From: a virus | Length of the DNA stretch: 29,982 bases | UHGV virus genome: UHGV-0183838 | Direction: 5' to 3' (one strand) | Program-made: the position numbers and the translations under genes | The notes under the pieces: model-generated | Seen by the model: only the letters and a program-made list of their open reading frames with translations | Database searches by the model: none | What the model was told of the DNA's origin: nothing | Shown: positions 1 through 29,982 of the stretch, piece after piece | How positions within the stretch are numbered: the first letter of the stretch is position 1 | Layout: the number at the start of each line of letters is the position of its first letter

Positions 1-152
1 TGCGCACCTAAATCAATGACTAATGCCGATGGGTCAACTATACTTTTCACGAGTCTTTATGACCTCTCTGGGATAAATTATCCCCAACTTAATCCATCAG
101 GAAGTAACGCAATTATCAGGCGTTATTAGCCCCTATAAATAATGGAACCACT

Positions 153-380
153 ATGTCAGCCATCGACTGTATAATTACCGCTGCCGGATTATCATCAAGA
201 ATGGGGCAATGGAAAATGATGTTACCCTGGCAACAGGGGACAATTCTTGATACAAGTATCAAAAATGCGTTGCAGTTTTGTAGCCGAATTATTTTAGTCA
301 CCGGCTATCGTGGTAATGAACTGCACGAACGTTATGCGAACCAGAGCAATATCACTATTATCCACAACCCCAATAATTAA
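153..380 (+). pseudogene. mocA: 5' fragment (75 codons) of a MobA/MocA-like molybdenum-cofactor nucleotidyltransferase gene, apparently truncated at the prophage junction
   Basis: Translation begins MSAIDCIITAAGLSSRMGQW, a nucleotidyltransferase P-loop-like motif; the ORF stops after HNPNN, far short of a full-length enzyme, directly before the AT-rich att/int region. Identification as mocA is from memory of the E. coli protein, not a search. Confidence 0.5.
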
Positions 381-600
381 GCCCAAATTAAAGCTCTTTT
401 ACTCTTTCAAAATCCTTTCAGTTAATTGAGGTTGAGCTATATAACTCATTTAAATACATTTGGTTATGTGGCTTCTTTAATTGAAAATTCTTTCATGTAA
501 CTTTAAATCGATCAGTTTGCTTTCATCAAAAATCTGTACATATGCTTGTACATAATGTACAAAACAGCAGAGGTGTTTTGCGATTTGTACAAGGTGAGTA
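381..600. promoter_or_regulatory. Putative attL-proximal region and int upstream region with four palindromic TGTACA hexamers
   Basis: AT-rich non-coding stretch between the truncated host ORF and int; TGTACA at 535-540, 547-552, 556-561 and 586-591, the last 10 bp before the int ATG. Confidence 0.3.
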
Positions 601-1824
601 ATGGCGCTGTCTGATGCGTGGTTGCGTTCAGTCGTTGGAAAGGAACGTGATAAGGTTTTGGTTAAATCCGATCGTGATGGTCTGTCTGTCAGAGTATCAC
701 CGAAAGGTCGCGTAGTGTTCCAATATCGTTATCAATGGGCAGGGAAAGGTGAGCGTCTTGATATCGGAACTTACCCGGCAACTGGATTAAAAGAGGCCAG
801 AGAAGAAGTTATCCGTCTCCGTGGTGAACTTGAGTCAAACCGTAATCCACGATTGGTCAAGCAGGCTGAAAAACGAAAAGCTACTGAAGCCATGACGGTA
901 GAGTCTGTGATCCGTGCCTGGTATGAAGCATATTGTGTAAAAAATAAAAAAGGTTCTGAACAGATACTCCGCTCGTTTGAGCTGCACCTGTTCTCTAAAA
1001 TCGGGAATATCCCTCACGATGCAGCTACATTGCATGATTGGTTAGAAGTCCTGGAGCCTCTTAGCACTAAGACTCCAGCAATAGCAGACCGATTGCTAAT
1101 TAACGCAAAGCAGGCCCATGTCTGGGCGTATAAGAGAAAGCTCATTGAAACTCGCCCGCTGTCGGATATCTCGGGTAAAGATATGGATATCCGTAAAGGT
1201 CAGAAGAAACGGTTTCTGACACATGATGAAATTAAAATCCTTTATGCTGCGATCGATGGTTCTCGAATGGTTCCTAAATACCGGGCCTTCATTAAGCTAT
1301 TGCTGCATTTTGGCTGCCGTAGTTCAGAGCTAATTACTGCCAGGGTGGACGATTTTGATTTCATTAATAAGGTATGGACTGTACCACCAGAACGACATAA
1401 GACTGGAGAGATAACAGGCGAACCGCTAAAGAGGCCCATTATTGAACCGGTGGAGGAGCTTATAAAGAACGCTATCTCTATGAACAATGGTTCCGATATG
1501 CTTTTTACTAAGGAAGGAAGCAGGGAACCCGTTGGTCGAACATCATTGCAGTCGCTGCCTTACAATTTAATGCAGTACGCATGGAGGCGTTTGGGGTATC
1601 AATTCCCTCATTGGTCTCTTCATGATTTGAGGCGAACAGCACGAACAAACTTTTCTGATCTTACTGCTCCTCATATTGCAGAAATAATGCTCGGCCATAA
1701 ACTGCCAGGGGTTTGGCAGGTTTATGACAAGAGCGATTATCTAGAAGAACAGCGTAAAGCATATCAGGCATGGTGGGAGAGAGTTGAATCGATCGTTACT
1801 TGTACTGGCCCAGAATCTACCTGA
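601..1824 (+). CDS. int: Tyrosine recombinase, phage integrase (P4-like, N-terminal arm-binding domain)
   Basis: 407 aa; C-terminal catalytic-region motifs (HDLRRTARTNF, LGHKLPGVWQVYD); position next to the host junction; ATG at 601 preceded by AAGGTGAG. Confidence 0.9.
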   Translation: MALSDAWLRSVVGKERDKVLVKSDRDGLSVRVSPKGRVVFQYRYQWAGKGERLDIGTYPATGLKEAREEVIRLRGELESNRNPRLVKQAEKRKATEAMTVESVIRAWYEAYCVKNKKGSEQILRSFELHLFSKIGNIPHDAATLHDWLEVLEPLSTKTPAIADRLLINAKQAHVWAYKRKLIETRPLSDISGKDMDIRKGQKKRFLTHDEIKILYAAIDGSRMVPKYRAFIKLLLHFGCRSSELITARVDDFDFINKVWTVPPERHKTGEITGEPLKRPIIEPVEELIKNAISMNNGSDMLFTKEGSREPVGRTSLQSLPYNLMQYAWRRLGYQFPHWSLHDLRRTARTNFSDLTAPHIAEIMLGHKLPGVWQVYDKSDYLEEQRKAYQAWWERVESIVTCTGPEST

Positions 1825-2074
1825 CAGCTTGCGTAGCCCTGACAGTCTGTTTTGAGCGAACAGTGGACATTTTCAATGGCATTCTTGAGTAGGTTACGCT
1901 TAGACCAGAAGTAAGAGGTGATAGAATTATCAACAATACATAAAACATAGGGGATCCTTATTGATTTATTGATCTTGACCAACTTATGTGATGCAGTATG
2001 TCTTTAACTTGTATTACTATTATCTTTATCTTGTTGTTTCTAATAAACTTATCTTATTTCAGAAAGGAGTTTTT

Positions 2075-3775
2075 ATGCATTTAGTCACGAAATCTTATTT
2101 CGATGCCTTTTGCAAAGCATTCGCTGCGCCCTATGAGGAGACCAAAAATTTTGAGGCGTTTGTGAACTATTGTGCTTTTTCAAAATACTCAGGCGACAAA
2201 GTTGAGGTCAGTGATCTTGTGTATGAAGGCCCGGACCCTGGTATTGATGGCGCATTTTTATTTTTAGACGACAGAGCCATTTTTTCAACTGAAGAACTTC
2301 AGGAGATTTTCCAAAACTCACGTCGCGAGTTTCAAGTTTCATTAATATTCACGCAAGCTAAGTCATCGGAGAAGTGGAGCAAACAGGAAATAGACTCTTA
2401 CATTGCGTCAATAAGAGATTATCTTTCACCAGCGCCACAACAACCCCACAGTGAATATCTAGCGGACTTTAAAAAAATGTTCAACTTGATATTTGCTAAT
2501 ATCGGCAGAGTCAAAAATGGCCTTCCAGACTTATACGCATATTTTTTTAGTGCTGCACAAAATACAGAGGCCAGAGAAATAAAAGCTGCATTTGCATCGG
2601 GTGAAAAAAGCTTAAAGTCACTCGGGTTTTCACATGAAACATCCTTCATTATGGCTCACAAAGACATGATTCATGAGCTTTGGCTTGCTGCGGAAGGTCC
2701 AATAGAAGCTAAACTTCCTACAATAGGCTATGCTCCATTCCCAGCGGCCCCTAATATTAATAATGCCTATGTAGCTACAGTCAAAGCTCGTAGTTTTATT
2801 GATTCTATACTTAAAGACAAAAATGGAAACCCTCGAAAAAAATTATTCGAAGAAAATGTTAGAGATTTTCTGGGAATTGATGGTGACGTAAATTCAGAAA
2901 TTGCAGGAACACTAGATACTGATGGAAAAAAAGCAAGATTTGGTTTAATGAATAATGGAGTGACAATAGTTGCATCAAGCGTGAGGCCTGCAGGGCAAGA
3001 AATTTTTATACGAGATTTTCAAATTGTTAATGGATGTCAAACGTCTAATGTTCTTATATCAAAAGACATTCAAGTAGATGAATCAGTTAGTTTAATGATT
3101 AAATTAATTGAAACCGATGAGCCAGCGATCCTTGATGACATTGTACGAGCTACGAATAGACAATCTAAAGTTGAAGATGCACAGTTCATTTCAACGCTAA
3201 AAAAATTAAGGGAATTAGAGCATTATTTTAATGCTAAAGGTGCTATTGAAGGAAATAAAATTTATTTTGAGAGAAGAAAGGGGCAGTATAGTTCAGAAAG
3301 TATAGCTCCAGTACGCATATTTGATATCAGAGAAGTTGCGCGAGCATATGCTGCTATTGTTATGATGAGACCAGATTATTCCAGTCGTTATCCAAATAGG
3401 TTAACTGGTGACTTACTTAATGAGGTTTTCTCTTCCGATGCCCTCGAGGATGATTATTATATATCTTGCTATTGCTTGTATAGGCTAAAGGCTCTTATCT
3501 CAAATAAGAGGTTTGATGGGAAGTATTCAAAATTACGCTGGCATATTCTAACTGCTGCGTCAAAATACTGTGGTAATAATTATAAGGTTTGGGGGTTCAA
3601 AAATAAAAATGAAGCTCTTCATAACTTATTCTCAATGAATGATGGGGAGTGGTTTGAAAAACTTGAGAGTTTAGTAAAAATAGCTATACCAGATCCGGAT
3701 ATTTCTCGAGACTTACTAAAGTCGCAGCCTTTAACATCAACGATTCTCAAAAGTGTTGATAGCGTACCTAAATAA
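2075..3775 (+). CDS. AIPR-like (abortive infection phage resistance family) protein, candidate anti-phage defense cargo
   Basis: 566 aa from ATG 2075 with SD AAAGGAG at 2063-2069 (the track ORF starts upstream at 1988). Contains the motif FQIVNGCQTSNVLI, which I recall as the conserved NGxQT signature of AIPR proteins. The gene is strikingly AT-rich compared with flanking phage genes and sits between int and xis. Confidence 0.6.
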   Translation: MHLVTKSYFDAFCKAFAAPYEETKNFEAFVNYCAFSKYSGDKVEVSDLVYEGPDPGIDGAFLFLDDRAIFSTEELQEIFQNSRREFQVSLIFTQAKSSEKWSKQEIDSYIASIRDYLSPAPQQPHSEYLADFKKMFNLIFANIGRVKNGLPDLYAYFFSAAQNTEAREIKAAFASGEKSLKSLGFSHETSFIMAHKDMIHELWLAAEGPIEAKLPTIGYAPFPAAPNINNAYVATVKARSFIDSILKDKNGNPRKKLFEENVRDFLGIDGDVNSEIAGTLDTDGKKARFGLMNNGVTIVASSVRPAGQEIFIRDFQIVNGCQTSNVLISKDIQVDESVSLMIKLIETDEPAILDDIVRATNRQSKVEDAQFISTLKKLRELEHYFNAKGAIEGNKIYFERRKGQYSSESIAPVRIFDIREVARAYAAIVMMRPDYSSRYPNRLTGDLLNEVFSSDALEDDYYISCYCLYRLKALISNKRFDGKYSKLRWHILTAASKYCGNNYKVWGFKNKNEALHNLFSMNDGEWFEKLESLVKIAIPDPDISRDLLKSQPLTSTILKSVDSVPK

Positions 3776-3782
3776 AGAGAAG

Positions 3783-3801
3783 GGAAGCTTATTGCTTCCC
3801 A
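3783..3801. terminator. Hairpin between convergent AIPR-like gene and xis (candidate bidirectional terminator)
   Basis: Perfect 7-bp inverted repeat GGGAAGC-ttatt-GCTTCCC 8 bp after the AIPR stop, with A/T-rich flanks on both sides. Confidence 0.4.
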
Positions 3802-4013
3802 ATAAATTAACACACTTATAGAACCCTTGACTTAAACTTTTTACTGGTTCTCTCAGATATCGATAATTTTATAGGTTGTATCATAGCGTGATCGTCTTCA
3901 AGAGAAACAACTTAACATTAAATTAGCAACGTTTGCTCTTGGCACAGACTTGACTGTCAGATTAGTTTGGTCTGTGCCATAGATATGTCAGCTCCCATCT
4001 GAGATAATACACG

Positions 4014-4208
4014 TTACTCAATAACTCCAGCAAATCTGTATATCTTGCGTGATGCCCATTTATTTGGGCAGGATTTAATATCAGGATCTGGAAAGTCAGG
4101 CCTGTATTTCTGGCCAGTTCTCCTGTTTACGCTGTTCCAGCGAAGAACAGTCGATACTGAAACGCCACAGAAGTCGGCGACTTGTTTAGTTGTCATTAAG
4201 TTGTTCAT
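4014..4208 (-). CDS. xis: Excisionase / AlpA-like small DNA-binding protein
   Basis: 64 aa with HTH-like segment TTKQVADFCGVSVSTVLRW; located next to int; start overlaps the upstream gene's stop as TAATG. Confidence 0.7.
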   Translation of the reverse strand: MNNLMTTKQVADFCGVSVSTVLRWNSVNRRTGQKYRPDFPDPDIKSCPNKWASRKIYRFAGVIE

Positions 4209-4828
4209 TACTTCACCTCCTGCGGCGGCTCCGGTAGCGGCATCCAGTGGGTTACTTTCGATGCCGGTTCTTCCCCATCGTCAGTAACTGCCCACCATTT
4301 GTTTCTCGACCAATCGTAATACCCTTCGAAGGTATCGCACTCAGTCCAGCCGTAAGGCTTCCCCCAACACCAAACATACTGTTTATCGTTCGGCATTCGC
4401 TCACTACAGCTTATCCAACCATCCGGAGTTACCGGAGAGTTGCCCGACAGCTTGTTCAACTTGTAAGTCTGGCTTACAGGTTCGGCACCATGAAGCATGG
4501 CGGCGCGGCAGGCGTTCCAGCCTTCATCAAAACCGACTATGCCATTATTTAAAGACGGACGAGCATCTGGCACCACCGGCACTGGCTTGGCTATATATAG
4601 CGGCTGAACATACCAGCCCTTTGATAACCAACTGTCAGCAATGTTTTTACTCCTCGTTATTGCCGGAATACCTAAGCCATTTTCTGAATGCAGCCATGCC
4701 ACCGGCTCCTCTTCTAGCGATGCCAGAGCAATTTCATAAGCACGGCGCTCAATATCGTCTCGAACCTCTAGGCTGCTGATTCGTTCTTTGATTTCTTTAA
4801 TCAGTTCTTTATTGGTAAATGTGGTCAT
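4208..4828 (-). CDS. DUF551-like phage protein
   Basis: 206 aa with a Trp-rich C-terminal region (WISCSERMPNDKQYVWCWGKPYGW...WWAV...THWMPLP) typical of DUF551 proteins in lambdoid early-left operons; TAATG overlap with the upstream gene. Confidence 0.65.
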   Translation of the reverse strand: MTTFTNKELIKEIKERISSLEVRDDIERRAYEIALASLEEEPVAWLHSENGLGIPAITRSKNIADSWLSKGWYVQPLYIAKPVPVVPDARPSLNNGIVGFDEGWNACRAAMLHGAEPVSQTYKLNKLSGNSPVTPDGWISCSERMPNDKQYVWCWGKPYGWTECDTFEGYYDWSRNKWWAVTDDGEEPASKVTHWMPLPEPPQEVK

Positions 4829-5190
4829 TATGCTCCAGCCTCCGGTGCTTTTGGCATTACTGCCCAGTGAGTGATATTGACGTTTTCAAGGTCCCCGACC
4901 TGAAATGTCCACTGCCATTCTCCGGTTTCTTTTTGTCCCCAGGTGTACCAGAGAGAACGCCAGCCAATCAGCCAGCCTTCTCCATTAGCATCAAATAACA
5001 GAACACTTTCATTTGCTGGTGGCAGTTCAGCTGACACTGGTATTATTTTGTTTTCCAGTGCCGCACATTTAGCTTCAAGCGCGTCGAATTTACGTACCAG
5101 GTACTCAGCATTTGTTTCGTTCACTTTCAGATCTCGCGGTACACATTTCCCGCGAAGAAACCCTTCCATTTCGAAAACATTCATGCGCAT
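4828..5190 (-). CDS. Hypothetical phage protein with DUF551-like C-terminus
   Basis: 120 aa; C-terminus (GEWQWTFQVGDLENVNITHWAVMP) resembles the neighbouring DUF551-like protein; GGAG 8 nt upstream of the ATG. Confidence 0.55.
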   Translation of the reverse strand: MRMNVFEMEGFLRGKCVPRDLKVNETNAEYLVRKFDALEAKCAALENKIIPVSAELPPANESVLLFDANGEGWLIGWRSLWYTWGQKETGEWQWTFQVGDLENVNITHWAVMPKAPEAGA

Positions 5191-5717
5191 TTGCGTAACT
5201 CCGATAAATCGTTAAAACGTTCCATAAACATCCCGTAGGCATGACCCGGTGCCAGTGGAATCACGTTGAACATCTCTGTTGCCGGGATGCCTTCCAGTAC
5301 AGGCCAGAAAGAGCCATCATCAAGCCCGAGATCGCGGCGTTCGGTTGCCAGCATGATGAGATCGGCATATTTCACGGGCGTACTCATAACTGGGGGTAAC
5401 CCGTATTTCTCACGGATTACGGCGTCTATTTTTTCTTCCATCCGTTTATAGTCAGGAAGAAGTCGTTTCAGTGGTGCGGGGATGTCCTGGCAATATGCTT
5501 CTGTTGCATCATGCATTAACGCTTCAAAAGCAAATTCCTGCGGTACCAGCTGGCTGCAAAGCACCGCATGTTGGGCGACGCTGTAGAAGTGTGAAAGATG
5601 CCCTGCAAAGCGACAGATATTTGAAAGGGAAACCGCGATATCGTTAATAACGATGTCGTCTTTATTTATCTTGTCATAATAAAAATGCTTCCCGGAAAAA
5701 GTTTTAATAAATGACAT
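5181..5717 (-). CDS. yfdR: HD-domain phosphohydrolase, YfdR-like 5'-deoxynucleotidase
   Basis: 179 aa from the internal ATG at 5717 (GGAG upstream); HD signature residues (FAGHLSH...VAQHA...LMHDATEAY). Resembles the CPS-53 prophage YfdR family. Confidence 0.7.
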   Translation of the reverse strand: MSFIKTFSGKHFYYDKINKDDIVINDIAVSLSNICRFAGHLSHFYSVAQHAVLCSQLVPQEFAFEALMHDATEAYCQDIPAPLKRLLPDYKRMEEKIDAVIREKYGLPPVMSTPVKYADLIMLATERRDLGLDDGSFWPVLEGIPATEMFNVIPLAPGHAYGMFMERFNDLSELRKCA

Positions 5718-5845
5718 TTTGTTCTCCACGTTATGTGCGCTGCACCGCACTGAATTTTGGTAAAAAGAAGCCCTTACCATCCGGCGATTATTGAGTTAAT
5801 TACGTTTCCATAAATGCCCCCGCAGGGGCATTTGCAGTAATGAAA

Positions 5846-6670
5846 TCAGGCGGTGAAAGTACCAATAAAGGTTTCTACTTTGCTGTCTTTGAATTTCTCA
5901 ACAAGCAGATCACGAAATTCGTTAGCCATTTCTTCCTGGACTGCTTCCAACTGAATAATGCGCAGAACCAGTACAGGACGATCGCCAGTGATAATGCTGA
6001 GGCGTAATTTAAACGGACGTTCTTTCAGACCTTCAAACGGAACGCATTTAAATTCAAATGCCACTGGCATAATGTCTTTGGTCTTCGCTTCGACAGATTC
6101 CATCAGGGAGCGTTTGCCGCTGAAGTCATTATCTTCAAAATCAGCGGTCTGGTTTGCTTCAATCGTGATTTTACGGATTGCCGCAGCCGCTTTTGTTGCC
6201 TGAATGGCGTCACCATTAGCATCAAAGCCCACAAGGTAGTCGGCCCAGTCTTCAATCCATTCTGCCAGTGATTTCTGGGAGTTACGCTCGCCGTTAACAG
6301 ACAACAGGGCAGAGAACGGTGCTGTCTTTTTCAGTTTGAGAGTGGCGGTGTTATCTGCGTGACCTGGTTCATCAATAGTACCCAGGTTAAGCACACTGAC
6401 GGCACGCATATTATCAGCATCGATAAAGCAGCGGGTGCCTTCATCTGCAAGATCTTTAGAATAACGGGTAAAGTCATCGATGCTGGCAGTGGAAAGCGCA
6501 CCACGGAAACGGAAGCGATTTAAATTAAATTTTTCCAGATCATGAATGCGGAAATTCTCAGGCAATGCCACAGCATCGGCACCAATCTTACTGATAATTT
6601 CATTAACACCCTGAGCAGAAATAAGGGCATGGATTTGATTAATTGCGGTTGCGTCTAAGTTCTGAGACAT
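5846..6670 (-). CDS. yfdQ: YfdQ-like (DUF2303) phage protein
   Basis: 274 aa, the same length and gene neighbourhood as CPS-53 YfdQ; GAGGA RBS 7 nt upstream of the ATG. Confidence 0.65.
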
Positions 6671-6735
6671 AATAAGTCCTCACTATATAAAGATATTCAG
6701 TGATGAGATAAATAATCGGTTAATTAAGAACGATA

Positions 6736-7098
6736 TTAATGACCTGCTGCGCGGAGTTTTCCGTCAGGTTCACCGGCAAGAGTCAGTAATTGTCCCTGGT
6801 CTTCCTGCAGAATAGTCAGGCGACCACCGCGATTGACATACATCGGCGTTTCGGTGGTGTCTTCTTCGGAAATTTTCCCGCGGTTAGTCGGGCGAACATA
6901 TGAGAGTTTGTGTTTGATTTTCACACGGTTCTCATCAAATGGTTCGATTTCCAGGTTGAGTGAGACCTTACCTTTGGTTTTCGTGTTCATCACACCTGAA
7001 GCGACTTCACTGAGAACTGCGCCGATTTTGGTTTCAAATACGCCGCCGTCCAGCTCCCCGATAAATGCCTGCACATCAGTACTGCGTTCGCTAGCCAT
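6736..7098 (-). CDS. YfdP-like small phage protein
   Basis: 120 aa from ATG 7098 (MASERSTDVQ...) with GAGGAG 8 nt upstream; the longer track ORF (to 7284) has no RBS and runs through a structured non-coding region. Confidence 0.55.
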   Translation of the reverse strand: MASERSTDVQAFIGELDGGVFETKIGAVLSEVASGVMNTKTKGKVSLNLEIEPFDENRVKIKHKLSYVRPTNRGKISEEDTTETPMYVNRGGRLTILQEDQGQLLTLAGEPDGKLRAAGH

Positions 7099-7146
7099 TT
7101 TGCTGCTCCTCATCATATCGACCCTGCAAGGTCGGTTGGTTTCTCC

Positions 7147-7235
7147 ACAAAACAGAGAAGAACACCTGCGGTGGCAGCCGCCCGGATGGATTGGGTTATG
7201 AGCCCGTCGTCCGGTGATGCTCTTCTCTGTTTTGT
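7147..7235. other. Long perfect inverted repeat (15-bp arms) in the leader of the leftward early operon
   Basis: ACAAAACAGAGAAGA at 7147-7161 and its exact reverse complement TCTTCTCTGTTTTGT at 7221-7235; a second 10-bp inverted repeat GCGGTACCAG/CTGGTACCGC at 7243-7252 and 7272-7281. No T-run follows, so not a typical intrinsic terminator. Confidence 0.4.
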
Positions 7236-7726
7236 AAAAAGAGCGGTACCAGCCGGAAGCAAGTGTACAAACTGGTACCGCCAAAGCAGTGGCTGTTGTG
7301 GTGACCGGTGCTGATCTCCGGCTTGCGGTTATTTCAGACTCTCACGGGCGTTTAATTGCCCCGCCGAACAGCTCTTTTCCGCATTAGCTGCAATGTCTTT
7401 CGCGCATCAGCCTGCGCATTCACCACAACGCTGAGAGCACTTAGCCAGTTACGGCACCACACTTTGTCGCGGCTCCATAAATGCCCTCATCGTTGCACCC
7501 TGGTCTCTTCCCAGGCGTCAAACCGGATCGCCACGCTGGTTAGGCGTCTTATCAGCATCATCATTGACTTGCACATTCCGGCTACCTGGTTTGTTTGCCC
7601 GAGCAAGGAGTGGATTGTCCCCTTTAACGTCCCCAGACCGCTAACGACGCATGTGCCATACGCCGTGTTACAACCAAATTTTGTTAGTACCTTGTTTGTT
7701 TGTCTGGAAAGAAAGATAAAATGAAG

Positions 7727-7765
7727 TTGCGCATTATGCAAGTGTTTTTGTTGCGAGATATGCAA
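7727..7765. promoter_or_regulatory. Candidate left operator pair (oL-like) for the CI repressor
   Basis: Two 15-bp sites TTGCGCATTATGCAA (7727-7741) and TTGCGAGATATGCAA (7751-7765) sharing the pattern TTGCG-N6-GCAA with a site at 8534-8548 in the cI/cro intergenic region. Confidence 0.45.
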
Positions 7766-7780
7766 TTTAAAGGGTAATGA

Positions 7781-7801
7781 AAAGCCACCTTTGGGTGGCT
7801 A
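7781..7801 (-). terminator. Rho-independent terminator downstream of cI
   Basis: AGCCACC-tttg-GGTGGCT hairpin; on the minus strand it is followed by a T-rich tract, about 20 bp after the cI stop. Confidence 0.5.
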
Positions 7802-7820
7802 ATTGATGAGGAGGTAAGGG

Positions 7821-8513
7821 TTAATTGTGTCGCTTAAGGGTTTGTGACTGGCTGATTAAGACCTTTCCAAAGACCATAAACCGGTGTTCATTTTCGCTGG
7901 TAATTCCCCATTCACGGTAAATCTGGTTATCAGAAATCACCAGTAGTTTGTCAGGTATCATTTGCAGTCGTTTGACATAAATTTTATCATCAAAACCAAA
8001 TACATAGATACCATCTCCATCAAACTGATTGATACTGACATCAACGAAGATGAGATCTCCTGGCTCAATGGTTGGACACATACTGTCCCCACGAACGTTG
8101 ATAACTTTAATGTGATTGGCTGGCCGTCCGCCAAACATCGATACAGCATTATCAGTTCTGTATTCAATGGCATGAATCACATCAATGACATCACCGCCCT
8201 GGATAAGGCCATTTCCCGCACTGGCACTGACATCCAGCATTTCAATACGGAATACATCCTTCACCTGCGCAACATCCTCACTAATACTGTTTTTACATAC
8301 AGTATTACTTTTGAAGTCTGAGGTAAAGAGATCAGCAATATCAACACCTAAGCTCCTGGCAATATTACTCAGGGCTTGTTCAGTGAATTGTTTCTGCTTA
8401 CCTGTTTCCAGGCGTGAGATATTCGCCGCATCCACTCCTATTGCTTCAGCGAGATCGGCGATTTTCATGTTCTTCGCCTGGCGAAGTTGTCTGACTCGGT
8501 TTCCTATGTTCAT
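7821..8513 (-). CDS. cI: CI-like prophage repressor (XRE-type HTH plus S24 LexA-like autopeptidase domain)
   Basis: 230 aa; N-terminal HTH (IADLAEAIGVDAANISRLETGK), C-terminal S24 motifs (GDSMCPTI, KRL); divergent from a Cro-like gene. Confidence 0.9.
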   Translation of the reverse strand: MNIGNRVRQLRQAKNMKIADLAEAIGVDAANISRLETGKQKQFTEQALSNIARSLGVDIADLFTSDFKSNTVCKNSISEDVAQVKDVFRIEMLDVSASAGNGLIQGGDVIDVIHAIEYRTDNAVSMFGGRPANHIKVINVRGDSMCPTIEPGDLIFVDVSINQFDGDGIYVFGFDDKIYVKRLQMIPDKLLVISDNQIYREWGITSENEHRFMVFGKVLISQSQTLKRHN

Positions 8514-8610
8514 GCGTTTATTACATTTCTTTATTGCGCGTTAAGCAAATCAACTTGCGCAAAATATTTGCGTGAAATAATATGCTCATCACGCAATATG
8601 TGGAGGTCAT
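8514..8610. promoter_or_regulatory. Immunity control region (oR-like operators, divergent pRM-like/pR-like promoters)
   Basis: Repeated TTGCG-containing sites: TTGCGCGTTAAGCAA at 8534-8548, palindromic TTGCGCAA at 8555-8562, inverted pair TTGCGTGA (8569-8576) / TCACGCAA (8589-8596); candidate pR -35 TTGCGC, 17-nt spacer, -10 TAATAT at 8578-8583; GGAGG SD before cro. Confidence 0.6.
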
Positions 8611-8871
8611 ATGCAATCACCATTACGGAATGTGCGTAAGGCGCACGGATTTACTTTGCAGCATGTTGCTGCTGGCGTTCAGGTCAATCCAGCGACGCTG
8701 AGTCGTATTGAAAGACTGGAACAAATTCCATCTATCGATCTTGCAGAACGTCTGGCCAATTTTTTTAAGGGTGAAATCAGCGAAATGCAGATTCTTTATC
8801 CGGCACGTTTTCAATCTAGCCAAAACCAGAATGGGTTTAAACCACAGGAACAGGAGGTAAGCCGTGGGTAA
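8611..8871 (+). CDS. cro: Cro-like HTH regulator
   Basis: 86 aa; XRE-type HTH (HVAAGVQVNPATLSRIERLEQ); divergent from cI. Confidence 0.75.
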   Translation: MQSPLRNVRKAHGFTLQHVAAGVQVNPATLSRIERLEQIPSIDLAERLANFFKGEISEMQILYPARFQSSQNQNGFKPQEQEVSRG

Positions 8872-9415
8872 TCATCACTGGAAAGTGGAAAAACAGCCTG
8901 AGTGGTACGTGAAAGCTGTCAGAAAAACTATCGCGGCGTTGCCGGGGGGGTACGCTGAAGCTGCTGAGTGGCTGGATGTAACAGAGAACGCATTATTTAA
9001 CCGCCTTCGTGCCGATGGCGATCAGATTTTCCCGCTGGGATGGGCAATGATTTTACAACGTGCTGGTGGCACTCACTTCATTGCTGACGCTGTGGCGCAG
9101 TCTGCAAATGGCGTCTTTGTGTCTCTTCCTGACGTCGAGGATGTGGACAATGCCGATATTAACCAGCGTTTACTGGAAGTCATTGAACAGATCGGCAGTT
9201 ATTCAAAACAGATTCGTTCGGCAATCGAAGACGGTGTAGTGGAACCGCATGAGAAGACAGCAATTAACGACGAGCTGTACCTCTCAATTTCGAAGCTGCA
9301 GGAGCATGCAGCACTTGTCTACAAAATTTTTTGCGTTTCAGAAAGTAATGACGCCCGCGAGTGTGCAGCTCCGGGCGTCGTGGCGTTTTGTGTCCGTGGA
9401 GAAACTAACGCATGA
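8864..9415 (+). CDS. CII-like / YdaT-like early regulatory protein
   Basis: 183 aa; GTG start at 8864 with AGGAGG 6 nt upstream; sits immediately after cro as in lambdoid phages. Family assignment is by position and weak recollection only. Confidence 0.5.
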
Positions 9416-9750
9416 ACAGTTTAACAACACACTACCGTCGCTCGCAACTGATTGCGCTTCCTGTACCGGGTGGAAAAGCGAAGGTGGAGTATTGCTATGC
9501 AGTAAATGTACCAGGTGACAGGGAAATTGTAACCCACAGCTTTGCTGAGTGGGCTGTGGGGGATTTCAACCGGCAGAAGGAGACAGTCCTTTGCGACAAG
9601 TTAACCGCTGGTTCAAAGATCACTACGGAGTGCCCGTCAGAGTCATTCGTTGGGAGCCGGAAACACAACGGGTTATCTACCTCCGTGAAGGCTATGAGCA
9701 TGAGTGCTTCAGCCCGCTCGAACAGTTTCGTCGTAAATTCAGGGAAATAG
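9412..9750 (+). CDS. Hypothetical protein (N-terminal part plausible; possibly frameshifted relative to the downstream reading frame)
   Basis: ATG overlaps the upstream stop (ATGA coupling). The first ~60 residues look protein-like; the remainder is Ser-rich and looks like off-frame translation. Confidence 0.35.
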
Positions 9751-9770
9751 AGGTCGGTCATGAGCACTAA
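9591..9770 (+). CDS. Hypothetical small protein (alternative frame overlapping the previous ORF)
   Basis: TTG at 9591 preceded by AAGGAG (9577-9582); translation ([39 protein letters not shown]...) looks protein-like. The track lists this frame from GTG 9549, which has no RBS. Confidence 0.3.
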
Positions 9771-10686
9771 ATTAACCGGCTATGTATGGGATGGTTGCGC
9801 TGCGTCAGGCATGAAATTATCCAGCGTGGCAATTATGGCCCGCCTGGCTGATTTCAGTAATGACGAAGGTGTGTGCTGGCCATCAATTGAAACTATTGCC
9901 CGTCAGATTGGCGCGGGGATGAGTACCGTCAGAACGGCTATCGCACGGCTGGAAGCAGAAGGCTGGTTAACGCGTAAGGCGCGTCGCCAGGGTAACCGCA
10001 ATGCGTCGAATGTTTATCAGCTTAACGTTGCGAAGCTTCAGGCAGCGGCATTTTCTCAACTGTCAGATTCTGACCCGTCAAAATCTGACCCGTCAAAATT
10101 TGATGCGTCGAAATCTGGCAAAAAAGCGGGTTTTCACCCGTCAGAATCTGGCGGGGATCCGTCAGTAAAATCAAAACATGATCCGTCAGATAAAAAACCT
10201 TCTCGTCCGGACGCTTCGCAACCGGACACGCAGACGGCTGAACAGGATTTTTTAACTCGCCATCCTGATGCGGTTGTATTCAGCCCTAAAAAGCGCCAGT
10301 GGGGAACGCAGGATGATTTGACCTGCGCACAGTGGCTCTGGAAAAAAATCATTGCCCTGTACGAGCAGGCCGCCGAATGTGACGGCGAGGTGGTTCGTCC
10401 CAAAGAACCGAACTGGACAGCATGGGCAAACGAAATTCGCCTGATGTGTGTGCAGGATGGTCGTACTCACAAACAAATCTGCGAGATGTACAGCCGCGTC
10501 AGCCGCGATCCGTTCTGGTGCCGTAACGTGCTCAGCCCGTCGAAGTTGCGGGAAAAATGGGATGAGCTTTCCCTGCGCTTATCGCCGTCCGTCAGCACGC
10601 ACACAGAAAAACGTGAAGACCCGTACTTCAAAGCCAGTTACGACAACGTGGACTACAGCCAGATCCCGGCAGGATTCAGGGGGTGA
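9760..10686 (+). CDS. Phage replication initiator (O-like, N-terminal HTH) with origin iterons inside the gene
   Basis: 308 aa; N-terminal HTH region (SSVAIMARLADFSNDEGVCWPSIETIARQIGAGMSTVRTAIARLEAEGW); the central coding region carries direct DNA repeats that translate to SDPSKSDPSKFDASKS...; position after cro/cII. Confidence 0.7.
   Translation: MSTKLTGYVWDGCAASGMKLSSVAIMARLADFSNDEGVCWPSIETIARQIGAGMSTVRTAIARLEAEGWLTRKARRQGNRNASNVYQLNVAKLQAAAFSQLSDSDPSKSDPSKFDASKSGKKAGFHPSESGGDPSVKSKHDPSDKKPSRPDASQPDTQTAEQDFLTRHPDAVVFSPKKRQWGTQDDLTCAQWLWKKIIALYEQAAECDGEVVRPKEPNWTAWANEIRLMCVQDGRTHKQICEMYSRVSRDPFWCRNVLSPSKLREKWDELSLRLSPSVSTHTEKREDPYFKASYDNVDYSQIPAGFRG
10058..10200. repeat. Iteron-like direct repeats (candidate replication origin)
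   Basis: At least six copies of a CCGTCA(A/G)A-containing unit (GACCCGTCAAAATCT, GACCCGTCAAAATTT, GATGCGTCGAAATCT, CACCCGTCAGAATCT, GATCCGTCAGTAAAATC, GATCCGTCAGATAAAA) spaced 15-25 bp apart, followed by an A-rich stretch. Confidence 0.6.
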
Positions 10687-10688
10687 TC

Positions 10689-11177
10689 ATGAGTCTTTTG
10701 AATGACGTTCAGAAATTCATTGAAGCCCATCCGGGCTGTACTTCCGGAGACATTGCAGATGCTTTTGCTGGTTACTCACGGCAGCGCGTTCTGCAGTCAG
10801 CAAGCAAGTTACGTCAGAGTGGGCGTGTGGCTCACCGTTGTGAAGGAGATACACGCAGACATTTCCCGCGCCTGACTGAGAGAGCGCAGGAGCCGGAACC
10901 ACAATCTGTTCGTGAAACCAGACCTGTGCGCAATTTCTATGTCGGCACTAACGACCCCCGGGTGATTTTGTGCCTGACCCGCCAGGCTGAAGAACTGGAG
11001 TCCAGGGGCTTATTCCGTCGAGCTGCAACGGTGTGGATGGCGGCATTCCGTGAAAGCCACTCCCAGCCAGAACGAAACAATTTTCTGGCGCATCGTGAGC
11101 GGTGCTTACGGAAAAGCAGCAAGCGCGCTGCATCGGGTGAAGAGTGGTATCTGTCAGGGAATTACGTGGGGGCTTAA
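10689..11177 (+). CDS. Hypothetical phage protein, possible regulator (C-terminal region reminiscent of PerC/Pch-type proteins; unverified)
   Basis: 163 aa from ATG 10689; C-terminal segment LESRGLFRRAATVWMAAFRES...ERNNFLAHRERCLRK. The PerC-like resemblance is recalled, not searched. Confidence 0.45.
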   Translation: MSLLNDVQKFIEAHPGCTSGDIADAFAGYSRQRVLQSASKLRQSGRVAHRCEGDTRRHFPRLTERAQEPEPQSVRETRPVRNFYVGTNDPRVILCLTRQAEELESRGLFRRAATVWMAAFRESHSQPERNNFLAHRERCLRKSSKRAASGEEWYLSGNYVGA

Positions 11178-11830
11178 TGAGTAATAAATATTGCCAGGCG
11201 CTGGTGGAGCTGCGGAACAAACCAGCCCATGAACTGAAGGAAGTGGGCGATCAGTGGCGCACGCCGGACAACATTTTCTGGGGAATTAACACCCTGTTTG
11301 GCCCGTTTGTTCTGGATCTGTTTACTGATGGTGATAACGCCAAATGTGCCGCTTATTACACTGCGGAAGACAACGCGCTGGCGCATGACTGGTCAGAACG
11401 TCTTGCGGAGCTTAAAGGTGCTGCCTTTGGTAATCCCCCGTACAGCCGCGCCAGTCAGCATGAGGGGCAATACATCACCGGCATGCGTTACATCATGAAA
11501 CATGCCAGTGCTATGCGTGATAAAGGCGGGCGCTATGTTTTCCTGATCAAAGCTGCCACCAGCGAAGTGTGGTGGCCGGAAGATGCAGACCATATTGCTT
11601 TTATTCGCGGGCGTATTGGTTTTGAACTGCCTGCCTGGTTTATCCCGAAGGATGAGAAGCAGGTGCCGACAGGCGCTTTCTTCGCTGGTGCTATTGCTGT
11701 TTTCGACAAGACCTGGAAGGGACCGGCAATCAGCTACATCGGGCGCGATGAACTTGAGGCATGTGGTGAGGCGTTTCTGGCGCAGGTTCGCCAGCAGGCG
11801 GAAAAACTGGTCAGGGAGATGGCGGCATGA
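11177..11830 (+). CDS. Phage DNA N6-adenine methyltransferase (Dam-type, orphan)
   Basis: 217 aa from ATG 11177 (TAATG overlap with upstream stop); catalytic NPPY motif (AAFGNPPYSRA); no adjacent restriction endonuclease gene. Confidence 0.85.
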   Translation: MSNKYCQALVELRNKPAHELKEVGDQWRTPDNIFWGINTLFGPFVLDLFTDGDNAKCAAYYTAEDNALAHDWSERLAELKGAAFGNPPYSRASQHEGQYITGMRYIMKHASAMRDKGGRYVFLIKAATSEVWWPEDADHIAFIRGRIGFELPAWFIPKDEKQVPTGAFFAGAIAVFDKTWKGPAISYIGRDELEACGEAFLAQVRQQAEKLVREMAA

Positions 11831-12153
11831 CGACGTTAACTCAATGCCAGCAGCAGGTGCTGGATATGCTGATTTCTTATCAGAAAGAACGTGGCTTCCC
11901 GCCAACCAATCAGGAGGTGGCAACCATGCTGGGATACCGTTCAGTGAATGCAGCGGTGGAGCATCTTCGCGCACTGGAGAAAAAAGGCGTCATCACGATA
12001 AAGCGTGGTGTGGCCCGGGGGATCACGCTTCATACCGTGGTGAAGGACGACGACAGCGAGGCGGTCGGGATTATCCGCTCACTGCTTGCCGGTGAGGAAA
12101 ACGCCAGGCTGCGTGCAGCCCATTGGTTACATGAGAGAGGCCTGAAAGTATGA
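11827..12153 (+). CDS. LexA DNA-binding-domain-only protein (no S24 peptidase domain)
   Basis: 108 aa; N-terminal ~70 residues (QQQVLDMLISYQKERGFPPTNQEVATMLGYRSVNAAVEHLRALEKKGVITIKRGVARGITL) closely resemble the LexA N-terminal winged-helix domain; ATGA overlaps at both ends couple it to the methyltransferase and RusA genes. Confidence 0.7.
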   Translation: MTTLTQCQQQVLDMLISYQKERGFPPTNQEVATMLGYRSVNAAVEHLRALEKKGVITIKRGVARGITLHTVVKDDDSEAVGIIRSLLAGEENARLRAAHWLHERGLKV

Positions 12154-12545
12154 AGCTGCTCCTGCCTTTTCCGCCCAGCGTGAACACGTACTGGCGACAC
12201 CCCAACAAAGGGGCGTTTGCTGGTAAGAGCCTGATAAGCGCGGCGGGGCGAAAATTCCAGAGCGCGGCGTGTGCAGCAATAGTTGAGCAGTTACGTCGTC
12301 TGCCGAAACCAACGTCGGCACCTGCTTCAGTGGAGATCGTGTTGTTTCCTCCGGATAACCGGATCCGCGATCTGGACAACTATAACAAGGCGCTGTTTGA
12401 CGCCCTGACCCACGCGGGTGTGTGGGAAGACGACAGTCAGGTGAAAAGAATGCTGGTGGAGTGGGGACCGGTTATCCCGGAGGGGAAGGTCGAGATCACT
12501 ATCAGTAAGTACGAAAAAGCGAGTTGCAAATTAGCAACTCGGTAA
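12150..12545 (+). CDS. rusA: RusA-family Holliday junction resolvase
   Basis: 131 aa with the RusA pattern (FPPSVNTYWRH ... DLDNYNKALFDALT); typical nin-region location. Confidence 0.85.
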   Translation: MKLLLPFPPSVNTYWRHPNKGAFAGKSLISAAGRKFQSAACAAIVEQLRRLPKPTSAPASVEIVLFPPDNRIRDLDNYNKALFDALTHAGVWEDDSQVKRMLVEWGPVIPEGKVEITISKYEKASCKLATR

Positions 12546-12590
12546 CGGAATTGAGCAACACCCTAAATTTGGGTATTACCTCGTTAAAGA

Positions 12591-12610
12591 TACTGTATTT
12601 ATGAACAGTG
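12591..12610. promoter_or_regulatory. Consensus LexA (SOS) box upstream of the KilA-N gene
   Basis: TACTGTATTTATGAACAGTG matches CTGT-N8-ACAG (CTGT at 12593-12596, ACAG at 12605-12608) in the intergenic region about 100 bp upstream of the ATG at 12708. Confidence 0.6.
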
Positions 12611-12707
12611 TATCCTTGATAACTATTAAAAATCGCAGTAAGTTCATCCGGCATCAACGAAAAGGGAGTGCAGTCCCGCTCGTGGATAAAAATTTGTGGA
12701 GAAACCA

Positions 12708-13523
12708 ATGAATCAGTTGCTTGTAATTGATGGCGTTTCTGTGCGCCAGTACTTCGAATCTAACTACTGTCTTAACGACCTTCAGAAAGCTGCTCTTCTT
12801 GCCGCTGGTGAGAATCGCTCCTCCCGTTCGCTGGAAGTTCACGAGTTTATGCGTCGTCCTGAAACGAAGGCTCTTGTGGAATTATTGGAAGAAGAAACTA
12901 CGGGAGATTCCCGTAGTATTCCTGTCATCACCATTCAGGGGCGCAATGGTGGGACGTATGTCTGTAAAGAGCTGGTCTATGCATATGCAATGTGGATCAG
13001 CCCGGCATTCAGCTTAAAAGTGATACGTACTTTTGATGCGCTTCATAATTCATCACCAGAAGAAACCACATCCGACAAAATTAAATCCGGGGTCATTCTG
13101 CTTGAATCAGCAGCAAAGACTCTAAATCTGTCAAACTCCTCGAAACTTGGTGCATACCAGAAATTATCAAAGGTAGCTGGTCTTCCTGAACTTATGCCGA
13201 TCTATGCCATTGATGCACCTGCTGATGCGCCAGATGGTTCAAGCCGCCCTACGCTGTCGCTGAGTGCACTGCTGAAGCAGTATGGTATCCGCCTGACGGC
13301 TAATCAGGCATATCACCAGATGGCGAAGCTGGGGATCGTTGAACAACGCGAACGATACAGCCGTACCGCGATTAACAACATCAAAAAATTCTGGTCGCTG
13401 ACGGCGAAAGGCTGCATGTTCGGCAAGAACATCACCAGTCCTGCAAATCCGCGCGAGACGCAGCCGCATTTCTTCGAATCCCGATTCCCTGAGCTGTTAA
13501 AGCTGCTCGATACCGTTCATTGA
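12708..13523 (+). CDS. KilA-N domain protein, putative SOS-controlled antirepressor
   Basis: 271 aa from ATG 12708; N-terminal KilA-N-like segment (GTYVCKELVYAYAMWISPAFSLKVIRTFD); preceded by a LexA box. Confidence 0.65.
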   Translation: MNQLLVIDGVSVRQYFESNYCLNDLQKAALLAAGENRSSRSLEVHEFMRRPETKALVELLEEETTGDSRSIPVITIQGRNGGTYVCKELVYAYAMWISPAFSLKVIRTFDALHNSSPEETTSDKIKSGVILLESAAKTLNLSNSSKLGAYQKLSKVAGLPELMPIYAIDAPADAPDGSSRPTLSLSALLKQYGIRLTANQAYHQMAKLGIVEQRERYSRTAINNIKKFWSLTAKGCMFGKNITSPANPRETQPHFFESRFPELLKLLDTVH

Positions 13524-13524
13524 G

Positions 13525-14520
13525 GTGACCGTGAGAGCACTACTGACCCCTGAAATTGCCCCGCGTATGGGGATCGTATTGTTCAGACCAGGTTCAGAGC
13601 TGATGCCCCTGTTTATGCAGGGGCGTGTACTGCTGGAGCCTGAGCCGGAACGTTATTCATCTTTCGCCAGTGGTGCCGTTCCCGCGGCATCACAACCGCT
13701 GGCGGATGATCCTGCTGTTCGGGCCGTGTTCCGCAATGAGGCAGTGATCCGTCGTGCTGGTGGCGTGGAATGTCTTGAAAGCTGGTTACTTCGTGAAAAA
13801 GGCTGCCAGTGGCCTCATTCCGACTGGCACAGCGAGAACATGACCACAATGCGACACGCTCCGGGCGCAATCCGTCTGTGCTGGCACTGTGATAACCAGC
13901 TGCGCGATCAGTTCACGGAACGGCTGGAATCAATGGCAACGTATAACTGTGCCCGCTGGGTGTTGTCTGTTGTGCGTCGGGATCTCGGTTTTGATGATAG
14001 TCACGTTGTGACAATGCCGGAACTGTGCTGGTGGCTGATTCGTAATGACCTGGCGGATGCCTTACCGGAAAGTGCAGCCCGTAAGGCACTGAGATTACCA
14101 AAGCCTGTTGTGCCGTCTGTCACCCGGGAAAGTGACCTTGTGCCTTCGGTTCCTGCCACCAGCATCATCCAGGATAAGGCAAAAAAGGTGCTGGCGCTGA
14201 AAGTGGATCCGGAGTCGCCGGAGTCTTTTATGTTACGCCCAAAACGTCGCCGCTGGGTTAATGAAAAGTACACGCGCTGGGTTAAGACACAGCCGTGTGC
14301 ATGTTGTGGAAAGCCTGCTGATGATCCCCACCACCTGATAGGTCACGGTCAGGGTGGAATGGGAACAAAAGCGCATGACCTCTTTGTGTTGCCTTTGTGC
14401 AGAAAGCATCACGACGAGCTGCATGCGGATACCGTGGCATTTGAAGAGAAGTATGGCTCCCAGCTGGAGCTGATATTTCGTTTTATCGATCGTGCGCTGG
14501 CAACAGGCGTACTGGCGTAA
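13525..14520 (+). CDS. DUF968-like phage protein with C-terminal Cys/His (HNH-like) motif
   Basis: 331 aa; C-terminal CACCGK...HHLIGHG...LPLCRKHH; typical nin-region gene. Exact start is uncertain (GTG at 13525 or a downstream codon). Confidence 0.65.
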   Translation: MTVRALLTPEIAPRMGIVLFRPGSELMPLFMQGRVLLEPEPERYSSFASGAVPAASQPLADDPAVRAVFRNEAVIRRAGGVECLESWLLREKGCQWPHSDWHSENMTTMRHAPGAIRLCWHCDNQLRDQFTERLESMATYNCARWVLSVVRRDLGFDDSHVVTMPELCWWLIRNDLADALPESAARKALRLPKPVVPSVTRESDLVPSVPATSIIQDKAKKVLALKVDPESPESFMLRPKRRRWVNEKYTRWVKTQPCACCGKPADDPHHLIGHGQGGMGTKAHDLFVLPLCRKHHDELHADTVAFEEKYGSQLELIFRFIDRALATGVLA

Positions 14521-14533
14521 GTGGAGAACGAGC

Positions 14534-15286
14534 ATGAACCTTGAAGCCTTACCAAAATATTACTCCCCAAAATCTCCAAAATTGAGTGATGACGCACCGG
14601 CGACAGGCTCGGGTGGTTTAACGATTACGGATGTGATGGCTGCGCAGGGGATGGTGCAGTCGAAAGCACCACTGGGTTTTGCCTTATTCTTGGCAAAAGT
14701 TGGTGTTCAGGATCCTCAGTTTGCGATTGAAGGTCTGCTCAATTACGCGATGGCACTGGATAACCCGACATTGAATAAATTGAGTGAAGAAATCCGGTTA
14801 CAGATCATCCCTTACCTTGTGAATTTTGCCTTTGCTGATTATTCCAGGTCTGCGGCAAGTAAGGCTCGCTGTGAGCATTGTGCAGGTACTGGATTTCATA
14901 ATGTATTGCGCGAAGTGGTGAAACACTCCAGAAGCGGGGAATCTGTTATCAAGGAAGAGTGGGTGAAGGAACTATGTCAGCATTGCCATGGTAAGGGAGA
15001 AGTCAGCACAGCGTGCAGAGGGTGTAAGGGTAAAGGTATTGTCCTGGATGAAAAAAGGACCCGGCTTCATGGCGCGCCTGTTTATAAGATTTGTGGGCGT
15101 TGCAATGGAAACCGGTTTAGTCGTTTACCAACGACACTGGCGCGGTGTCATGTCCAGAAGCTGGTACCAGCCCTGACTGATTATCAGTGGTACAAAGGAT
15201 ATGCAGATGTCATTGATAAACTGGTTACAAAGTGCTGGCAGGAAGAAGCATATGCTGAGGTGCAATTAAGAAAAGTGACGAGATAA
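14534..15286 (+). CDS. Late-gene antiterminator Q (QuuQ-like, zinc-finger type)
   Basis: 250 aa from ATG 14534 (GGAGAA RBS); four CxxCxGxG zinc-finger-like repeats; located immediately before a strong promoter plus terminator and the lysis genes. Confidence 0.65.
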   Translation: MNLEALPKYYSPKSPKLSDDAPATGSGGLTITDVMAAQGMVQSKAPLGFALFLAKVGVQDPQFAIEGLLNYAMALDNPTLNKLSEEIRLQIIPYLVNFAFADYSRSAASKARCEHCAGTGFHNVLREVVKHSRSGESVIKEEWVKELCQHCHGKGEVSTACRGCKGKGIVLDEKRTRLHGAPVYKICGRCNGNRFSRLPTTLARCHVQKLVPALTDYQWYKGYADVIDKLVTKCWQEEAYAEVQLRKVTR

Positions 15287-15317
15287 ATGATTTTCGCCGA
15301 AGATGGCGACGTAATGC

Positions 15318-15346
15318 TTGCATTTTTCAAAAAATATGGATAAAAT
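15318..15346 (+). promoter_or_regulatory. Candidate late promoter (pR-prime-like)
   Basis: TTGCAT (15318-15323), 17-nt spacer, TAAAAT (15341-15346), directly downstream of Q. Confidence 0.45.
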
Positions 15347-15393
15347 TTTTTCAACGATGGGCTTTGTATACCCGACGTTAAGAAAAAGTAGAA

Positions 15394-15416
15394 AACCCGC
15401 TGATGAGCGGGTTTTT
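15394..15416 (+). terminator. Rho-independent terminator (tR-prime-like) about 50 nt downstream of the candidate late promoter
   Basis: 8-bp stem AACCCGCT-gatg-AGCGGGTT followed by TTTTT. Confidence 0.55.
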
Positions 15417-15708
15417 GTGCTTTAAATAGGGTAATAGAGATGTTGAATCTCATTTCGGGATTCATGTTTGTTTACTTATTATTTATCGGGTGACTTTGTT
15501 TTCTGCCTGATGTTTAAAATGTTTTCTTCCAGTACAATGTCCCTAGATACAATGAGTCTGCTTATTACATTATTAGCAGAGCTATTACGGTCAAAGTACA
15601 GCATAAGCTTTTAAAGCCAATCAACCAGTCATCAAGACAGACGGGGTTATTCATGAAAACTCTCCATGTTTGATTCGATGGGGCCTGAAATTAAAGCTTT
15701 AATATAGC

Positions 15709-15921
15709 TCATGAAAGGTAAACATTGGCAGCTGAAGGGCCACGCAGACCATTTATCCGGCAAAATTCCACGCGTAATCCGGTGGCAATTTCTTCTGCAT
15801 CGCGGAGATTGAGCGCTGAAACATGAAGCTGGACATCGATACGACCATCGGATGGGGTGATAAGACCCTTGCCGCTTTTGCCGTCAAAGGTTTTGACAAT
15901 TCCTGTCATTTTACGGGACAA
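15709..15921 (-). CDS. Cold-shock-domain protein, CspF/CspH-like
   Basis: 70 aa; [13 protein letters not shown]...[14 protein letters not shown] resembles CspF/CspH; apparent TTG start with AAGGAA upstream. Confidence 0.75.
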
Positions 15922-16221
15922 AAAAATTCCTTAATACTGATAACTGGGCGCACTATACACACCTTCCTGAAGAAAGCTATAGTTTTTTGATGGGGTTGAA
16001 GATGGCTGGATGTCTAAAATAAACATTGCTTCATATGTTCAACTATGCGTTAATGATTGCGTCGGTTTGAAGAACAGACGATATACGAAGTAGTTTACTA
16101 AAGCAGTTCTCATTTCAGGTGTTATTCACTTATTCCTTCTTTGAGTCTCTCCAATTAAGTACGAAGTCGTTTCTGTTATACAAGCCATTTATGCCGAAAG
16201 GCTCAAGTTAAGGAATGTAGA

Positions 16222-16437
16222 ATGTCAAATAAAATGACTGGTTTAGTAAAATGGTTTAACGCTGATAAAGGTTTTGGCTTTATTTCTCCTGTTGATGGTA
16301 GTAAAGATGTGTTTGTGCATTTTTCTGCGATTCAGAATGATAATTTTCGAACCTTATTTGAAGGTCAAAAGGTTACCTTCTCTGTAGAGAGTGGTGCTAA
16401 AGGTCCTGCAGCAGCAAATGTCATAATTACTGATTAA
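16222..16437 (+). CDS. cspB: Cold-shock protein CspB-like
   Basis: 71 aa; [53 protein letters not shown]... carries canonical CspA-family motifs; divergent from the CspF/H-like gene. Confidence 0.85.
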
Positions 16438-16719
16438 AATTCATAGTTTGTCTGTATACGATAACGAAGAAGGCTGATGCCTGAGTGGAGATACAGACAG
16501 AGTGGTGAATATTGGATCTCTTTAATAAATAGTAAGGAGGTCCAATACATGAAACAATGGCCAGCATATTTGGCAATAACTTAATCAGGAAAAGTATGCT
16601 AACCATTGTGGTGAAGTGCAGGTTTGCTGCATGAATAGTTTTACAGCAGAAGCTAACTGCTGGCATAGCAAAACAAAGTGCGTAAGTGGATGACTCCCAC
16701 AAAAAGCACCACAATATTA

Positions 16720-16741
16720 AACCCGCTCAGGCGGGTTTTTT
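16720..16741. terminator. Rho-independent terminator between convergent genes
   Basis: AACCCGC-tcag-GCGGGTT hairpin followed by TTTTTT. Confidence 0.5.
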
Positions 16742-16800
16742 ATTATCTGCTTTAAATATGTTATTAAAATATAAAAAATACTTGTTACGAATAAAATCAA

Positions 16801-16971
16801 TCAAGCTACAGCTTTAAGATTTGTCTGGAATACTTTGTTGCAATGAGGGCAGATCAAAAGGGCACCTTTTTGTACTCTTGAAAAACTGTGTTCTGACTCT
16901 TGGGTGCAGTTTGGGCAGGAACATTTAACGAGATAATTACGGCGTGATTTTGAGTCTTTACGTTCTGACAT
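16801..16971 (-). CDS. Small zinc-ribbon protein (hypothetical)
   Basis: 56 aa from the internal ATG at 16971; two CxxC pairs (CSCPNC ... CPHC). Confidence 0.45.
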   Translation of the reverse strand: MSERKDSKSRRNYLVKCSCPNCTQESEHSFSRVQKGALLICPHCNKVFQTNLKAVA

Positions 16972-17189
16972 AGGCTTTTCCTGTATAAATGGCCGTATAC
17001 AGTACACTAAATATGAAAACATATCTCGTATTATTATTTAATACATGATTTTCTTTTAAAATAATTACCCACATTTTTAATGTGTCTGTTTTTTAGCGCC
17101 GTTGAGAACAATGTTTGCTATAAAAACTAACCCATAGACTCCGATCTTTTCAAACATATTGCACCATCTGTGTACATCGGGGCGAGGAT

Positions 17190-17405
17190 ATGAAATCAAT
17201 GGATAAGTTAACAACAGGTATCGCCTATGGCACATCGGCTGGTAATGCTGGTTTCTGGGCATTGCAGTTACTCGATAAAGTAACTCCGTCACAGTGGGCT
17301 GCAATCGGTGTGCTGGGTAGTCTGGTTTTTGGCCTGCTGACGTATCTGACAAACCTTTATTTCAAGATTAAAGAAGACAGGCGTAAGGTTGCGAGAAGAG
17401 AGTAA
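17190..17405 (+). CDS. Class II holin (phage-21 S-like pinholin)
   Basis: 71 aa; [28 protein letters not shown]...[17 protein letters not shown] resembles S21/EssD-type holins. Confidence 0.85.
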
Positions 17406-17409
17406 TCCA

Positions 17410-17724
17410 ATGACACAAGACTATGAACTGGTTGTGAAAGGAGTCCGCAATTTTGAGAATAAAGTGGCGGTAACTGTAGCCTTACGGGACAAAAAACGCT
17501 TTGACGGTGAAATTTTTGACCTGGACATCTCGCTGGACCGTGTTGAAGGTGCCGCGCTTGAGTTTTATGAGGCAGCAGCGAGAAGGAGCATCAGACAGGT
17601 CTTCCTGGATGTTGCTGCCGGGTTATGTGAAGGGGACGAGCTGTTGCCAGAAACGCGACCCTGTTCAGAGGCTCGGTATACCATAAAAATTAACAGTTCA
17701 GATAACTCGATTACGGGTTGTTAG
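17410..17724 (+). CDS. Hypothetical protein inserted between holin and endolysin
   Basis: 104 aa from ATG 17410; no family recognised; weak RBS. Confidence 0.45.
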   Translation: MTQDYELVVKGVRNFENKVAVTVALRDKKRFDGEIFDLDISLDRVEGAALEFYEAAARRSIRQVFLDVAAGLCEGDELLPETRPCSEARYTIKINSSDNSITGC

Positions 17725-17779
17725 CTTTTTGCAGTTGGCTTTCCAGTATCTTTCATTGGTAGCATCCTGATAAATATCC

Positions 17780-18807
<1,028 letters not shown>

Positions 18808-19169
18808 GGTAATATTAAATCGGAACATTTACATCGCGGAATGTAAAATTTAAATAAAAAGGACTCTTCCATGAGCCAAAATTCCTGAAATCTTAAGGGT
18901 AAGATAAAAGGTCTTAATCAGAATGACACGTTTTATTAATAAATAAAGCTATTCTTTCATTGCTGTGTTTTTCTTTACAAAAGTAATCCTTGCTATGGGT
19001 GGTTAATCATGAGTTAATGGTGTTCTGGTTTGTTACAAATTTATCTGAAGCAGTCATTGTTATAATTTTATTATTTGTACCTCTTGAGATTTCCTTGTTG
19101 GTTTTTCTCTCTGATATTTTTTTTCGGACCATTCTGCCCAAGGGCTAATTTCTTCAAAAGGTAATAATT

Positions 19170-19382
19170 ATGTCTAACAAAATGACTGGTTTAGTGAAAT
19201 GGTTTAACCCTGAAAAAGGTTTTGGTTTCATCACGCCGAAAGATGGCAGCAAAGATGTGTTTGTCCATTTCTCAGCAATTCAGAGCAACGATTTCAAAAC
19301 ATTAACTGAGAATCAGGAAGTTGAATTTGGTATTGAGAACGGACCTAAAGGTCCTGCCGCTGTTCATGTAGTGGCGCTTTGA
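19170..19382 (+). CDS. cspI: Cold-shock protein CspI-like
   Basis: 70 aa; [53 protein letters not shown]...; preceded by a long ~360-bp AT-rich leader as is typical for csp genes. Confidence 0.85.
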
Positions 19383-19587
19383 GGTAGACAATATTACAAA
19401 CCATATTCACTTTAGATGCCCGTGTTGTCATGGTTCCCAGTATAGAACATCATCTTTTGATGTTTCTGACATGAATCCTTTCGGGGCAAAATGTATCTTT
19501 TGTAAATCAATGATGATTACATTTGATAATATTTCACAATACTTAAATGTTAGCCATCTGTCGTTAGATTTAAGAAAGTGAAAATGA

Positions 19588-19609
19588 AGGCTCCTTCGGG
19601 AGCTTTTTT
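19588..19609 (+). terminator. Rho-independent terminator
   Basis: AGGCTCC-ttcg-GGAGCTT hairpin followed by TTTTTT. Confidence 0.5.
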
Positions 19610-19652
19610 GCTTAGTGTCTAGTCGATGGATACTCACATATTACGGTAACAT

Positions 19653-19883
19653 ATGAAAAAAATAATAGTTTTTTTTAACTCTGAACCAGCAATGGTAGTG
19701 CCAGTGATGACCGGAGTTAACACCATCATGCGTGAATACCCAAATGGCGAAACAACACACCTCACTGTAATGGCTGCAGGGTTTCCATCTCTGACCGGAG
19801 ATCATAAAGTCATTTATGTAGCAGCGGATCGACATGTAACTTCAGAAGAAATTCTGGAAGCAGCAATGAGACTCTTGAATTGA
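19653..19883 (+). CDS. Hypothetical small protein
   Basis: 76-aa ORF with protein-like composition; no recognisable RBS. Confidence 0.45.
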   Translation: MKKIIVFFNSEPAMVVPVMTGVNTIMREYPNGETTHLTVMAAGFPSLTGDHKVIYVAADRHVTSEEILEAAMRLLN

Positions 19884-20052
19884 TTTGATTCTAATGCATT
19901 GATAATAAATGATAATCATCTTTATCTGTTTGTGTGAAATTTAGACCGTCGTATGTTGATTATTGCGATGTTTCATCTTATCTTTTATACGTTTGCTCCA
20001 TATAATTGACACTACTGTGTACCAGGAAAGTCATAACAGACTAAAAGAGGAA

Positions 20053-20229
20053 ATGATGAACATTGAAGAGTTAAAAACAAAAACAGAAGCAGATATTTCT
20101 GAATATATAACAAAAAAAATCATTGAGCTTAAGAAAAAGACCGGGAAAGAAGTTACCAGTATCCAGTTTACTGCACGGGAAAAAATGACTGGTCTTGAAA
20201 GCTATGATATCAAGATTGATTTAATCTAG
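20053..20229 (+). CDS. gnsB: GnsA/GnsB-family small protein
   Basis: 58 aa from ATG 20053; MMNIEELKTKTEADISEYITKKIIELKKKTGKEVTSIQFTAREKMTGLESYDIKIDLI resembles GnsB; AAGAGGA upstream. Confidence 0.7.
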   Translation: MMNIEELKTKTEADISEYITKKIIELKKKTGKEVTSIQFTAREKMTGLESYDIKIDLI

Positions 20230-20293
20230 TATGTTTATAGTATTAGCATCAATTTCTCATCAGATGCTATTCAACAATACAAATTACCCATAA

Positions 20294-20316
20294 ACCTCGT
20301 TTTTACGGGGTTTTGT
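20294..20316 (+). terminator. Candidate terminator downstream of the GnsB-like gene
   Basis: CCTCG-ttttta-CGGGG hairpin (one G-U pair) followed by TTTTGTT. Confidence 0.35.
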
Positions 20317-20524
20317 TATATTTAAACATTACCGAATAGATATAAATCTCGATTGTCGATGGTATTGGTTGTGTGACAATACCTAGTCTTTCCGGTATGC
20401 CTGAAGAGAATACAAACGACAGATTATGTAAGGGAAACGCGCTGAAACTTTCACTCTTTCATGCTGAGTGATTTGACGTTATATTTTTAGCCGCAAGTGA
20501 AGAGCAAACGAATGGAGCGACAAA

Positions 20525-20731
20525 ATGCATAAAGATCAATACATTGATACCCCCTCCCAGGAGCAGGTTCGTGTAAAAACTATGCTTAATAGCACCATTT
20601 CGATGGGTTACCCGGATGTTGTAATTGCATGTATAGAACATCAAGTATCTCTGGAAGCATTCAGGGCAATTGAGGCCGCGTTAGTAAAGCACGATAAGAA
20701 TACGAAGGATTATTCCCTGTTGGTTGACTGA
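20525..20731 (+). CDS. Hypothetical small protein
   Basis: 68 aa; ATG preceded by GGAG 7 nt upstream. Confidence 0.5.
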
Positions 20732-20981
20732 TCACCATAACTGCTAACCATTCTGACCATTTCACAAGTGACAGAGTCAATATCGTATTCTGTCACTGTC
20801 AGGCTAATACAGTACTGCAATTCAACTACAGCAATGCCTCGTATTTAGGTGAATTTACAATATCGTTCTATTCGGATACCAACTGCATTTCTGAAGATAA
20901 GGCATTTATGGCTCACATATTGGTCCCTCACGCTCGCCAGTTCTGTGCGGGAAGGGAGGGAAGGTAAAGAAACCGGGATGT

Positions 20982-21176
20982 TCATCCATCATCACTCTGG
21001 ATTGATGTATATGCTCTCTTTTCTGACGTTAGTCTCCGACGGCAGGCTTCAATGACCCAGGCTGAGAAATTCCCGGACCCTTTTTGCTCAAGAGCGATGT
21101 TAATTTGTTCAATCATTTGGTTAGGAAAGCGGATGTTGCGGGTTGTTGTTCTGCGGGTTCTGTTCTTCGTTGACAT
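20982..21176 (-). CDS. YlcI/YnfO-family small protein (ribbon-helix-helix-like)
   Basis: 64 aa; TTTRNIRFPNQMIEQINIALEQKGSGNFSAWVIEACRRRL resembles prophage YlcI-type proteins. Confidence 0.6.
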   Translation of the reverse strand: MSTKNRTRRTTTRNIRFPNQMIEQINIALEQKGSGNFSAWVIEACRRRLTSEKRAYTSIQSDDG

Positions 21177-21375
21177 GAGGTTGCCCCGTATTCAGTGTCG
21201 CTGATTTGTATTGTCTGAAGTTGTTTTTACGTTAAGTTGATGCAGATCAATTAATACGATACCTGCGTCATAATTGATTATTTGACGTGGTTTGATGGCG
21301 TAGATGCACGTTGTGACATGTAGATGATAATTATTATCATTTTGCGGGTCCTTTCCGGCGATCCGACAGGTTACG

Positions 21376-21387
21376 GGGCGGCGACCT
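21376..21387. other. cosN cohesive-end site (lambda-type), with flanking cosQ/cosB region about 21240-21560
   Basis: GGGCGGCGACCT at 21376-21387 is the lambda 12-nt cohesive end, in the context ...gacaggttacgGGGCGGCGACCTcgcggtttttcactatttatgaaaattt, about 180 bp upstream of Nu1. Confidence 0.8.
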
Positions 21388-21563
21388 CGCGGTTTTTCAC
21401 TATTTATGAAAATTTTTCAGGGAAAATCGTGTCGGTACTTCTCGAATATAACTTTTTGTTTTTTTTAATATTGCATCCGTAAAGGTCCGACATGAAAGTG
21501 TCCGAAAATGCCTTTTTCTGGCGTTTTCATGTCGGGCCTTGTATTTGATAATGGGTTGTTTTC

Positions 21564-22112
21564 ATGAAGGTTAATAAAAAGAGGCTTGCCGAAATTTTCA
21601 ACGTGGACCCGCGGACGATTGAACGCTGGCAGTCTCAGGGACTCCCTTGCGCCTCCAAAGGTAGTAAGGGCATTGAATCTGTATTTGATACTGCCATGGC
21701 AATTCAGTGGTATGCGCAGAGGGAAACTGATATCGAAAACGAAAAGCTCCGCAAAGAACTGGACGATTTGCGTGCGGCAGCGGAGTCAGATTTACAACCC
21801 GGCACCATTGACTATGAACGCTACCGGCTCACAAAAGCGCAGGCAGATGCGCAGGAACTGAAAAATGCCCGTGAAGACGGAGTAGTGCTGGAAACTGAAC
21901 TGTTTACCTTCATTCTGCAACGTGTGGCACAGGAGATTTCGGGGATACTTGTGCGTGTGCCGTTGACATTACAGCGTAAATATCCGGACATTTCACCATC
22001 ACACCTTGATGTGGTGAAAACTGAAATCGCGAAAGCCTCCAATGTTGCAGCTAAGGCCGGTGAAAACGTGGGCGGGTGGATCGATGATTTCAGACGCGCA
22101 GAAGGCAGCTAA
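21564..22112 (+). CDS. nu1: Terminase small subunit (lambda Nu1-like)
   Basis: 182 aa; [28 protein letters not shown] ... [48 protein letters not shown] closely parallels lambda Nu1. Confidence 0.9.
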
Positions 22113-24012
22113 TGCAGCCGGTGCGATAGCTACAGGGCTTTTATCTCTCATTATTCCTGTTCCACTGACGACAGTTCAGTGGGCCAATAAACATTATTAC
22201 CTTCCTAAAGAGTCGTCTTATACCCCGGGGCGGTGGGAAACACTGCCGTTTCAGGTTGGCATCATGAACTGTATGGGCAACGATCTGATTCGCACGGTTA
22301 ACCTGATTAAATCTGCCCGTGTTGGTTATACAAAGATGTTGCTGGGAGTGGAGGCTTATTTTATTGAGCATAAATCACGCAACAGCCTTCTTTTTCAGCC
22401 CACGGACTCAGCTGCTGAAGATTTTATGAAATCTCATGTTGAGCCAACGATAAGGGATGTTCCTGCATTGCTGGAGCTGGCTCCATGGTTCGGAAGAAAA
22501 CACCGCGATAATACGCTCACCCTGAAGCGTTTTTCCTCCGGTGTGGGGTTCTGGTGTCTGGGTGGTGCGGCAGCAAAAAACTACCGTGAAAAATCCGTGG
22601 ATGTGGTCTGTTATGACGAGCTTTCCTCGTTCGAACCGGATGTTGAAAAAGAGGGTTCGCCAACCCTGCTGGGGGATAAACGTATTGAGGGCTCTGTATG
22701 GCCAAAATCCATTCGCGGCTCGACGCCTAAAATCAAAGGCTCCTGCCAGATCGAAAAAGCCGCTAACGAGTCGGCACACTTCATGCGTTTTTATGTGCCC
22801 TGTCCGCACTGTGGGGAGGAGCAGTATCTGAAATTTGGCGATGATGCCTCGCCTTTCGGTCTTAAGTGGGAGAAGAATAAGCCAGAAAGTGTTTTCTACC
22901 TTTGTGAGCATCATGGCTGTGTGATCCATCAGTCTGAGCTTGACCAGAGTAACGGGCGGTGGATCTGTGAAAACACGGGCATGTGGACCCGTGACGGCCT
23001 GATGTTTTTCAGCGCCCGGGGTGATGAAATTCCGCCGCCGCGCTCCATCACTTTCCATATCTGGACGGCGTACAGTCCGTTCACCACCTGGGTACAGATT
23101 GTCTATGACTGGCTGGATGCACTGAAAGATCCCAACGGCCTGAAAACCTTTGTGAACACCACGCTGGGCGAGACCTGGGAAGAGGCTGTGGGCGAAAAAC
23201 TCGATCACCAGGTGCTGATGGATAAGGTTGTGCGTTACACGGCGGCGGTGCCTGCCCGGGTGGTTTATCTGACGGCGGGCATTGACTCGCAGCGAAACCG
23301 TTTTGAGATGTATGTCTGGGGATGGGCTCCGGGAGAGGAAGCCTTTCTGGTGGATAAAATCATCATTATGGGGCGTCCCGATGAGGAAGAGACGCTGTTA
23401 CGTGTGGATGCGGCGATCAACAAAAAATACCGCCATGCAGACGGAACCGAAATGACTATTTCCCGTGTCTGCTGGGACATCGGGGGGATCGATGGCGAAA
23501 TCGTTTATCAGAGGTCAAAAAAACACGGTGTTTTCCGGGTGCTGCCGGTAAAAGGCGCATCTGTCTATGGCAAGCCGGTGATCACCATGCCAAAAACCCG
23601 CAATCAGCGGGGCGTGTATCTGTGTGAAGTGGGGACGGACACCGCAAAAGAAATTCTCTATGCCCGTATGAAAGCCGATCCCACGCCTGTGGATGAAGCC
23701 ACGTCGTATGCCATCCGTTTTCCTGATGATCCGGAGATTTTTTCGCAGACAGAGGCGCAGCAACTGGTCGCGGAAGAGCTTGTGGAGAAGTGGGAAAAAG
23801 GAAAGATGCGTCTGCTGTGGGATAACAAAAAGCGGCGTAACGAAGCGCTGGACTGCCTGGTGTATGCCTACGCGGCATTACGTGTGTCCGTGCAACGCTG
23901 GCAGCTTGATCTGGCTGTACTGGCAAAATCCCGGGAAGAAGAGACGACCCGGCCAACCCTTAAAGAACTGGCAGCGAAGCTGTCCGGAGGAGTGAATGGT
24001 TACAGTCGCTGA
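22084..24012 (+). CDS. A: Terminase large subunit (lambda gpA-like)
   Basis: 642 aa from ATG 22084 (overlaps the Nu1 3' end as in lambda); extensive resemblance to gpA ([23 protein letters not shown]..., [42 protein letters not shown]). Confidence 0.9.
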
Positions 24013-24202
24013 ACTGCAGGCGCTGCGTCAGGCGCGCCTTGATTTATTAACCGGTAAACGGGTGGTGTCTGTCCAGAAAGATGGTCGCAGAATTGAATAT
24101 ACGGCGGCTTCTCTGGATGAGCTTAACCGGGCGATCAATGATGCGGAGTCGGTACTGGGGACAACCCGGTGTCGCCGTCGTCCGCTGGGAGTGAGATTAT
24201 GA
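23996..24202 (+). CDS. W: Head-tail joining protein (lambda gpW-like)
   Basis: 68 aa; LLTGKRVVSVQKDGRRIEYTAASLDEL parallels lambda W; GGAGGAG upstream. Confidence 0.85.
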   Translation: MVTVAELQALRQARLDLLTGKRVVSVQKDGRRIEYTAASLDELNRAINDAESVLGTTRCRRRPLGVRL

Positions 24203-25791
24203 AACGAACGCCTGTCCTGATTGATGTGAACGGCGTTCCGCTTCGTGAGAGTCTCAGCTACAACGGGGGCGGTGCAGGATTTGGCGGGCAAATGGCTGAG
24301 TGGTTGCCACCGGCGCAGAGTGCCGATGCGGCCCTGCTGCCCGCGTTGCGTCTGGGGAATGCCCGGGCAGATGATCTGGTGCGCAATAACGGAATAGCGG
24401 CTAATGCGGTGGCTCTGCATAAGGATCACATTGTCGGGCATATGTTTCTGATCAGCTACCGTCCGAACTGGCGCTGGCTGGGGATGCGGGAGACCGCAGC
24501 AAAAAGCTTTGTCGATGAGGTGGAGGCGGCCTGGTCGGAATACGCCGAAGGGATGTTTGGCGAGATCGACGTGGAAGGAAAACGCACGTTCACGGAATTT
24601 ATCCGTGAAGGTGTGGGCGTTCATGCGTTTAACGGCGAAATCTTTGTGCAGCCGGTCTGGGATACGGAAACCACGCAGTTATTCCGTACGCGTTTTAAAG
24701 CCGTGAGTCCGAAACGGGTGGACACGCCTGGACACGGTATGGGGAACCGTTTTCTGCGGGCCGGTGTGGAGGTCGATCGATATGGCCGTGCCGTCGCGTA
24801 CCATATCTGTGAGGATGATTTTCCGTTCTCTGGTAGTGGACGATGGGAACGGATCCCGCGTGAACTTCCCACCGGGCGTCCGGCCATGCTGCATATTTTC
24901 GAGCCGGTGGAGGACGGGCAGACCCGTGGGGCTAATCAGTTTTACAGCGTCATGGAACGGCTGAAGATGCTCGATTCCCTGCAGGCAACACAGCTTCAGT
25001 CGGCCATAGTGAAGGCGATGTATGCAGCGACGATTGAAAGTGAACTTGATACCGAAAAGGCCTTTGAATATATCGCCGGCGCGCCACAGGAGCAGAAGGA
25101 TAATCCGCTTATTAATATTCTGGAGAAGTTTTCCAGCTGGTATGACACGAATAACGTGACACTGGGCGGTGTCAAAATTCCGCACCTTTTCCCTGGTGAT
25201 GATCTGAAACTACAGACTGCGCAGGATTCAGACAATGGATTTTCTGCGCTTGAACAGGCGCTGCTGCGGTATATCGCCGCCGGTCTTGGCGTTTCCTACG
25301 AACAGTTGTCCCGTGATTACTCGAAGGTCAGTTACTCAAGTGCCCGCGCCTCCGCCAATGAGTCGTGGCGCTATTTTATGGGGCGGCGAAAATTTATTGC
25401 GGCCCGGCTGGCCACGCAGATGTTTTCCTGCTGGCTGGAAGAGGCACTTCTTCGGGGGATTATTCGTCCGCCACGGGCACGTTTTGATTTTTATCAGGCG
25501 CGATCAGCCTGGTCACGGGCAGAGTGGATTGGTGCCGGAAGAATGGCCATTGACGGGCTCAAGGAAGTCCAGGAATCAGTGATGCGCATTGAGGCCGGAC
25601 TGAGCACGTATGAGAAAGAGCTGGCGCTGATGGGCGAGGATTATCAGGACATTTTCCGCCAGCAGGTCAGGGAATCTGCTGAGCGGCAAAAAGCCGGACT
25701 CTCACGTCCGGTGTGGATAGCGCAGGCGTATCAGCAGCAGATAGCGGAGAGTCGTAGGCCGGAAGAGGAGACAACACCACGTGAGACGTAA
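24199..25791 (+). CDS. B: Portal protein (lambda gpB-like)
   Basis: 530 aa from ATG 24199 (ATGA overlap with the W stop); lambda gene order and size. Confidence 0.9.
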   Translation: MKRTPVLIDVNGVPLRESLSYNGGGAGFGGQMAEWLPPAQSADAALLPALRLGNARADDLVRNNGIAANAVALHKDHIVGHMFLISYRPNWRWLGMRETAAKSFVDEVEAAWSEYAEGMFGEIDVEGKRTFTEFIREGVGVHAFNGEIFVQPVWDTETTQLFRTRFKAVSPKRVDTPGHGMGNRFLRAGVEVDRYGRAVAYHICEDDFPFSGSGRWERIPRELPTGRPAMLHIFEPVEDGQTRGANQFYSVMERLKMLDSLQATQLQSAIVKAMYAATIESELDTEKAFEYIAGAPQEQKDNPLINILEKFSSWYDTNNVTLGGVKIPHLFPGDDLKLQTAQDSDNGFSALEQALLRYIAAGLGVSYEQLSRDYSKVSYSSARASANESWRYFMGRRKFIAARLATQMFSCWLEEALLRGIIRPPRARFDFYQARSAWSRAEWIGAGRMAIDGLKEVQESVMRIEAGLSTYEKELALMGEDYQDIFRQQVRESAERQKAGLSRPVWIAQAYQQQIAESRRPEEETTPRET

Positions 25792-27286
25792 TCTTTCACA
25801 CATTATTGCCGCAGCATTCAATGAACCGCTGCTTCTGGAGCCCGCCTATGCGCGGGTTTTCTTTTGCGCGCTCGGGCGCGAGATGGGGGCAGCAAGTCTT
25901 TCGGTACCACAACAGCAGGTACAGTTTGATGCTCTCGGAATGCTGGCTGAAACGGACGAGTACATGGCCGGAGGTAAACGACCGGCCCGTGTTTACAGGG
26001 TGGTGAACGGTATTGCTGTACTGCCGGTGACCGGCACGCTGGTGCACCGGCTGGGTGGTATGCGGCCATTTTCCGGAATGACAGGCTATGACGGTATTGT
26101 CTCCTGTCTTCAGCAGGCAATGGCGGATAGCCAGGTGCGGGGCGTACTGCTGGACATTGACAGTCCGGGCGGGCAGGCCGCCGGCGCGTTTGACTGCGCT
26201 GACATGATTTACCGCCTCCGTCAGCAGAAGCCGGTCTGGGCACTGTGCAATGACACGGCCTGTTCTGCAGCCATGCTGCTGGCGTCGGCCTGCTCCCGAC
26301 GGCTGGTTACCCAGACATCCCGTATCGGTTCCATTGGCGTGATGATGAGCCATGTCAGCTATGCCGGTCATCTGGCGCAGGCCGGTGTGGATATCACGCT
26401 GATTTACTCAGGGGCGCACAAGGTGGATGGCAATCAGTTTGAAGCGTTGCCGGCAGAGGTTCGCCAGGACATGCAGCAGCGGATTGATGCGGCGCGCCGG
26501 ATGTTTGCCGAAAAAGTGGCGATGTTTACCGGTCTGTCTGTTGATGCAGTCACGGGAACAGAGGCCGCTGTTTTTGAAGGTCAGTCCGGCATTGAGGCCG
26601 GGCTGGCGGATGAATTAATCAATGCGTCGGATGCCATCAGTGTGATGGCCACGGCGCTGAACAGTAATGTCAGAGGAGGCACTATGCCGCAATTAACTGC
26701 AACGGAAGCCGCCGCGCAGGAGAACCAGCGAGTGATGGGGATCCTGACATGCCAGGAAGCGAAAGGACGTGAACAGCTTGCCACGATGCTGGCAGGACAA
26801 CAGGGCATGAGCGTTGAACAGGCCCGGGCGATTCTGGCCGCGGCGGCACCGCAGCAGCCGGTGGCATCCACGCAGAGTGAAGCCGATCGCATTATGGCGT
26901 GTGAAGAAGCGAACGGTCGTGAACAACTGGCGGCAACGCTGGCGGCGATGCCGGAGATGACGGTGGAAAAAGCCCGCCCGATCCTGGCTGCTTCACCGCA
27001 GGCGGATGCCGGACCATCACTCCGTGATCAGATCATGGCACTGGATGAGGCAAAAGGGGCTGAGGTGCAGGCTGAACAGCTGGCTGCCTGCCCGGGAATA
27101 ACTGTGGAGTGCGCCCGGGCTGTGCTGGCTGCGGGATCAGGTAAGGCAGAACCGGTCTCTGCATCCACAACCGCCATGTTTGAACATTTCATGGCGAACC
27201 ATTCACCGGCAGCGGTACAGGGTGGCGTGCCACAGACGTCAGCAGACGGTGATGCGGACGTGAAAATGCTCATGGCCATGCCATGA
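25781..27286 (+). CDS. C: Head maturation protease/scaffold (lambda gpC-like, S49/ClpP-type)
   Basis: 501 aa; N-terminal region parallels lambda C (FNEPLLLEPAYARVFFCAL, NGIAVLPVTGTLV, KPVWALCND, RLVTQTSRIGSIGVMM); GTG start overlapping the portal stop. Confidence 0.85.
   Translation: MRRNLSHIIAAAFNEPLLLEPAYARVFFCALGREMGAASLSVPQQQVQFDALGMLAETDEYMAGGKRPARVYRVVNGIAVLPVTGTLVHRLGGMRPFSGMTGYDGIVSCLQQAMADSQVRGVLLDIDSPGGQAAGAFDCADMIYRLRQQKPVWALCNDTACSAAMLLASACSRRLVTQTSRIGSIGVMMSHVSYAGHLAQAGVDITLIYSGAHKVDGNQFEALPAEVRQDMQQRIDAARRMFAEKVAMFTGLSVDAVTGTEAAVFEGQSGIEAGLADELINASDAISVMATALNSNVRGGTMPQLTATEAAAQENQRVMGILTCQEAKGREQLATMLAGQQGMSVEQARAILAAAAPQQPVASTQSEADRIMACEEANGREQLAATLAAMPEMTVEKARPILAASPQADAGPSLRDQIMALDEAKGAEVQAEQLAACPGITVECARAVLAAGSGKAEPVSASTTAMFEHFMANHSPAAVQGGVPQTSADGDADVKMLMAMP
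26684..27286 (+). CDS. Candidate nested in-frame scaffold protein (Nu3-like) within the 3' part of C
   Basis: Internal in-frame ATG at 26684 preceded by GAGGAGG (26674-26680); the downstream region encodes three ~35-aa repeats. In lambda, Nu3 is produced from an internal start in C. Confidence 0.4.
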   Translation: MPQLTATEAAAQENQRVMGILTCQEAKGREQLATMLAGQQGMSVEQARAILAAAAPQQPVASTQSEADRIMACEEANGREQLAATLAAMPEMTVEKARPILAASPQADAGPSLRDQIMALDEAKGAEVQAEQLAACPGITVECARAVLAAGSGKAEPVSASTTAMFEHFMANHSPAAVQGGVPQTSADGDADVKMLMAMP

Positions 27287-27322
27287 AGCCAGTGCTGACC
27301 ATCAATAGGAGGTTTTTACAAT

Positions 27323-27670
27323 ATGGTGACGAAAACCATCACTGAACAGCGTGCGGAAGTACGTATTTTTGCCGGTAATGATCCGGCTCATACCGCCACA
27401 GGCAGCAGCGGGATTTCTTCTGCAACACCGGCTCTGACGCCCCTGATGCTGGATGAAGCCACCGGGAAACTGGTGGTCTGGGACGGACAGAAAGCCGGTA
27501 GTGCGGTTGGCATACTGGTACTGCCGCTTGAAGGCACAGAGACGGCGCTGACGTATTACAAGTCGGGAACCTTTGCGACGGAGGCAATCCACTGGCCTGA
27601 AAGTGTGGATGAACACAAAAAGGCCAACGCCTTTGCTGGCAGTGCCCTGAGTCACGCGGCGCTGCCGTAA
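27323..27670 (+). CDS. D: Head decoration protein (lambda gpD-like)
   Basis: 115 aa; DPAHTAT...TPLMLDEATGKLVVWDG...YYKSGTF parallels lambda D; AGGAGG RBS. Confidence 0.9.
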   Translation: MVTKTITEQRAEVRIFAGNDPAHTATGSSGISSATPALTPLMLDEATGKLVVWDGQKAGSAVGILVLPLEGTETALTYYKSGTFATEAIHWPESVDEHKKANAFAGSALSHAALP

Positions 27671-27727
27671 CACGTTATCAGGCCACCGCGGTGGCCTGAC
27701 TGATTTCTGAATGAAAGGAACTGATTT

Positions 27728-28756
27728 ATGGGATTGTTTACGACCCGCCAGTTACTCGGTTATACCGAACAAAAAGTTAAATTTCGTGCGCTGTTTCTGG
27801 AACTGTTTTTCCGCCGTACGGTGAATTTCCATACCGAAGAGGTGATGCTGGACAAAATTACCGGAAAAACGCCGGTGGCGGCCTATGTCTCCCCGGTTGT
27901 TGAAGGAAAAGTGCTGCGTCATCGTGGTGGTGAAACCCGCGTGTTGCGTCCGGGCTACGTCAAGCCGAAACACGAATTTAATTACCAGCAGGCGGTTGAG
28001 CGCCTTCCTGGTGAAGATCCATCTCAACTGAATGATCCGGCTTACCGCCGTCTGCGTATCATTACCGATAACCTCAAACAGGAAGAGCACGCGATTGTCC
28101 AGGTGGAAGAAATGCAGGCGGTAAATGCTGTGTTGTATGGCAAATACACCATGGAAGGAGACCAGTTCGAGAAAATTGAGGTCGATTTTGGCAGGTCGAC
28201 GAAGAATAACATCACTCAGGGTAGTGGTAAGGAGTGGTCAAAACAGGATCGTGACACGTTCGATCCTACACATGATATTGACCTCTACTGCGACCAGGCC
28301 AGCGGTCTTGTGAATATTGCCATTATGGACGGTACCGTCTGGCGTCTTCTGAATGGTTTTAAGCTGTTCCGCGAAAAACTGGATACCCGTCGCGGTTCAA
28401 ATTCTCAACTCGAAACGGCAGTGAAAGATCTGGGCGCAGTGGTGTCCTTCAAGGGGTATTACGGCGATCTGGCCATTGTGGTGGCGAAAACGTCTTATAT
28501 AGCAGAAGACGGTATCGAAAAACGTTATCTTCCAGATGGCATGCTGGTTCTGGGGAATACTGCTGCAGATGGGATCCGTTGTTACGGTGCCATTCAGGAT
28601 GCTCAGGCGTTGTCCGAAGGTGTGGTGGCCTCTTCCCGTTATCCGAAACACTGGCTGACGGTAGGGGATCCCGCCCGTGAATTTACCATGACGCAGTCCG
28701 CGCCGCTGATGGTGTTGCCGGACCCGGATGAGTTTGTGGTGGTACAGGTGAAATAA
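27728..28756 (+). CDS. E: Major capsid protein (lambda gpE-like)
   Basis: 342 aa; strong resemblance to lambda E along its length (RPGYVKPKHE, QVEEMQAV, DTRRGSNS, LETAVKDLG, GDPAREFTM). Confidence 0.95.
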   Translation: MGLFTTRQLLGYTEQKVKFRALFLELFFRRTVNFHTEEVMLDKITGKTPVAAYVSPVVEGKVLRHRGGETRVLRPGYVKPKHEFNYQQAVERLPGEDPSQLNDPAYRRLRIITDNLKQEEHAIVQVEEMQAVNAVLYGKYTMEGDQFEKIEVDFGRSTKNNITQGSGKEWSKQDRDTFDPTHDIDLYCDQASGLVNIAIMDGTVWRLLNGFKLFREKLDTRRGSNSQLETAVKDLGAVVSFKGYYGDLAIVVAKTSYIAEDGIEKRYLPDGMLVLGNTAADGIRCYGAIQDAQALSEGVVASSRYPKHWLTVGDPAREFTMTQSAPLMVLPDPDEFVVVQVK

Positions 28757-28807
28757 TCCGTGAGCGGGGGCGAAATGCCCCCGTGTCTTTTTTCACAGGG
28801 GGCTGAT

Positions 28808-29182
28808 ATGGCAACGAAAGAGCAAAATCTGAAACGGCTTGATGAACTGGCCCTGATTCTGGGGCGTGAGCCGGATATATCCGGGAGTGCCGCAGAGATA
28901 GCGCAGCGGGTGGCAGAATGGGAAGAGGAAATGCAGTCATCCGGCGATGATGTACAGGTTATGAATATGGATATCCGGGAGCGGGAAACCGCGGCTCATG
29001 ATGTTCGTGAGGAAACATCCGGCGCGTTAACGCGCATCAGAGTTCTGACCTGCCTCCATCTCTGTGGCGTTGATGGTGAAACGGGGGAATCCGTTGAGCT
29101 TGCGGATGTTGGTCGGGTGATTCTGATTATGTCCTCAGATGCAAAAACACACGTTGATGGTGGAATGGCTGTTTATGCGTGA
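28808..29182 (+). CDS. DNA packaging protein (lambda FI-like)
   Basis: 124 aa from ATG 28808 (AGGGGG RBS); position between E and FII and an N-terminus (MATKEQNLKRLDELA) loosely like lambda FI. Confidence 0.6.
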   Translation: MATKEQNLKRLDELALILGREPDISGSAAEIAQRVAEWEEEMQSSGDDVQVMNMDIRERETAAHDVREETSGALTRIRVLTCLHLCGVDGETGESVELADVGRVILIMSSDAKTHVDGGMAVYA

Positions 29183-29528
29183 TTTTCAGAATGCCTTTGA
29201 TGCCGCCCTTGCCGGGGTGGACAGTACGATTGTTGAAGTGATGGGCATCAGTGCGCAGTTCACCTCCGGTGCACAGCGTGGCGGCGAGGTTCATGGCGTT
29301 TTTGACGATCCGGAGTCGCTGGGTTTTGCCAGTAGTGGGATCCGTATTGAAGGAAGTAACCCGTCATTATTTGTGCTTACGGATACGGTTTGTGCTGTAC
29401 GGCGTGGTGACACGCTGACCATTAACGGCGAGATGTTCTGGGTGGACCGTGTTTCTCCGGATGACGGAGGGAGTTGTTATCTCTGGCTCAACCGGGGGCA
29501 ACCACCTGCCGCCAGCCGTCGTCGCTGA
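29175..29528 (+). CDS. Head-tail connector protein (lambda FII-like)
   Basis: 117 aa from ATG 29175; FDAALAG...GVFDDPE...GSNPSLFV...RRGDTLTI...FWVDRVSPDDGGSCYLWL parallels lambda FII. Confidence 0.85.
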   Translation: MRDFQNAFDAALAGVDSTIVEVMGISAQFTSGAQRGGEVHGVFDDPESLGFASSGIRIEGSNPSLFVLTDTVCAVRRGDTLTINGEMFWVDRVSPDDGGSCYLWLNRGQPPAASRRR

Positions 29529-29540
29529 AAGGGGGATGTA

Positions 29541-29982
29541 TGGCCATACAGGGTCTTGAGCAGGCCGTTGAAAACCTCAGCCGTATCAGCAGAACGGCGG
29601 TGCCCGGTGCCGCTGCAATGGCCATTAACCGCGTTGCTTCATCCGCGATATCGCAGTCTGCGTCACAGGTTGCCCGTGAGACAAGGGTACGCCGGAAACT
29701 GGTAAAGGAAAGGGCCAGGCTGAAAAGGGCCACAGTTAAAAATCCGCAGGCCAGAATCAAGGTTAACCGGGGGGATTTGCCCGTAATCAAGCTGGGTAAC
29801 GCGCGGGTTGTCCTGTCCCGACGCAGGCGTCGTAAAAAGGGGCAGCGTTCATCCCTGAAAGGTGGCGACAGCGTGCTTGTGGTGGGAAACCGTCGTATTC
29901 CCAGCGCGTTTATTCAGCAACTGAAAAATGGCCGGTGGCATGTCATGCAGCGTGTGGCCGGGAAAAACCGTTACCCCATTGA
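29541..29982 (+). CDS. Z: Tail completion protein (lambda gpZ-like), 3'-partial at the window edge
   Basis: Translation MAIQGLEQAVENLSRISRTAVPGAAAMAINRVASSAISQSASQVARE... is very close to lambda Z; the ORF continues past the window end. Confidence 0.85.

Follow-up and report, generated by a model that had tools for sequence, protein, structure and literature searches.

The left end of this stretch raises the question of why an open reading frame that begins as a MobA-like nucleotidyltransferase stops after 75 codons at the edge of a prophage, and of what brought the prophage there. The window, that is, the whole stretch of 29,982 nucleotides that was analyzed, opens with host DNA in which two features can be placed:

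1 to 50, minus strand: 5' end of yqeC, about the first 17 codons, divergent from mocA (window position 1 corresponds to L001 position 1501; yqeC lies at L001 780-1550, minus strand).
153 to 380, plus strand: truncated mocA, consisting of MocA residues 1-73 and a phage-coded Asn-Asn-stop; up to base 370 it is 100% identical to the intact mocA of loci L012 and L013.

The 75-aa frame with C-terminal HNPNN that had been described in the first-pass annotation is present at 153-380 on the plus strand, and matches the Pfam family NTP_transf_3 (MobA-like) with E=2.1e-12, over profile positions 1-67 of 160 only. Window positions 1-370 are matched at 99-100% identity by the yqeC-mocA region in more than 5,000 complete E. 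coli genomes. In all matching complete genomes this identity ends at base 370, and from base 371 onward the window consists of phage DNA. When uninterrupted, mocA is a gene of 579 bp encoding 192 aa, located between yqeC and ygfK, and ygfK also follows the 3' part of the gene at the far junction of the prophage. Based on the 100% identity and on the yqeC-mocA-ygfK synteny, the interrupted gene is identified as E. coli mocA. The allele in the window, with C at position 362, is also found in intact mocA genes such as those of L012 and L013.

The earlier proposal that a prophage sits inside a MobA/MocA-like gene was thus borne out, mocA being cut after codon 73. Codons 1-72 are of host origin, the Pro73 codon combines two host bases (CC) with one from the phage (C), and Asn74, Asn75 and the stop are foreign, which fixes the two replacement codons that had been attributed to the phage as Asn74 and Asn75. 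The phage arm had also been said to begin AT-rich; a drop in GC content is real but modest, with 0.40 over positions 1-800. That the 75-aa frame could be a natural short paralog did not hold, since it was found at phage junctions only and the junction of the window occurred in 0 of 5,426 complete E. coli genomes.

To the right of base 370 the following features were recognized:

371 to 600, plus strand: P' arm of the attachment site (attL arm) and upstream region of int, 100% identical to the arm adjoining prfC in strain 26561.
601 to 1824, plus strand: tyrosine integrase of 407 aa, heterobivalent lambda-Int type (Pfam Arm-DNA-bind_3, Phage_int_M and Phage_integrase), its DNA identical to that of the prfC-resident copy H31.
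1988 to 3775, plus strand: AIPR-family cargo gene (Pfam AIPR, E=1e-43), also found after int in prfC lysogens.
371 to 29982, plus strand: lambdoid prophage, of which the left ca. 30 kb are present before it runs off the window, with CI-like repressor, Q, lysozyme, terminase gpA, lambda-type portal and capsid E.

The integrase encoded next to the attachment site contains all of the arm-binding, core-binding and catalytic domains. The hexamer TGTACA occurs eight times in the window, and four of these copies (535-540, 547-552, 556-561 and 586-591) are clustered within 57 bp of the P' arm, just upstream of int. Four further copies lie in the opposite P arm, upstream of a phage-borne surrogate start of prfC (L011 27340-27520, minus strand; L021 1530-1660). 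The repeats on both arms are likely candidates for arm-type integrase sites. Among phage records, PhiR63_1 (48.0 kb) and Escherichia phage 2H10 (46.3 kb) come closest, and from their lengths roughly 16-18 kb of prophage are expected beyond the window. Integrase, left end and early region are held in common with Stx2c-converting phages. The interval from Q to the lysis genes (window 15300-17190) contains only ORFs of up to 95 aa and none of 100 aa or more, which leaves no room for an stx operon. The AIPR gene right after int is also kept in prfC-resident copies, loci L004 and L005 encoding AIPR proteins of 566 aa.

The distribution of the integration module among complete genomes was then compared between the two sites. 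The arm and int (window 371-1900) were present in 701 complete E. coli genomes, and a query spanning the canonical prfC attL junction was likewise covered in 701; the module was at prfC in 701 of the 701 genomes carrying it, and at mocA in none. The copy in strain 26561 (H31), resident at prfC, is 100.0% identical over the arm and int. In the loci that were read, the module lies directly after yjjG and adjoins a prfC stump of 69 bp. A prfC start of the phage's own (ATG ACA AGC ...), 21 codons long and encoding MTSLLAAEVAKRRTFAIISHP, is located at the canonical right end; at attR it is joined to prfC via the 14-bp core ATTATTTCTCACCC, and prfC is annotated as intact, with 528 aa. In the free phage 2H10 the deduced attP is contiguous, and the leader ends in ISHP-Asn-Asn-stop, forming a mini-ORF of 23 codons, MTSLLAAEVAKRRTFAIISHPNN followed by a stop, that spans the attP core (L021 1671-1742). 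On integration, its first 21 codons become the new N-terminus of PrfC, and the last two codons and the stop end the gene on the left. It is thus this mini-ORF of the phage that provides, with its tail, the two replacement codons of the window, a point that the first-pass annotation had missed, as it had the off-target nature of the insertion. The normal site of the phage, as judged from these genomes, is the 5' end of prfC, which would be left intact through the surrogate start. This is in line with the published use of prfC by long-tailed Stx1a/Stx2c phages of STEC CC119 (PMC10132054). Given the 100% identity of Int and attL arm with prfC-resident copies, the prophage is not specific for mocA.

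The crossover was located by aligning attB, attL, attR and attP in a four-way comparison. Reconstruction of attB and the core from phage-free genomes and the far junction, as the first-pass annotation had suggested, was achieved, the mocA attR being taken from other samples carrying the same attL. The sites read as follows, a slash marking the exchange point:

354 to 381, plus strand: attL core, with host ACTATTATCCACAACCC (354-370), a half-site-like ATTAT at 357-361, the crossover microhomology ACCC at 367-370 and phage CAATAATTAAG from 371.
attP: GCAATTATTTCTCACCC / CAATAATTAAG
prfC attB: GCCATTATTTCTCACCC / GGACGCCGG
mocA attB: CACTATTATCCACAACCC / AGATTATGCG
attL of the window: CACTATTATCCACAACCC / CAATAATTAAG
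mocA attR, read on contigs of other samples: ...GCAATTATTTCTCACCC / AGATTATGCGCAGGG

Exchange was conservative and reciprocal, and its position coincides exactly with ACCC (367-370), the end of the canonical Int core. Such an exchange at the end of the core is the signature of an integrase and not of illegitimate recombination or misassembly, from which we infer that Int catalyzed the insertion into mocA. To the left of the exchange point attL has CCACAACCC versus TTCTCACCC in attR, a difference of four bases left of ACCC. Codons 69-75 of mocA are ATT ATC CAC AAC CCA GAT TAT and the corresponding prfC codons ATT ATT TCT CAC CCG GAC. Against the core, mocA matches ATTAT and ACCC at the correct spacing, with five bases between them and 4-5 mismatches there. 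An identical overlap in attP and attB is a property of prfC, with its 14 common bp, and not of mocA, which shares only ATTAT and ACCC with attP and is thereby marked as a secondary site. The contiguous stretch that both sites have in common at the crossover is just four bases long, an uncommon situation for the overlap region of an Int. In attP the core is flanked by a 7-bp inverted repeat, AATTATT ... AATAATT, as read from the sequence, which may represent the core-type Int sites.

The far junction lies outside the window, and the product expected there was predicted from the canonical attR before it was looked up: a leader in frame to MocA from Asp74, 140 aa in total. A homology search with this chimera returned cluster representatives only, the chimera being hidden in the MocA cluster. 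An exact-sequence look-up found it letter for letter in public assemblies, as 21 codons of phage leader followed by MocA 74-192. In loci L014-L016 the chimera is preceded by phage YnaE and DinI genes and followed by ygfK-ssnA-ygfM-xdhD. Locus L016, with the chimera and attR, and locus L006, with attL, come from the same sample (ERR260227), and over 370 + 3010 bp L006 agrees with the window at every base. Between the attR at mocA and that at prfC, one base differs across P arm and core, and the prfC surrogate leader is still present. Thus, in place of an intact mocA rebuilt across the other junction, a chimera devoid of MocA 1-73 was found. The phage-borne surrogate, being the 5' end of prfC, does not restore the interrupted gene at mocA, where its product is this chimera.

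The event was not confined to a single assembly. The exact 75-aa product was found in eight contigs from at least five samples; attL was observed in at least five independent assemblies, the reciprocal attR in 3-4, and both junctions in one sample. The host flank of locus L008 departs from the lineage of the window by 9-19 SNPs per 3.2 kb, and the phage arm of this locus does so in 8 of 242 bases. Locus L007 carries the other mocA allele, with T where the window has C at 362; over 1,870 bp of host flank it shows 16 differences, and its arm is common to the window for about 45-55 bp only. After the arm, L007 shows the end of a minus-strand ORF (...DYLEEFE, stop) at 3265-3463. Past the first 45 bp of arm, neither complete E. 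coli genomes nor Pfam gave any hit to the L007 element, which may represent a prophage reduced by deletion, some other element or a metagenome scaffold of chimeric origin. Judged by these flanks and arms, the same nucleotide of mocA was hit at least two separate times, and probably three, and mocA looks like a recurrent secondary site, used in at least 2-3 host backgrounds and by variants of the phage. Scans of JGI metagenome contigs and of IMG/VR gave no hit to the exact mocA junction, and a search of the literature did not turn up any prophage described at mocA.

Two isolate contigs (L009 and L010) end exactly 26 bp past the junction, and L008 ends 242 bp past it. In a 31-mer assembly, a break at 26 bp would follow if the phage arm from ACCC onward had a second context in the sample. 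The ends of the three contigs fit such a second context for the arm or the start of int, and hint at a copy at prfC, a related prophage or an excised attP.

As to what makes mocA a target, overall similarity to attP was considered and rejected: mocA matches at 13-14 of 23 positions, a level reached at about 1.2e-3 of positions, or about 10^4 sites per genome. The pattern CNATTATNNNNNACCCNNA, composed of the positions common to attP and both attBs, occurs at three sites in E. coli ATCC 11775, namely mocA, prfC and yniA/yniB. The last of these, CCATTATCCTCAACCCATA (L018 1501-1519), is uninterrupted in 5,420 of 5,424 complete genomes, and in the single split case shown the break is at another position. 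The pattern was set aside as a predictor, having been built post hoc and having at yniA/yniB a site that shows no sign of use in complete genomes. It is conceivable, if rather unlikely, that mocA codons 69-75 are a preferred pseudo-attB of the whole family of prfC-targeting integrases, hit repeatedly and perhaps when prfC is occupied. If so, there would be a recurrent class of E. coli devoid of the MCD cofactor, with the prophage locked in by the mismatched overlaps of attL and attR, and the mocA site could be used to define the core positions that the integrase really reads.

With high probability, the locus arose when a prfC-specific lambdoid phage inserted at a secondary site in mocA, a rare but ordinary off-target integration. 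A temperate, lambda-like phage of the 2H10 / PhiR63_1 type would have used its own tyrosine integrase to enter mocA, codons 69-75 mimicking the prfC codons at ATTAT...ACCC and strand exchange occurring at ACCC. The attL product, in the window, consists of MocA 1-73 with the Asn-Asn-stop tail of the mini-ORF, lacking the GDMP region. The attR product, some 46-48 kb further right, would carry the phage leader in frame with MocA 74-192, lacking the N-terminal nucleotide-binding loop, and the mismatched overlaps of attL and attR would result in poor excision from mocA. Directly observed were the two junctions, an Int and attP identical to those of the prfC-resident copies, and the recurrence of the event.

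Use of the same nucleotide position in several host backgrounds would also be expected if mocA were the primary site of a phage lineage with changed integrase or attP specificity, and the prophage a regular site-specific lysogen. A lineage of this kind is very improbable, however, given that the DNA of Int and P' arm is 100% identical to that of a prfC-resident copy, that P arm and core of the mocA attR are one base away from the prfC attR and retain the prfC surrogate leader, and that all 701 copies in complete genomes are at prfC and none at mocA. The contiguous identity of only 4 bp at the crossover, together with the fact that attR is known from other samples with the same attL and not from that of the window, could suggest that the junction arose by misassembly, or else by illegitimate or RecA-dependent recombination, in place of integrase action. 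This is hardly credible in view of the repeated, independent recovery of attL and attR, with both junctions in one sample, of a break that matches the end of the canonical Int core to the base and has precise and reciprocal products, and of its recurrence at the same base in different lineages.

The insertion could also be real and the function of mocA kept, either through cooperation of the fragments or through reversible excision acting as a switch (active lysogeny). Both fragments are still ORFs, the 3' one in frame with a phage start codon, and an excision exchange at ACCC would restore mocA exactly. On the other hand, the split falls inside a single Rossmann-like domain, and a promoter scan of the plus strand upstream of the chimera found no sigma-70-like promoter. 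In addition, the four differing bases left of ACCC should hinder excision, as in secondary sites of ICEBs1 (PMC3715440), and the rarity of the junction, absent from all 5,426 complete genomes, speaks against a selected switch. Retention of function is accordingly a quite unlikely outcome, and off-target integration by the prfC-specific phage stays the preferred explanation.

Integration at secondary sites is familiar in itself; the present case is documented more completely than is usual. Lysogens of phage lambda at secondary (abnormal) attachment sites were reportedly described by Shimada, Weisberg and Gottesman in the 1970s. They resemble the mocA lysogen in the heterobivalent tyrosine integrase, the partly core-like chromosomal site, the interrupted host gene and the mismatched overlaps of attL and attR, and differ from it in concerning a laboratory strain deleted for attB and an integrase that targets gal-bio; here the host is a natural isolate, the integrase is one for prfC, and the same secondary site has been hit repeatedly in wild lineages. 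The lambdoid prophages at prfC (Stx1a/Stx2c phages of STEC CC119, and 2H10 / PhiR63_1) have the same integrase module, attP and surrogate prfC 5' end. They leave prfC intact, encoding the 528-aa PrfC, whereas the copy in the window sits in mocA and destroys it; unlike the Stx1a/Stx2c phages, it has no room for an stx operon.

The 5' end of prfC is also a target for unrelated elements. The SXT/R391 ICE reportedly integrates there too and brings along a substitute N-terminus (Hochhut and Waldor, 1999), supplying a new gene start as does the phage of the window; element and host are unrelated, and in the window prophage the surrogate start is joined to the wrong gene. The use of prfC by this ICE is also noted in PMC2786100. 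For ICEBs1, the rate of off-target integration is 1e-4 to 1e-3 of that at the primary site, even with attB present (Menard and Grossman 2013, PMC3715440), at secondary sites with many core mismatches, where attL and attR have different crossover sequences, as at mocA, and where reduced excision and a fitness cost were measured. ICEBs1 differs in being an ICE of Bacillus with a tRNA primary site, and excision and fitness effects for the mocA lysogen are inferred only.

With regard to the function of MocA, homologues whose structures have been solved align over residues 3-182 as one single domain. The insertion places the N-terminal glycine-rich loop (AAGLSSRMG) and the GDMP region in different polypeptides. 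The chimera matches NTP_transf_3 over profile positions 55-141 of 160 only, so that, with positions 1-67 in the 75-aa product, a complete domain in one polypeptide of about 190 aa is lacking; the split being inside a single domain, neither fragment holds the whole MobA-like domain. For annotation, this means that the 75-aa and 140-aa proteins are best regarded as the halves of one disrupted mocA, as opposed to new genes. A cytidylyltransferase function in MCD formation is ascribed to the MocA family by Neumann et al. 2009, as cited in a passage of PMC2997495.

These findings leave the current understanding of site-specific recombination unchanged. They provide a clean natural case of off-target integration by a site-specific phage integrase in which all four att sites are known, and in which the prfC repair module, useless at the wrong site, yields a chimeric ORF instead. 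The repeated hits on one nucleotide position constitute a small natural data set on what the integrase needs of its target. For the host, the structure of the interrupted gene predicts that the lysogen should be mocA-null and without MCD cofactor for PaoABC, XdhABC and XdhD, the activities of which would hence be lost.

What the first reader, a model, noticed from the sequence alone, without database searches (positions are those of the whole stretch)
1825..4013. AT-rich single-gene cargo island between int and xis encoding an AIPR-like abortive-infection candidate
A ~2 kb segment of much lower GC than the rest of the prophage sits between int and xis, a position where prophages often carry defense cargo. 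It holds one 566-aa ORF with a strong SD and a motif (IVNGCQTS) that I recall as the AIPR NGxQT signature. It is closed off by a perfect 7-bp hairpin that also faces xis. No partner gene is present, so if it is a defense system it works as a single protein. The N-terminal ~300 residues match no domain I recognise and may be a new sensor or effector module.
Basis: partly seen in the sequence, partly recalled or inferred. Interest (0 to 1): 0.75.

Follow-up and report, generated by a model that had tools for sequence, protein, structure and literature searches.

The report
Prophage-borne AbiU/AIPR anti-phage defence gene
The AT-rich island between the prophage's integrase and excisionase carries one intact gene of the already-described AbiU/AIPR anti-phage defence family, so it is a correct call but an ordinary one.

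Summary
Window 1836-3921 is a low-GC cassette (36.6% vs 45-50% flanks; gene GC3 28%). It lies between a tyrosine integrase (601-1824) and an excisionase (4014-4208, minus strand) and holds one 566-aa gene (2075-3775).

The gene hits Pfam AIPR (E 9e-44). PADLOC's AbiU model covers residues 2-562 (E 4e-111), scoring like the Fels-2 'abiU' protein and sharing motifs with a Lactococcus plasmid protein that scores 590 bits on that model.

No partner gene is conserved in any of the six other genomic contexts examined. The slot after int is a cargo hotspot; four other cargos occupy it in sister prophages. A 90%-identical copy sits beside a P4-type primase.

Most likely it is a single-protein defence with a nuclease effector. 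The family is known and is flagged by RefSeq (AIPR) and by PADLOC's AbiU model. Its mechanism remains unsolved.

The parts
1836..3921 (.). Swappable low-GC cargo cassette in the slot immediately downstream of int
   Evidence: blastn against sister prophages carrying other cargo: homology ends at 1831-1835 and resumes at 3922-3931. GC is 0.366 over 1825-4013.
2064..2069 (+). Shine-Dalgarno AAGGAG, 5 nt before the ATG
   Evidence: Read directly from the sequence. Homology to the copy beside a P4-type primase starts at 2065.
2075..3775 (+). abiU/AIPR-family gene, 566 aa (stop TAA at 3773-3775)
   Evidence: PADLOC AbiU E 3.7e-111, aa 2-562. Pfam AIPR E 9.1e-44. PHROG 1841 E 1.7e-70. The identical RefSeq copy is annotated 'AIPR family protein'.
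2075..2695 (+). N-terminal domain (aa ~1-207), PD-(D/E)xK nuclease-like of the FokI/Mrr type; putative effector
2153..2155 (+). Glu27, conserved acidic residue on the first long helix
   Evidence: E in 95 of 96 diverse relatives.
2234..2251 (+). DPGIDG (aa 54-59), including invariant Asp58
   Evidence: D58 in 96 of 96 and G56 in 80 of 96 relatives. It sits at the start of strand 59-64.
2354..2362 (+). Q94-A-K96, the (D/E/Q)xK element of the putative active site
   Evidence: Q94 in 94 of 96 and K96 in 84 of 96 relatives. It sits at the end of strand 88-96.
2846..3634 (+). Pfam AIPR domain (aa 258-520); aa 258-420 is the best-conserved part of the protein
   Evidence: PF10592, 150.8 bits. Segment 258-420 has mean pairwise identity 0.42 and 26 columns at 90% or more, against 0.28 and 6 columns for the N-terminal domain.
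3023..3046 (+). IVNGCQTS motif (aa 317-324): end of a strand followed by the start of a helix
   Evidence: N319, G320 and Q322 in 96 of 96 relatives, C321 in 95 of 96. Strand 309-319 and helix 321-329.
3635..3772 (+). C-terminal tail (aa 521-566), the most variable part of the family; candidate specificity region (inference only)
   Evidence: Mean pairwise identity 0.16 and no column at 90% or more.
3782..3800 (.). Perfect 7-bp hairpin belonging to the cargo; terminator-like on the minus strand
   Evidence: It is kept through a compensatory stem change in the 90%-identical copy: GGGAAGC/GCTTCCC versus CCGGGAAGT/ACTTCCCGG. Homology to that copy ends at 3810.
601..1824 (+). Tyrosine integrase (context: left border of the slot)
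   Evidence: Pfam Phage_integrase, Arm-DNA-bind_3 and Phage_int_M. PHROG 1.
4014..4208 (-). Excisionase (context: right side of the slot)
   Evidence: PHROG 1553 'excisionase', E 7.7e-36.
3940..3979 (.). 10-bp perfect inverted repeat with a 20-nt loop; part of the conserved backbone downstream of xis, not of the cargo
   Evidence: Fold z = -4.7 on the + strand and -3.05 on the - strand. It lies inside the region conserved in the alternative-cargo prophages.

Best explanation
The island is a horizontally acquired one-gene cassette (SD, ORF and hairpin) encoding a member of the AbiU/AIPR family. This is a single-protein anti-phage defence that the prophage carries in the variable slot just downstream of int, presumably to protect its lysogen from other phages.

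Proposed mechanism:
- The N-terminal PD-(D/E)xK domain (E27, D58, Q94-x-K96) is the effector nuclease.
- The highly conserved AIPR core (NVRD, NNGxT, NGCQT, TNxQ and ERR motifs) plus the helical C-terminal region keeps the nuclease off until infection. It would do this by binding a conserved ligand, a nucleotide or a nucleic acid.
- Once activated, the enzyme cuts nucleic acid. That would produce the delayed phage transcription and reduced plaquing reported for lactococcal AbiU.

What is shown: family membership, domain layout, conservation pattern, stand-alone genomic organisation and hotspot location.
What is inferred: nuclease activity, which half senses and which half acts, the substrate (DNA or RNA), and whether the outcome is abortive or direct immunity.

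Approximate sub-confidences: family identity 0.95; defence role in this host 0.75; nuclease-effector mechanism 0.55.
For: Family membership.
- PADLOC AbiU: E 3.7e-111, aa 2-562, profile 3-535 of 537.
- On the same model, a 589-aa Lactococcus cremoris plasmid protein scores 590 bits, the Fels-2 protein 375 bits and this protein 371 bits.
- Pfam AIPR E 9e-44.
- tblastn to Fels-2: 30% identity over 99% of the query, E 6e-82.

Defence function of the family.
- Lactococcal AbiUi alone confers resistance, delays phage transcription, and reduces efficiency of plaquing by a factor of 10 to 100 (PMC13064643).
- A Vibrio AbiU was among the defences chosen for experimental validation, and a phage anti-defence protein against AbiU ('Surt') was validated (bioRxiv 10.1101/2024.06.14.598830).
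- Phage RE-2010 gp14 is annotated 'prevents superinfection'.

Nuclease effector.
- E27 is kept in 95, D58 in 96, Q94 in 94 and K96 in 84 of 96 relatives.
- These residues sit on the expected helix and strands.
- The literature agrees.

Stand-alone unit.
- Neighbours are entirely different in Pseudomonas, Aeromonas, Kosakonia, Enterobacter and P4-type contexts.
- Nucleotide homology to the P4-type copy covers only 2065-3810.

Hotspot.
- Four other cargos occupy the same int-to-xis slot, including a HEPN_RES_NTD1 plus Mrr_cat pair.

Intact gene.
- Sixty E. coli records (59 of 5426 genomes) hold at least 80% of the locus; the 25 best copies listed are 98.8-100% identical.
Against: - No experiment exists for this proteobacterial 566-aa clade. 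It is only about 24% identical to the lactococcal protein.
- The nuclease assignment rests on one structure-comparison method. Foldseek against the PDB found nothing (best E 0.13).
- Pfam Mrr_cat does not hit the N-terminal half even at E up to 10, nor any of 80 relatives at E up to 1.
- hhalign of the N-terminal profile against one Mrr_cat protein gave probability 0.9%.
- K96 is replaced by E in 8 of 96 relatives.
- The AIPR core is more conserved than the putative effector. That is unusual if it is only a sensor; it could itself be catalytic.
- The simple promoter scan found no sigma-70-like site on the + strand in 1836-2074, so expression in the lysogen is not established.
Confidence: 0.7

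Rival explanations
1. Same protein, different logic. It is a direct, restriction-like enzyme and not an abortive-infection suicide system. In this reading the AIPR core is a ParB/Srx-type nucleotide-binding and DNA-binding switch that recognises phage DNA, perhaps modified or otherwise non-self, and licenses the Mrr/FokI-like nuclease to cut that DNA. The analogy is to GmrSD/BrxU/SspE or MspJI-type type IV enzymes.
For: - Makarova et al. 2013 place AbiU1/AIPR with COG1479 as a ParB-superfamily domain often fused to nucleases and linked to R-M systems (PMC3632139).
- Modification-dependent enzymes MspJI and AspBHI are among the best nuclease-domain matches.
- There is no methyltransferase partner, as expected for a type IV enzyme.
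- The invariant polar residues of the AIPR core (N, Q, T, R) suit nucleotide or nucleic-acid binding.
Against: - Profile-profile hhalign of the AbiU family against DUF262: probability 0.5%, E 0.12.
- The family profile against single BrxU or ParB sequences: probability below 1%.
- No DUF262 or ParBc Pfam hit in 80 relatives.
- The ParB/Srx matches largely vanish in the C-terminal-only model, and Foldseek finds none.
- The order of motifs differs from DUF262.
- Lactococcal AbiU gives only 10- to 100-fold protection with delayed transcription. From my own knowledge, the dairy phages it acts on are not known for hypermodified DNA.
Confidence: 0.2
2. The gene is not a defence gene in this setting. 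It would be a selfish toxin or addiction function, or a nuclease used by the prophage itself (for example in recombination, or against the host), that merely rides in the cargo slot.
For: - A stand-alone nuclease-like protein with no immunity partner.
- It moves as a minimal cassette between prophages, satellites, plasmids and chromosomal islets.
- Nothing has been tested in E. coli.
Against: - The family was discovered and re-validated through phage-resistance phenotypes in two unrelated hosts.
- A phage-encoded inhibitor exists.
- It occupies slots known to hold defence genes in P2 phages and P4 satellites (PMC13586616).
- It is carried stably in 59 complete E. coli genomes, so it is not overtly toxic.
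Confidence: 0.07
3. The gene is an inactive passenger: a silenced or decaying AT-rich gene with no present function.
For: - No sigma-70-like promoter was found upstream by the simple scan.
- AT-rich foreign DNA is often silenced in enterobacteria (general knowledge).
Against: - The ORF is intact at full family length, and every invariant family residue is present.
- It has a strong SD.
- The 25 best E. coli copies listed are 98.8-100% identical and all annotated as AIPR family protein.
- Homologs of 70-76% identity and the same length are spread across Proteobacteria, which indicates purifying selection.
Confidence: 0.03

Closest known systems
AbiU (AbiU1/AbiUi) of Lactococcus lactis (Dai et al. 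2001); PADLOC model PDLC02357
   Same: - Full-length match to the same HMM.
- Same two-part layout: an N-terminal D-G-x-D ... Q-x-K block followed by an AIPR core with NNGxT, NG(C/L)QT and TNxQ motifs.
- The first protein alone is sufficient in Lactococcus, and here the gene stands alone.
   Different: - Only about 24% identity to the lactococcal plasmid protein.
- No AbiU2-like downstream gene. A 341-aa ORF with no PADLOC hit follows the gene on the Lactococcus plasmid pG322.
- Carried by a lambdoid-type prophage of E. coli, not a dairy plasmid.
- The phenotype is untested.
Fels-2 'abiU' (STM2723.1) and AIPR proteins of other P2-like phages (RE-2010 gp14, Klebsiella prophages)
   Same: - Prophage-encoded, single gene, in a variable cargo position.
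- Fels-2: 30% identity over 99% of the query, with an equal AbiU HMM score.
- RE-2010 gp14 is annotated 'prevents superinfection'.
   Different: - In those phages the gene sits between the replication/dinI genes and the portal gene. Here it sits between int and xis of a CPS-53/yfdQRS-type prophage.
- RE-2010 and the Klebsiella proteins are much more divergent in the N-terminal part.
MzaE, the AIPR component of the five-gene MZA system
   Same: Shares the AIPR core: PADLOC MzaE E 6.5e-9 and NCBIfam NF041935 E 8.8e-10, both over residues ~250-405.
   Different: - Scores 37.7 bits against an equivalog cutoff of 1050.
- Only the core matches.
- No Mza partner genes are present.
GmrSD / BrxU / SspE (DUF262 ParB/Srx NTPase fused to a nuclease)
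   Same: - Single-polypeptide defence logic that joins a nuclease to a conserved, possibly nucleotide-binding module.
- Makarova 2013 groups AIPR with COG1479.
   Different: - The nuclease here is PD-(D/E)xK-like and N-terminal. From general knowledge, in GmrSD-type proteins it is a C-terminal DUF1524 HNH-type domain.
- No sequence-profile relationship was detectable.
- The order of motifs differs.
Mrr/FokI-type PD-(D/E)xK nuclease domains (FokI, AF1548, MspJI, AspBHI, Avs4, LlaBIII)
   Same: - A Glu on the first helix, an Asp at the start of a strand, and Q-x-K at the end of a later strand.
   Different: - No Pfam Mrr_cat hit and a negative hhalign.
- The partner domains are unrelated.
Defence cargo hotspots of temperate phages and satellites (P2/P4 hotspots)
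   Same: - A fixed slot bounded by conserved genes, with interchangeable low-GC cargo.
- A 90%-identical copy lies beside a P4-type primase.
- AbiU has been reported in both P2 and P4 hotspots (PMC13586616).
   Different: - This slot is int-proximal in a lambdoid-type prophage whose usual site is next to yjjG at the 5' end of prfC.
- I did not find a paper describing this particular slot.

Membership tests
AbiU (PADLOC PDLC02357) | Full-length match to the family HMM | tested here: met
   E 3.7e-111, 370.9 bits, residues 2-562 on profile positions 3-535 of 537. This is comparable to Fels-2 (374.7 bits). A Lactococcus plasmid protein scores 590.4 bits.
AbiU (PADLOC PDLC02357) | AIPR domain (Pfam PF10592) above the gathering score | tested here: met
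   150.8 bits against a cutoff of 25, residues 258-520.
AbiU (PADLOC PDLC02357) | Family-typical N-terminal domain with conserved E...D...QxK | tested here: met
   [not shown]
AbiU (PADLOC PDLC02357) | Acts as a single gene (AbiUi sufficient, no obligatory partner) | tested here: met
   Tested at the genomic level only. No second gene lies in the cassette. No neighbour is shared across six other contexts. Functional sufficiency cannot be tested here.
AbiU (PADLOC PDLC02357) | Phage-resistance phenotype with delayed phage transcription | not testable with these tools
   Known only for Lactococcus (PMC13064643) and, as plaque-assay protection, for a Vibrio homolog.
MzaE (NCBIfam NF041935, MZA system) | Score above the equivalog cutoff, and presence of MzaA-D partner genes | tested here: not met
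   37.7 bits against a cutoff of 1050, with only residues 255-406 matched. No partner genes are present.
Mrr_cat (Pfam PF04471) | Sequence match to the Mrr catalytic-domain model | tested here: not met
   No hit for residues 1-257 at E up to 10, nor in 80 relatives at E up to 1. hhalign against one Mrr_cat protein gave probability 0.9%. The resemblance is in fold and motif only.
ParB/Srx superfamily (DUF262 / GmrSD_N / ParBc) | Detectable homology of the AIPR core to the ParB/Srx fold, with NGCQT taken as the counterpart of DGQQR | tested here: inconclusive
   [not shown]
HEPN (claimed for the AIPR N-terminus in PMC3506569) | HEPN-family HMM hit or a conserved R-x(4-6)-H motif in the N-terminal domain | tested here: not met
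   [not shown]
Prophage cargo (moron/defence) hotspot | Conserved flanks with interchangeable, compositionally foreign inserts at one position | tested here: met
   Five different cargos lie between the same int end and the same xis-side backbone. GC3 is 0.28 against 0.40-0.51 for neighbours.

The most novel reading that the evidence does not exclude
The AIPR core may be a cryptic ParB/Srx-type nucleotide switch. On recognising phage nucleic acid it would release an N-terminal Mrr/FokI-like nuclease. AbiU would then be a domain-swapped analogue of GmrSD/BrxU/SspE that acts directly on phage DNA, and not a classical suicide system. The hypervariable last ~45 residues would set target specificity. 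This would give a first mechanistic model for a widespread family: 3556 representative clusters at 50% identity match at E up to 0.001.
Probability: 0.3. Interest if true: 0.5.

Novelty: already known. Interest (0 to 1): 0.25.

Why it matters
The finding itself mainly confirms that reading sequence by eye can spot a defence gene. RefSeq labels the identical gene 'AIPR family protein', and PADLOC's AbiU model hits it at E 4e-111.

Residual value lies in three places.

1. AbiU is widespread, yet its mechanism is unsolved. This E. coli ortholog belongs to a very well-conserved 566-aa proteobacterial clade. It offers a tractable model with clear mutational targets: D58 and Q94/K96 in the N-terminal domain, and N319/G320/Q322 in the AIPR core.

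2. The int-proximal slot of this prophage family is a clean cargo hotspot. Three of its other cargos are proteins with no Pfam or PADLOC hit, so they are candidate new defence genes.

3. The cassette shows how a minimal unit (SD, ORF and hairpin) moves between a lambdoid prophage and a locus with a P4-type primase.

Tried and rejected
**Searches that found nothing**
- Pfam on the N-terminal 257 residues at E up to 10: only a chance HisKA_2 hit.
- Pfam on 80 diverse relatives at E up to 1: AIPR only.
- PDB sequence search with the single protein and with a 96-sequence profile: no hits.
- hhalign of the N-terminal profile against an Mrr_cat protein from a sister prophage: probability 0.9%, and the alignment was out of register.
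- hhalign of the 185-420 profile against BrxU or a ParB sequence: probability below 1%.
- Profile-profile hhalign of AbiU against a 40-sequence DUF262 alignment: probability 0.5%.
- Foldseek against the PDB on the full model: best E 0.13.
- Rfam on 1700-4300: only sroE at E 0.67, well below its threshold.
- tRNA scan of the whole window: none.
- Promoter scan: no sigma-70-like site on the + strand between int and the gene.

**Tests that were uninformative**

**Ideas rejected**
- An N-terminal HEPN domain (from PMC3506569).
- MzaE membership.
- Swappable N-terminal effectors across the family. The phage proteins that matched only residues 232-499 by tblastn turned out to have divergent versions of the same N-terminal region when aligned or scored with the AbiU model.
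Full report

Yes.
- Window 1825-4013 is 36.6% GC. The integrase gene is 45.3% and the rest of the window 48.9%.
- The single gene inside has GC3 0.28, against 0.40-0.51 for the five genes downstream and int. Only about 1% of equally long sub-windows are as AT-rich.
- The gene runs 2075-3775 on the + strand and encodes 566 aa. AAGGAG lies 5 nt before the ATG.
- IVNGCQTS is at residues 317-324.
- A perfect 7-bp hairpin lies at 3782-3800, 6 nt after the stop codon.
The ORF at 601-1824 is a tyrosine integrase with an arm-binding domain. The ORF at 4014-4208 on the minus strand matches PHROG 1553 'excisionase' at E 7.7e-36. RefSeq does not annotate that xis in an identical copy.

**2. Exact extent of the island**

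The same prophage arm, 100% identical from window position 367 onward, is present in E. coli strain 26561.
- Sixty records from 59 of 5426 complete E. coli genomes cover at least 80% of window 1300-4700.
- Many more genomes share int and the xis/DUF551/yfdR/yfdQ backbone with something else in between.
- blastn against four such sister prophages shows homology stopping at 1831-1835, about 10 nt past the int stop. It resumes at 3922-3931.
- The swapped cassette is therefore about 1836-3921.
- The 7-bp hairpin belongs to the cargo. A separate 10-bp perfect inverted repeat at 3940-3979 belongs to the conserved backbone beside xis.

**3. What the gene is**

- Pfam AIPR (PF10592) matches residues 258-520 at E 9.1e-44.
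- PADLOC's AbiU model matches residues 2-562 on profile positions 3-535 of 537, at E 3.7e-111.
- PHROG 1841 ('Abi alpha-like abortive infection mechanism') matches residues 37-561.
- NCBIfam gives only a sub-threshold MzaE hit on the AIPR core: 37.7 bits against a cutoff of 1050.
- On the AbiU model, a 589-aa Lactococcus cremoris plasmid protein scores 590 bits, the Fels-2 prophage protein 375 bits and this protein 371 bits.
- By tblastn the Fels-2 protein is 30% identical over 99% of the query. The lactococcal protein is 24% identical over residues 54-476.
- This is a bona fide AbiU-family member. RefSeq already labels it 'AIPR family protein'.

**4. The N-terminal half is not a new module**

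It is nonetheless an integral part of the family.
- An exhaustive search of 1.84 billion representative proteins found 3556 relatives at E up to 0.001 and 475 at E up to 1e-30. Most of the best 150 are 560-680 aa and aligned from residues ~1-20 to ~495.
- In 96 representatives of 23-73% identity, E27 is kept in 95, D58 in 96, Q94 in 94 and K96 in 84.
- The AlphaFold2 model has mean pLDDT 83.8 and pTM 0.44, which suggests two or more domains with uncertain mutual orientation. It places E27 on a long helix, D58 at the start of a strand and Q94-x-K96 at the end of a later strand. This is the classical PD-(D/E)xK arrangement.
- A 2026 review reports that the lactococcal AbiU model superimposes on FokI and resembles a nuclease (PMC13064643). 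A 2024 preprint lists AbiU-1 among single-gene PD-(D/E)XK systems.
- An older statement that AIPR proteins carry an N-terminal HEPN domain (PMC3506569) is not supported for this protein.

**5. The AIPR core**

- Residues 258-420 are the best-conserved part of the protein. Mean pairwise identity is 0.42 with 26 columns at 90% or more, against 0.28 and 6 columns for the N-terminal domain. The last 46 residues fall to 0.16.
- Invariant residues are N261, R263, N273, N294, G295, T297, N319, G320, Q322, N361, E399 and R400.
- This pattern suggests a pocket for a universal ligand or substrate, not a fast-evolving sensor of phage proteins.
- Makarova et al. 2013 group AbiU1/AIPR with COG1479 as a ParB-superfamily domain.
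- I could not confirm the relationship.
  - Profile against single-sequence hhalign was negative, as was profile-profile hhalign against DUF262.
  - Pfam scans of 80 relatives were negative.
- I treat the ParB/Srx idea as open.

**6. Organisation and mobility**

- No neighbouring gene is shared between the contexts I examined:
  - the end of what looks like a Pseudomonas aeruginosa prophage (gene layout only, since the neighbours have no Pfam hits on record);
  - an Aeromonas island with a relaxase and an XhoI-type R-M system;
  - a Kosakonia islet with HTH and TacA-like genes;
  - an Enterobacter mori chromosomal islet;
  - a locus beside a P4-type primase, for a 90%-identical copy;
  - the cargo position of P2-like phages Fels-2, RE-2010 and Klebsiella prophages.
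- Nucleotide homology between the window and the copy beside the P4-type primase covers only 2065-3810. That is the SD, the ORF and the hairpin.
- The hairpin is preserved through a compensatory change: GGGAAGC/GCTTCCC in the window against CCGGGAAGT/ACTTCCCGG in the other copy.
- In both copies an A-run precedes the stem on the coding strand, so the U-rich tail is on the opposite strand. In both contexts the downstream neighbour is a convergent operon.
- I infer that the hairpin mainly stops convergent transcription from entering the gene.

**7. The slot is a cargo hotspot**

In sister prophages inserted next to yjjG, the same int-to-xis position holds other genes:
- a 331-aa protein (PHROG 5157);
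- a 239-aa protein (PHROG 8440);
- a 413-aa protein (PHROG 30399);
- a pair made of a HEPN_RES_NTD1 protein and an Mrr_cat restriction endonuclease.

All four PHROG families involved are of unknown function. The first three proteins have no Pfam or PADLOC hit.

**8. Mechanism**

Shown:
- AbiU family membership;
- a conserved two-part architecture;
- a stand-alone cassette;
- residence in a cargo hotspot.

From the literature:
- Lactococcal AbiUi alone gives a 10- to 100-fold drop in plaquing and delays phage transcription.
- A Vibrio AbiU was among the defences chosen for experimental validation, and a phage anti-defence protein against AbiU ('Surt') was validated.

Inferred:
- The N-terminal PD-(D/E)xK domain is the effector nuclease.
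- The AIPR core and the helical C-terminal region hold it inactive until infection.
- Substrate and outcome (DNA or RNA, abortive or direct) are open.

The main rival is a restriction-like reading, in which an AIPR nucleotide switch licenses cutting of phage DNA.

**9. Verdict**

However, the element is a member of a described family that RefSeq already labels AIPR and that PADLOC's AbiU model detects. Its presence in prophage and satellite cargo slots has been reported. I found no experimental work on this 566-aa proteobacterial clade. Interest is low to moderate, and comes from the unsolved mechanism of AbiU and from the orphan cargos in the same slot.

Noticed in passing
L002:2392-3387 (-), L003:2308-3027 (+), L005:2210-3451 (+), L004:2096-3961 (-): Sister prophages hold other cargo in the same int-to-xis slot. 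Three are single proteins of 331, 239 and 413 aa with no Pfam or PADLOC hit (PHROGs 5157, 8440 and 30399, all 'unknown function'). The fourth is a HEPN_RES_NTD1 plus Mrr_cat pair. Because the slot also holds AbiU, the three orphans are candidate undescribed defence genes and may be more interesting than the finding itself.
   Followed up: partly
window 330-400 (junction at about 367-385): The prophage in this window is inserted inside mocA and truncates MocA after about 75 residues. In the sister copies I examined, the same prophage arm sits at the 5' end of prfC next to yjjG. The two sites look alike (mocA ACTATTATTCACAACCC; prfC GCCATTATTTCTCACCCC), so this appears to be a secondary attachment site. 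None of 5426 complete E. coli genomes has this junction.
   Followed up: partly
window 18807-21564: This is the most AT-rich stretch of the window (GC 0.361 from about 18701), and it has no ORF of 90 aa or more. It lies between lysis-like and terminase-like genes. It contains small ORFs, including a cold-shock-protein-like gene at 19170-19382 and other ORFs of 52-88 aa. It looks like an ordinary cluster of small accessory (moron) genes.
   Followed up: partly
window 3940-3979: A 10-bp perfect inverted repeat with a 20-nt loop lies 35 nt downstream of the xis stop. It is conserved in prophages with different cargo. It folds strongly on both strands (z -4.7 and -3.05) and has no U-tract. Its role is unknown; it could be the terminator of the xis operon or a protein-binding site.
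   Followed up: no
window 4014-4208 (-): The excisionase ORF (PHROG 1553, E 7.7e-36) is not annotated in the identical RefSeq copy. Its ATG overlaps the stop codon of the upstream DUF551 gene at 4208, which suggests translational coupling.
   Followed up: no
window 4208-5190 (-): Two adjacent DUF551 genes (206 and 120 aa) have overlapping start and stop codons, followed by yfdR (HD-domain 5'-deoxynucleotidase) and yfdQ (DUF2303). This is a CPS-53/KplE1-like early region. In sister prophages this block is itself partly replaced, for example by a PAPS-reductase-family gene in L005.
   Followed up: no
L013:4345-5370 (+): On the Lactococcus cremoris plasmid pG322, a 341-aa hypothetical protein follows the AbiU-type gene. 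It has no PADLOC hit. It might correspond to the AbiU2 partner described in the literature, but I did not test this.
   Followed up: no

What the first reader, a model, noticed from the sequence alone, without database searches (positions are those of the whole stretch)
7099..7726. GC-rich, highly structured non-coding leader where an N antiterminator gene would be expected
Between the candidate oL operators and the first leftward early gene there are about 600 bp with no convincing ORF; only peptides of 10-30 aa without RBS can be read on the minus strand. The stretch contains a perfect 15-bp inverted repeat enclosing a 59-nt GC-rich loop (7147-7235) and a second 10-bp inverted repeat (7243-7281). 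In lambda this position holds nutL and N. The absence of N plus strong RNA structure resembles the protein-independent put-RNA antitermination of HK022, or could be an sRNA or a processing or attenuation element.
Basis: inference. Interest (0 to 1): 0.6.

Follow-up and report, generated by a model that had tools for sequence, protein, structure and literature searches.

The report
Phage leader made of structured RNAs
The 600-base "empty" stretch after the prophage repressor is not a lambda-N or HK022-put antitermination leader but a string of three conserved folded RNAs, one of them the published small RNA sRNA-17, which turns out to belong to a very widespread, tRNA-shaped phage RNA family absent from Rfam 15.

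Summary
In detail: both inverted repeats, the lack of a credible gene, the higher G+C and the strong folding are all there.

Read on the minus strand, the stretch contains four elements:
- **Module C (7670-7493).** A roughly 180-nt structured RNA about 35 nt after the inferred pL start.
- **Module B (7428-7296).** A cloverleaf, tRNA-shaped RNA.
- **Intrinsic terminator (7283-7236).**
- **Module A (7235-7147).**

Module B plus the terminator is the published 193-nt sRNA-17 of E. coli K1. Its primers map to 7237-7430, and its mapped 3' end falls in the terminator's U-tract.

All three modules show compensatory base changes (0 of 500 shuffles reach the observed values) and have no Rfam match. Module B's 23-nt core is identical in more than 150 cultured phages and in prophages of Alpha-, Beta- and Gammaproteobacteria, often beside tRNA genes on the same strand.

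The put reading fails. There is no homology to HK022 putL or putR, no second copy near pR, and published RNA-seq shows yfdP silent while sRNA-17 is made. No N-like protein is encoded. What these RNAs do remains open.

The parts
7726..7765 (.). Two 16-bp operator-like repeats (GTTGCGCATTATGCAA at 7726-7741 and GTTGCGAGATATGCAA at 7750-7765) of the type TTGC-N7-GCAA. This is the candidate oL.
   Evidence: family D3. A similar TTGC-N7-GCAA site lies in the cI-cro intergenic region (sequence). Operator function is inferred.
7713..7741 (-). Putative pL: -35 TTGCAT (7741-7736), 17-nt spacer, -10 TATCTT (7718-7713), giving a start near 7706.
   Evidence: Read from the sequence. Inference only: the consensus scan did not flag it. 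Homology with phages of other immunity types stops at about 7685, so the modules carry no conserved promoter of their own.
7493..7670 (-). Module C: a conserved structured RNA of about 180 nt with two variable hairpins.
   Evidence: Model R1 scores 146 bits, E = 2e-49. On alignment A2, 98.6% of cells pair, 9 pairs change on both sides, and 0 of 500 shuffles reach that. It is found in Uetakevirus phages, P1, mEp390 and more than 120 IMG/VR contigs. No Rfam family matches.
7429..7492 (-). Linker ending in the conserved leader AAGUGCUCUCAGCG (7442-7429). In other phages the same leader precedes a tRNA-Arg(UCU).
   Evidence: The AGTGCTCT leader lies upstream of 87 of 277 module B copies.
7296..7428 (-). 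Module B: a tRNA-shaped RNA. Closing helix 7428-7421 / 7303-7296. Hairpin A 7417-7402, loop GGCUGA. Variable insert 7401-7323. Hairpin B 7322-7304, loop AGAUCAGCA.
   Evidence: The exact 23-mer lies at 7402-7424(-), with 0 expected by chance. On alignment A1, 96.8% of cells pair, 15 of 23 pairs change on both sides, and 0 of 500 shuffles reach that. Minimal members are 66-87 nt.
7237..7430 (-). The published sRNA-17 (193 nt by 5'/3' RACE, seen on Northern blots) = module B + a C/A-rich linker + the terminator.
   Evidence: Primers in Table S2 and the supplementary alignment of PMC7719688 match these coordinates.
7236..7283 (-).
   Evidence: (I4) and the folds. The RACE 3' end of sRNA-17 falls in the U-tract. 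yfdP and yfdR are silent in the wild-type lysogen.
7139..7235 (-).
   Evidence: On alignment A3, 95.8% of cells pair, 8 pairs change on both sides, and 0 of 500 shuffles reach that. 89 of 93 unique copies directly follow a hairpin plus T-tract, and the first gene downstream varies. There is a single copy in the window.
7099..7136 (-). A small hairpin (7117-7136) and the ribosome-binding site GAGGAG just before the yfdP start codon at 7098.
   Evidence: The yfdP coordinates agree with PGAP.

Best explanation
**What it is.** The interval between the repressor gene and yfdP is a leftward-transcribed array of non-coding RNA elements. It is not an antitermination leader.

**Steps, in order of transcription:**
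1. Transcription starts at the repressor-controlled pL near 7706 (inferred).
2. It first makes module C, a structured RNA of about 180 nt.
3. It then crosses a short conserved leader and makes module B, a cloverleaf built like a tRNA. Module B has a 7-bp closing helix, two arms whose loops GCUGA and UCAGC can pair like a tRNA elbow, and a variable arm where the anticodon arm would sit.
4. An intrinsic terminator at 7283-7236 ends most transcripts.
5. Processing near 7430 yields the stable 193-nt sRNA-17. I infer processing rather than a separate start because there is no promoter-like site there, and the same leader precedes a true tRNA in other phages.
6. Polymerases that pass the terminator transcribe module A. 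Its long stem begins at the last U of the terminator and it sits in front of the first early-left gene.

**How the parts relate.** Modules B and C are optional cargo, exchanged among many phage types. They probably act as stable RNAs in trans on a conserved host component. The terminator plus module A is the constant unit, and it gates or processes the early-left mRNA.

**Shown:** the structures, the family membership, the identity with sRNA-17, and the terminator at the mapped 3' end.

**Inferred:** pL as the source of transcription, processing of the 5' end, and any function in trans.
For: **Identity with sRNA-17.** The published primers and alignment place sRNA-17 at 7237-7430(-).

**Structure.**
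- Module B: 15 of 23 pairs change on both sides, 137 cells, 0 of 500 shuffles reach that. Slid controls pair in 27-50% of cells against 96.8% observed.
- Module C: 9 such pairs, 0 of 500.
- Module A: 8 such pairs, 0 of 500.
- Invariant G-U pairs fix the minus strand as the RNA strand.

**Mosaic make-up.** Different segments of the leader are shared with different phages.

**Distribution of module B.** It occurs in 150 cultured phages. The exact 23-mer lies in 104 stretches of species-representative genomes across three proteobacterial classes.

**Link to tRNAs.**
- tRNA genes lie within 1.5 kb in 23 of 120 loci, all on the same strand, some 7-13 nt downstream.
- Behind the same module C and leader, tRNA-Arg takes the place of module B in Uetakeviruses.
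- The smallest members are 66-87 nt: 66 nt without a middle arm, and 78-87 nt folding as four-arm cloverleafs.

**Terminator and module A.**
- The sRNA's 3' end lies in the U-tract.
- yfdP has 0.5 reads and yfdR 0 reads in the wild-type lysogen.
- 89 of 93 module A copies directly follow a terminator, whatever gene comes next.

**No gene.**
Against: - The sRNA-17 authors propose a separate ArcA-controlled promoter inside what I call module C, and they report ArcA binding to that fragment. If that is right, the sRNA is a primary transcript and pL is not its source.
- sRNA-17 is detectable in uninduced lysogens, where pL should be repressed.
- The RACE 5' end (7430) is 4 nt upstream of the position that matches the tRNA-Arg 5' end, so canonical RNase P cleavage is not shown.
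- The loop-loop contact is nearly invariant: one compensatory change and six G-U pairs. It is therefore not proven by covariation.
- tRNA detectors do not call module B.
- No function for module C or module A is demonstrated.
- The rise of yfdP in the deletion mutant could come from the inserted cassette.
Confidence: 0.7

Rival explanations
1. Put-like, protein-independent antitermination. A nascent RNA of the leader, most plausibly the promoter-proximal module C, binds RNA polymerase and makes it resistant to terminators, replacing N.
For: - No N gene is present.
- Module C lies about 35 nt after the inferred pL. In mEp390, a member of the same subfamily as HK022, it sits downstream of the repressor gene. 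In Uetakeviruses it follows a promoter-like site.
- By eye, its first stem CGGCG/CGUCG preceded by CAUG is also found in putL.
- A terminator lies downstream, so something must overcome it during lytic growth.
Against: - blastn finds no similarity to the HK022 early region.
- Model R1 scores at most 0.5 bits on putL and putR with filters off, against 146 bits on the window.
- Module C is about 180 nt with a different architecture from the roughly 70-nt two-stem put RNA.
- There is no second copy in the rightward operon.
- In the lysogen, sRNA-17 ends at the terminator and yfdP and yfdR have about zero reads.
- In P1 the module sits in mid-operon after a tRNA.
Confidence: 0.07
2. The terminator plus module A is a regulated gate for the early-left operon. 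Either module A is the RNA target of a phage-encoded antiterminator or RNA-binding protein, or it is an RNase III-type processing site like the lambda N-leader hairpin or sib. In the second case read-through transcripts are cleaved and their stability or translation is changed.
For: - 89 of 93 copies abut a terminator with no spacing, and the downstream gene varies.
- The apex sequence is invariant while the stem covaries.
- RNAfold pairs the U-tract with the conserved GGAGAA, extending the stem to 25 pairs.
- The element sits just before the first ribosome-binding site, as the lambda N-leader hairpin does (established knowledge).
- The window-related prophage encodes only a Q-type antitermination protein far to the right.
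Against: - No binding protein has been identified.
- Module A lies after the terminator, so it cannot itself prevent termination there.
- There is a single copy per phage.
- No cleavage data exist.
- This reading complements the best explanation rather than excluding it.
Confidence: 0.3
3. A small N-like or other regulatory protein is hidden in the leader.
For: Mechanical ORFs of 36-92 aa on the minus strand and 122 aa on the plus strand exist. Some depositors annotated 'hypothetical proteins' here.
Against: - Annotations disagree on strand, and PGAP calls nothing.
- There are no Pfam hits. PHROG hits fall on both strands of the same hairpin.
- The 92-aa ORF starts upstream of the inferred -10.
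- Homologues differ by insertions that are not multiples of three.
- The substitution pattern preserves base pairs rather than reading frames.
Confidence: 0.03
4. The conservation reflects a DNA-level role, for example recombination 'linker' sequences at module boundaries of mosaic phages or a protein-binding site, rather than RNA.
For: The segments are exchanged as blocks among unrelated phages. ArcA was reported to bind the 7431-7679 fragment.
Against: - Compensatory changes keep the helices.
- Invariant G-U pairs would be A-C mismatches on the other strand.
- A stable RNA with defined ends has been observed.
- The elements lie on the same strand as neighbouring tRNAs in 23 of 23 cases.
Confidence: 0.04

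Closest known systems
sRNA-17 of E. coli K1 RS218 (Front Microbiol 2020, PMC7719688)
   Same: It is the same element. The published primers and alignment map to 7237-7430(-), in an mEp460-like prophage, with the 3' end at the same terminator.
   Different: The paper treats it as an isolated ArcA-controlled base-pairing sRNA with no Rfam homologue. It does not describe the covarying cloverleaf core, the family in other phages and bacterial classes, module C (which it treats as promoter DNA), or module A. Its strongest 'targets', yfdP and yfdR, are the cis-downstream genes.
tRNAs and tRNA-like RNA domains (the YrlA Y-RNA tRNA-like module, the tmRNA tRNA-like domain)
   Same: - A 7-bp closing helix, three arms in cloverleaf order, and the last arm running straight into the 3' strand of the closing helix.
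- A size of 66-87 nt in minimal members (the 78-87 nt ones have all three arms).
- It lies in tRNA clusters on the same strand and is interchangeable with a tRNA-Arg behind the same leader.
   Different: - It is not recognised by ARAGORN or by any Rfam model.
- The loops are GGCUGA and AGAUCAGCA, not D- and T-loop sequences, and could form a 5-bp Watson-Crick contact.
- The middle arm ranges from 15 to more than 170 nt.
- An encoded CCA is present in only 17 of 161 copies.
HK022 putL/putR RNAs
   Same: Both are promoter-proximal structured RNAs in the early operon of a phage that lacks a functional N-type antiterminator.
   Different: There is no sequence or model similarity. The size and architecture differ, there is one copy only, and transcription terminates downstream in the lysogen.
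DicF in the dicBF operon of prophage Qin, and the P1 ban operon
   Same: Both carry non-coding RNAs in a repressor-controlled early operon, released from a longer transcript. The P1 ban operon contains a dicF-like region, three tRNAs, and copies of both module B and module C.
   Different: There is no DicF homology (Rfam). The RNAs here are larger, with conserved tertiary-looking cores.
GOLLD and ROOL RNAs
   Same: Both are phage-borne, highly conserved structured RNAs of unknown function, often next to tRNA genes. One module B copy even encloses an ARAGORN-called tRNA-Pro in its variable arm.
   Different: Module B is much smaller, has no Rfam match, and is found in proteobacterial phages.
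The lambda N-leader RNase III hairpin and sib retroregulator
   Same: Like the N-leader hairpin, module A is a long hairpin just upstream of the first early-left gene. Like sib, its full stem exists only in transcripts that read through a terminator.
   Different: There is no sequence relation, and RNase III cleavage is untested. Module A has an invariant apex, which suggests a specific ligand.

Membership tests
HK022 put RNA | Sequence and structure homology to putL/putR (about 70 nt, two stem-loops) | tested here: not met
   blastn with word size 7 finds only chance matches. Model R1 scores at most 0.5 bits on HK022 3600-5800 with filters off, against 146 bits on the window.
HK022 put RNA | Copies downstream of both early promoters (putL and putR) | tested here: not met
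   Modules A, B and C each occur once in the 30-kb window.
HK022 put RNA | Causes read-through of downstream terminators in cis without phage proteins | not testable with these tools
   The published lysogen RNA-seq argues against it: yfdP 0.49 reads and yfdR 0 reads while sRNA-17 is made.
Lambda N / nut system | An N-type arginine-rich antiterminator gene between pL and the early-left genes | tested here: not met
   No credible ORF, no Pfam hit, and PGAP annotates nothing.
Lambda N / nut system | A boxA plus boxB nut site | not tested
   By eye only: CGCUCUUUUUA at 7246-7236 resembles boxA, but it is the 3' shoulder and U-tract of the terminator and is not conserved in homologues.
sRNA-17 | Sequence identity with the RACE-mapped 193-nt RNA | tested here: met
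   The full-length, RACE, Northern and deletion primers all match 7237-7443. The supplementary alignment matches the window sequence.
Intrinsic (Rho-independent) terminator | A GC-rich hairpin followed by a U-tract, with an RNA 3' end in the U-tract | tested here: met
   The 10-bp perfect stem extends to 13 pairs and is followed by UCUUUUU. The published 3' end lies at about 7237. The simple scan missed it because its loop limit is 8 nt.
tRNA (Rfam RF00005 / ARAGORN) | Recognised by tRNA covariance or heuristic models | tested here: not met
   ARAGORN finds 0 genes in the window. There is no RF00005 hit at E up to 10 on the window copy or on an 87-nt minimal member.
Module B family (defined here) | Closing helix, AAU junction, hairpin A with loop GGCUGA, variable arm, hairpin B with loop AGAUCAGCA stacked on the closing helix | tested here: met
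   The window core is row 1 of alignment A1 and forms all 23 pairs.
Any Rfam 15 family | A match at or near the gathering score | tested here: not met
   Only noise in 6900-7900 at E up to 10. Nothing falls on modules B or C in 20 other loci. The best hit is sub-threshold isrJ (30 bits against a gathering score of 37), on the 3' tail and terminator of one relative.

The most novel reading that the evidence does not exclude
Module B, the body of sRNA-17, would be the founding member of an undescribed and very widespread class of tRNA-shaped phage RNAs. Its 23-nt core is kept identical across phages of Alpha-, Beta- and Gammaproteobacteria, which would suggest that it engages a universally conserved host component. 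Candidates include a tRNA-processing or tRNA-binding enzyme, or a tRNA-targeting defence that it would decoy. In parallel, the terminator plus module A would be an N-independent switch that gates the early-left operon of a large group of N-less lambdoid prophages. Module C would be a third new RNA class that travels with tRNA-like cargo.
Probability: 0.4. Interest if true: 0.8.

Novelty: new variant of a known kind. Interest (0 to 1): 0.6.

Why it matters
- **Prevalence.** Roughly half of complete E. coli genomes (2838 of 5426) carry at least part of this stretch. It sits where textbook lambdoid phages keep N.
- **Reinterpreting sRNA-17.** The region is a cassette of structured RNAs. This recasts a published virulence-linked sRNA as one member of a broad phage RNA family. 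It also suggests that the sRNA's reported promoter is itself a structured RNA, and that its top 'targets' are cis effects.
- **An open question made testable.** How do N-less lambdoid prophages pass a conserved terminator at the head of their early-left operon?
- **New RNA families.** The three covarying, Rfam-absent motifs could be submitted as families. They would stop spurious 'hypothetical protein' calls in hundreds of phage genomes, possibly including P1 upl/plp.

Tried and rejected
- **AgvB-type anti-sRNA.** The motif CACCACAACA looks like a GcvB target. Rejected because AgvB is 51-60 nt and lies at the pR' moron site. Here the motif is the paired 3' strand of the closing helix, conserved for structural reasons.
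- **Pas sRNAs.** These lie in the late region near Q and the holin gene, and are unrelated.
- **phi80 M3 RNA, a classic RNase P substrate.** It is annotated as the oop homologue near cII, and phi80 has N and nutL. Unrelated.
- **A degenerate tRNA.** ARAGORN and Rfam are both negative.
- **Own promoter for sRNA-17 between modules C and B.** No sigma-70-like site was found by scan or by eye.
- **Pairing of CAUGCGUCG with UGACGCC in module C.** Not supported by covariation. I replaced it with the local hairpin 7-11 / 21-25.
- **K-12 CPS-53 as an experimental proxy.** It lacks all three modules.
- **Literature search by sequence strings.** It found nothing. A keyword search for tRNA-like phage RNAs with kissing loops found only the GOLLD/ROOL work.
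- **RS218 genome.** It is not in the held collection, so the mapping rests on the paper's primers and alignment.

Full report
**1. The observation**

The 15-bp perfect repeat is 7147-7161 / 7221-7235, 59 nt apart, and extends to 25-nt arms. The 10-bp perfect repeat is 7243-7252 / 7272-7281.

The interval lies between a repressor-like gene (7821-8513, minus strand) and yfdP (6736-7098, minus strand). PGAP annotates nothing under 7099-7726 in the 20 best-matching RefSeq E. coli genomes. Depositor annotations of related phages place 'hypothetical proteins' on opposite strands. No ORF has a Pfam hit, and PHROG hits fall on both strands of one hairpin.

G+C is 0.53-0.55 against 0.39-0.47 in the flanks. 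The minus strand folds 7 standard deviations better than shuffles. One correction: mechanical minus-strand ORFs reach 92 aa, not 30 aa.

**2. A published RNA lies inside**

The window is an mEp460/SfV-like prophage. A paper citing mEp460 describes sRNA-17 of E. coli K1 RS218. It is 193 nt by 5'/3' RACE and visible on Northern blots.

Its primers and supplementary alignment map to 7237-7430 on the minus strand. The fragment the authors used as the 'promoter' (7431-7679) is what I call module C.

**3. The leader is a mosaic of separately conserved modules**

A distant blastn search shows that different segments are shared with different phages:

| Window segment | Shared with |
|---|---|
| 7099-7283 | SfV, SfIV, Kati |
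| 7294-7442 | the P1-like phage RCS47 |
| 7423-7666 | Uetakeviruses, where it abuts a tRNA-Arg |
| 7502-7679 | P1 and P7, between trnI and ban |
| a core of about 42 nt plus about 28 nt | Ackermannviridae, Swiduovirus swi2 and other siphovirus-sized phages, and Edwardsiella and Erwinia phages, always in unannotated gaps |

**4. Module B (7428-7296, minus strand)**

The exact 23-mer occurs in 104 stretches of species-representative genomes from Gamma-, Beta- and Alphaproteobacteria. It also occurs in 150 cultured phages, including HK620, HK629, P1 and D6.

*Structure.* Members share a closing helix, an AAU junction, hairpin A (loop GGCUGA), a variable arm of 15 to more than 170 nt, and hairpin B (loop AGAUCAGCA), which runs directly into the 3' strand of the closing helix. 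I tested this on 100 distinct cores:
- 96.8% of cells pair.
- 15 of 23 pairs change on both sides (137 cells).
- No shuffle in 500 reaches any measure, and slid controls pair in only 27-50% of cells.

The loop-loop complementarity (GCUGA/UCAGC) is almost invariant, so it remains a proposal.

*tRNA likeness.*
- Minimal members are 66-87 nt; those of 78-87 nt fold as four-arm cloverleafs.
- tRNA genes lie within 1.5 kb in 23 of 120 loci, always on the same strand and sometimes 7-13 nt away. One member's variable arm encloses a sequence that ARAGORN calls tRNA-Pro.
- Behind module C and the leader AAGUGCUCUCAGCGUU, a tRNA-Arg(UCU) replaces module B in 28 copies, against 24 copies with module B.

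tRNA detectors and Rfam nevertheless find nothing. The layout is tRNA-like, but the RNA is not a tRNA family member.

**5. Module C (7670-7493, minus strand)**

Twenty-four sequences below 93% identity give 98.6% paired cells and 9 pairs with changes on both sides, with 0 of 500 shuffles reaching that. A covariance model scores 146 bits on the window and 140 bits on the P1 copy.

Invariant G-U pairs fix the strand. The module begins about 35 nt after an inferred pL (-35 at 7741-7736, -10 at 7718-7713). That promoter overlaps the operator repeat.

**6. The terminator and module A**

It has a covarying 20-bp lower stem, an invariant apex, and a conserved GGAGAAAC after the stem. On the alignment, 95.8% of cells pair and 8 pairs change on both sides, with 0 of 500 shuffles reaching that.

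In 89 of 93 unique copies the stem starts at the last U of an intrinsic terminator. The downstream first gene varies: YfdP-like, Sb37-like, RdgC-like and others. Modules B and C are present upstream in only 19 and 26 of 91 copies. ST64B and phiNP show the same plan with different upstream cargo.

So the terminator plus module A is the constant unit of this N-less early-left operon, and modules B and C are exchangeable cargo.

**7. Tests of the put and N readings**

I located HK022 putL and putR using the numbering of PMC9378689.
- blastn finds nothing.
- The module C model gives at most 0.5 bits even without filters.
- Each module is single-copy in the window.
- In the sRNA-17 paper's RNA-seq, yfdP and yfdR have 0.49 and 0 reads in the wild-type lysogen. 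They are the most increased genes when the sRNA body is replaced by a cassette.

The last point fits an efficient terminator and a cis effect. It does not fit a leader that makes polymerase ignore terminators. The only antitermination protein annotated in the related prophage is Q-like and lies far to the right.

**8. Most likely mechanism**

pL transcription yields module C, then module B. Most transcripts end at 7236-7283, and a 5' end near 7430 arises by processing. I infer processing because there is no promoter-like site there, and because the same leader precedes a true tRNA elsewhere.

Read-through transcripts add module A. Its extended stem can include the U-tract. It may be an RNase III-type site or a protein-binding site that controls the early-left mRNA.

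Trans functions of modules B and C are unknown. The extreme conservation of the module B core across bacterial classes suggests a conserved host partner.

**9. Limits**

- Collection scans were capped, so counts are lower bounds.
- The alignments of modules A and B omit the variable arms.
- The pL assignment, the processing step and all functions are inferences.
- The published ArcA-promoter model is not excluded.

Noticed in passing
window 16061-16500 (+) and 19024-19409 (+): Two matches to the Rfam cspA thermoregulator (156.5 and 112.8 bits). These are cold-shock-protein-type genes with their long 5' leaders, carried in the prophage's late region.
   Followed up: no
L196 1341-1425; L217 536-600: Known Rfam motifs sit in the same RNA arrays. 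DUF3800-VII lies 9 nt after a module B copy. int-alpA lies on the same strand as modules C and B in Enterobacter phage Tyrion.
   Followed up: partly
L320 (ST64B) and L321 (phiNP), the gaps between the repressor gene and the sb37-like gene: These phages share another conserved element straight after pL (AACAGCGAACAGGCAGGACGCCCACGAAGUAGCCGCC...GAUGAUUCGCUG). ST64B also has a module-B-like cloverleaf with the same closing helix but different loops.
   Followed up: no
L229, L262, L285 (IMG/VR contigs), just after module C and the leader: A third kind of cargo (GUUGUGGUAAUCCGCGAAAUGGCGCGGCGGUAAGUAUGGCGGGG...) follows the same leader in place of module B or tRNA-Arg. This suggests a cassette-like slot.
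   Followed up: no
L004 (phage P1) 3780-3900, minus strand: The P1 copy of module B lies antisense across the junction of the annotated upl and plp genes in the ban operon. Those two ORFs may be mis-annotations of an RNA gene.
   Followed up: no
L043 6563-6616: A sub-threshold match to the Salmonella sRNA isrJ (30.3 bits against a gathering score of 37; E = 4e-4). It covers the 3' tail and terminator that follow a module B copy. IsrJ may derive from such a tail.
   Followed up: no
window 7113-7262 (-) and 7171-7314 (+): PHROG families phrog_33599 and phrog_3651 match ORFs on opposite strands over module A. These families are probably built from spurious ORF calls.
   Followed up: partly
window 23541-23652 (+): A weak match to the module C model (10.3 bits, E = 0.024) inside the late or structural region. 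It is probably noise.
   Followed up: no
E. coli genome search with window 7099-7726: 487 of 4308 matching places are on plasmids, which fits P1-like phage-plasmids carrying modules B and C.
   Followed up: no

Follow-up and report, generated by a model that had tools for sequence, protein, structure and literature searches.

Two SOS-related elements in the early-right operon of a lambdoid Escherichia coli prophage: a LexA-type box preceding a KilA-N gene and a LexA DNA-binding-domain protein

Organization of the locus

The window analyzed here, the whole 29,982-nucleotide stretch of virus genome UHGV-0183838, derives from an SfIV/mEp460-like lambdoid E. coli prophage, and the region of interest is a mosaic junction in its early-right (nin-type) operon (Table 1). 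A gene encoding a protein that consists of little beyond the LexA DNA-binding domain (hereafter the LexA-DBD protein) overlaps at its start with the end of a Dam methylase gene and at its end with the start of rusA. Downstream, a 162-bp gap containing an SOS box precedes a gene encoding a KilA-N protein, whose real start is the ATG at 12708, with GGAG before it, and which lies contiguously with the DUF968/HNH and Q genes behind a predicted promoter. The positions originally predicted for the LexA-DBD open reading frame, RusA, the SOS box and the KilA-N gene were all borne out.

Table 1. Features of the prophage locus, with positions in the window
Feature	Position	Strand	Evidence and remarks
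CI repressor, HTH + Peptidase_S24	7821..8513	-	GDSM and KRL motifs, Ala-Gly site
Second SOS box, TACTGTTTTTACATACAGTA	8285..8304		24.2 bits (approximate); inside cI codons 70-77, HTH-S24 linker
LexA-DBD-only protein, 108 aa	11827..12153	+	Pfam LexA_DNA_bind, 2.9e-19 over residues 1-65; PHROG 362
rusA, Holliday-junction resolvase gene	12150..12545	+	Pfam RusA, 6.4e-15
8-bp inverted repeat over last rusA codons	12520..12541		Terminator scan, RNA folds
Second, intergenic inverted repeat	12554..12580		RNA pairing better for the minus strand (G:U pairs) than for the plus strand
SOS (LexA) box, TACTGTATTTATGAACAGTG	12591..12610		16 of 20 matches to consensus TACTGTATATATATACAGTA; both CTGT/ACAG arms intact
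Sigma-70 promoter-like element, TTGATA-17 bp-TAAGTT	12616..12644	+	PWM scan; predicted start near 12651
Conserved leader hairpin, GGGA-GTGCAG-TCCC	12664..12677	+	34 nt before kilA-N start codon; loop UGCAG invariant
KilA-N protein, 271 aa	12708..13523	+	Pfam KilA-N, 1.3e-15; PHROG 129
DUF968/HNH gene	13525..14520	+	Pfam DUF968, 8e-81; starts 2 nt past kilA-N stop codon
Antiterminator Q gene	14492..15286	+	Pfam Antiterm, 2.8e-52; overlaps DUF968 gene

An SOS box and a predicted promoter precede the kilA-N gene

The consensus form of the gammaproteobacterial SOS box is a 20-bp palindrome of the TACTGT(AT)4ACAGTA type (CTGT-N8-ACAG). The near-consensus box that had been reported upstream of the KilA-N gene proved to be a strong match to this form: it scores 21.3 bits with a 20-bp LexA weight matrix, within the range of the training sites (12.9-25.8 bits) and above the top scores of all 300 Markov shuffles (at most 17.9 bits), these and all further bit values from this matrix, which was assembled from known E. 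coli sites, being approximate. The best remaining chance site in the window reaches 10.7 bits, and the window holds two CTGT-N8-ACAG motifs where 0.36 would be expected. With the same matrix the heterology index of the box is approximately 4.8-6.0, compared to 0.9-9.5 in the training sites. By these features the box has the look of a genuine LexA operator. Of the 143 copies that were retrieved, 141 have an identical box, and in the other two it ends in ...ACAGTA and is nearer to the consensus. The box is confined to essentially one near-clonal allele, present in 186 of 5426 E. coli genomes and found with at least 4 different S24-type immunity regions. In most relatives a member of the same KilA-N gene family starts just 19 bp behind rusA in the early operon, without the box, and in the closest alleles from outside E. 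coli (Citrobacter, Kluyvera, Cedecea and Pantoea) the homologous site scores -0.6 to 7.3 bits, indicating that the box is not conserved there.

The -35 of the predicted sigma-70 promoter lies 5 bp downstream of the box. In our own PWM scan this promoter-like element scores 11.6 bits, which ranks it among the 8 best of the ~300,000 candidates that the window offers and equals the score of the putative late promoter at 15318; a stricter consensus promoter tool did not list it, with only 8 of 12 positions matching. The diverged Kluyvera, Cedecea and L145 alleles have promoter-like elements as well, equally far from the ATG. A scan of 12650-15286 yielded no convincing plus-strand terminator, and as Q overlaps the DUF968 gene, transcription from any promoter at 12616 would extend to it. 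The location of the box beside a strong predicted promoter heading an unbroken kilA-N-DUF968/HNH-Q unit makes SOS-controlled, CI-independent transcription of these three genes plausible. The predicted leader contains a conserved hairpin with covarying stems (GGGA/TCCC, GGGG/CCCC, GGCGG/CCGCC, TCAT/ATGA and TCAC/GTGA), in which 83% of the cells are paired and 24 cells show double changes, as against 10.5 in shuffles, a level reached in 0 of 500 shuffles; a comparison with Rfam gave no match to it.

LexA usually represses from sites overlapping the -35, the -10 or +1. The predicted position of the box, -41 to -60 (centre at about -50), is upstream of the -35 element and atypical for repression. 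Ending 5 bp from the -35, the box would be better placed for activation, which raises the possibility that it is the operator of the LexA-DBD protein acting as an activator, with kilA-N, DUF968 and Q forming a delayed-early unit and host LexA competing for the site. A precedent is gp6 of the Bacillus tectivirus GIL01 (Fornelos et al. 2018, PMC6182141), a truncated LexA homologue whose recognition palindrome differs from the LexA box and which activates a late promoter, itself also bound by LexA, from a site overlapping the -35. However, the box is missing before kilA-N and Q in most phages with a LexA-DBD gene, the LexA-DBD family, unlike gp6 with its separate palindrome, keeps LexA-type contact residues, and the predicted promoter is strong already without an activator, so that we consider this alternative quite unlikely.

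The two inverted repeats upstream of the box point to a further alternative. The one over the last rusA codons resembles an intrinsic terminator on the minus strand only, with a T-run extending to ~12510, and is the sole U-tract terminator seen; the RNA fold of the minus strand (-35.3 kcal/mol, z -5.4) is 7 kcal/mol better than that of the plus strand (-28.1 kcal/mol, z -2.9), owing to G:U pairs. The box could accordingly control a minus-strand RNA of ~110 nt, running from ~12622 over the 3' end of rusA to the terminator at 12541-12510, as a promoter-like TTGATG-17-GATTTT would set the box at about +12 to +31. This promoter is weak (-10 GATTTT) though, Rfam offers no match for such an RNA, and the copies show no sequence variation that could reveal covariation. 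Alternatively the box might serve no function and have been left behind by recombination at a fossil rusA 3' end, given that other rusA alleles end in sequence homologous to its right half; against this, a 21-bit site is very unlikely to arise by chance and the sole variant found moves toward the consensus. Even taken together, these two possibilities appear improbable to us.

The CI repressor and a box within its gene

The CI repressor contains the S24 domain that had been attributed to it, and with a complete cleavage apparatus is, by its sequence, cleavable. A second SOS box, which was absent from the original prediction and is stronger than the one before kilA-N, lies inside cI itself. It is kept across genera, at 22-26 bits, in the cI genes of SfII, ST64B, 118970_sal3, a Klebsiella phage and phage Eeyore, alleles of 93-70% nucleotide identity in which the encoded residues and the flanks vary. 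All five additionally show, on the cI-sense strand, a -35-like TTTACC or TTTACA exactly 17 bp from TACTGT. If functional, this conserved box would add a host-LexA input to the textbook lysis-lysogeny circuit.

The KilA-N protein

In its structural model the KilA-N protein comprises the KilA-N domain (residues 1-114), a helical stretch (117-157), a disordered segment (158-180) and a winged-helix-like C-terminal domain (182-271), to which searches assigned no family. The N-terminal 115 residues represent a distinct allele, and the C-terminal half is nearly identical to that of the common allele. Fold searches recovered only KilA-N/APSES structures (the Mbp1 DNA-binding domain and viral KilA-N proteins).

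It had been suggested that this protein is a LexA-repressed antirepressor of the kind known from Gifsy prophages (GfoA/GftA) and from 186 (Tum), to which AntC of N15 can be added, and which would inactivate CI and thereby provide a second RecA-dependent induction input. The LexA box and predicted promoter before the gene, its position and the palindrome, which recall the LexA-controlled locus of Gifsy, and the fact that in some phage antirepressors a DNA-binding-type domain at the N-terminus is joined to an effector domain at the C-terminus are consistent with this suggestion. However, Pfam, NCBIfam and PHROGs detect only KilA-N in the protein and no Tum/DinI, ANT/KilAC, AntA or Bro-N domain; the C-terminal half gives no match to DinI, ANT/KilAC, AntA or Bro-N at E-values up to 10, and fold searches returned no antirepressor. 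Furthermore, CI has its complete cleavage apparatus, at least 4 immunity types are found alongside a 100%-identical KilA-N allele, and in ~94% of its E. coli occurrences the gene family lacks the box and is part of the operon that CI represses, a setting in which a self-antirepressor would serve no purpose. These observations do not support the antirepressor proposal, which we now regard as rather improbable; the protein is a two-domain DNA-binding protein with a presumed role in lytic development, and not a recognizable antirepressor.

A different possibility is that KilA-N is an SOS-switched, host-directed or defence effector of the BstA or lethal P1 KilA type, i.e. a damage-induced moron outside the lysis-lysogeny switch. 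BstA is prophage-encoded and has a KilA-N-like domain, several alleles have a promoter-like element of their own, suggestive of pR-independent expression, and the conserved hairpin adjoins the gene. The sole PADLOC hit is to PDC-S22, a candidate defence family (E 7.5e-10), and covers only 56 residues of the shared KilA-N core. Yet BstA models do not match the protein, its C-terminal domain is unrelated, and the gene is located in the lytic operon between rusA and Q and not by the repressor as is bstA. We consider such an effector role unlikely.

The LexA-DBD protein

The original prediction that the 108-aa protein is a LexA DNA-binding domain devoid of the cleavable domain is upheld by Pfam, by the alignment it had proposed and by structural superposition. 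The protein pairs with residues 2-69 of E. coli LexA (PDB 1lea, E 7.5e-16), and its AlphaFold model superimposes on the LexA-DNA complex 3jso with 1.5 A over 67 residues at 51% identity. It shares with host LexA the winged HTH (50-52% identity to LexA residues 1-69), whereas the S24 domain of LexA with its catalytic dyad (Ser119/Lys156) is absent according to Pfam, and its score with the LexA model TIGR00498 is 71 bits, below the cutoff of 110.95. The winged HTH occupies residues 1-68, and is followed by a low-confidence linker (69-74) and a two-helix tail (75-103), predicted to form a helix hairpin (pLDDT 87-89), which is conserved down to 39% identity. LexA contacts DNA through Ser39, Asn41, Ala42, Glu44 and Glu45 (PMC3091678). 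Four of these five residues are kept in the LexA-DBD family, with Ser39 and Asn41 invariant; only Glu44 is replaced, and because this is so throughout the family, its binding specificity may differ from that of LexA. No alternative half-site spacing or palindrome is enriched in the window, which offers no evident targets beyond the two canonical boxes.

The segment LLAGEE of the protein aligns with the VAAGEP cleavage region of LexA; Ala-Gly is not conserved in the family, which also shows AN, AK and VG, and the segment is predicted to be helical. LexA dimerizes via its C-terminal domain (structures 1JHH and 3JSO), and operator binding by its isolated N-terminal domain is weak. As the 108-aa protein lacks this dimerizing domain, heterodimerization with host LexA, which had been considered as a mode of action, is not supported. 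The predicted two-helix tail probably makes the protein a dimer, the geometry of which might not suit the N8 spacing. Our literature search found catalogue entries only and no functional study of this family. We infer that the protein serves as a LexA surrogate, insensitive to RecA and produced during lytic growth.

Distribution of the LexA-DBD cassette and of the box

Of the complete E. coli genomes, 41% carry the methylase-LexA-DBD-RusA cassette (the LexA-DBD gene in 2233 of 5426), and phages with the cassette include Stx2a, Stx2c and Shigella serotype-converting phages. Across the phage group, in E. coli, Citrobacter, Kluyvera, Cedecea and phage mEp390, rusA always directly follows the LexA-DBD gene, and mEp390 has LexA-DBD-RusA with no KilA-N gene. 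The box is present in only ~6% of the cassettes. There is no co-occurrence signal between the LexA-DBD protein and phage SOS boxes, because most phages with the LexA-DBD gene are without the box at kilA-N and several phages with the box inside cI have no LexA-DBD gene. A functional module joining the protein and the box, as envisaged in the original prediction, is not supported, given the disparity between 2233 and 186 genomes and the case of mEp390. The region contains two SOS-related elements, the box unit and the LexA-DBD protein, which are independent of each other and not a dedicated pair.

A tentative model

Based on these observations we tentatively propose, at a probability of roughly 45% for the whole, that the locus combines an SOS-gated internal transcription unit, a RecA-insensitive LexA paralogue and a DNA-binding KilA-N protein that is not recognizable as an antirepressor. 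In the lysogen, LexA bound at 12591-12610 would hold down the predicted promoter at 12616-12644, and LexA cleavage triggered by RecA* would switch on KilA-N with no need for CI cleavage, the same SOS transcript probably giving Q a head start. The LexA-DBD gene lies in the early operon repressed by CI, with its translation coupled to that of its methylase and RusA neighbours, and its product would therefore be made only after derepression or infection. Following the destruction of host LexA, the protein would most likely re-occupy CTGT-N8-ACAG operators, namely those of host SOS promoters, the kilA-N promoter and the box inside cI, rendering SOS-dependent expression transient during lytic growth.

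In a more far-reaching version, which we consider doubtful, lambdoid prophages of ~40% of E. coli genomes would encode an uncleavable, self-dimerizing LexA surrogate that, once host LexA is gone, re-represses the SOS regulon during the lytic phase, along with genes under LexA control in competing prophages and on colicin plasmids, and that acts with LexA at both phage operators. The first of these operators would gate a CI-independent route to KilA-N and Q, and the one within cI would run an internal promoter or a roadblock tuning the supply of repressor during DNA damage.

[quoted passage not shown] Likewise, a LexA-gated promoter upstream of Q would tie DNA damage to the late genes, bypassing CI.

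Comparison with known systems

The LexA box of Gifsy prophages follows a palindrome and comes after the replication genes (Lemire et al. 2011, PMC3121763), and the layout here (inverted repeat, LexA box, gene, downstream of replication genes) resembles this arrangement. As in the dinI-antirepressor loci of Gifsy, Tum of 186 and AntC of N15, a LexA box with a promoter, here a predicted one, occurs in a lambdoid prophage behind a palindrome, and the SOS-triggered, CI-independent transcript of the Gifsy loci has a proposed counterpart here. However, the Gifsy loci encode DinI and a small antirepressor, whereas the unit described here encodes a 271-aa KilA-N protein followed by DUF968 and Q. Unlike the repressors of the Tum, AntC, GfoA and GftA systems, which lack RecA-dependent self-cleavage, CI here is, by its sequence, cleavable, and in contrast to the Gifsy loci the box allele is not tied to a single immunity type and the box is upstream of the -35 element.

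With BstA and P1 KilA the KilA-N protein shares a prophage-encoded two-domain architecture with an N-terminal KilA-N domain, but the C-terminal domains of these proteins are unrelated to its own and its position between rusA and Q differs, bstA adjoining the prophage repressor gene.

The LexA-DBD protein is comparable in kind to gp6, going by the published description of the latter (PMC6182141): both are phage proteins that are essentially the LexA DNA-binding domain without a catalytic domain, and both are early-gene products of phages whose promoters also carry LexA boxes. They differ in that gp6 ends at the wing, whereas the LexA-DBD family has an extra conserved helix-turn-helix tail of ~35 residues; gp6 uses its own palindrome, whereas no separate palindrome was found for the LexA-DBD family, which retains 4 of 5 LexA contacts. 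Moreover, gp6 belongs to another host group and phage type, the LexA-DBD family being present in 41% of E. coli genomes. The proposed outcome, a temperate phage limiting or reshaping SOS expression, is the same as for GIL01 gp7, a LexA co-repressor, and AriS of a Listeria phage (PMC9043618); these act by protein contacts with LexA or RecA, whereas the LexA-DBD protein would act through direct operator occupancy.

Prophage context and gene order

The window is a lambdoid E. coli prophage, and the region considered here matches a prophage of E. coli 2013C-4974 at 100% identity and the Shigella phage SfIV and the Escherichia phage PhiR49_1 at 99.0-99.6%. From the left end the integrase gene is followed by an AIPR (abortive infection phage resistance) gene, which is likely a defence moron, the leftward early genes, cI and a cII-like gene. 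Thereafter come an O-like replication gene, a PerC-like gene, Dam, the gene for a 108-residue protein with a LexA DNA-binding domain (LexA-DBD), rusA, a 162-bp gap, kilA-N, a DUF968/HNH gene and Q, and then a putative late promoter and terminator. The late region matches the cspA thermoregulator RNA (Rfam RF01766) twice over its full length (156 and 113 bits), which implies two cold-shock-protein morons.

Coordinates of the features discussed, in the window unless another locus is named
Feature	Coordinates	Strand	Remarks
Integrase gene	601-1824		left end of window
AIPR gene	1988-3775		adjoins integrase gene
cI	7821-8513	minus	
SOS box inside cI	8285-8304		
Dam	11144-11830		
LexA-DBD gene	11827-12153	plus	
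rusA	12150-12545		
Candidate antisense RNA at rusA 3' end	12508-12624	minus	
kilA-N box	12591-12610		
Promoter-like element TTGATA-17-TAAGTT	12616-12644	plus	
Leader hairpin	12664-12677		upstream of kilA-N start; also Stx2a_1447 (L002) 6693-6708 and loci L142-L191
kilA-N	12708-13523		start codon ATG
cspA thermoregulator RNA matches	16061-16500, 19024-19409		
SOS box in Stx2a_1447 (L002)	11072-11091		
Palindrome in Cedecea loci L189/L190	2912-2931		
Tandem SOS boxes in IMG/VR contig L060	99-136		

A strong SOS box belonging to one kilA-N allele

The original prediction described an SOS-linked module comprising the LexA-DBD and RusA genes and a LexA box in front of a KilA-N gene. The KilA-N gene and its box (TACTGTATTTATGAACAGTG) are both present, and all the elements lie where they had been placed. 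The motif CTGT-N8-ACAG occurs twice in the 30 kb, against an expectation of 0.36. With an approximate LexA weight matrix built from E. coli LexA sites, so that all scores are approximate too, the kilA-N box reaches 21.3 bits, which is inside the range of the training sites; the maximum over 300 shuffled windows is 17.9.

The idea that the LexA-DBD gene and the box form a dedicated unit did not hold, as the box is missing in most relatives. These phages (e.g. Stx2a_1447, SfII, SfV, mEp460, cdtI and the Stx2c phages) possess the LexA-DBD, RusA and KilA-N genes, with a rusA-kilA-N gap of only 19 bp and no box. The 162-bp gap is seen in only 5 phage records and in 186 of the 5426 complete E. coli genomes, 2268 of which encode the KilA-N family and 2233 the LexA-DBD gene. 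The two KilA-N alleles are nearly the same over their C-terminal 155 residues and differ in the N-terminal 115 residues and the upstream DNA. Phage mEp390 shows the order O-LexA-DBD-RusA-DUF968-Q without any KilA-N gene. No association between the LexA-DBD gene and phage SOS boxes was detected: the cassette of the gene accompanies many immunity types and in most cases no kilA-N box, and tblastn searches (E ≤ 0.001) recovered no LexA-DBD match in the ST64B, Klebsiella and Eeyore-type phages that carry an SOS box inside cI. On these distributions the LexA-DBD gene is part of a methylase-LexA-DBD-RusA cassette, and the box part of one kilA-N allele.

In Citrobacter, Kluyvera, Cedecea and Pantoea, diverged homologues of this allele (72-88% identity) lie in the unchanged order methylase-(LexA-DBD)-RusA-gap-KilA-N-DUF968-Q; the rusA/kilA-N gap there measures 90-105 bp, and the homologous position holds no strong box (-0.6 to 7.3 bits). 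Weak relatives of the box at the same offset in two compared loci, L143 (13 bits) and L147 (17 bits), and in Kluyvera (7 bits) have only the right half in common. This half, ATGAACAGTG in the E. coli box, can be aligned to the rusA stop codon and the codons just before it in the Kluyvera and L143 alleles, an alignment suggesting that the box originated at a recombination joint, in the relic of a rusA 3' end. Phylogenetic footprinting was set aside, since the nearest non-E. coli alleles are without a strong box and the 142 fetched E. coli copies vary too little to inform: they show 8 gap variants, with CTGT and ACAG untouched in all, and the sole change within the box is a G to A in the last base in SfIV, which brings it nearer to the consensus. 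Judged by sequence, the kilA-N box is strong yet lineage-specific.

The exact 20-mer also occurs in an IMG/VR contig (L060; 2609460236_000001), as the second of two overlapping SOS boxes adjoining an integrase gene. These tandem boxes are probably a host SOS promoter at an attachment site; given their unrelated GC-rich context we rejected this contig as a source of the module and attribute the identity to a coincidence of near-consensus sequence.

Predicted promoter, leader and minus strand of the rusA-kilA-N gap

While a consensus tool reported no promoter in the 162-bp gap, our own PWM scan placed the element TTGATA-17-TAAGTT among the top 8 of ~300,000 candidates in the window, with a score equal to that of the putative late promoter just 3' of Q. 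The Kluyvera and Cedecea alleles and that of locus L145 have promoter-like elements at the matching offset, with the -10 ending 60-63 nt before the ATG. Hence this kilA-N subfamily probably has its own promoter, to which a LexA operator was probably added in the E. coli allele only. The box ends 5 bp upstream of the predicted -35 and is centred at ~ -50, which is not the classical LexA position, and from there it could hinder RNA polymerase or UP-element contacts. As kilA-N, DUF968/HNH and Q are contiguous or overlapping and no convincing terminator separates them, a transcript from the predicted promoter should reach Q. In Cedecea the spacer from -35 to -10 of the promoter-like element of kilA-N contains a 12-bp perfect palindrome, TGGTTATAACCA within GTGGTTATAACCAG; with half-sites that resemble those of LexA but are spaced by N6, this could be where some other regulator binds as to an operator.

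Nearly all alleles have a leader hairpin with an invariant loop, (G/U)UGCAG, 23-45 nt before the kilA-N start codon, including ones in which this hairpin overlaps the rusA stop codon. Its stems covary (GGGA/TCCC, GGCGG/CCGCC, TCAT/ATGA and TCAC/GTGA), with 83% of cells paired and more double-change cells than in any of 500 shuffles. Rfam returned no match for this hairpin, nor for any known RNA in the intergenic region.

A rival explanation is that the box serves an SOS-controlled antisense RNA on the minus strand at the rusA 3' end, or is non-functional. The inverted repeat at the end of rusA has its T-run on the minus strand only, where three hairpins in series are followed by a U-tract terminator. 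The 117-nt minus-strand RNA folds at -35.3 kcal/mol (z -5.4) versus -28.1 kcal/mol (z -2.9) for the plus strand, the gain of 7 kcal/mol coming from G:U pairs, and a weak minus-strand promoter-like element would place the kilA-N box at ~ +12 to +31. These features are suggestive only.

The KilA-N protein

The KilA-N protein had been cast as an antirepressor, a role for which we found no supporting evidence. Pfam, NCBIfam and PHROGs give KilA-N alone for the whole protein, and even with E values up to 10 admitted, its C-terminal half has no Pfam match. In the structural model the KilA-N domain is followed by a helical segment and then by a disordered linker, beyond which the C-terminal domain resembles a winged helix; fold searches of PDB and BFVD with the protein retrieved viral KilA-N proteins and the Mbp1 DNA-binding domain, with no antirepressor among the hits. 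Moreover, CI is cleavable, and in IMG/VR contigs a 100%-identical KilA-N allele stands beside at least four different S24-type immunity regions, which argues against a cognate repressor-antirepressor pair. Our literature search found no paper on a KilA-N protein under LexA control. A defence or toxic effector is another rival: the only bacterial KilA-N protein with a functional study found in that search is BstA, which acts in abortive infection, and in PADLOC the candidate family PDC-S22 alone matches, on the KilA-N domain core.

A conserved SOS box inside cI

CI is indeed an S24-type repressor, as first proposed. Its gene contains the second SOS box, TACTGTTTTTACATACAGTA, in the linker codons between the HTH and S24 domains, which at 24.2 bits outscores the kilA-N box. 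It is kept at 22-26 bits in SfII, ST64B, 118970_sal3, Klebsiella phage 1 LV-2017 and Eeyore, across cI alleles of 93% to ~70% nucleotide identity; the residues encoded there differ (NTVCKNS, NTVYKNS, TVCKHS, TVHINS, TVCKSS) and there is an indel 5 bp from the site. In all five alleles a -35-like TTTACC or TTTACA stands at an exact 17-bp spacing from TACTGT on the cI-sense strand. The cI allele with the internal box is present in 1040 of the 5426 E. coli genomes; a survey of the Salmonella SOS regulon does not mention the box. It could be a LexA-repressed internal promoter yielding a C-terminal fragment of CI, or a roadblock. An in-frame Met after the box was rejected as the start of such a fragment, being unconserved (Ile in ST64B).

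Stx2a_1447 carries a further strong SOS box, AACTGGATATTTTTACAGTA (24.1 bits), at the start of a gene annotated as a DNA methylase, with the tRNA genes and stx2A/B directly downstream; this box is also found in three IMG/VR contigs.

The LexA-DBD protein

The 108-residue protein proved to be a LexA DNA-binding domain only (Pfam LexA_DNA_bind, 2.9e-19, with no other match of note), and it aligns residue for residue with residues 2-69 of E. coli LexA. Superposition of its AlphaFold model on 3jso, a LexA-DNA complex, covers 67 residues at 1.5 A and 51% identity. The dimer interface of LexA lies in its C-terminal domain, and because the phage protein is missing this domain, the heterodimerisation with host LexA envisaged in the original prediction is unlikely.

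The family occurs only in enterobacterial prophages (E. coli, Shigella, Citrobacter, Salmonella, Hafnia, Kluyvera and Cedecea; 64-100% identity), with more remote full-length relatives at identities as low as 39%. Every member has, besides the wHTH, a tail that follows the pattern (D/E)EAVxxIRALLAGEExAxxRAxxWLxxRG and is predicted to form two helices (pLDDT 87-89) after a low-confidence linker. MntR- and MarR-type wHTH regulators appear further down the fold-search list of the model, and the tail resembles their helical dimerisation extensions, so that it may likewise mediate dimerisation. The DNA-contacting residues of LexA are Ser39, Asn41, Ala42, Glu44 and Glu45 (PMC3091678). In family alignments Ser39 and Asn41 are invariant, Ala42 and Glu45 are retained in most members and Glu44 is substituted in every one. 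The gene overlaps the Dam stop codon with its start and the rusA start with its stop codon, which makes it a gene of the early operon, silent in the lysogen.

Stx-phage genomics papers merely catalogue the family as 'LexA family transcriptional regulator, pfam01726', and the literature search found no characterisation of the enterobacterial family. A search of a 1.84-billion representative set with the LexA-DBD profile yielded many proteins with two separate matches and short DBD-only proteins of 70-160 aa (P0248, P0251, P0256 and others); such tandem-DBD and DBD-only forms may be widespread outside this family.

Proposed mechanism and comparison with known systems

LexA control of kilA-N is the plausible part of the original prediction. 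In the reading favoured here, the sequence features suggest that in the lysogen host LexA on the kilA-N box would limit the adjoining predicted promoter, and that its removal upon DNA damage would set off a burst of KilA-N that does not depend on CI, with transcription running on towards Q, parallel to CI cleavage. With pR open, the uncleavable LexA-DBD protein would build up and could re-occupy the kilA-N box and other SOS operators, making SOS-driven expression transient; this last step is proposed from the domains present, the conserved residues and the place of the gene in the operon. The interest of the system rests on the very wide spread of the uncharacterised LexA-DBD family and on the conserved box inside cI.

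The nearest characterised analogue of the LexA-DBD protein is GIL01 gp6, a truncated LexA homologue with a palindrome of its own as binding site, which activates a late promoter repressed by host LexA (PMC6182141). A further rival reading would make the kilA-N box a site of gp6-like activation. In the window, CTGT/ACAG half-site spacings other than N8, which might mark another operator for the protein, are not enriched, and the two canonical boxes alone stand out. The two elements fall within known kinds: with its box kilA-N would be a LexA-controlled prophage gene, and the LexA-DBD protein is a truncated phage LexA homologue.

Follow-up and report, generated by a model that had tools for sequence, protein, structure and literature searches.

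The block at 15287-17189 of the window (the whole stretch of DNA that was analysed, 29,982 nucleotides of the UHGV virus genome UHGV-0183838) can be identified with high confidence as the cold-shock cassette ynfS-cspF-cspB-ynfU, carried as cargo by lambdoid prophages of the Qin type and located between the Q/PR'/tR' module and the holin gene. The closest record, H1, is 100% identical across the stretch. Among 5426 complete E. coli genomes, at least 80% of it is present in 1411, where cspB, cspF, and ynfU are annotated. The elements described in the first-pass annotation are all found at their given positions (Table 1), with scores far beyond chance. Both the cassette and its arrangement are already known, as this is the textbook layout of K-12 Qin and is already annotated; the observation is thus correct but ordinary, and the locus adds nothing beyond the annotation of, and publications on, Qin, Tritos, and the E. 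coli CspA family. The sole item that is possibly new is a conserved structured RNA element in the 3'UTR of cspB, to which we return below.

Table 1. Features of the late switch, the cargo cassette, and the adjoining lysis region (window coordinates).
Feature	Position	Strand	Evidence or details
Q late antiterminator gene (ydfT/quuQ type, 250 aa)	14534..15286	+	Pfam PF03589 (Antiterm) E=2.1e-52
Predicted PR'	15318..15346	+	-35 TTGCAT 15318-15323, 17-nt spacer, -10 TAAAAT 15341-15346; predicted start ~15353
AACGATGGG, -10-like sigma70 pause-inducing element, +1 to +9	15353..15361	+	identical to lambda PR' element
tR' intrinsic terminator	15392..15420	.	fold -27.8 kcal/mol; z -5.4 plus strand, z -5.8 minus strand
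Variable cargo cassette, Q-to-S slot	15424..17163	.	homology breakpoints in two alignments; ~1.74 kb, 37% GC
ynfS, 29-aa small protein gene	15565..15654	-	Pfam YnfS PF23697 E=1e-21; annotated in K-12
cspF, CspF/CspH-type cold-shock-domain (CSD) protein	15709..15921	-	Pfam CSD E=6.9e-22
cspB promoter, predicted	16026..16054	+	-35 TTGCTT 16026-16031, -10 GTTAAT 16049-16054; upstream AAAATAA UP-like run
cspB 5'UTR (161 nt), cold box, cspA-type thermoregulator leader	16061..16221	+	Rfam RF01766
cspB, classical CspA-family RNA chaperone, 71 aa	16222..16437	+	CSD E=8.4e-32; co-oriented with late transcription
Conserved structured RNA element, cspB 3'UTR, 5 helices, 35 pairs	16552..16712	+	covariation in 19 homologues
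Intrinsic terminator of cspB transcript	16719..16745	+	-16.8 kcal/mol, z -5.0
ynfU, 56-aa zinc-knuckle protein (CPNC...CPHC), basic N-terminus	16801..16971	-	Pfam PF23499 E=4.7e-31; NCBIfam NF038384
Holin, essQ-type class II (P21), first lysis-cassette gene	17190..17405	+	Pfam PF04971 E=7.3e-34
cspI with own cspA-type leader	19024..19382 (CDS 19170-19382)	+	RF01766 112.8 bits over 19024-19409

Gene content and borders of the cassette

The first-pass annotation had placed two divergent csp genes and a convergent zinc-ribbon ORF between the late promoter/terminator and the holin, with a third csp paralogue to the right. Our analysis bears this out: the divergent genes are cspF-like and cspB-like, each with a Pfam CSD match, the zinc-ribbon ORF is ynfU, which is convergent with cspB, and the third paralogue is cspI, ~2 kb further right, the product of which is identical to K-12 CspI. 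The distance from the Q stop to the holin start is 1.9 kb, of which 1.74 kb is variable cargo. The count of antisense genes, given as two of three, needed amending. ynfS is a fourth gene that had been overlooked, and three of the four cargo genes are therefore antisense to late transcription.

Both YnfS and YnfU have been detected as proteins in K-12, where YnfU is abundant (10.1101/511675). YnfU scored 106.9 bits (cut-off 27) and 79.8 bits (cut-off 36) against PF23499 and NF038384 (zinc_YnfU_fam), respectively, contains two CPxC knuckles, C19-P-N-C22 and C41-P-H-C44, and is 98-100% identical to the K-12 and 2H10 copies. A relationship of YnfU to YnfQ/YmcF, which would make a repeated "csp plus zinc ribbon" pair, was considered and rejected, as the proteins have no similarity and fall into separate Pfam families. 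CspB has two conservative differences from K-12 CspB, and CspI matches the CSD profile with E=1.6e-31; both retain all of the CspA RNP1/RNP2 positions (W11, F18, F20, F31, H33, and F34). CspF scored 159 bits against the NCBIfam CspF model (cut-off 111) and differs from K-12 CspF by one residue, with T, K, L, Q, H, and V at these six positions. This loss of the RNP aromatics agrees with published work (PMC6719143). The role in RNA metabolism in the cold that the first-pass annotation had suggested for these genes is the established function of CspB and CspI, while for CspF, in which the aromatic RNA-binding residues are missing, it is doubtful.

The borders of the cassette are sharp when compared with phages that carry other cargo. 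To the left, tR' is the last conserved element and homology to other phages ends at ~15423, while to the right homology resumes ~25 nt before the holin ATG. Between these breakpoints the GC content is 37.1%, versus 47-52% in the flanking Q/ydfU and lysis genes. Q and the following 137 nt, which contain PR', the pause site, and tR', are ~94-96% identical in SfV, mEp460, Ayreon, PhiR47_1, and Stx2c-converting phages. Among phages sharing this module, the slot directly after tR' holds a DNA methylase (SfV, mEp460) or four tRNA genes (PhiR47_1); in mEp460 and PhiR47_1 the cargo is flanked by the same Q/PR'/tR' and P21-type holin, and in SfV the methylase is followed by a different holin. The csp cassette itself is carried by 2H10, PhiR63_1, HannyBb, PhiR42_1, and Tritos. 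Morons, in the sense of Hendrix and colleagues, are autonomous additional blocks of genes in phage genomes and are recognized by their presence or absence in relatives, their own promoter and terminator, deviant base composition, and expression in the repressed prophage. The cassette is replaced in close relatives, cspB comes with a promoter, leader, and terminator of its own, the GC content departs from that of the flanks, and homologues are expressed from a repressed prophage (PMC9928086), all of which favours the moron reading given in the first-pass annotation.

The same gene order and orientation, ydfT-ynfS-cspF-cspB-ynfU-essQ-ydfR-rrrQ-rzpQ-cspI, is found in Qin of K-12 MG1655 (b1552-b1559). 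The sequences are nearly the same, with CspI identical, one residue different in each of CspF and YnfU, and two in CspB, and the PR'/tR' region and terminators are the same as those of the window. What is left of Qin is a decayed prophage at the ydfJ locus, while the prophage of the window, as read from H1, lies beside yjjG/rimI and, unlike Qin, looks complete, with integrase, repressor, replication, Q, lysis, terminase, portal, capsid, and tail genes. 2H10 (Glaedevirus) and Tritos (prophage 3 of AIEC LF82), both sequenced temperate phages, the latter with demonstrated plaques and virions, have the same Q, csp cassette, and P21-type lysis cassette, followed by cspI-ynfN-gnsB. In Tritos a deletion of ~260 bp removes ynfS and the cspF stop codon, and a further 1-bp deletion lies inside cspF. 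Both ynfU and ynfS are present in the 2H10 sequence but missing from its annotation. A paralogous divergent pair is found in the K-12 chromosomal locus cspH-cspG-ymcF-ymcE-gnsA, where cspH, the intergenic region, and the cspG leader are 76-77% identical to the cspF/cspB region, and ymcF...gnsA parallels ynfQ...gnsB downstream of cspI. This chromosomal locus is without Q, ynfU, lysis genes, and the cspB-type 3'UTR element. The cspG coding sequence is itself cspB-like at its 5' end and cspI-like at its 3' end.

The late switch and transcription across the cassette

The Q protein, annotated ydfT in H1 and K-12, belongs to the lambda-Q family, with an inserted DnaJ-like CxxCxGxG zinc region (Pfam DnaJ_CXXCXGXG match), and is homologous to the characterized Q-lambda (PDB 7UBM/7UBN, E=4.7e-36). 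Downstream of Q, the putative PR' has the same geometry as lambda PR' (NC_001416), in which the -10 hexamer is followed after 6 nt by AACGATGGG. The -35 hexamer matches the consensus at three of six positions, and PR' was absent from the list returned by a generic promoter scan. The promoter and its start site are predictions from sequence and lambda-like geometry. In an alignment of seven phages and prophages PR' is near-invariant, with -10 position 5 varying between A and G, the pause element is invariant, and PR', pause element, and tR' are all kept. The counterpart of tR' in SfV is annotated as a terminator. On the minus strand, where a terminator scan matched it, the same hairpin has the form of a terminator for the ynfS/cspF transcript as well. 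An alignment of the right border across cargo variants revealed no conserved promoter beside the holin. Late transcription that reads through the cassette appears to be the only arrangement that the conserved sequence allows, and this read-through is likely to be Q-dependent.

Cargo is found in the Q-to-S slot elsewhere, including the stx genes in Stx-converting phages and nmpC in DLP12. As here, the cargo in other lambdoid phages has to be crossed by Q-modified polymerase before the holin is reached. It is, however, mostly co-oriented with late transcription and partly expressed from PR', whereas three of the four genes are antisense in this cassette and the sense gene, cspB, has its own temperature-controlled promoter and leader.

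Upstream of cspB, alignment with the corresponding regions of cspA, cspG, and cspI points to a cspA-type promoter. The leader gave an RF01766 match spanning 16061-16500 with 156.5 bits (gathering threshold 78), and its cold box aligns with those of cspA and cspG; Rho-dependent attenuation in this leader has been published (PMC12360218; PMC7815308). The cspB terminator is, after tR', the second strong one that late transcription has to pass. No match to RF01766, the cspA thermoregulator, was found upstream of cspF in the Rfam scan, and a permissive Rfam scan of 15200-17300 returned, besides the cspA-type leader, only terminator-driven sub-threshold noise. A second AT-rich island of cargo follows Rz and contains cspI.

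Based on these features, the cassette would run on its own signals in the lysogen. cspB would be transcribed from its cspA-type promoter, and the 161-nt leader would act as both a thermosensor and a Rho-dependent attenuator, which would confine most CspB synthesis to cold-shifted and late stationary-phase cells. The cspB transcript would continue through the structured 3'UTR to its own terminator, with cspF/ynfS and ynfU transcribed from the opposite strand by putative promoters. Upon induction, RNA polymerase pausing just past PR', at the lambda-like AACGATGGG site, would be loaded there with Q; so modified, it would ignore tR' as well as the leader Rho site and the terminator of cspB, crossing the 1.74-kb cassette, sense through cspB and antisense through ynfS, cspF, and ynfU, to reach the lysis genes.

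Expression of the csp genes and their possible roles

Cold induces both CspB and CspI, and the loss of four csp genes together makes cells cold-sensitive (PMC4956666). In Tritos, expression of cspB and cspI is 59x and 93x above the prophage background, respectively, and both genes have been named morons (PMC9928086). The first-pass annotation had held that its reading would fall if the genes were silent or their deletion had no phenotype. Published work on K-12 Qin answers this for cspB and cspI, both of which are expressed and the knock-outs of which lose in long-term stationary-phase competition; cspF is also expressed, but its knock-out had no effect (PMC7406224). The present analysis establishes which genes the locus contains, where the cassette begins and ends, which cargoes replace it in related phages, how leaders and terminators are structured, and the promoter geometry; the benefit of cspB and cspI to the host is one shown specifically for the K-12 Qin copies.

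Could the csp genes instead serve the phage, with CspB and CspI made lytically to chaperone or antiterminate the long late mRNA at low temperature? We consider this unlikely. cspB and cspI flank the lysis cassette and run in the direction of the late operon, NCBIfam names and a review describe proteins of the CspA family as RNA chaperones and transcription antiterminators, and plaque-forming phages keep the csp cassette. However, no csp gene is present in close relatives that share Q, PR', and holin with this prophage, and the csp genes are therefore dispensable for the late programme. The strong expression of cspB and cspI in an uninduced lysogen (PMC9928086) and the host phenotypes seen with a cryptic prophage that makes no virions (PMC7406224) also argue against a service to the phage. 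It is still less probable that the cassette is an insulator, in which antisense ynfS/cspF and ynfU together with the Rho site stop unmodified polymerase that leaks past tR' and keep the holin silent in the lysogen. The opposition of three of the four cargo genes to late transcription would suit such a role, as would the two strong terminators and the published Rho attenuator that lie in the path (PMC12360218; PMC7815308), but other cargo in the slot, namely the methylase and tRNA genes, is co-oriented with late transcription, and Tritos is a stable, inducible prophage despite having lost ynfS and carrying an inactivated cspF.

We also rejected as scarcely credible an anti-phage defence function, in which CSD proteins would exclude other phages in the manner of type V retron effectors or TOTE conflict systems. 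The PADLOC CSD_V matches from which this idea arises (cspB 54 bits, cspI 54 bits, and cspF 23 bits), together with weak matches to NCBIfam retron_eff_Se72 and, on CspI, to Pfam S1CSD-TOTE-2, reflect the generic fold that all CSD proteins share; the retron_eff_Se72 scores were 54 and 22 bits, below the cut-off of 82. Moreover, the neighbourhood contains no reverse transcriptase, msr/msd, or other partner or defence gene, and CspB and CspI are 97-100% identical to experimentally characterized K-12 cold-shock proteins.

A conserved structured RNA downstream of cspB

Between the cspB stop codon and its terminator lies the element set apart at the outset. Across 19 homologues, 90.2% of cells are paired and 13 pairs are compensatory, while the controls gave 0 of 500 shuffles and 23-48% when the structure was slid along the alignment. 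A covariance-model search also recovered the element. Compensatory changes have preserved its five helices across at least 10 genera of Enterobacteriaceae and in SSU5-like phage-plasmids. The position of the element is always ~120-165 nt downstream of a gene of the cspB type, never behind cspA, cspG, or cspI; in the K-12 genome it is at 1641064-1641224 on the minus strand. The 160-nt element had no match in Rfam 15, and no description of a cspB 3'UTR RNA was found in the literature. An 11-codon ORF at ~16549-16584 with a strong Shine-Dalgarno sequence was considered as a leader peptide; this is unlikely, as its start codon and frame are not kept outside Escherichia, unlike the RNA helices that overlap it, which are conserved there.

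We tentatively propose, with confidence that falls somewhat short of even, that cspF, cspB, the 160-nt 3'UTR RNA, and ynfU form an old co-travelling unit and that the element represents an undescribed class of regulator in the 3'UTR of cold-shock mRNAs. Possible roles for the element include a stability or thermosensing element, a platform for protein binding, and the source of a 3'UTR-derived small RNA.

The locus illustrates the lambdoid Q-to-S cargo slot cleanly and with clear limits: the cargo behind an identical Q/PR'/tR' module may consist of csp genes, methylases, tRNAs, or toxin genes. The structure in the cspB 3'UTR, if functional, would be a new cis element in a much-studied post-transcriptional stress response, and would provide a handle on why cspB-type genes spread via phages and phage-plasmids.

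Arrangement and borders of the csp cassette

An ORF list and family searches identified four small genes between Q and the holin gene, which confirmed the presence of the csp genes and the zinc-ribbon gene described there by the first-pass annotation; three of the four had been seen, in the right orientations, while ynfS had been overlooked. The stretch has the arrangement of Qin, the cryptic prophage of E. coli K-12 MG1655, in which ydfT, ynfS, cspF, cspB, ynfU, essQ, ydfR, rrrQ, rzpQ, cspI, ynfQ, ynfN, and gnsB follow in the same order and orientation. The CspI protein equals that of K-12, CspF and YnfU each differ by one residue, and CspB carries two differences, both conservative. As read from the closest record, the prophage of the window adjoins yjjG/rimI and seems complete, unlike Qin. 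A megablast search of 5426 complete E. coli genomes revealed a copy 100% identical to 15287-17189 and coverage of at least 80% in 1411 genomes, with cspB, cspF, and ynfU annotated throughout.

Features of the late region (window positions)
Feature	Position	Strand	Remarks
Q antiterminator gene	14534-15286	+	Pfam Antiterm E=2e-52
ynfS	15565-15654	-	ORF list, family searches
cspF	15709-15921	-	ORF list, family searches
cspB	16222-16437	+	ORF list, family searches
Structured RNA element	16552-16712	+	160 nt; cspB 3'UTR; five helices; terminator follows
cspB terminator	16719-16745	+	z -5.0
ynfU	16801-16971	-	ORF list, family searches
Phage-21-type holin gene	17190-17405	+	E=7e-34
YdfR-family (DUF1327) ORF	17410-17724	+	Between holin and endolysin genes
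cspI	19170-19382	+	Downstream of endolysin and Rz genes
ynfQ/YmcF-like zinc-ribbon small-protein gene	19393-19581	+	Pfam PF23641 E=9e-33; directly after cspI

The ynfQ/YmcF-like gene has no ATG, GTG, or TTG start, its first codon being ATT as in the K-12 annotation, and its product, considered as a relative of YnfU, proved unrelated. The YdfR-family ORF also occupies the holin/endolysin junction in Qin, mEp460, and PhiR47_1; the annotation of H1, the closest record, shows it truncated, with ~500 bp of extra sequence after it.

When 14492-17800 was used to query a phage collection, six records contained at least 80% of it (2H10 in two records, PhiR63_1, HannyBb, PhiR42_1, and Tritos), while matches to SfV, mEp460, Ayreon, Stx2c-converting phages, and others were limited to query positions 1-925, comprising Q and 137 nt, to window position ~15416. 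In alignments, homology breaks on the left at ~15423, directly 3' of the terminator hairpin, and on the right at ~17164, ~25 nt upstream of the holin ATG. The slot so delimited holds a DNA methylase in mEp460 and four tRNA genes in PhiR47_1; SfV has a methylase downstream of the same Q and terminator (tR'), but a different holin. The cassette has a GC content of 37.1% versus 47-52% in the flanking phage genes, and whole-genome searches found it complete only in the nearest genomes, others matching the csp coding parts alone. The csp block is cargo in a defined slot. The moron reading of the first-pass annotation is thereby supported, but without novelty relative to earlier knowledge, as cspB and cspI of Tritos have been listed explicitly as morons, at 59x and 93x above prophage background (PMC9928086).

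Late transcription and the roles of the cargo genes

The Q protein is a homologue of lambda Q (PDB 7UBM, E=4.7e-36), matching in its N- and C-terminal parts; an insertion of 40-50 aa, absent from lambda Q, holds DnaJ-type CxxCxGxG zinc-finger repeats. The 137 nt 3' of its stop codon contain TTGCAT, 17 nt, TAAAAT, TTTTTC, and then AACGATGGG, compared with TTGACT, 17 nt, TAAATT, TGACTC, and then AACGATGGG at lambda PR' (NC_001416); the sigma70-dependent pause element is thus equally far from the -10 hexamer in both. This block is almost invariant across seven phages and prophages and is followed by a strong hairpin with a U-run (15392-15420; the predicted short transcript folds at -27.8 kcal/mol, z -5.4) that is annotated as a terminator in SfV. 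As conservation upstream of the holin across cargo variants is confined to the last ~25 nt, the predicted PR' is the only conserved promoter able to serve the lysis genes, and this anatomy, together with established knowledge of lambda Q, suggests that late transcription would have to pass through tR', then the cassette with the cspB terminator.

Rfam scans matched the cspA thermoregulator only at 16061-16500 (156.5 bits) and 19024-19409 (112.8 bits; gathering 78), and found no cspA-type leader at cspF. 5' of 16061 the sequence can be aligned to the promoters of cspA, cspG, and cspI, with a UP-like AAAATAA run, -35 TTGCTT, and -10 GTTAAT, downstream of which lies a cold box. Cold induces CspB and CspI, cold sensitivity requires deletion of four csp genes including cspB (PMC4956666), and cold relieves a Rho-dependent attenuator in the cspB leader (PMC12360218; PMC7815308). 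In K-12, cspB, cspI, and cspF reach their maximum in long-term stationary phase; cspB and cspI knock-outs are outcompeted, whereas knocking out cspF makes no difference (PMC7406224). The replication stress response includes cspI, ynfQ, and ynfN (PMC11228462). YnfU, with two zinc knuckles, ranked first in abundance among a group of newly discovered small proteins; YnfS was detected too (10.1101/511675).

Of the six aromatic or basic residues with which the surface of CspA binds nucleic acid, five are absent from CspF, as noted earlier (PMC6719143), where T11, K18, L20, Q31, and V34 stand instead; the first-pass proposal that all three Csp paralogues act in RNA metabolism is therefore weak as to CspF. 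In Tritos, a ~260-bp deletion equivalent to window 15458-15717 takes away ynfS and the 3' end of cspF, stop codon included, and cspF is also frameshifted by an internal 1-bp deletion, yet this phage makes plaques and virions (PMC9928086), so ynfS and cspF are dispensable for it. The same deletion, and the co-orientation of cargoes in other phages, argue against the antisense genes acting as an insulator. CspB and CspI could in principle serve the phage, but such a role need not be invoked, since csp genes are absent from relatives that share the late switch. A defence function would have only CSD-fold similarity behind it: scores stay below the family cut-offs, and partner genes are lacking.

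We also compared the K-12 cspH-cspG-ymcF-ymcE-gnsA locus (1050963-1052240) with window 15709-16437 and 19024-20229. Its cspH and cspG leader are similar to cspF/cspB, and the region 3' of cspG to cspI-ynfQ...gnsB. Near codon 25 of cspG, cspB-like informative sites give way to cspI-like ones (10:4 versus 10:23, Fisher p=0.012). By its sequence the locus resembles a Qin-type late region that has collapsed, and the site switch would fit cspB x cspI recombination with loss of ynfU and the lysis cassette.

A structured RNA in the cspB 3'UTR

The cspB 3'UTR folds much more strongly than its shuffles (z -7.3). From ~16593 to 16746 it has 77-82% identity to sequences on ~100 E. coli and Klebsiella plasmids, mostly non-mobilizable; two SSU5-like phage-plasmids inspected are ~110 kb, and in all three plasmid loci inspected a csp gene of 71-72 aa stands upstream of the match. 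Across the family, a search of 401 genomes recovered the RNA core in 17, from more than 10 genera. In a 19-sequence alignment, our hand-drawn model of five helices and 35 pairs had 90.2% of cells paired and both-side, compensatory changes at 13 pairs, spread over at least 10 genera and SSU5-like phage-plasmids, with none of 500 shuffles reaching any of five measures and slid 3' partners giving 23-48% paired and at most eight both-side-changed pairs, statistics that lean towards structure because the model was partly drawn from the same, related sequences. An 11-codon ORF (MKQWPAYLAIT, ~16549-16584, + strand) behind a strong AAGGAGG shares sequence with the 5' strand of helix 1; outside Escherichia the helices persist in the aligned genera but the ATG and frame of this ORF do not, which makes a conserved leader peptide improbable.

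A covariance model found one copy each in the window (16552-16712), K-12 Qin, 2H10, and Tritos, and none after cspA, cspG, or cspI; the element is specific to cspB-type genes. Among 301 genomes sampled across the order it gave no new match, the only two hits being training-set genomes of the same family. The unit of cspF, cspB, 3'UTR RNA, and ynfU is kept in two other genera of the family (L026 of G277, 1235-2438; L039 of G365, 1265-2567). In G277 a ynfN-like gene directly follows the unit, with no lysis genes in between. Neither Rfam 15 nor the searched literature describes the element, and the cspB 3'UTR RNA is the sole lead worth pursuing.
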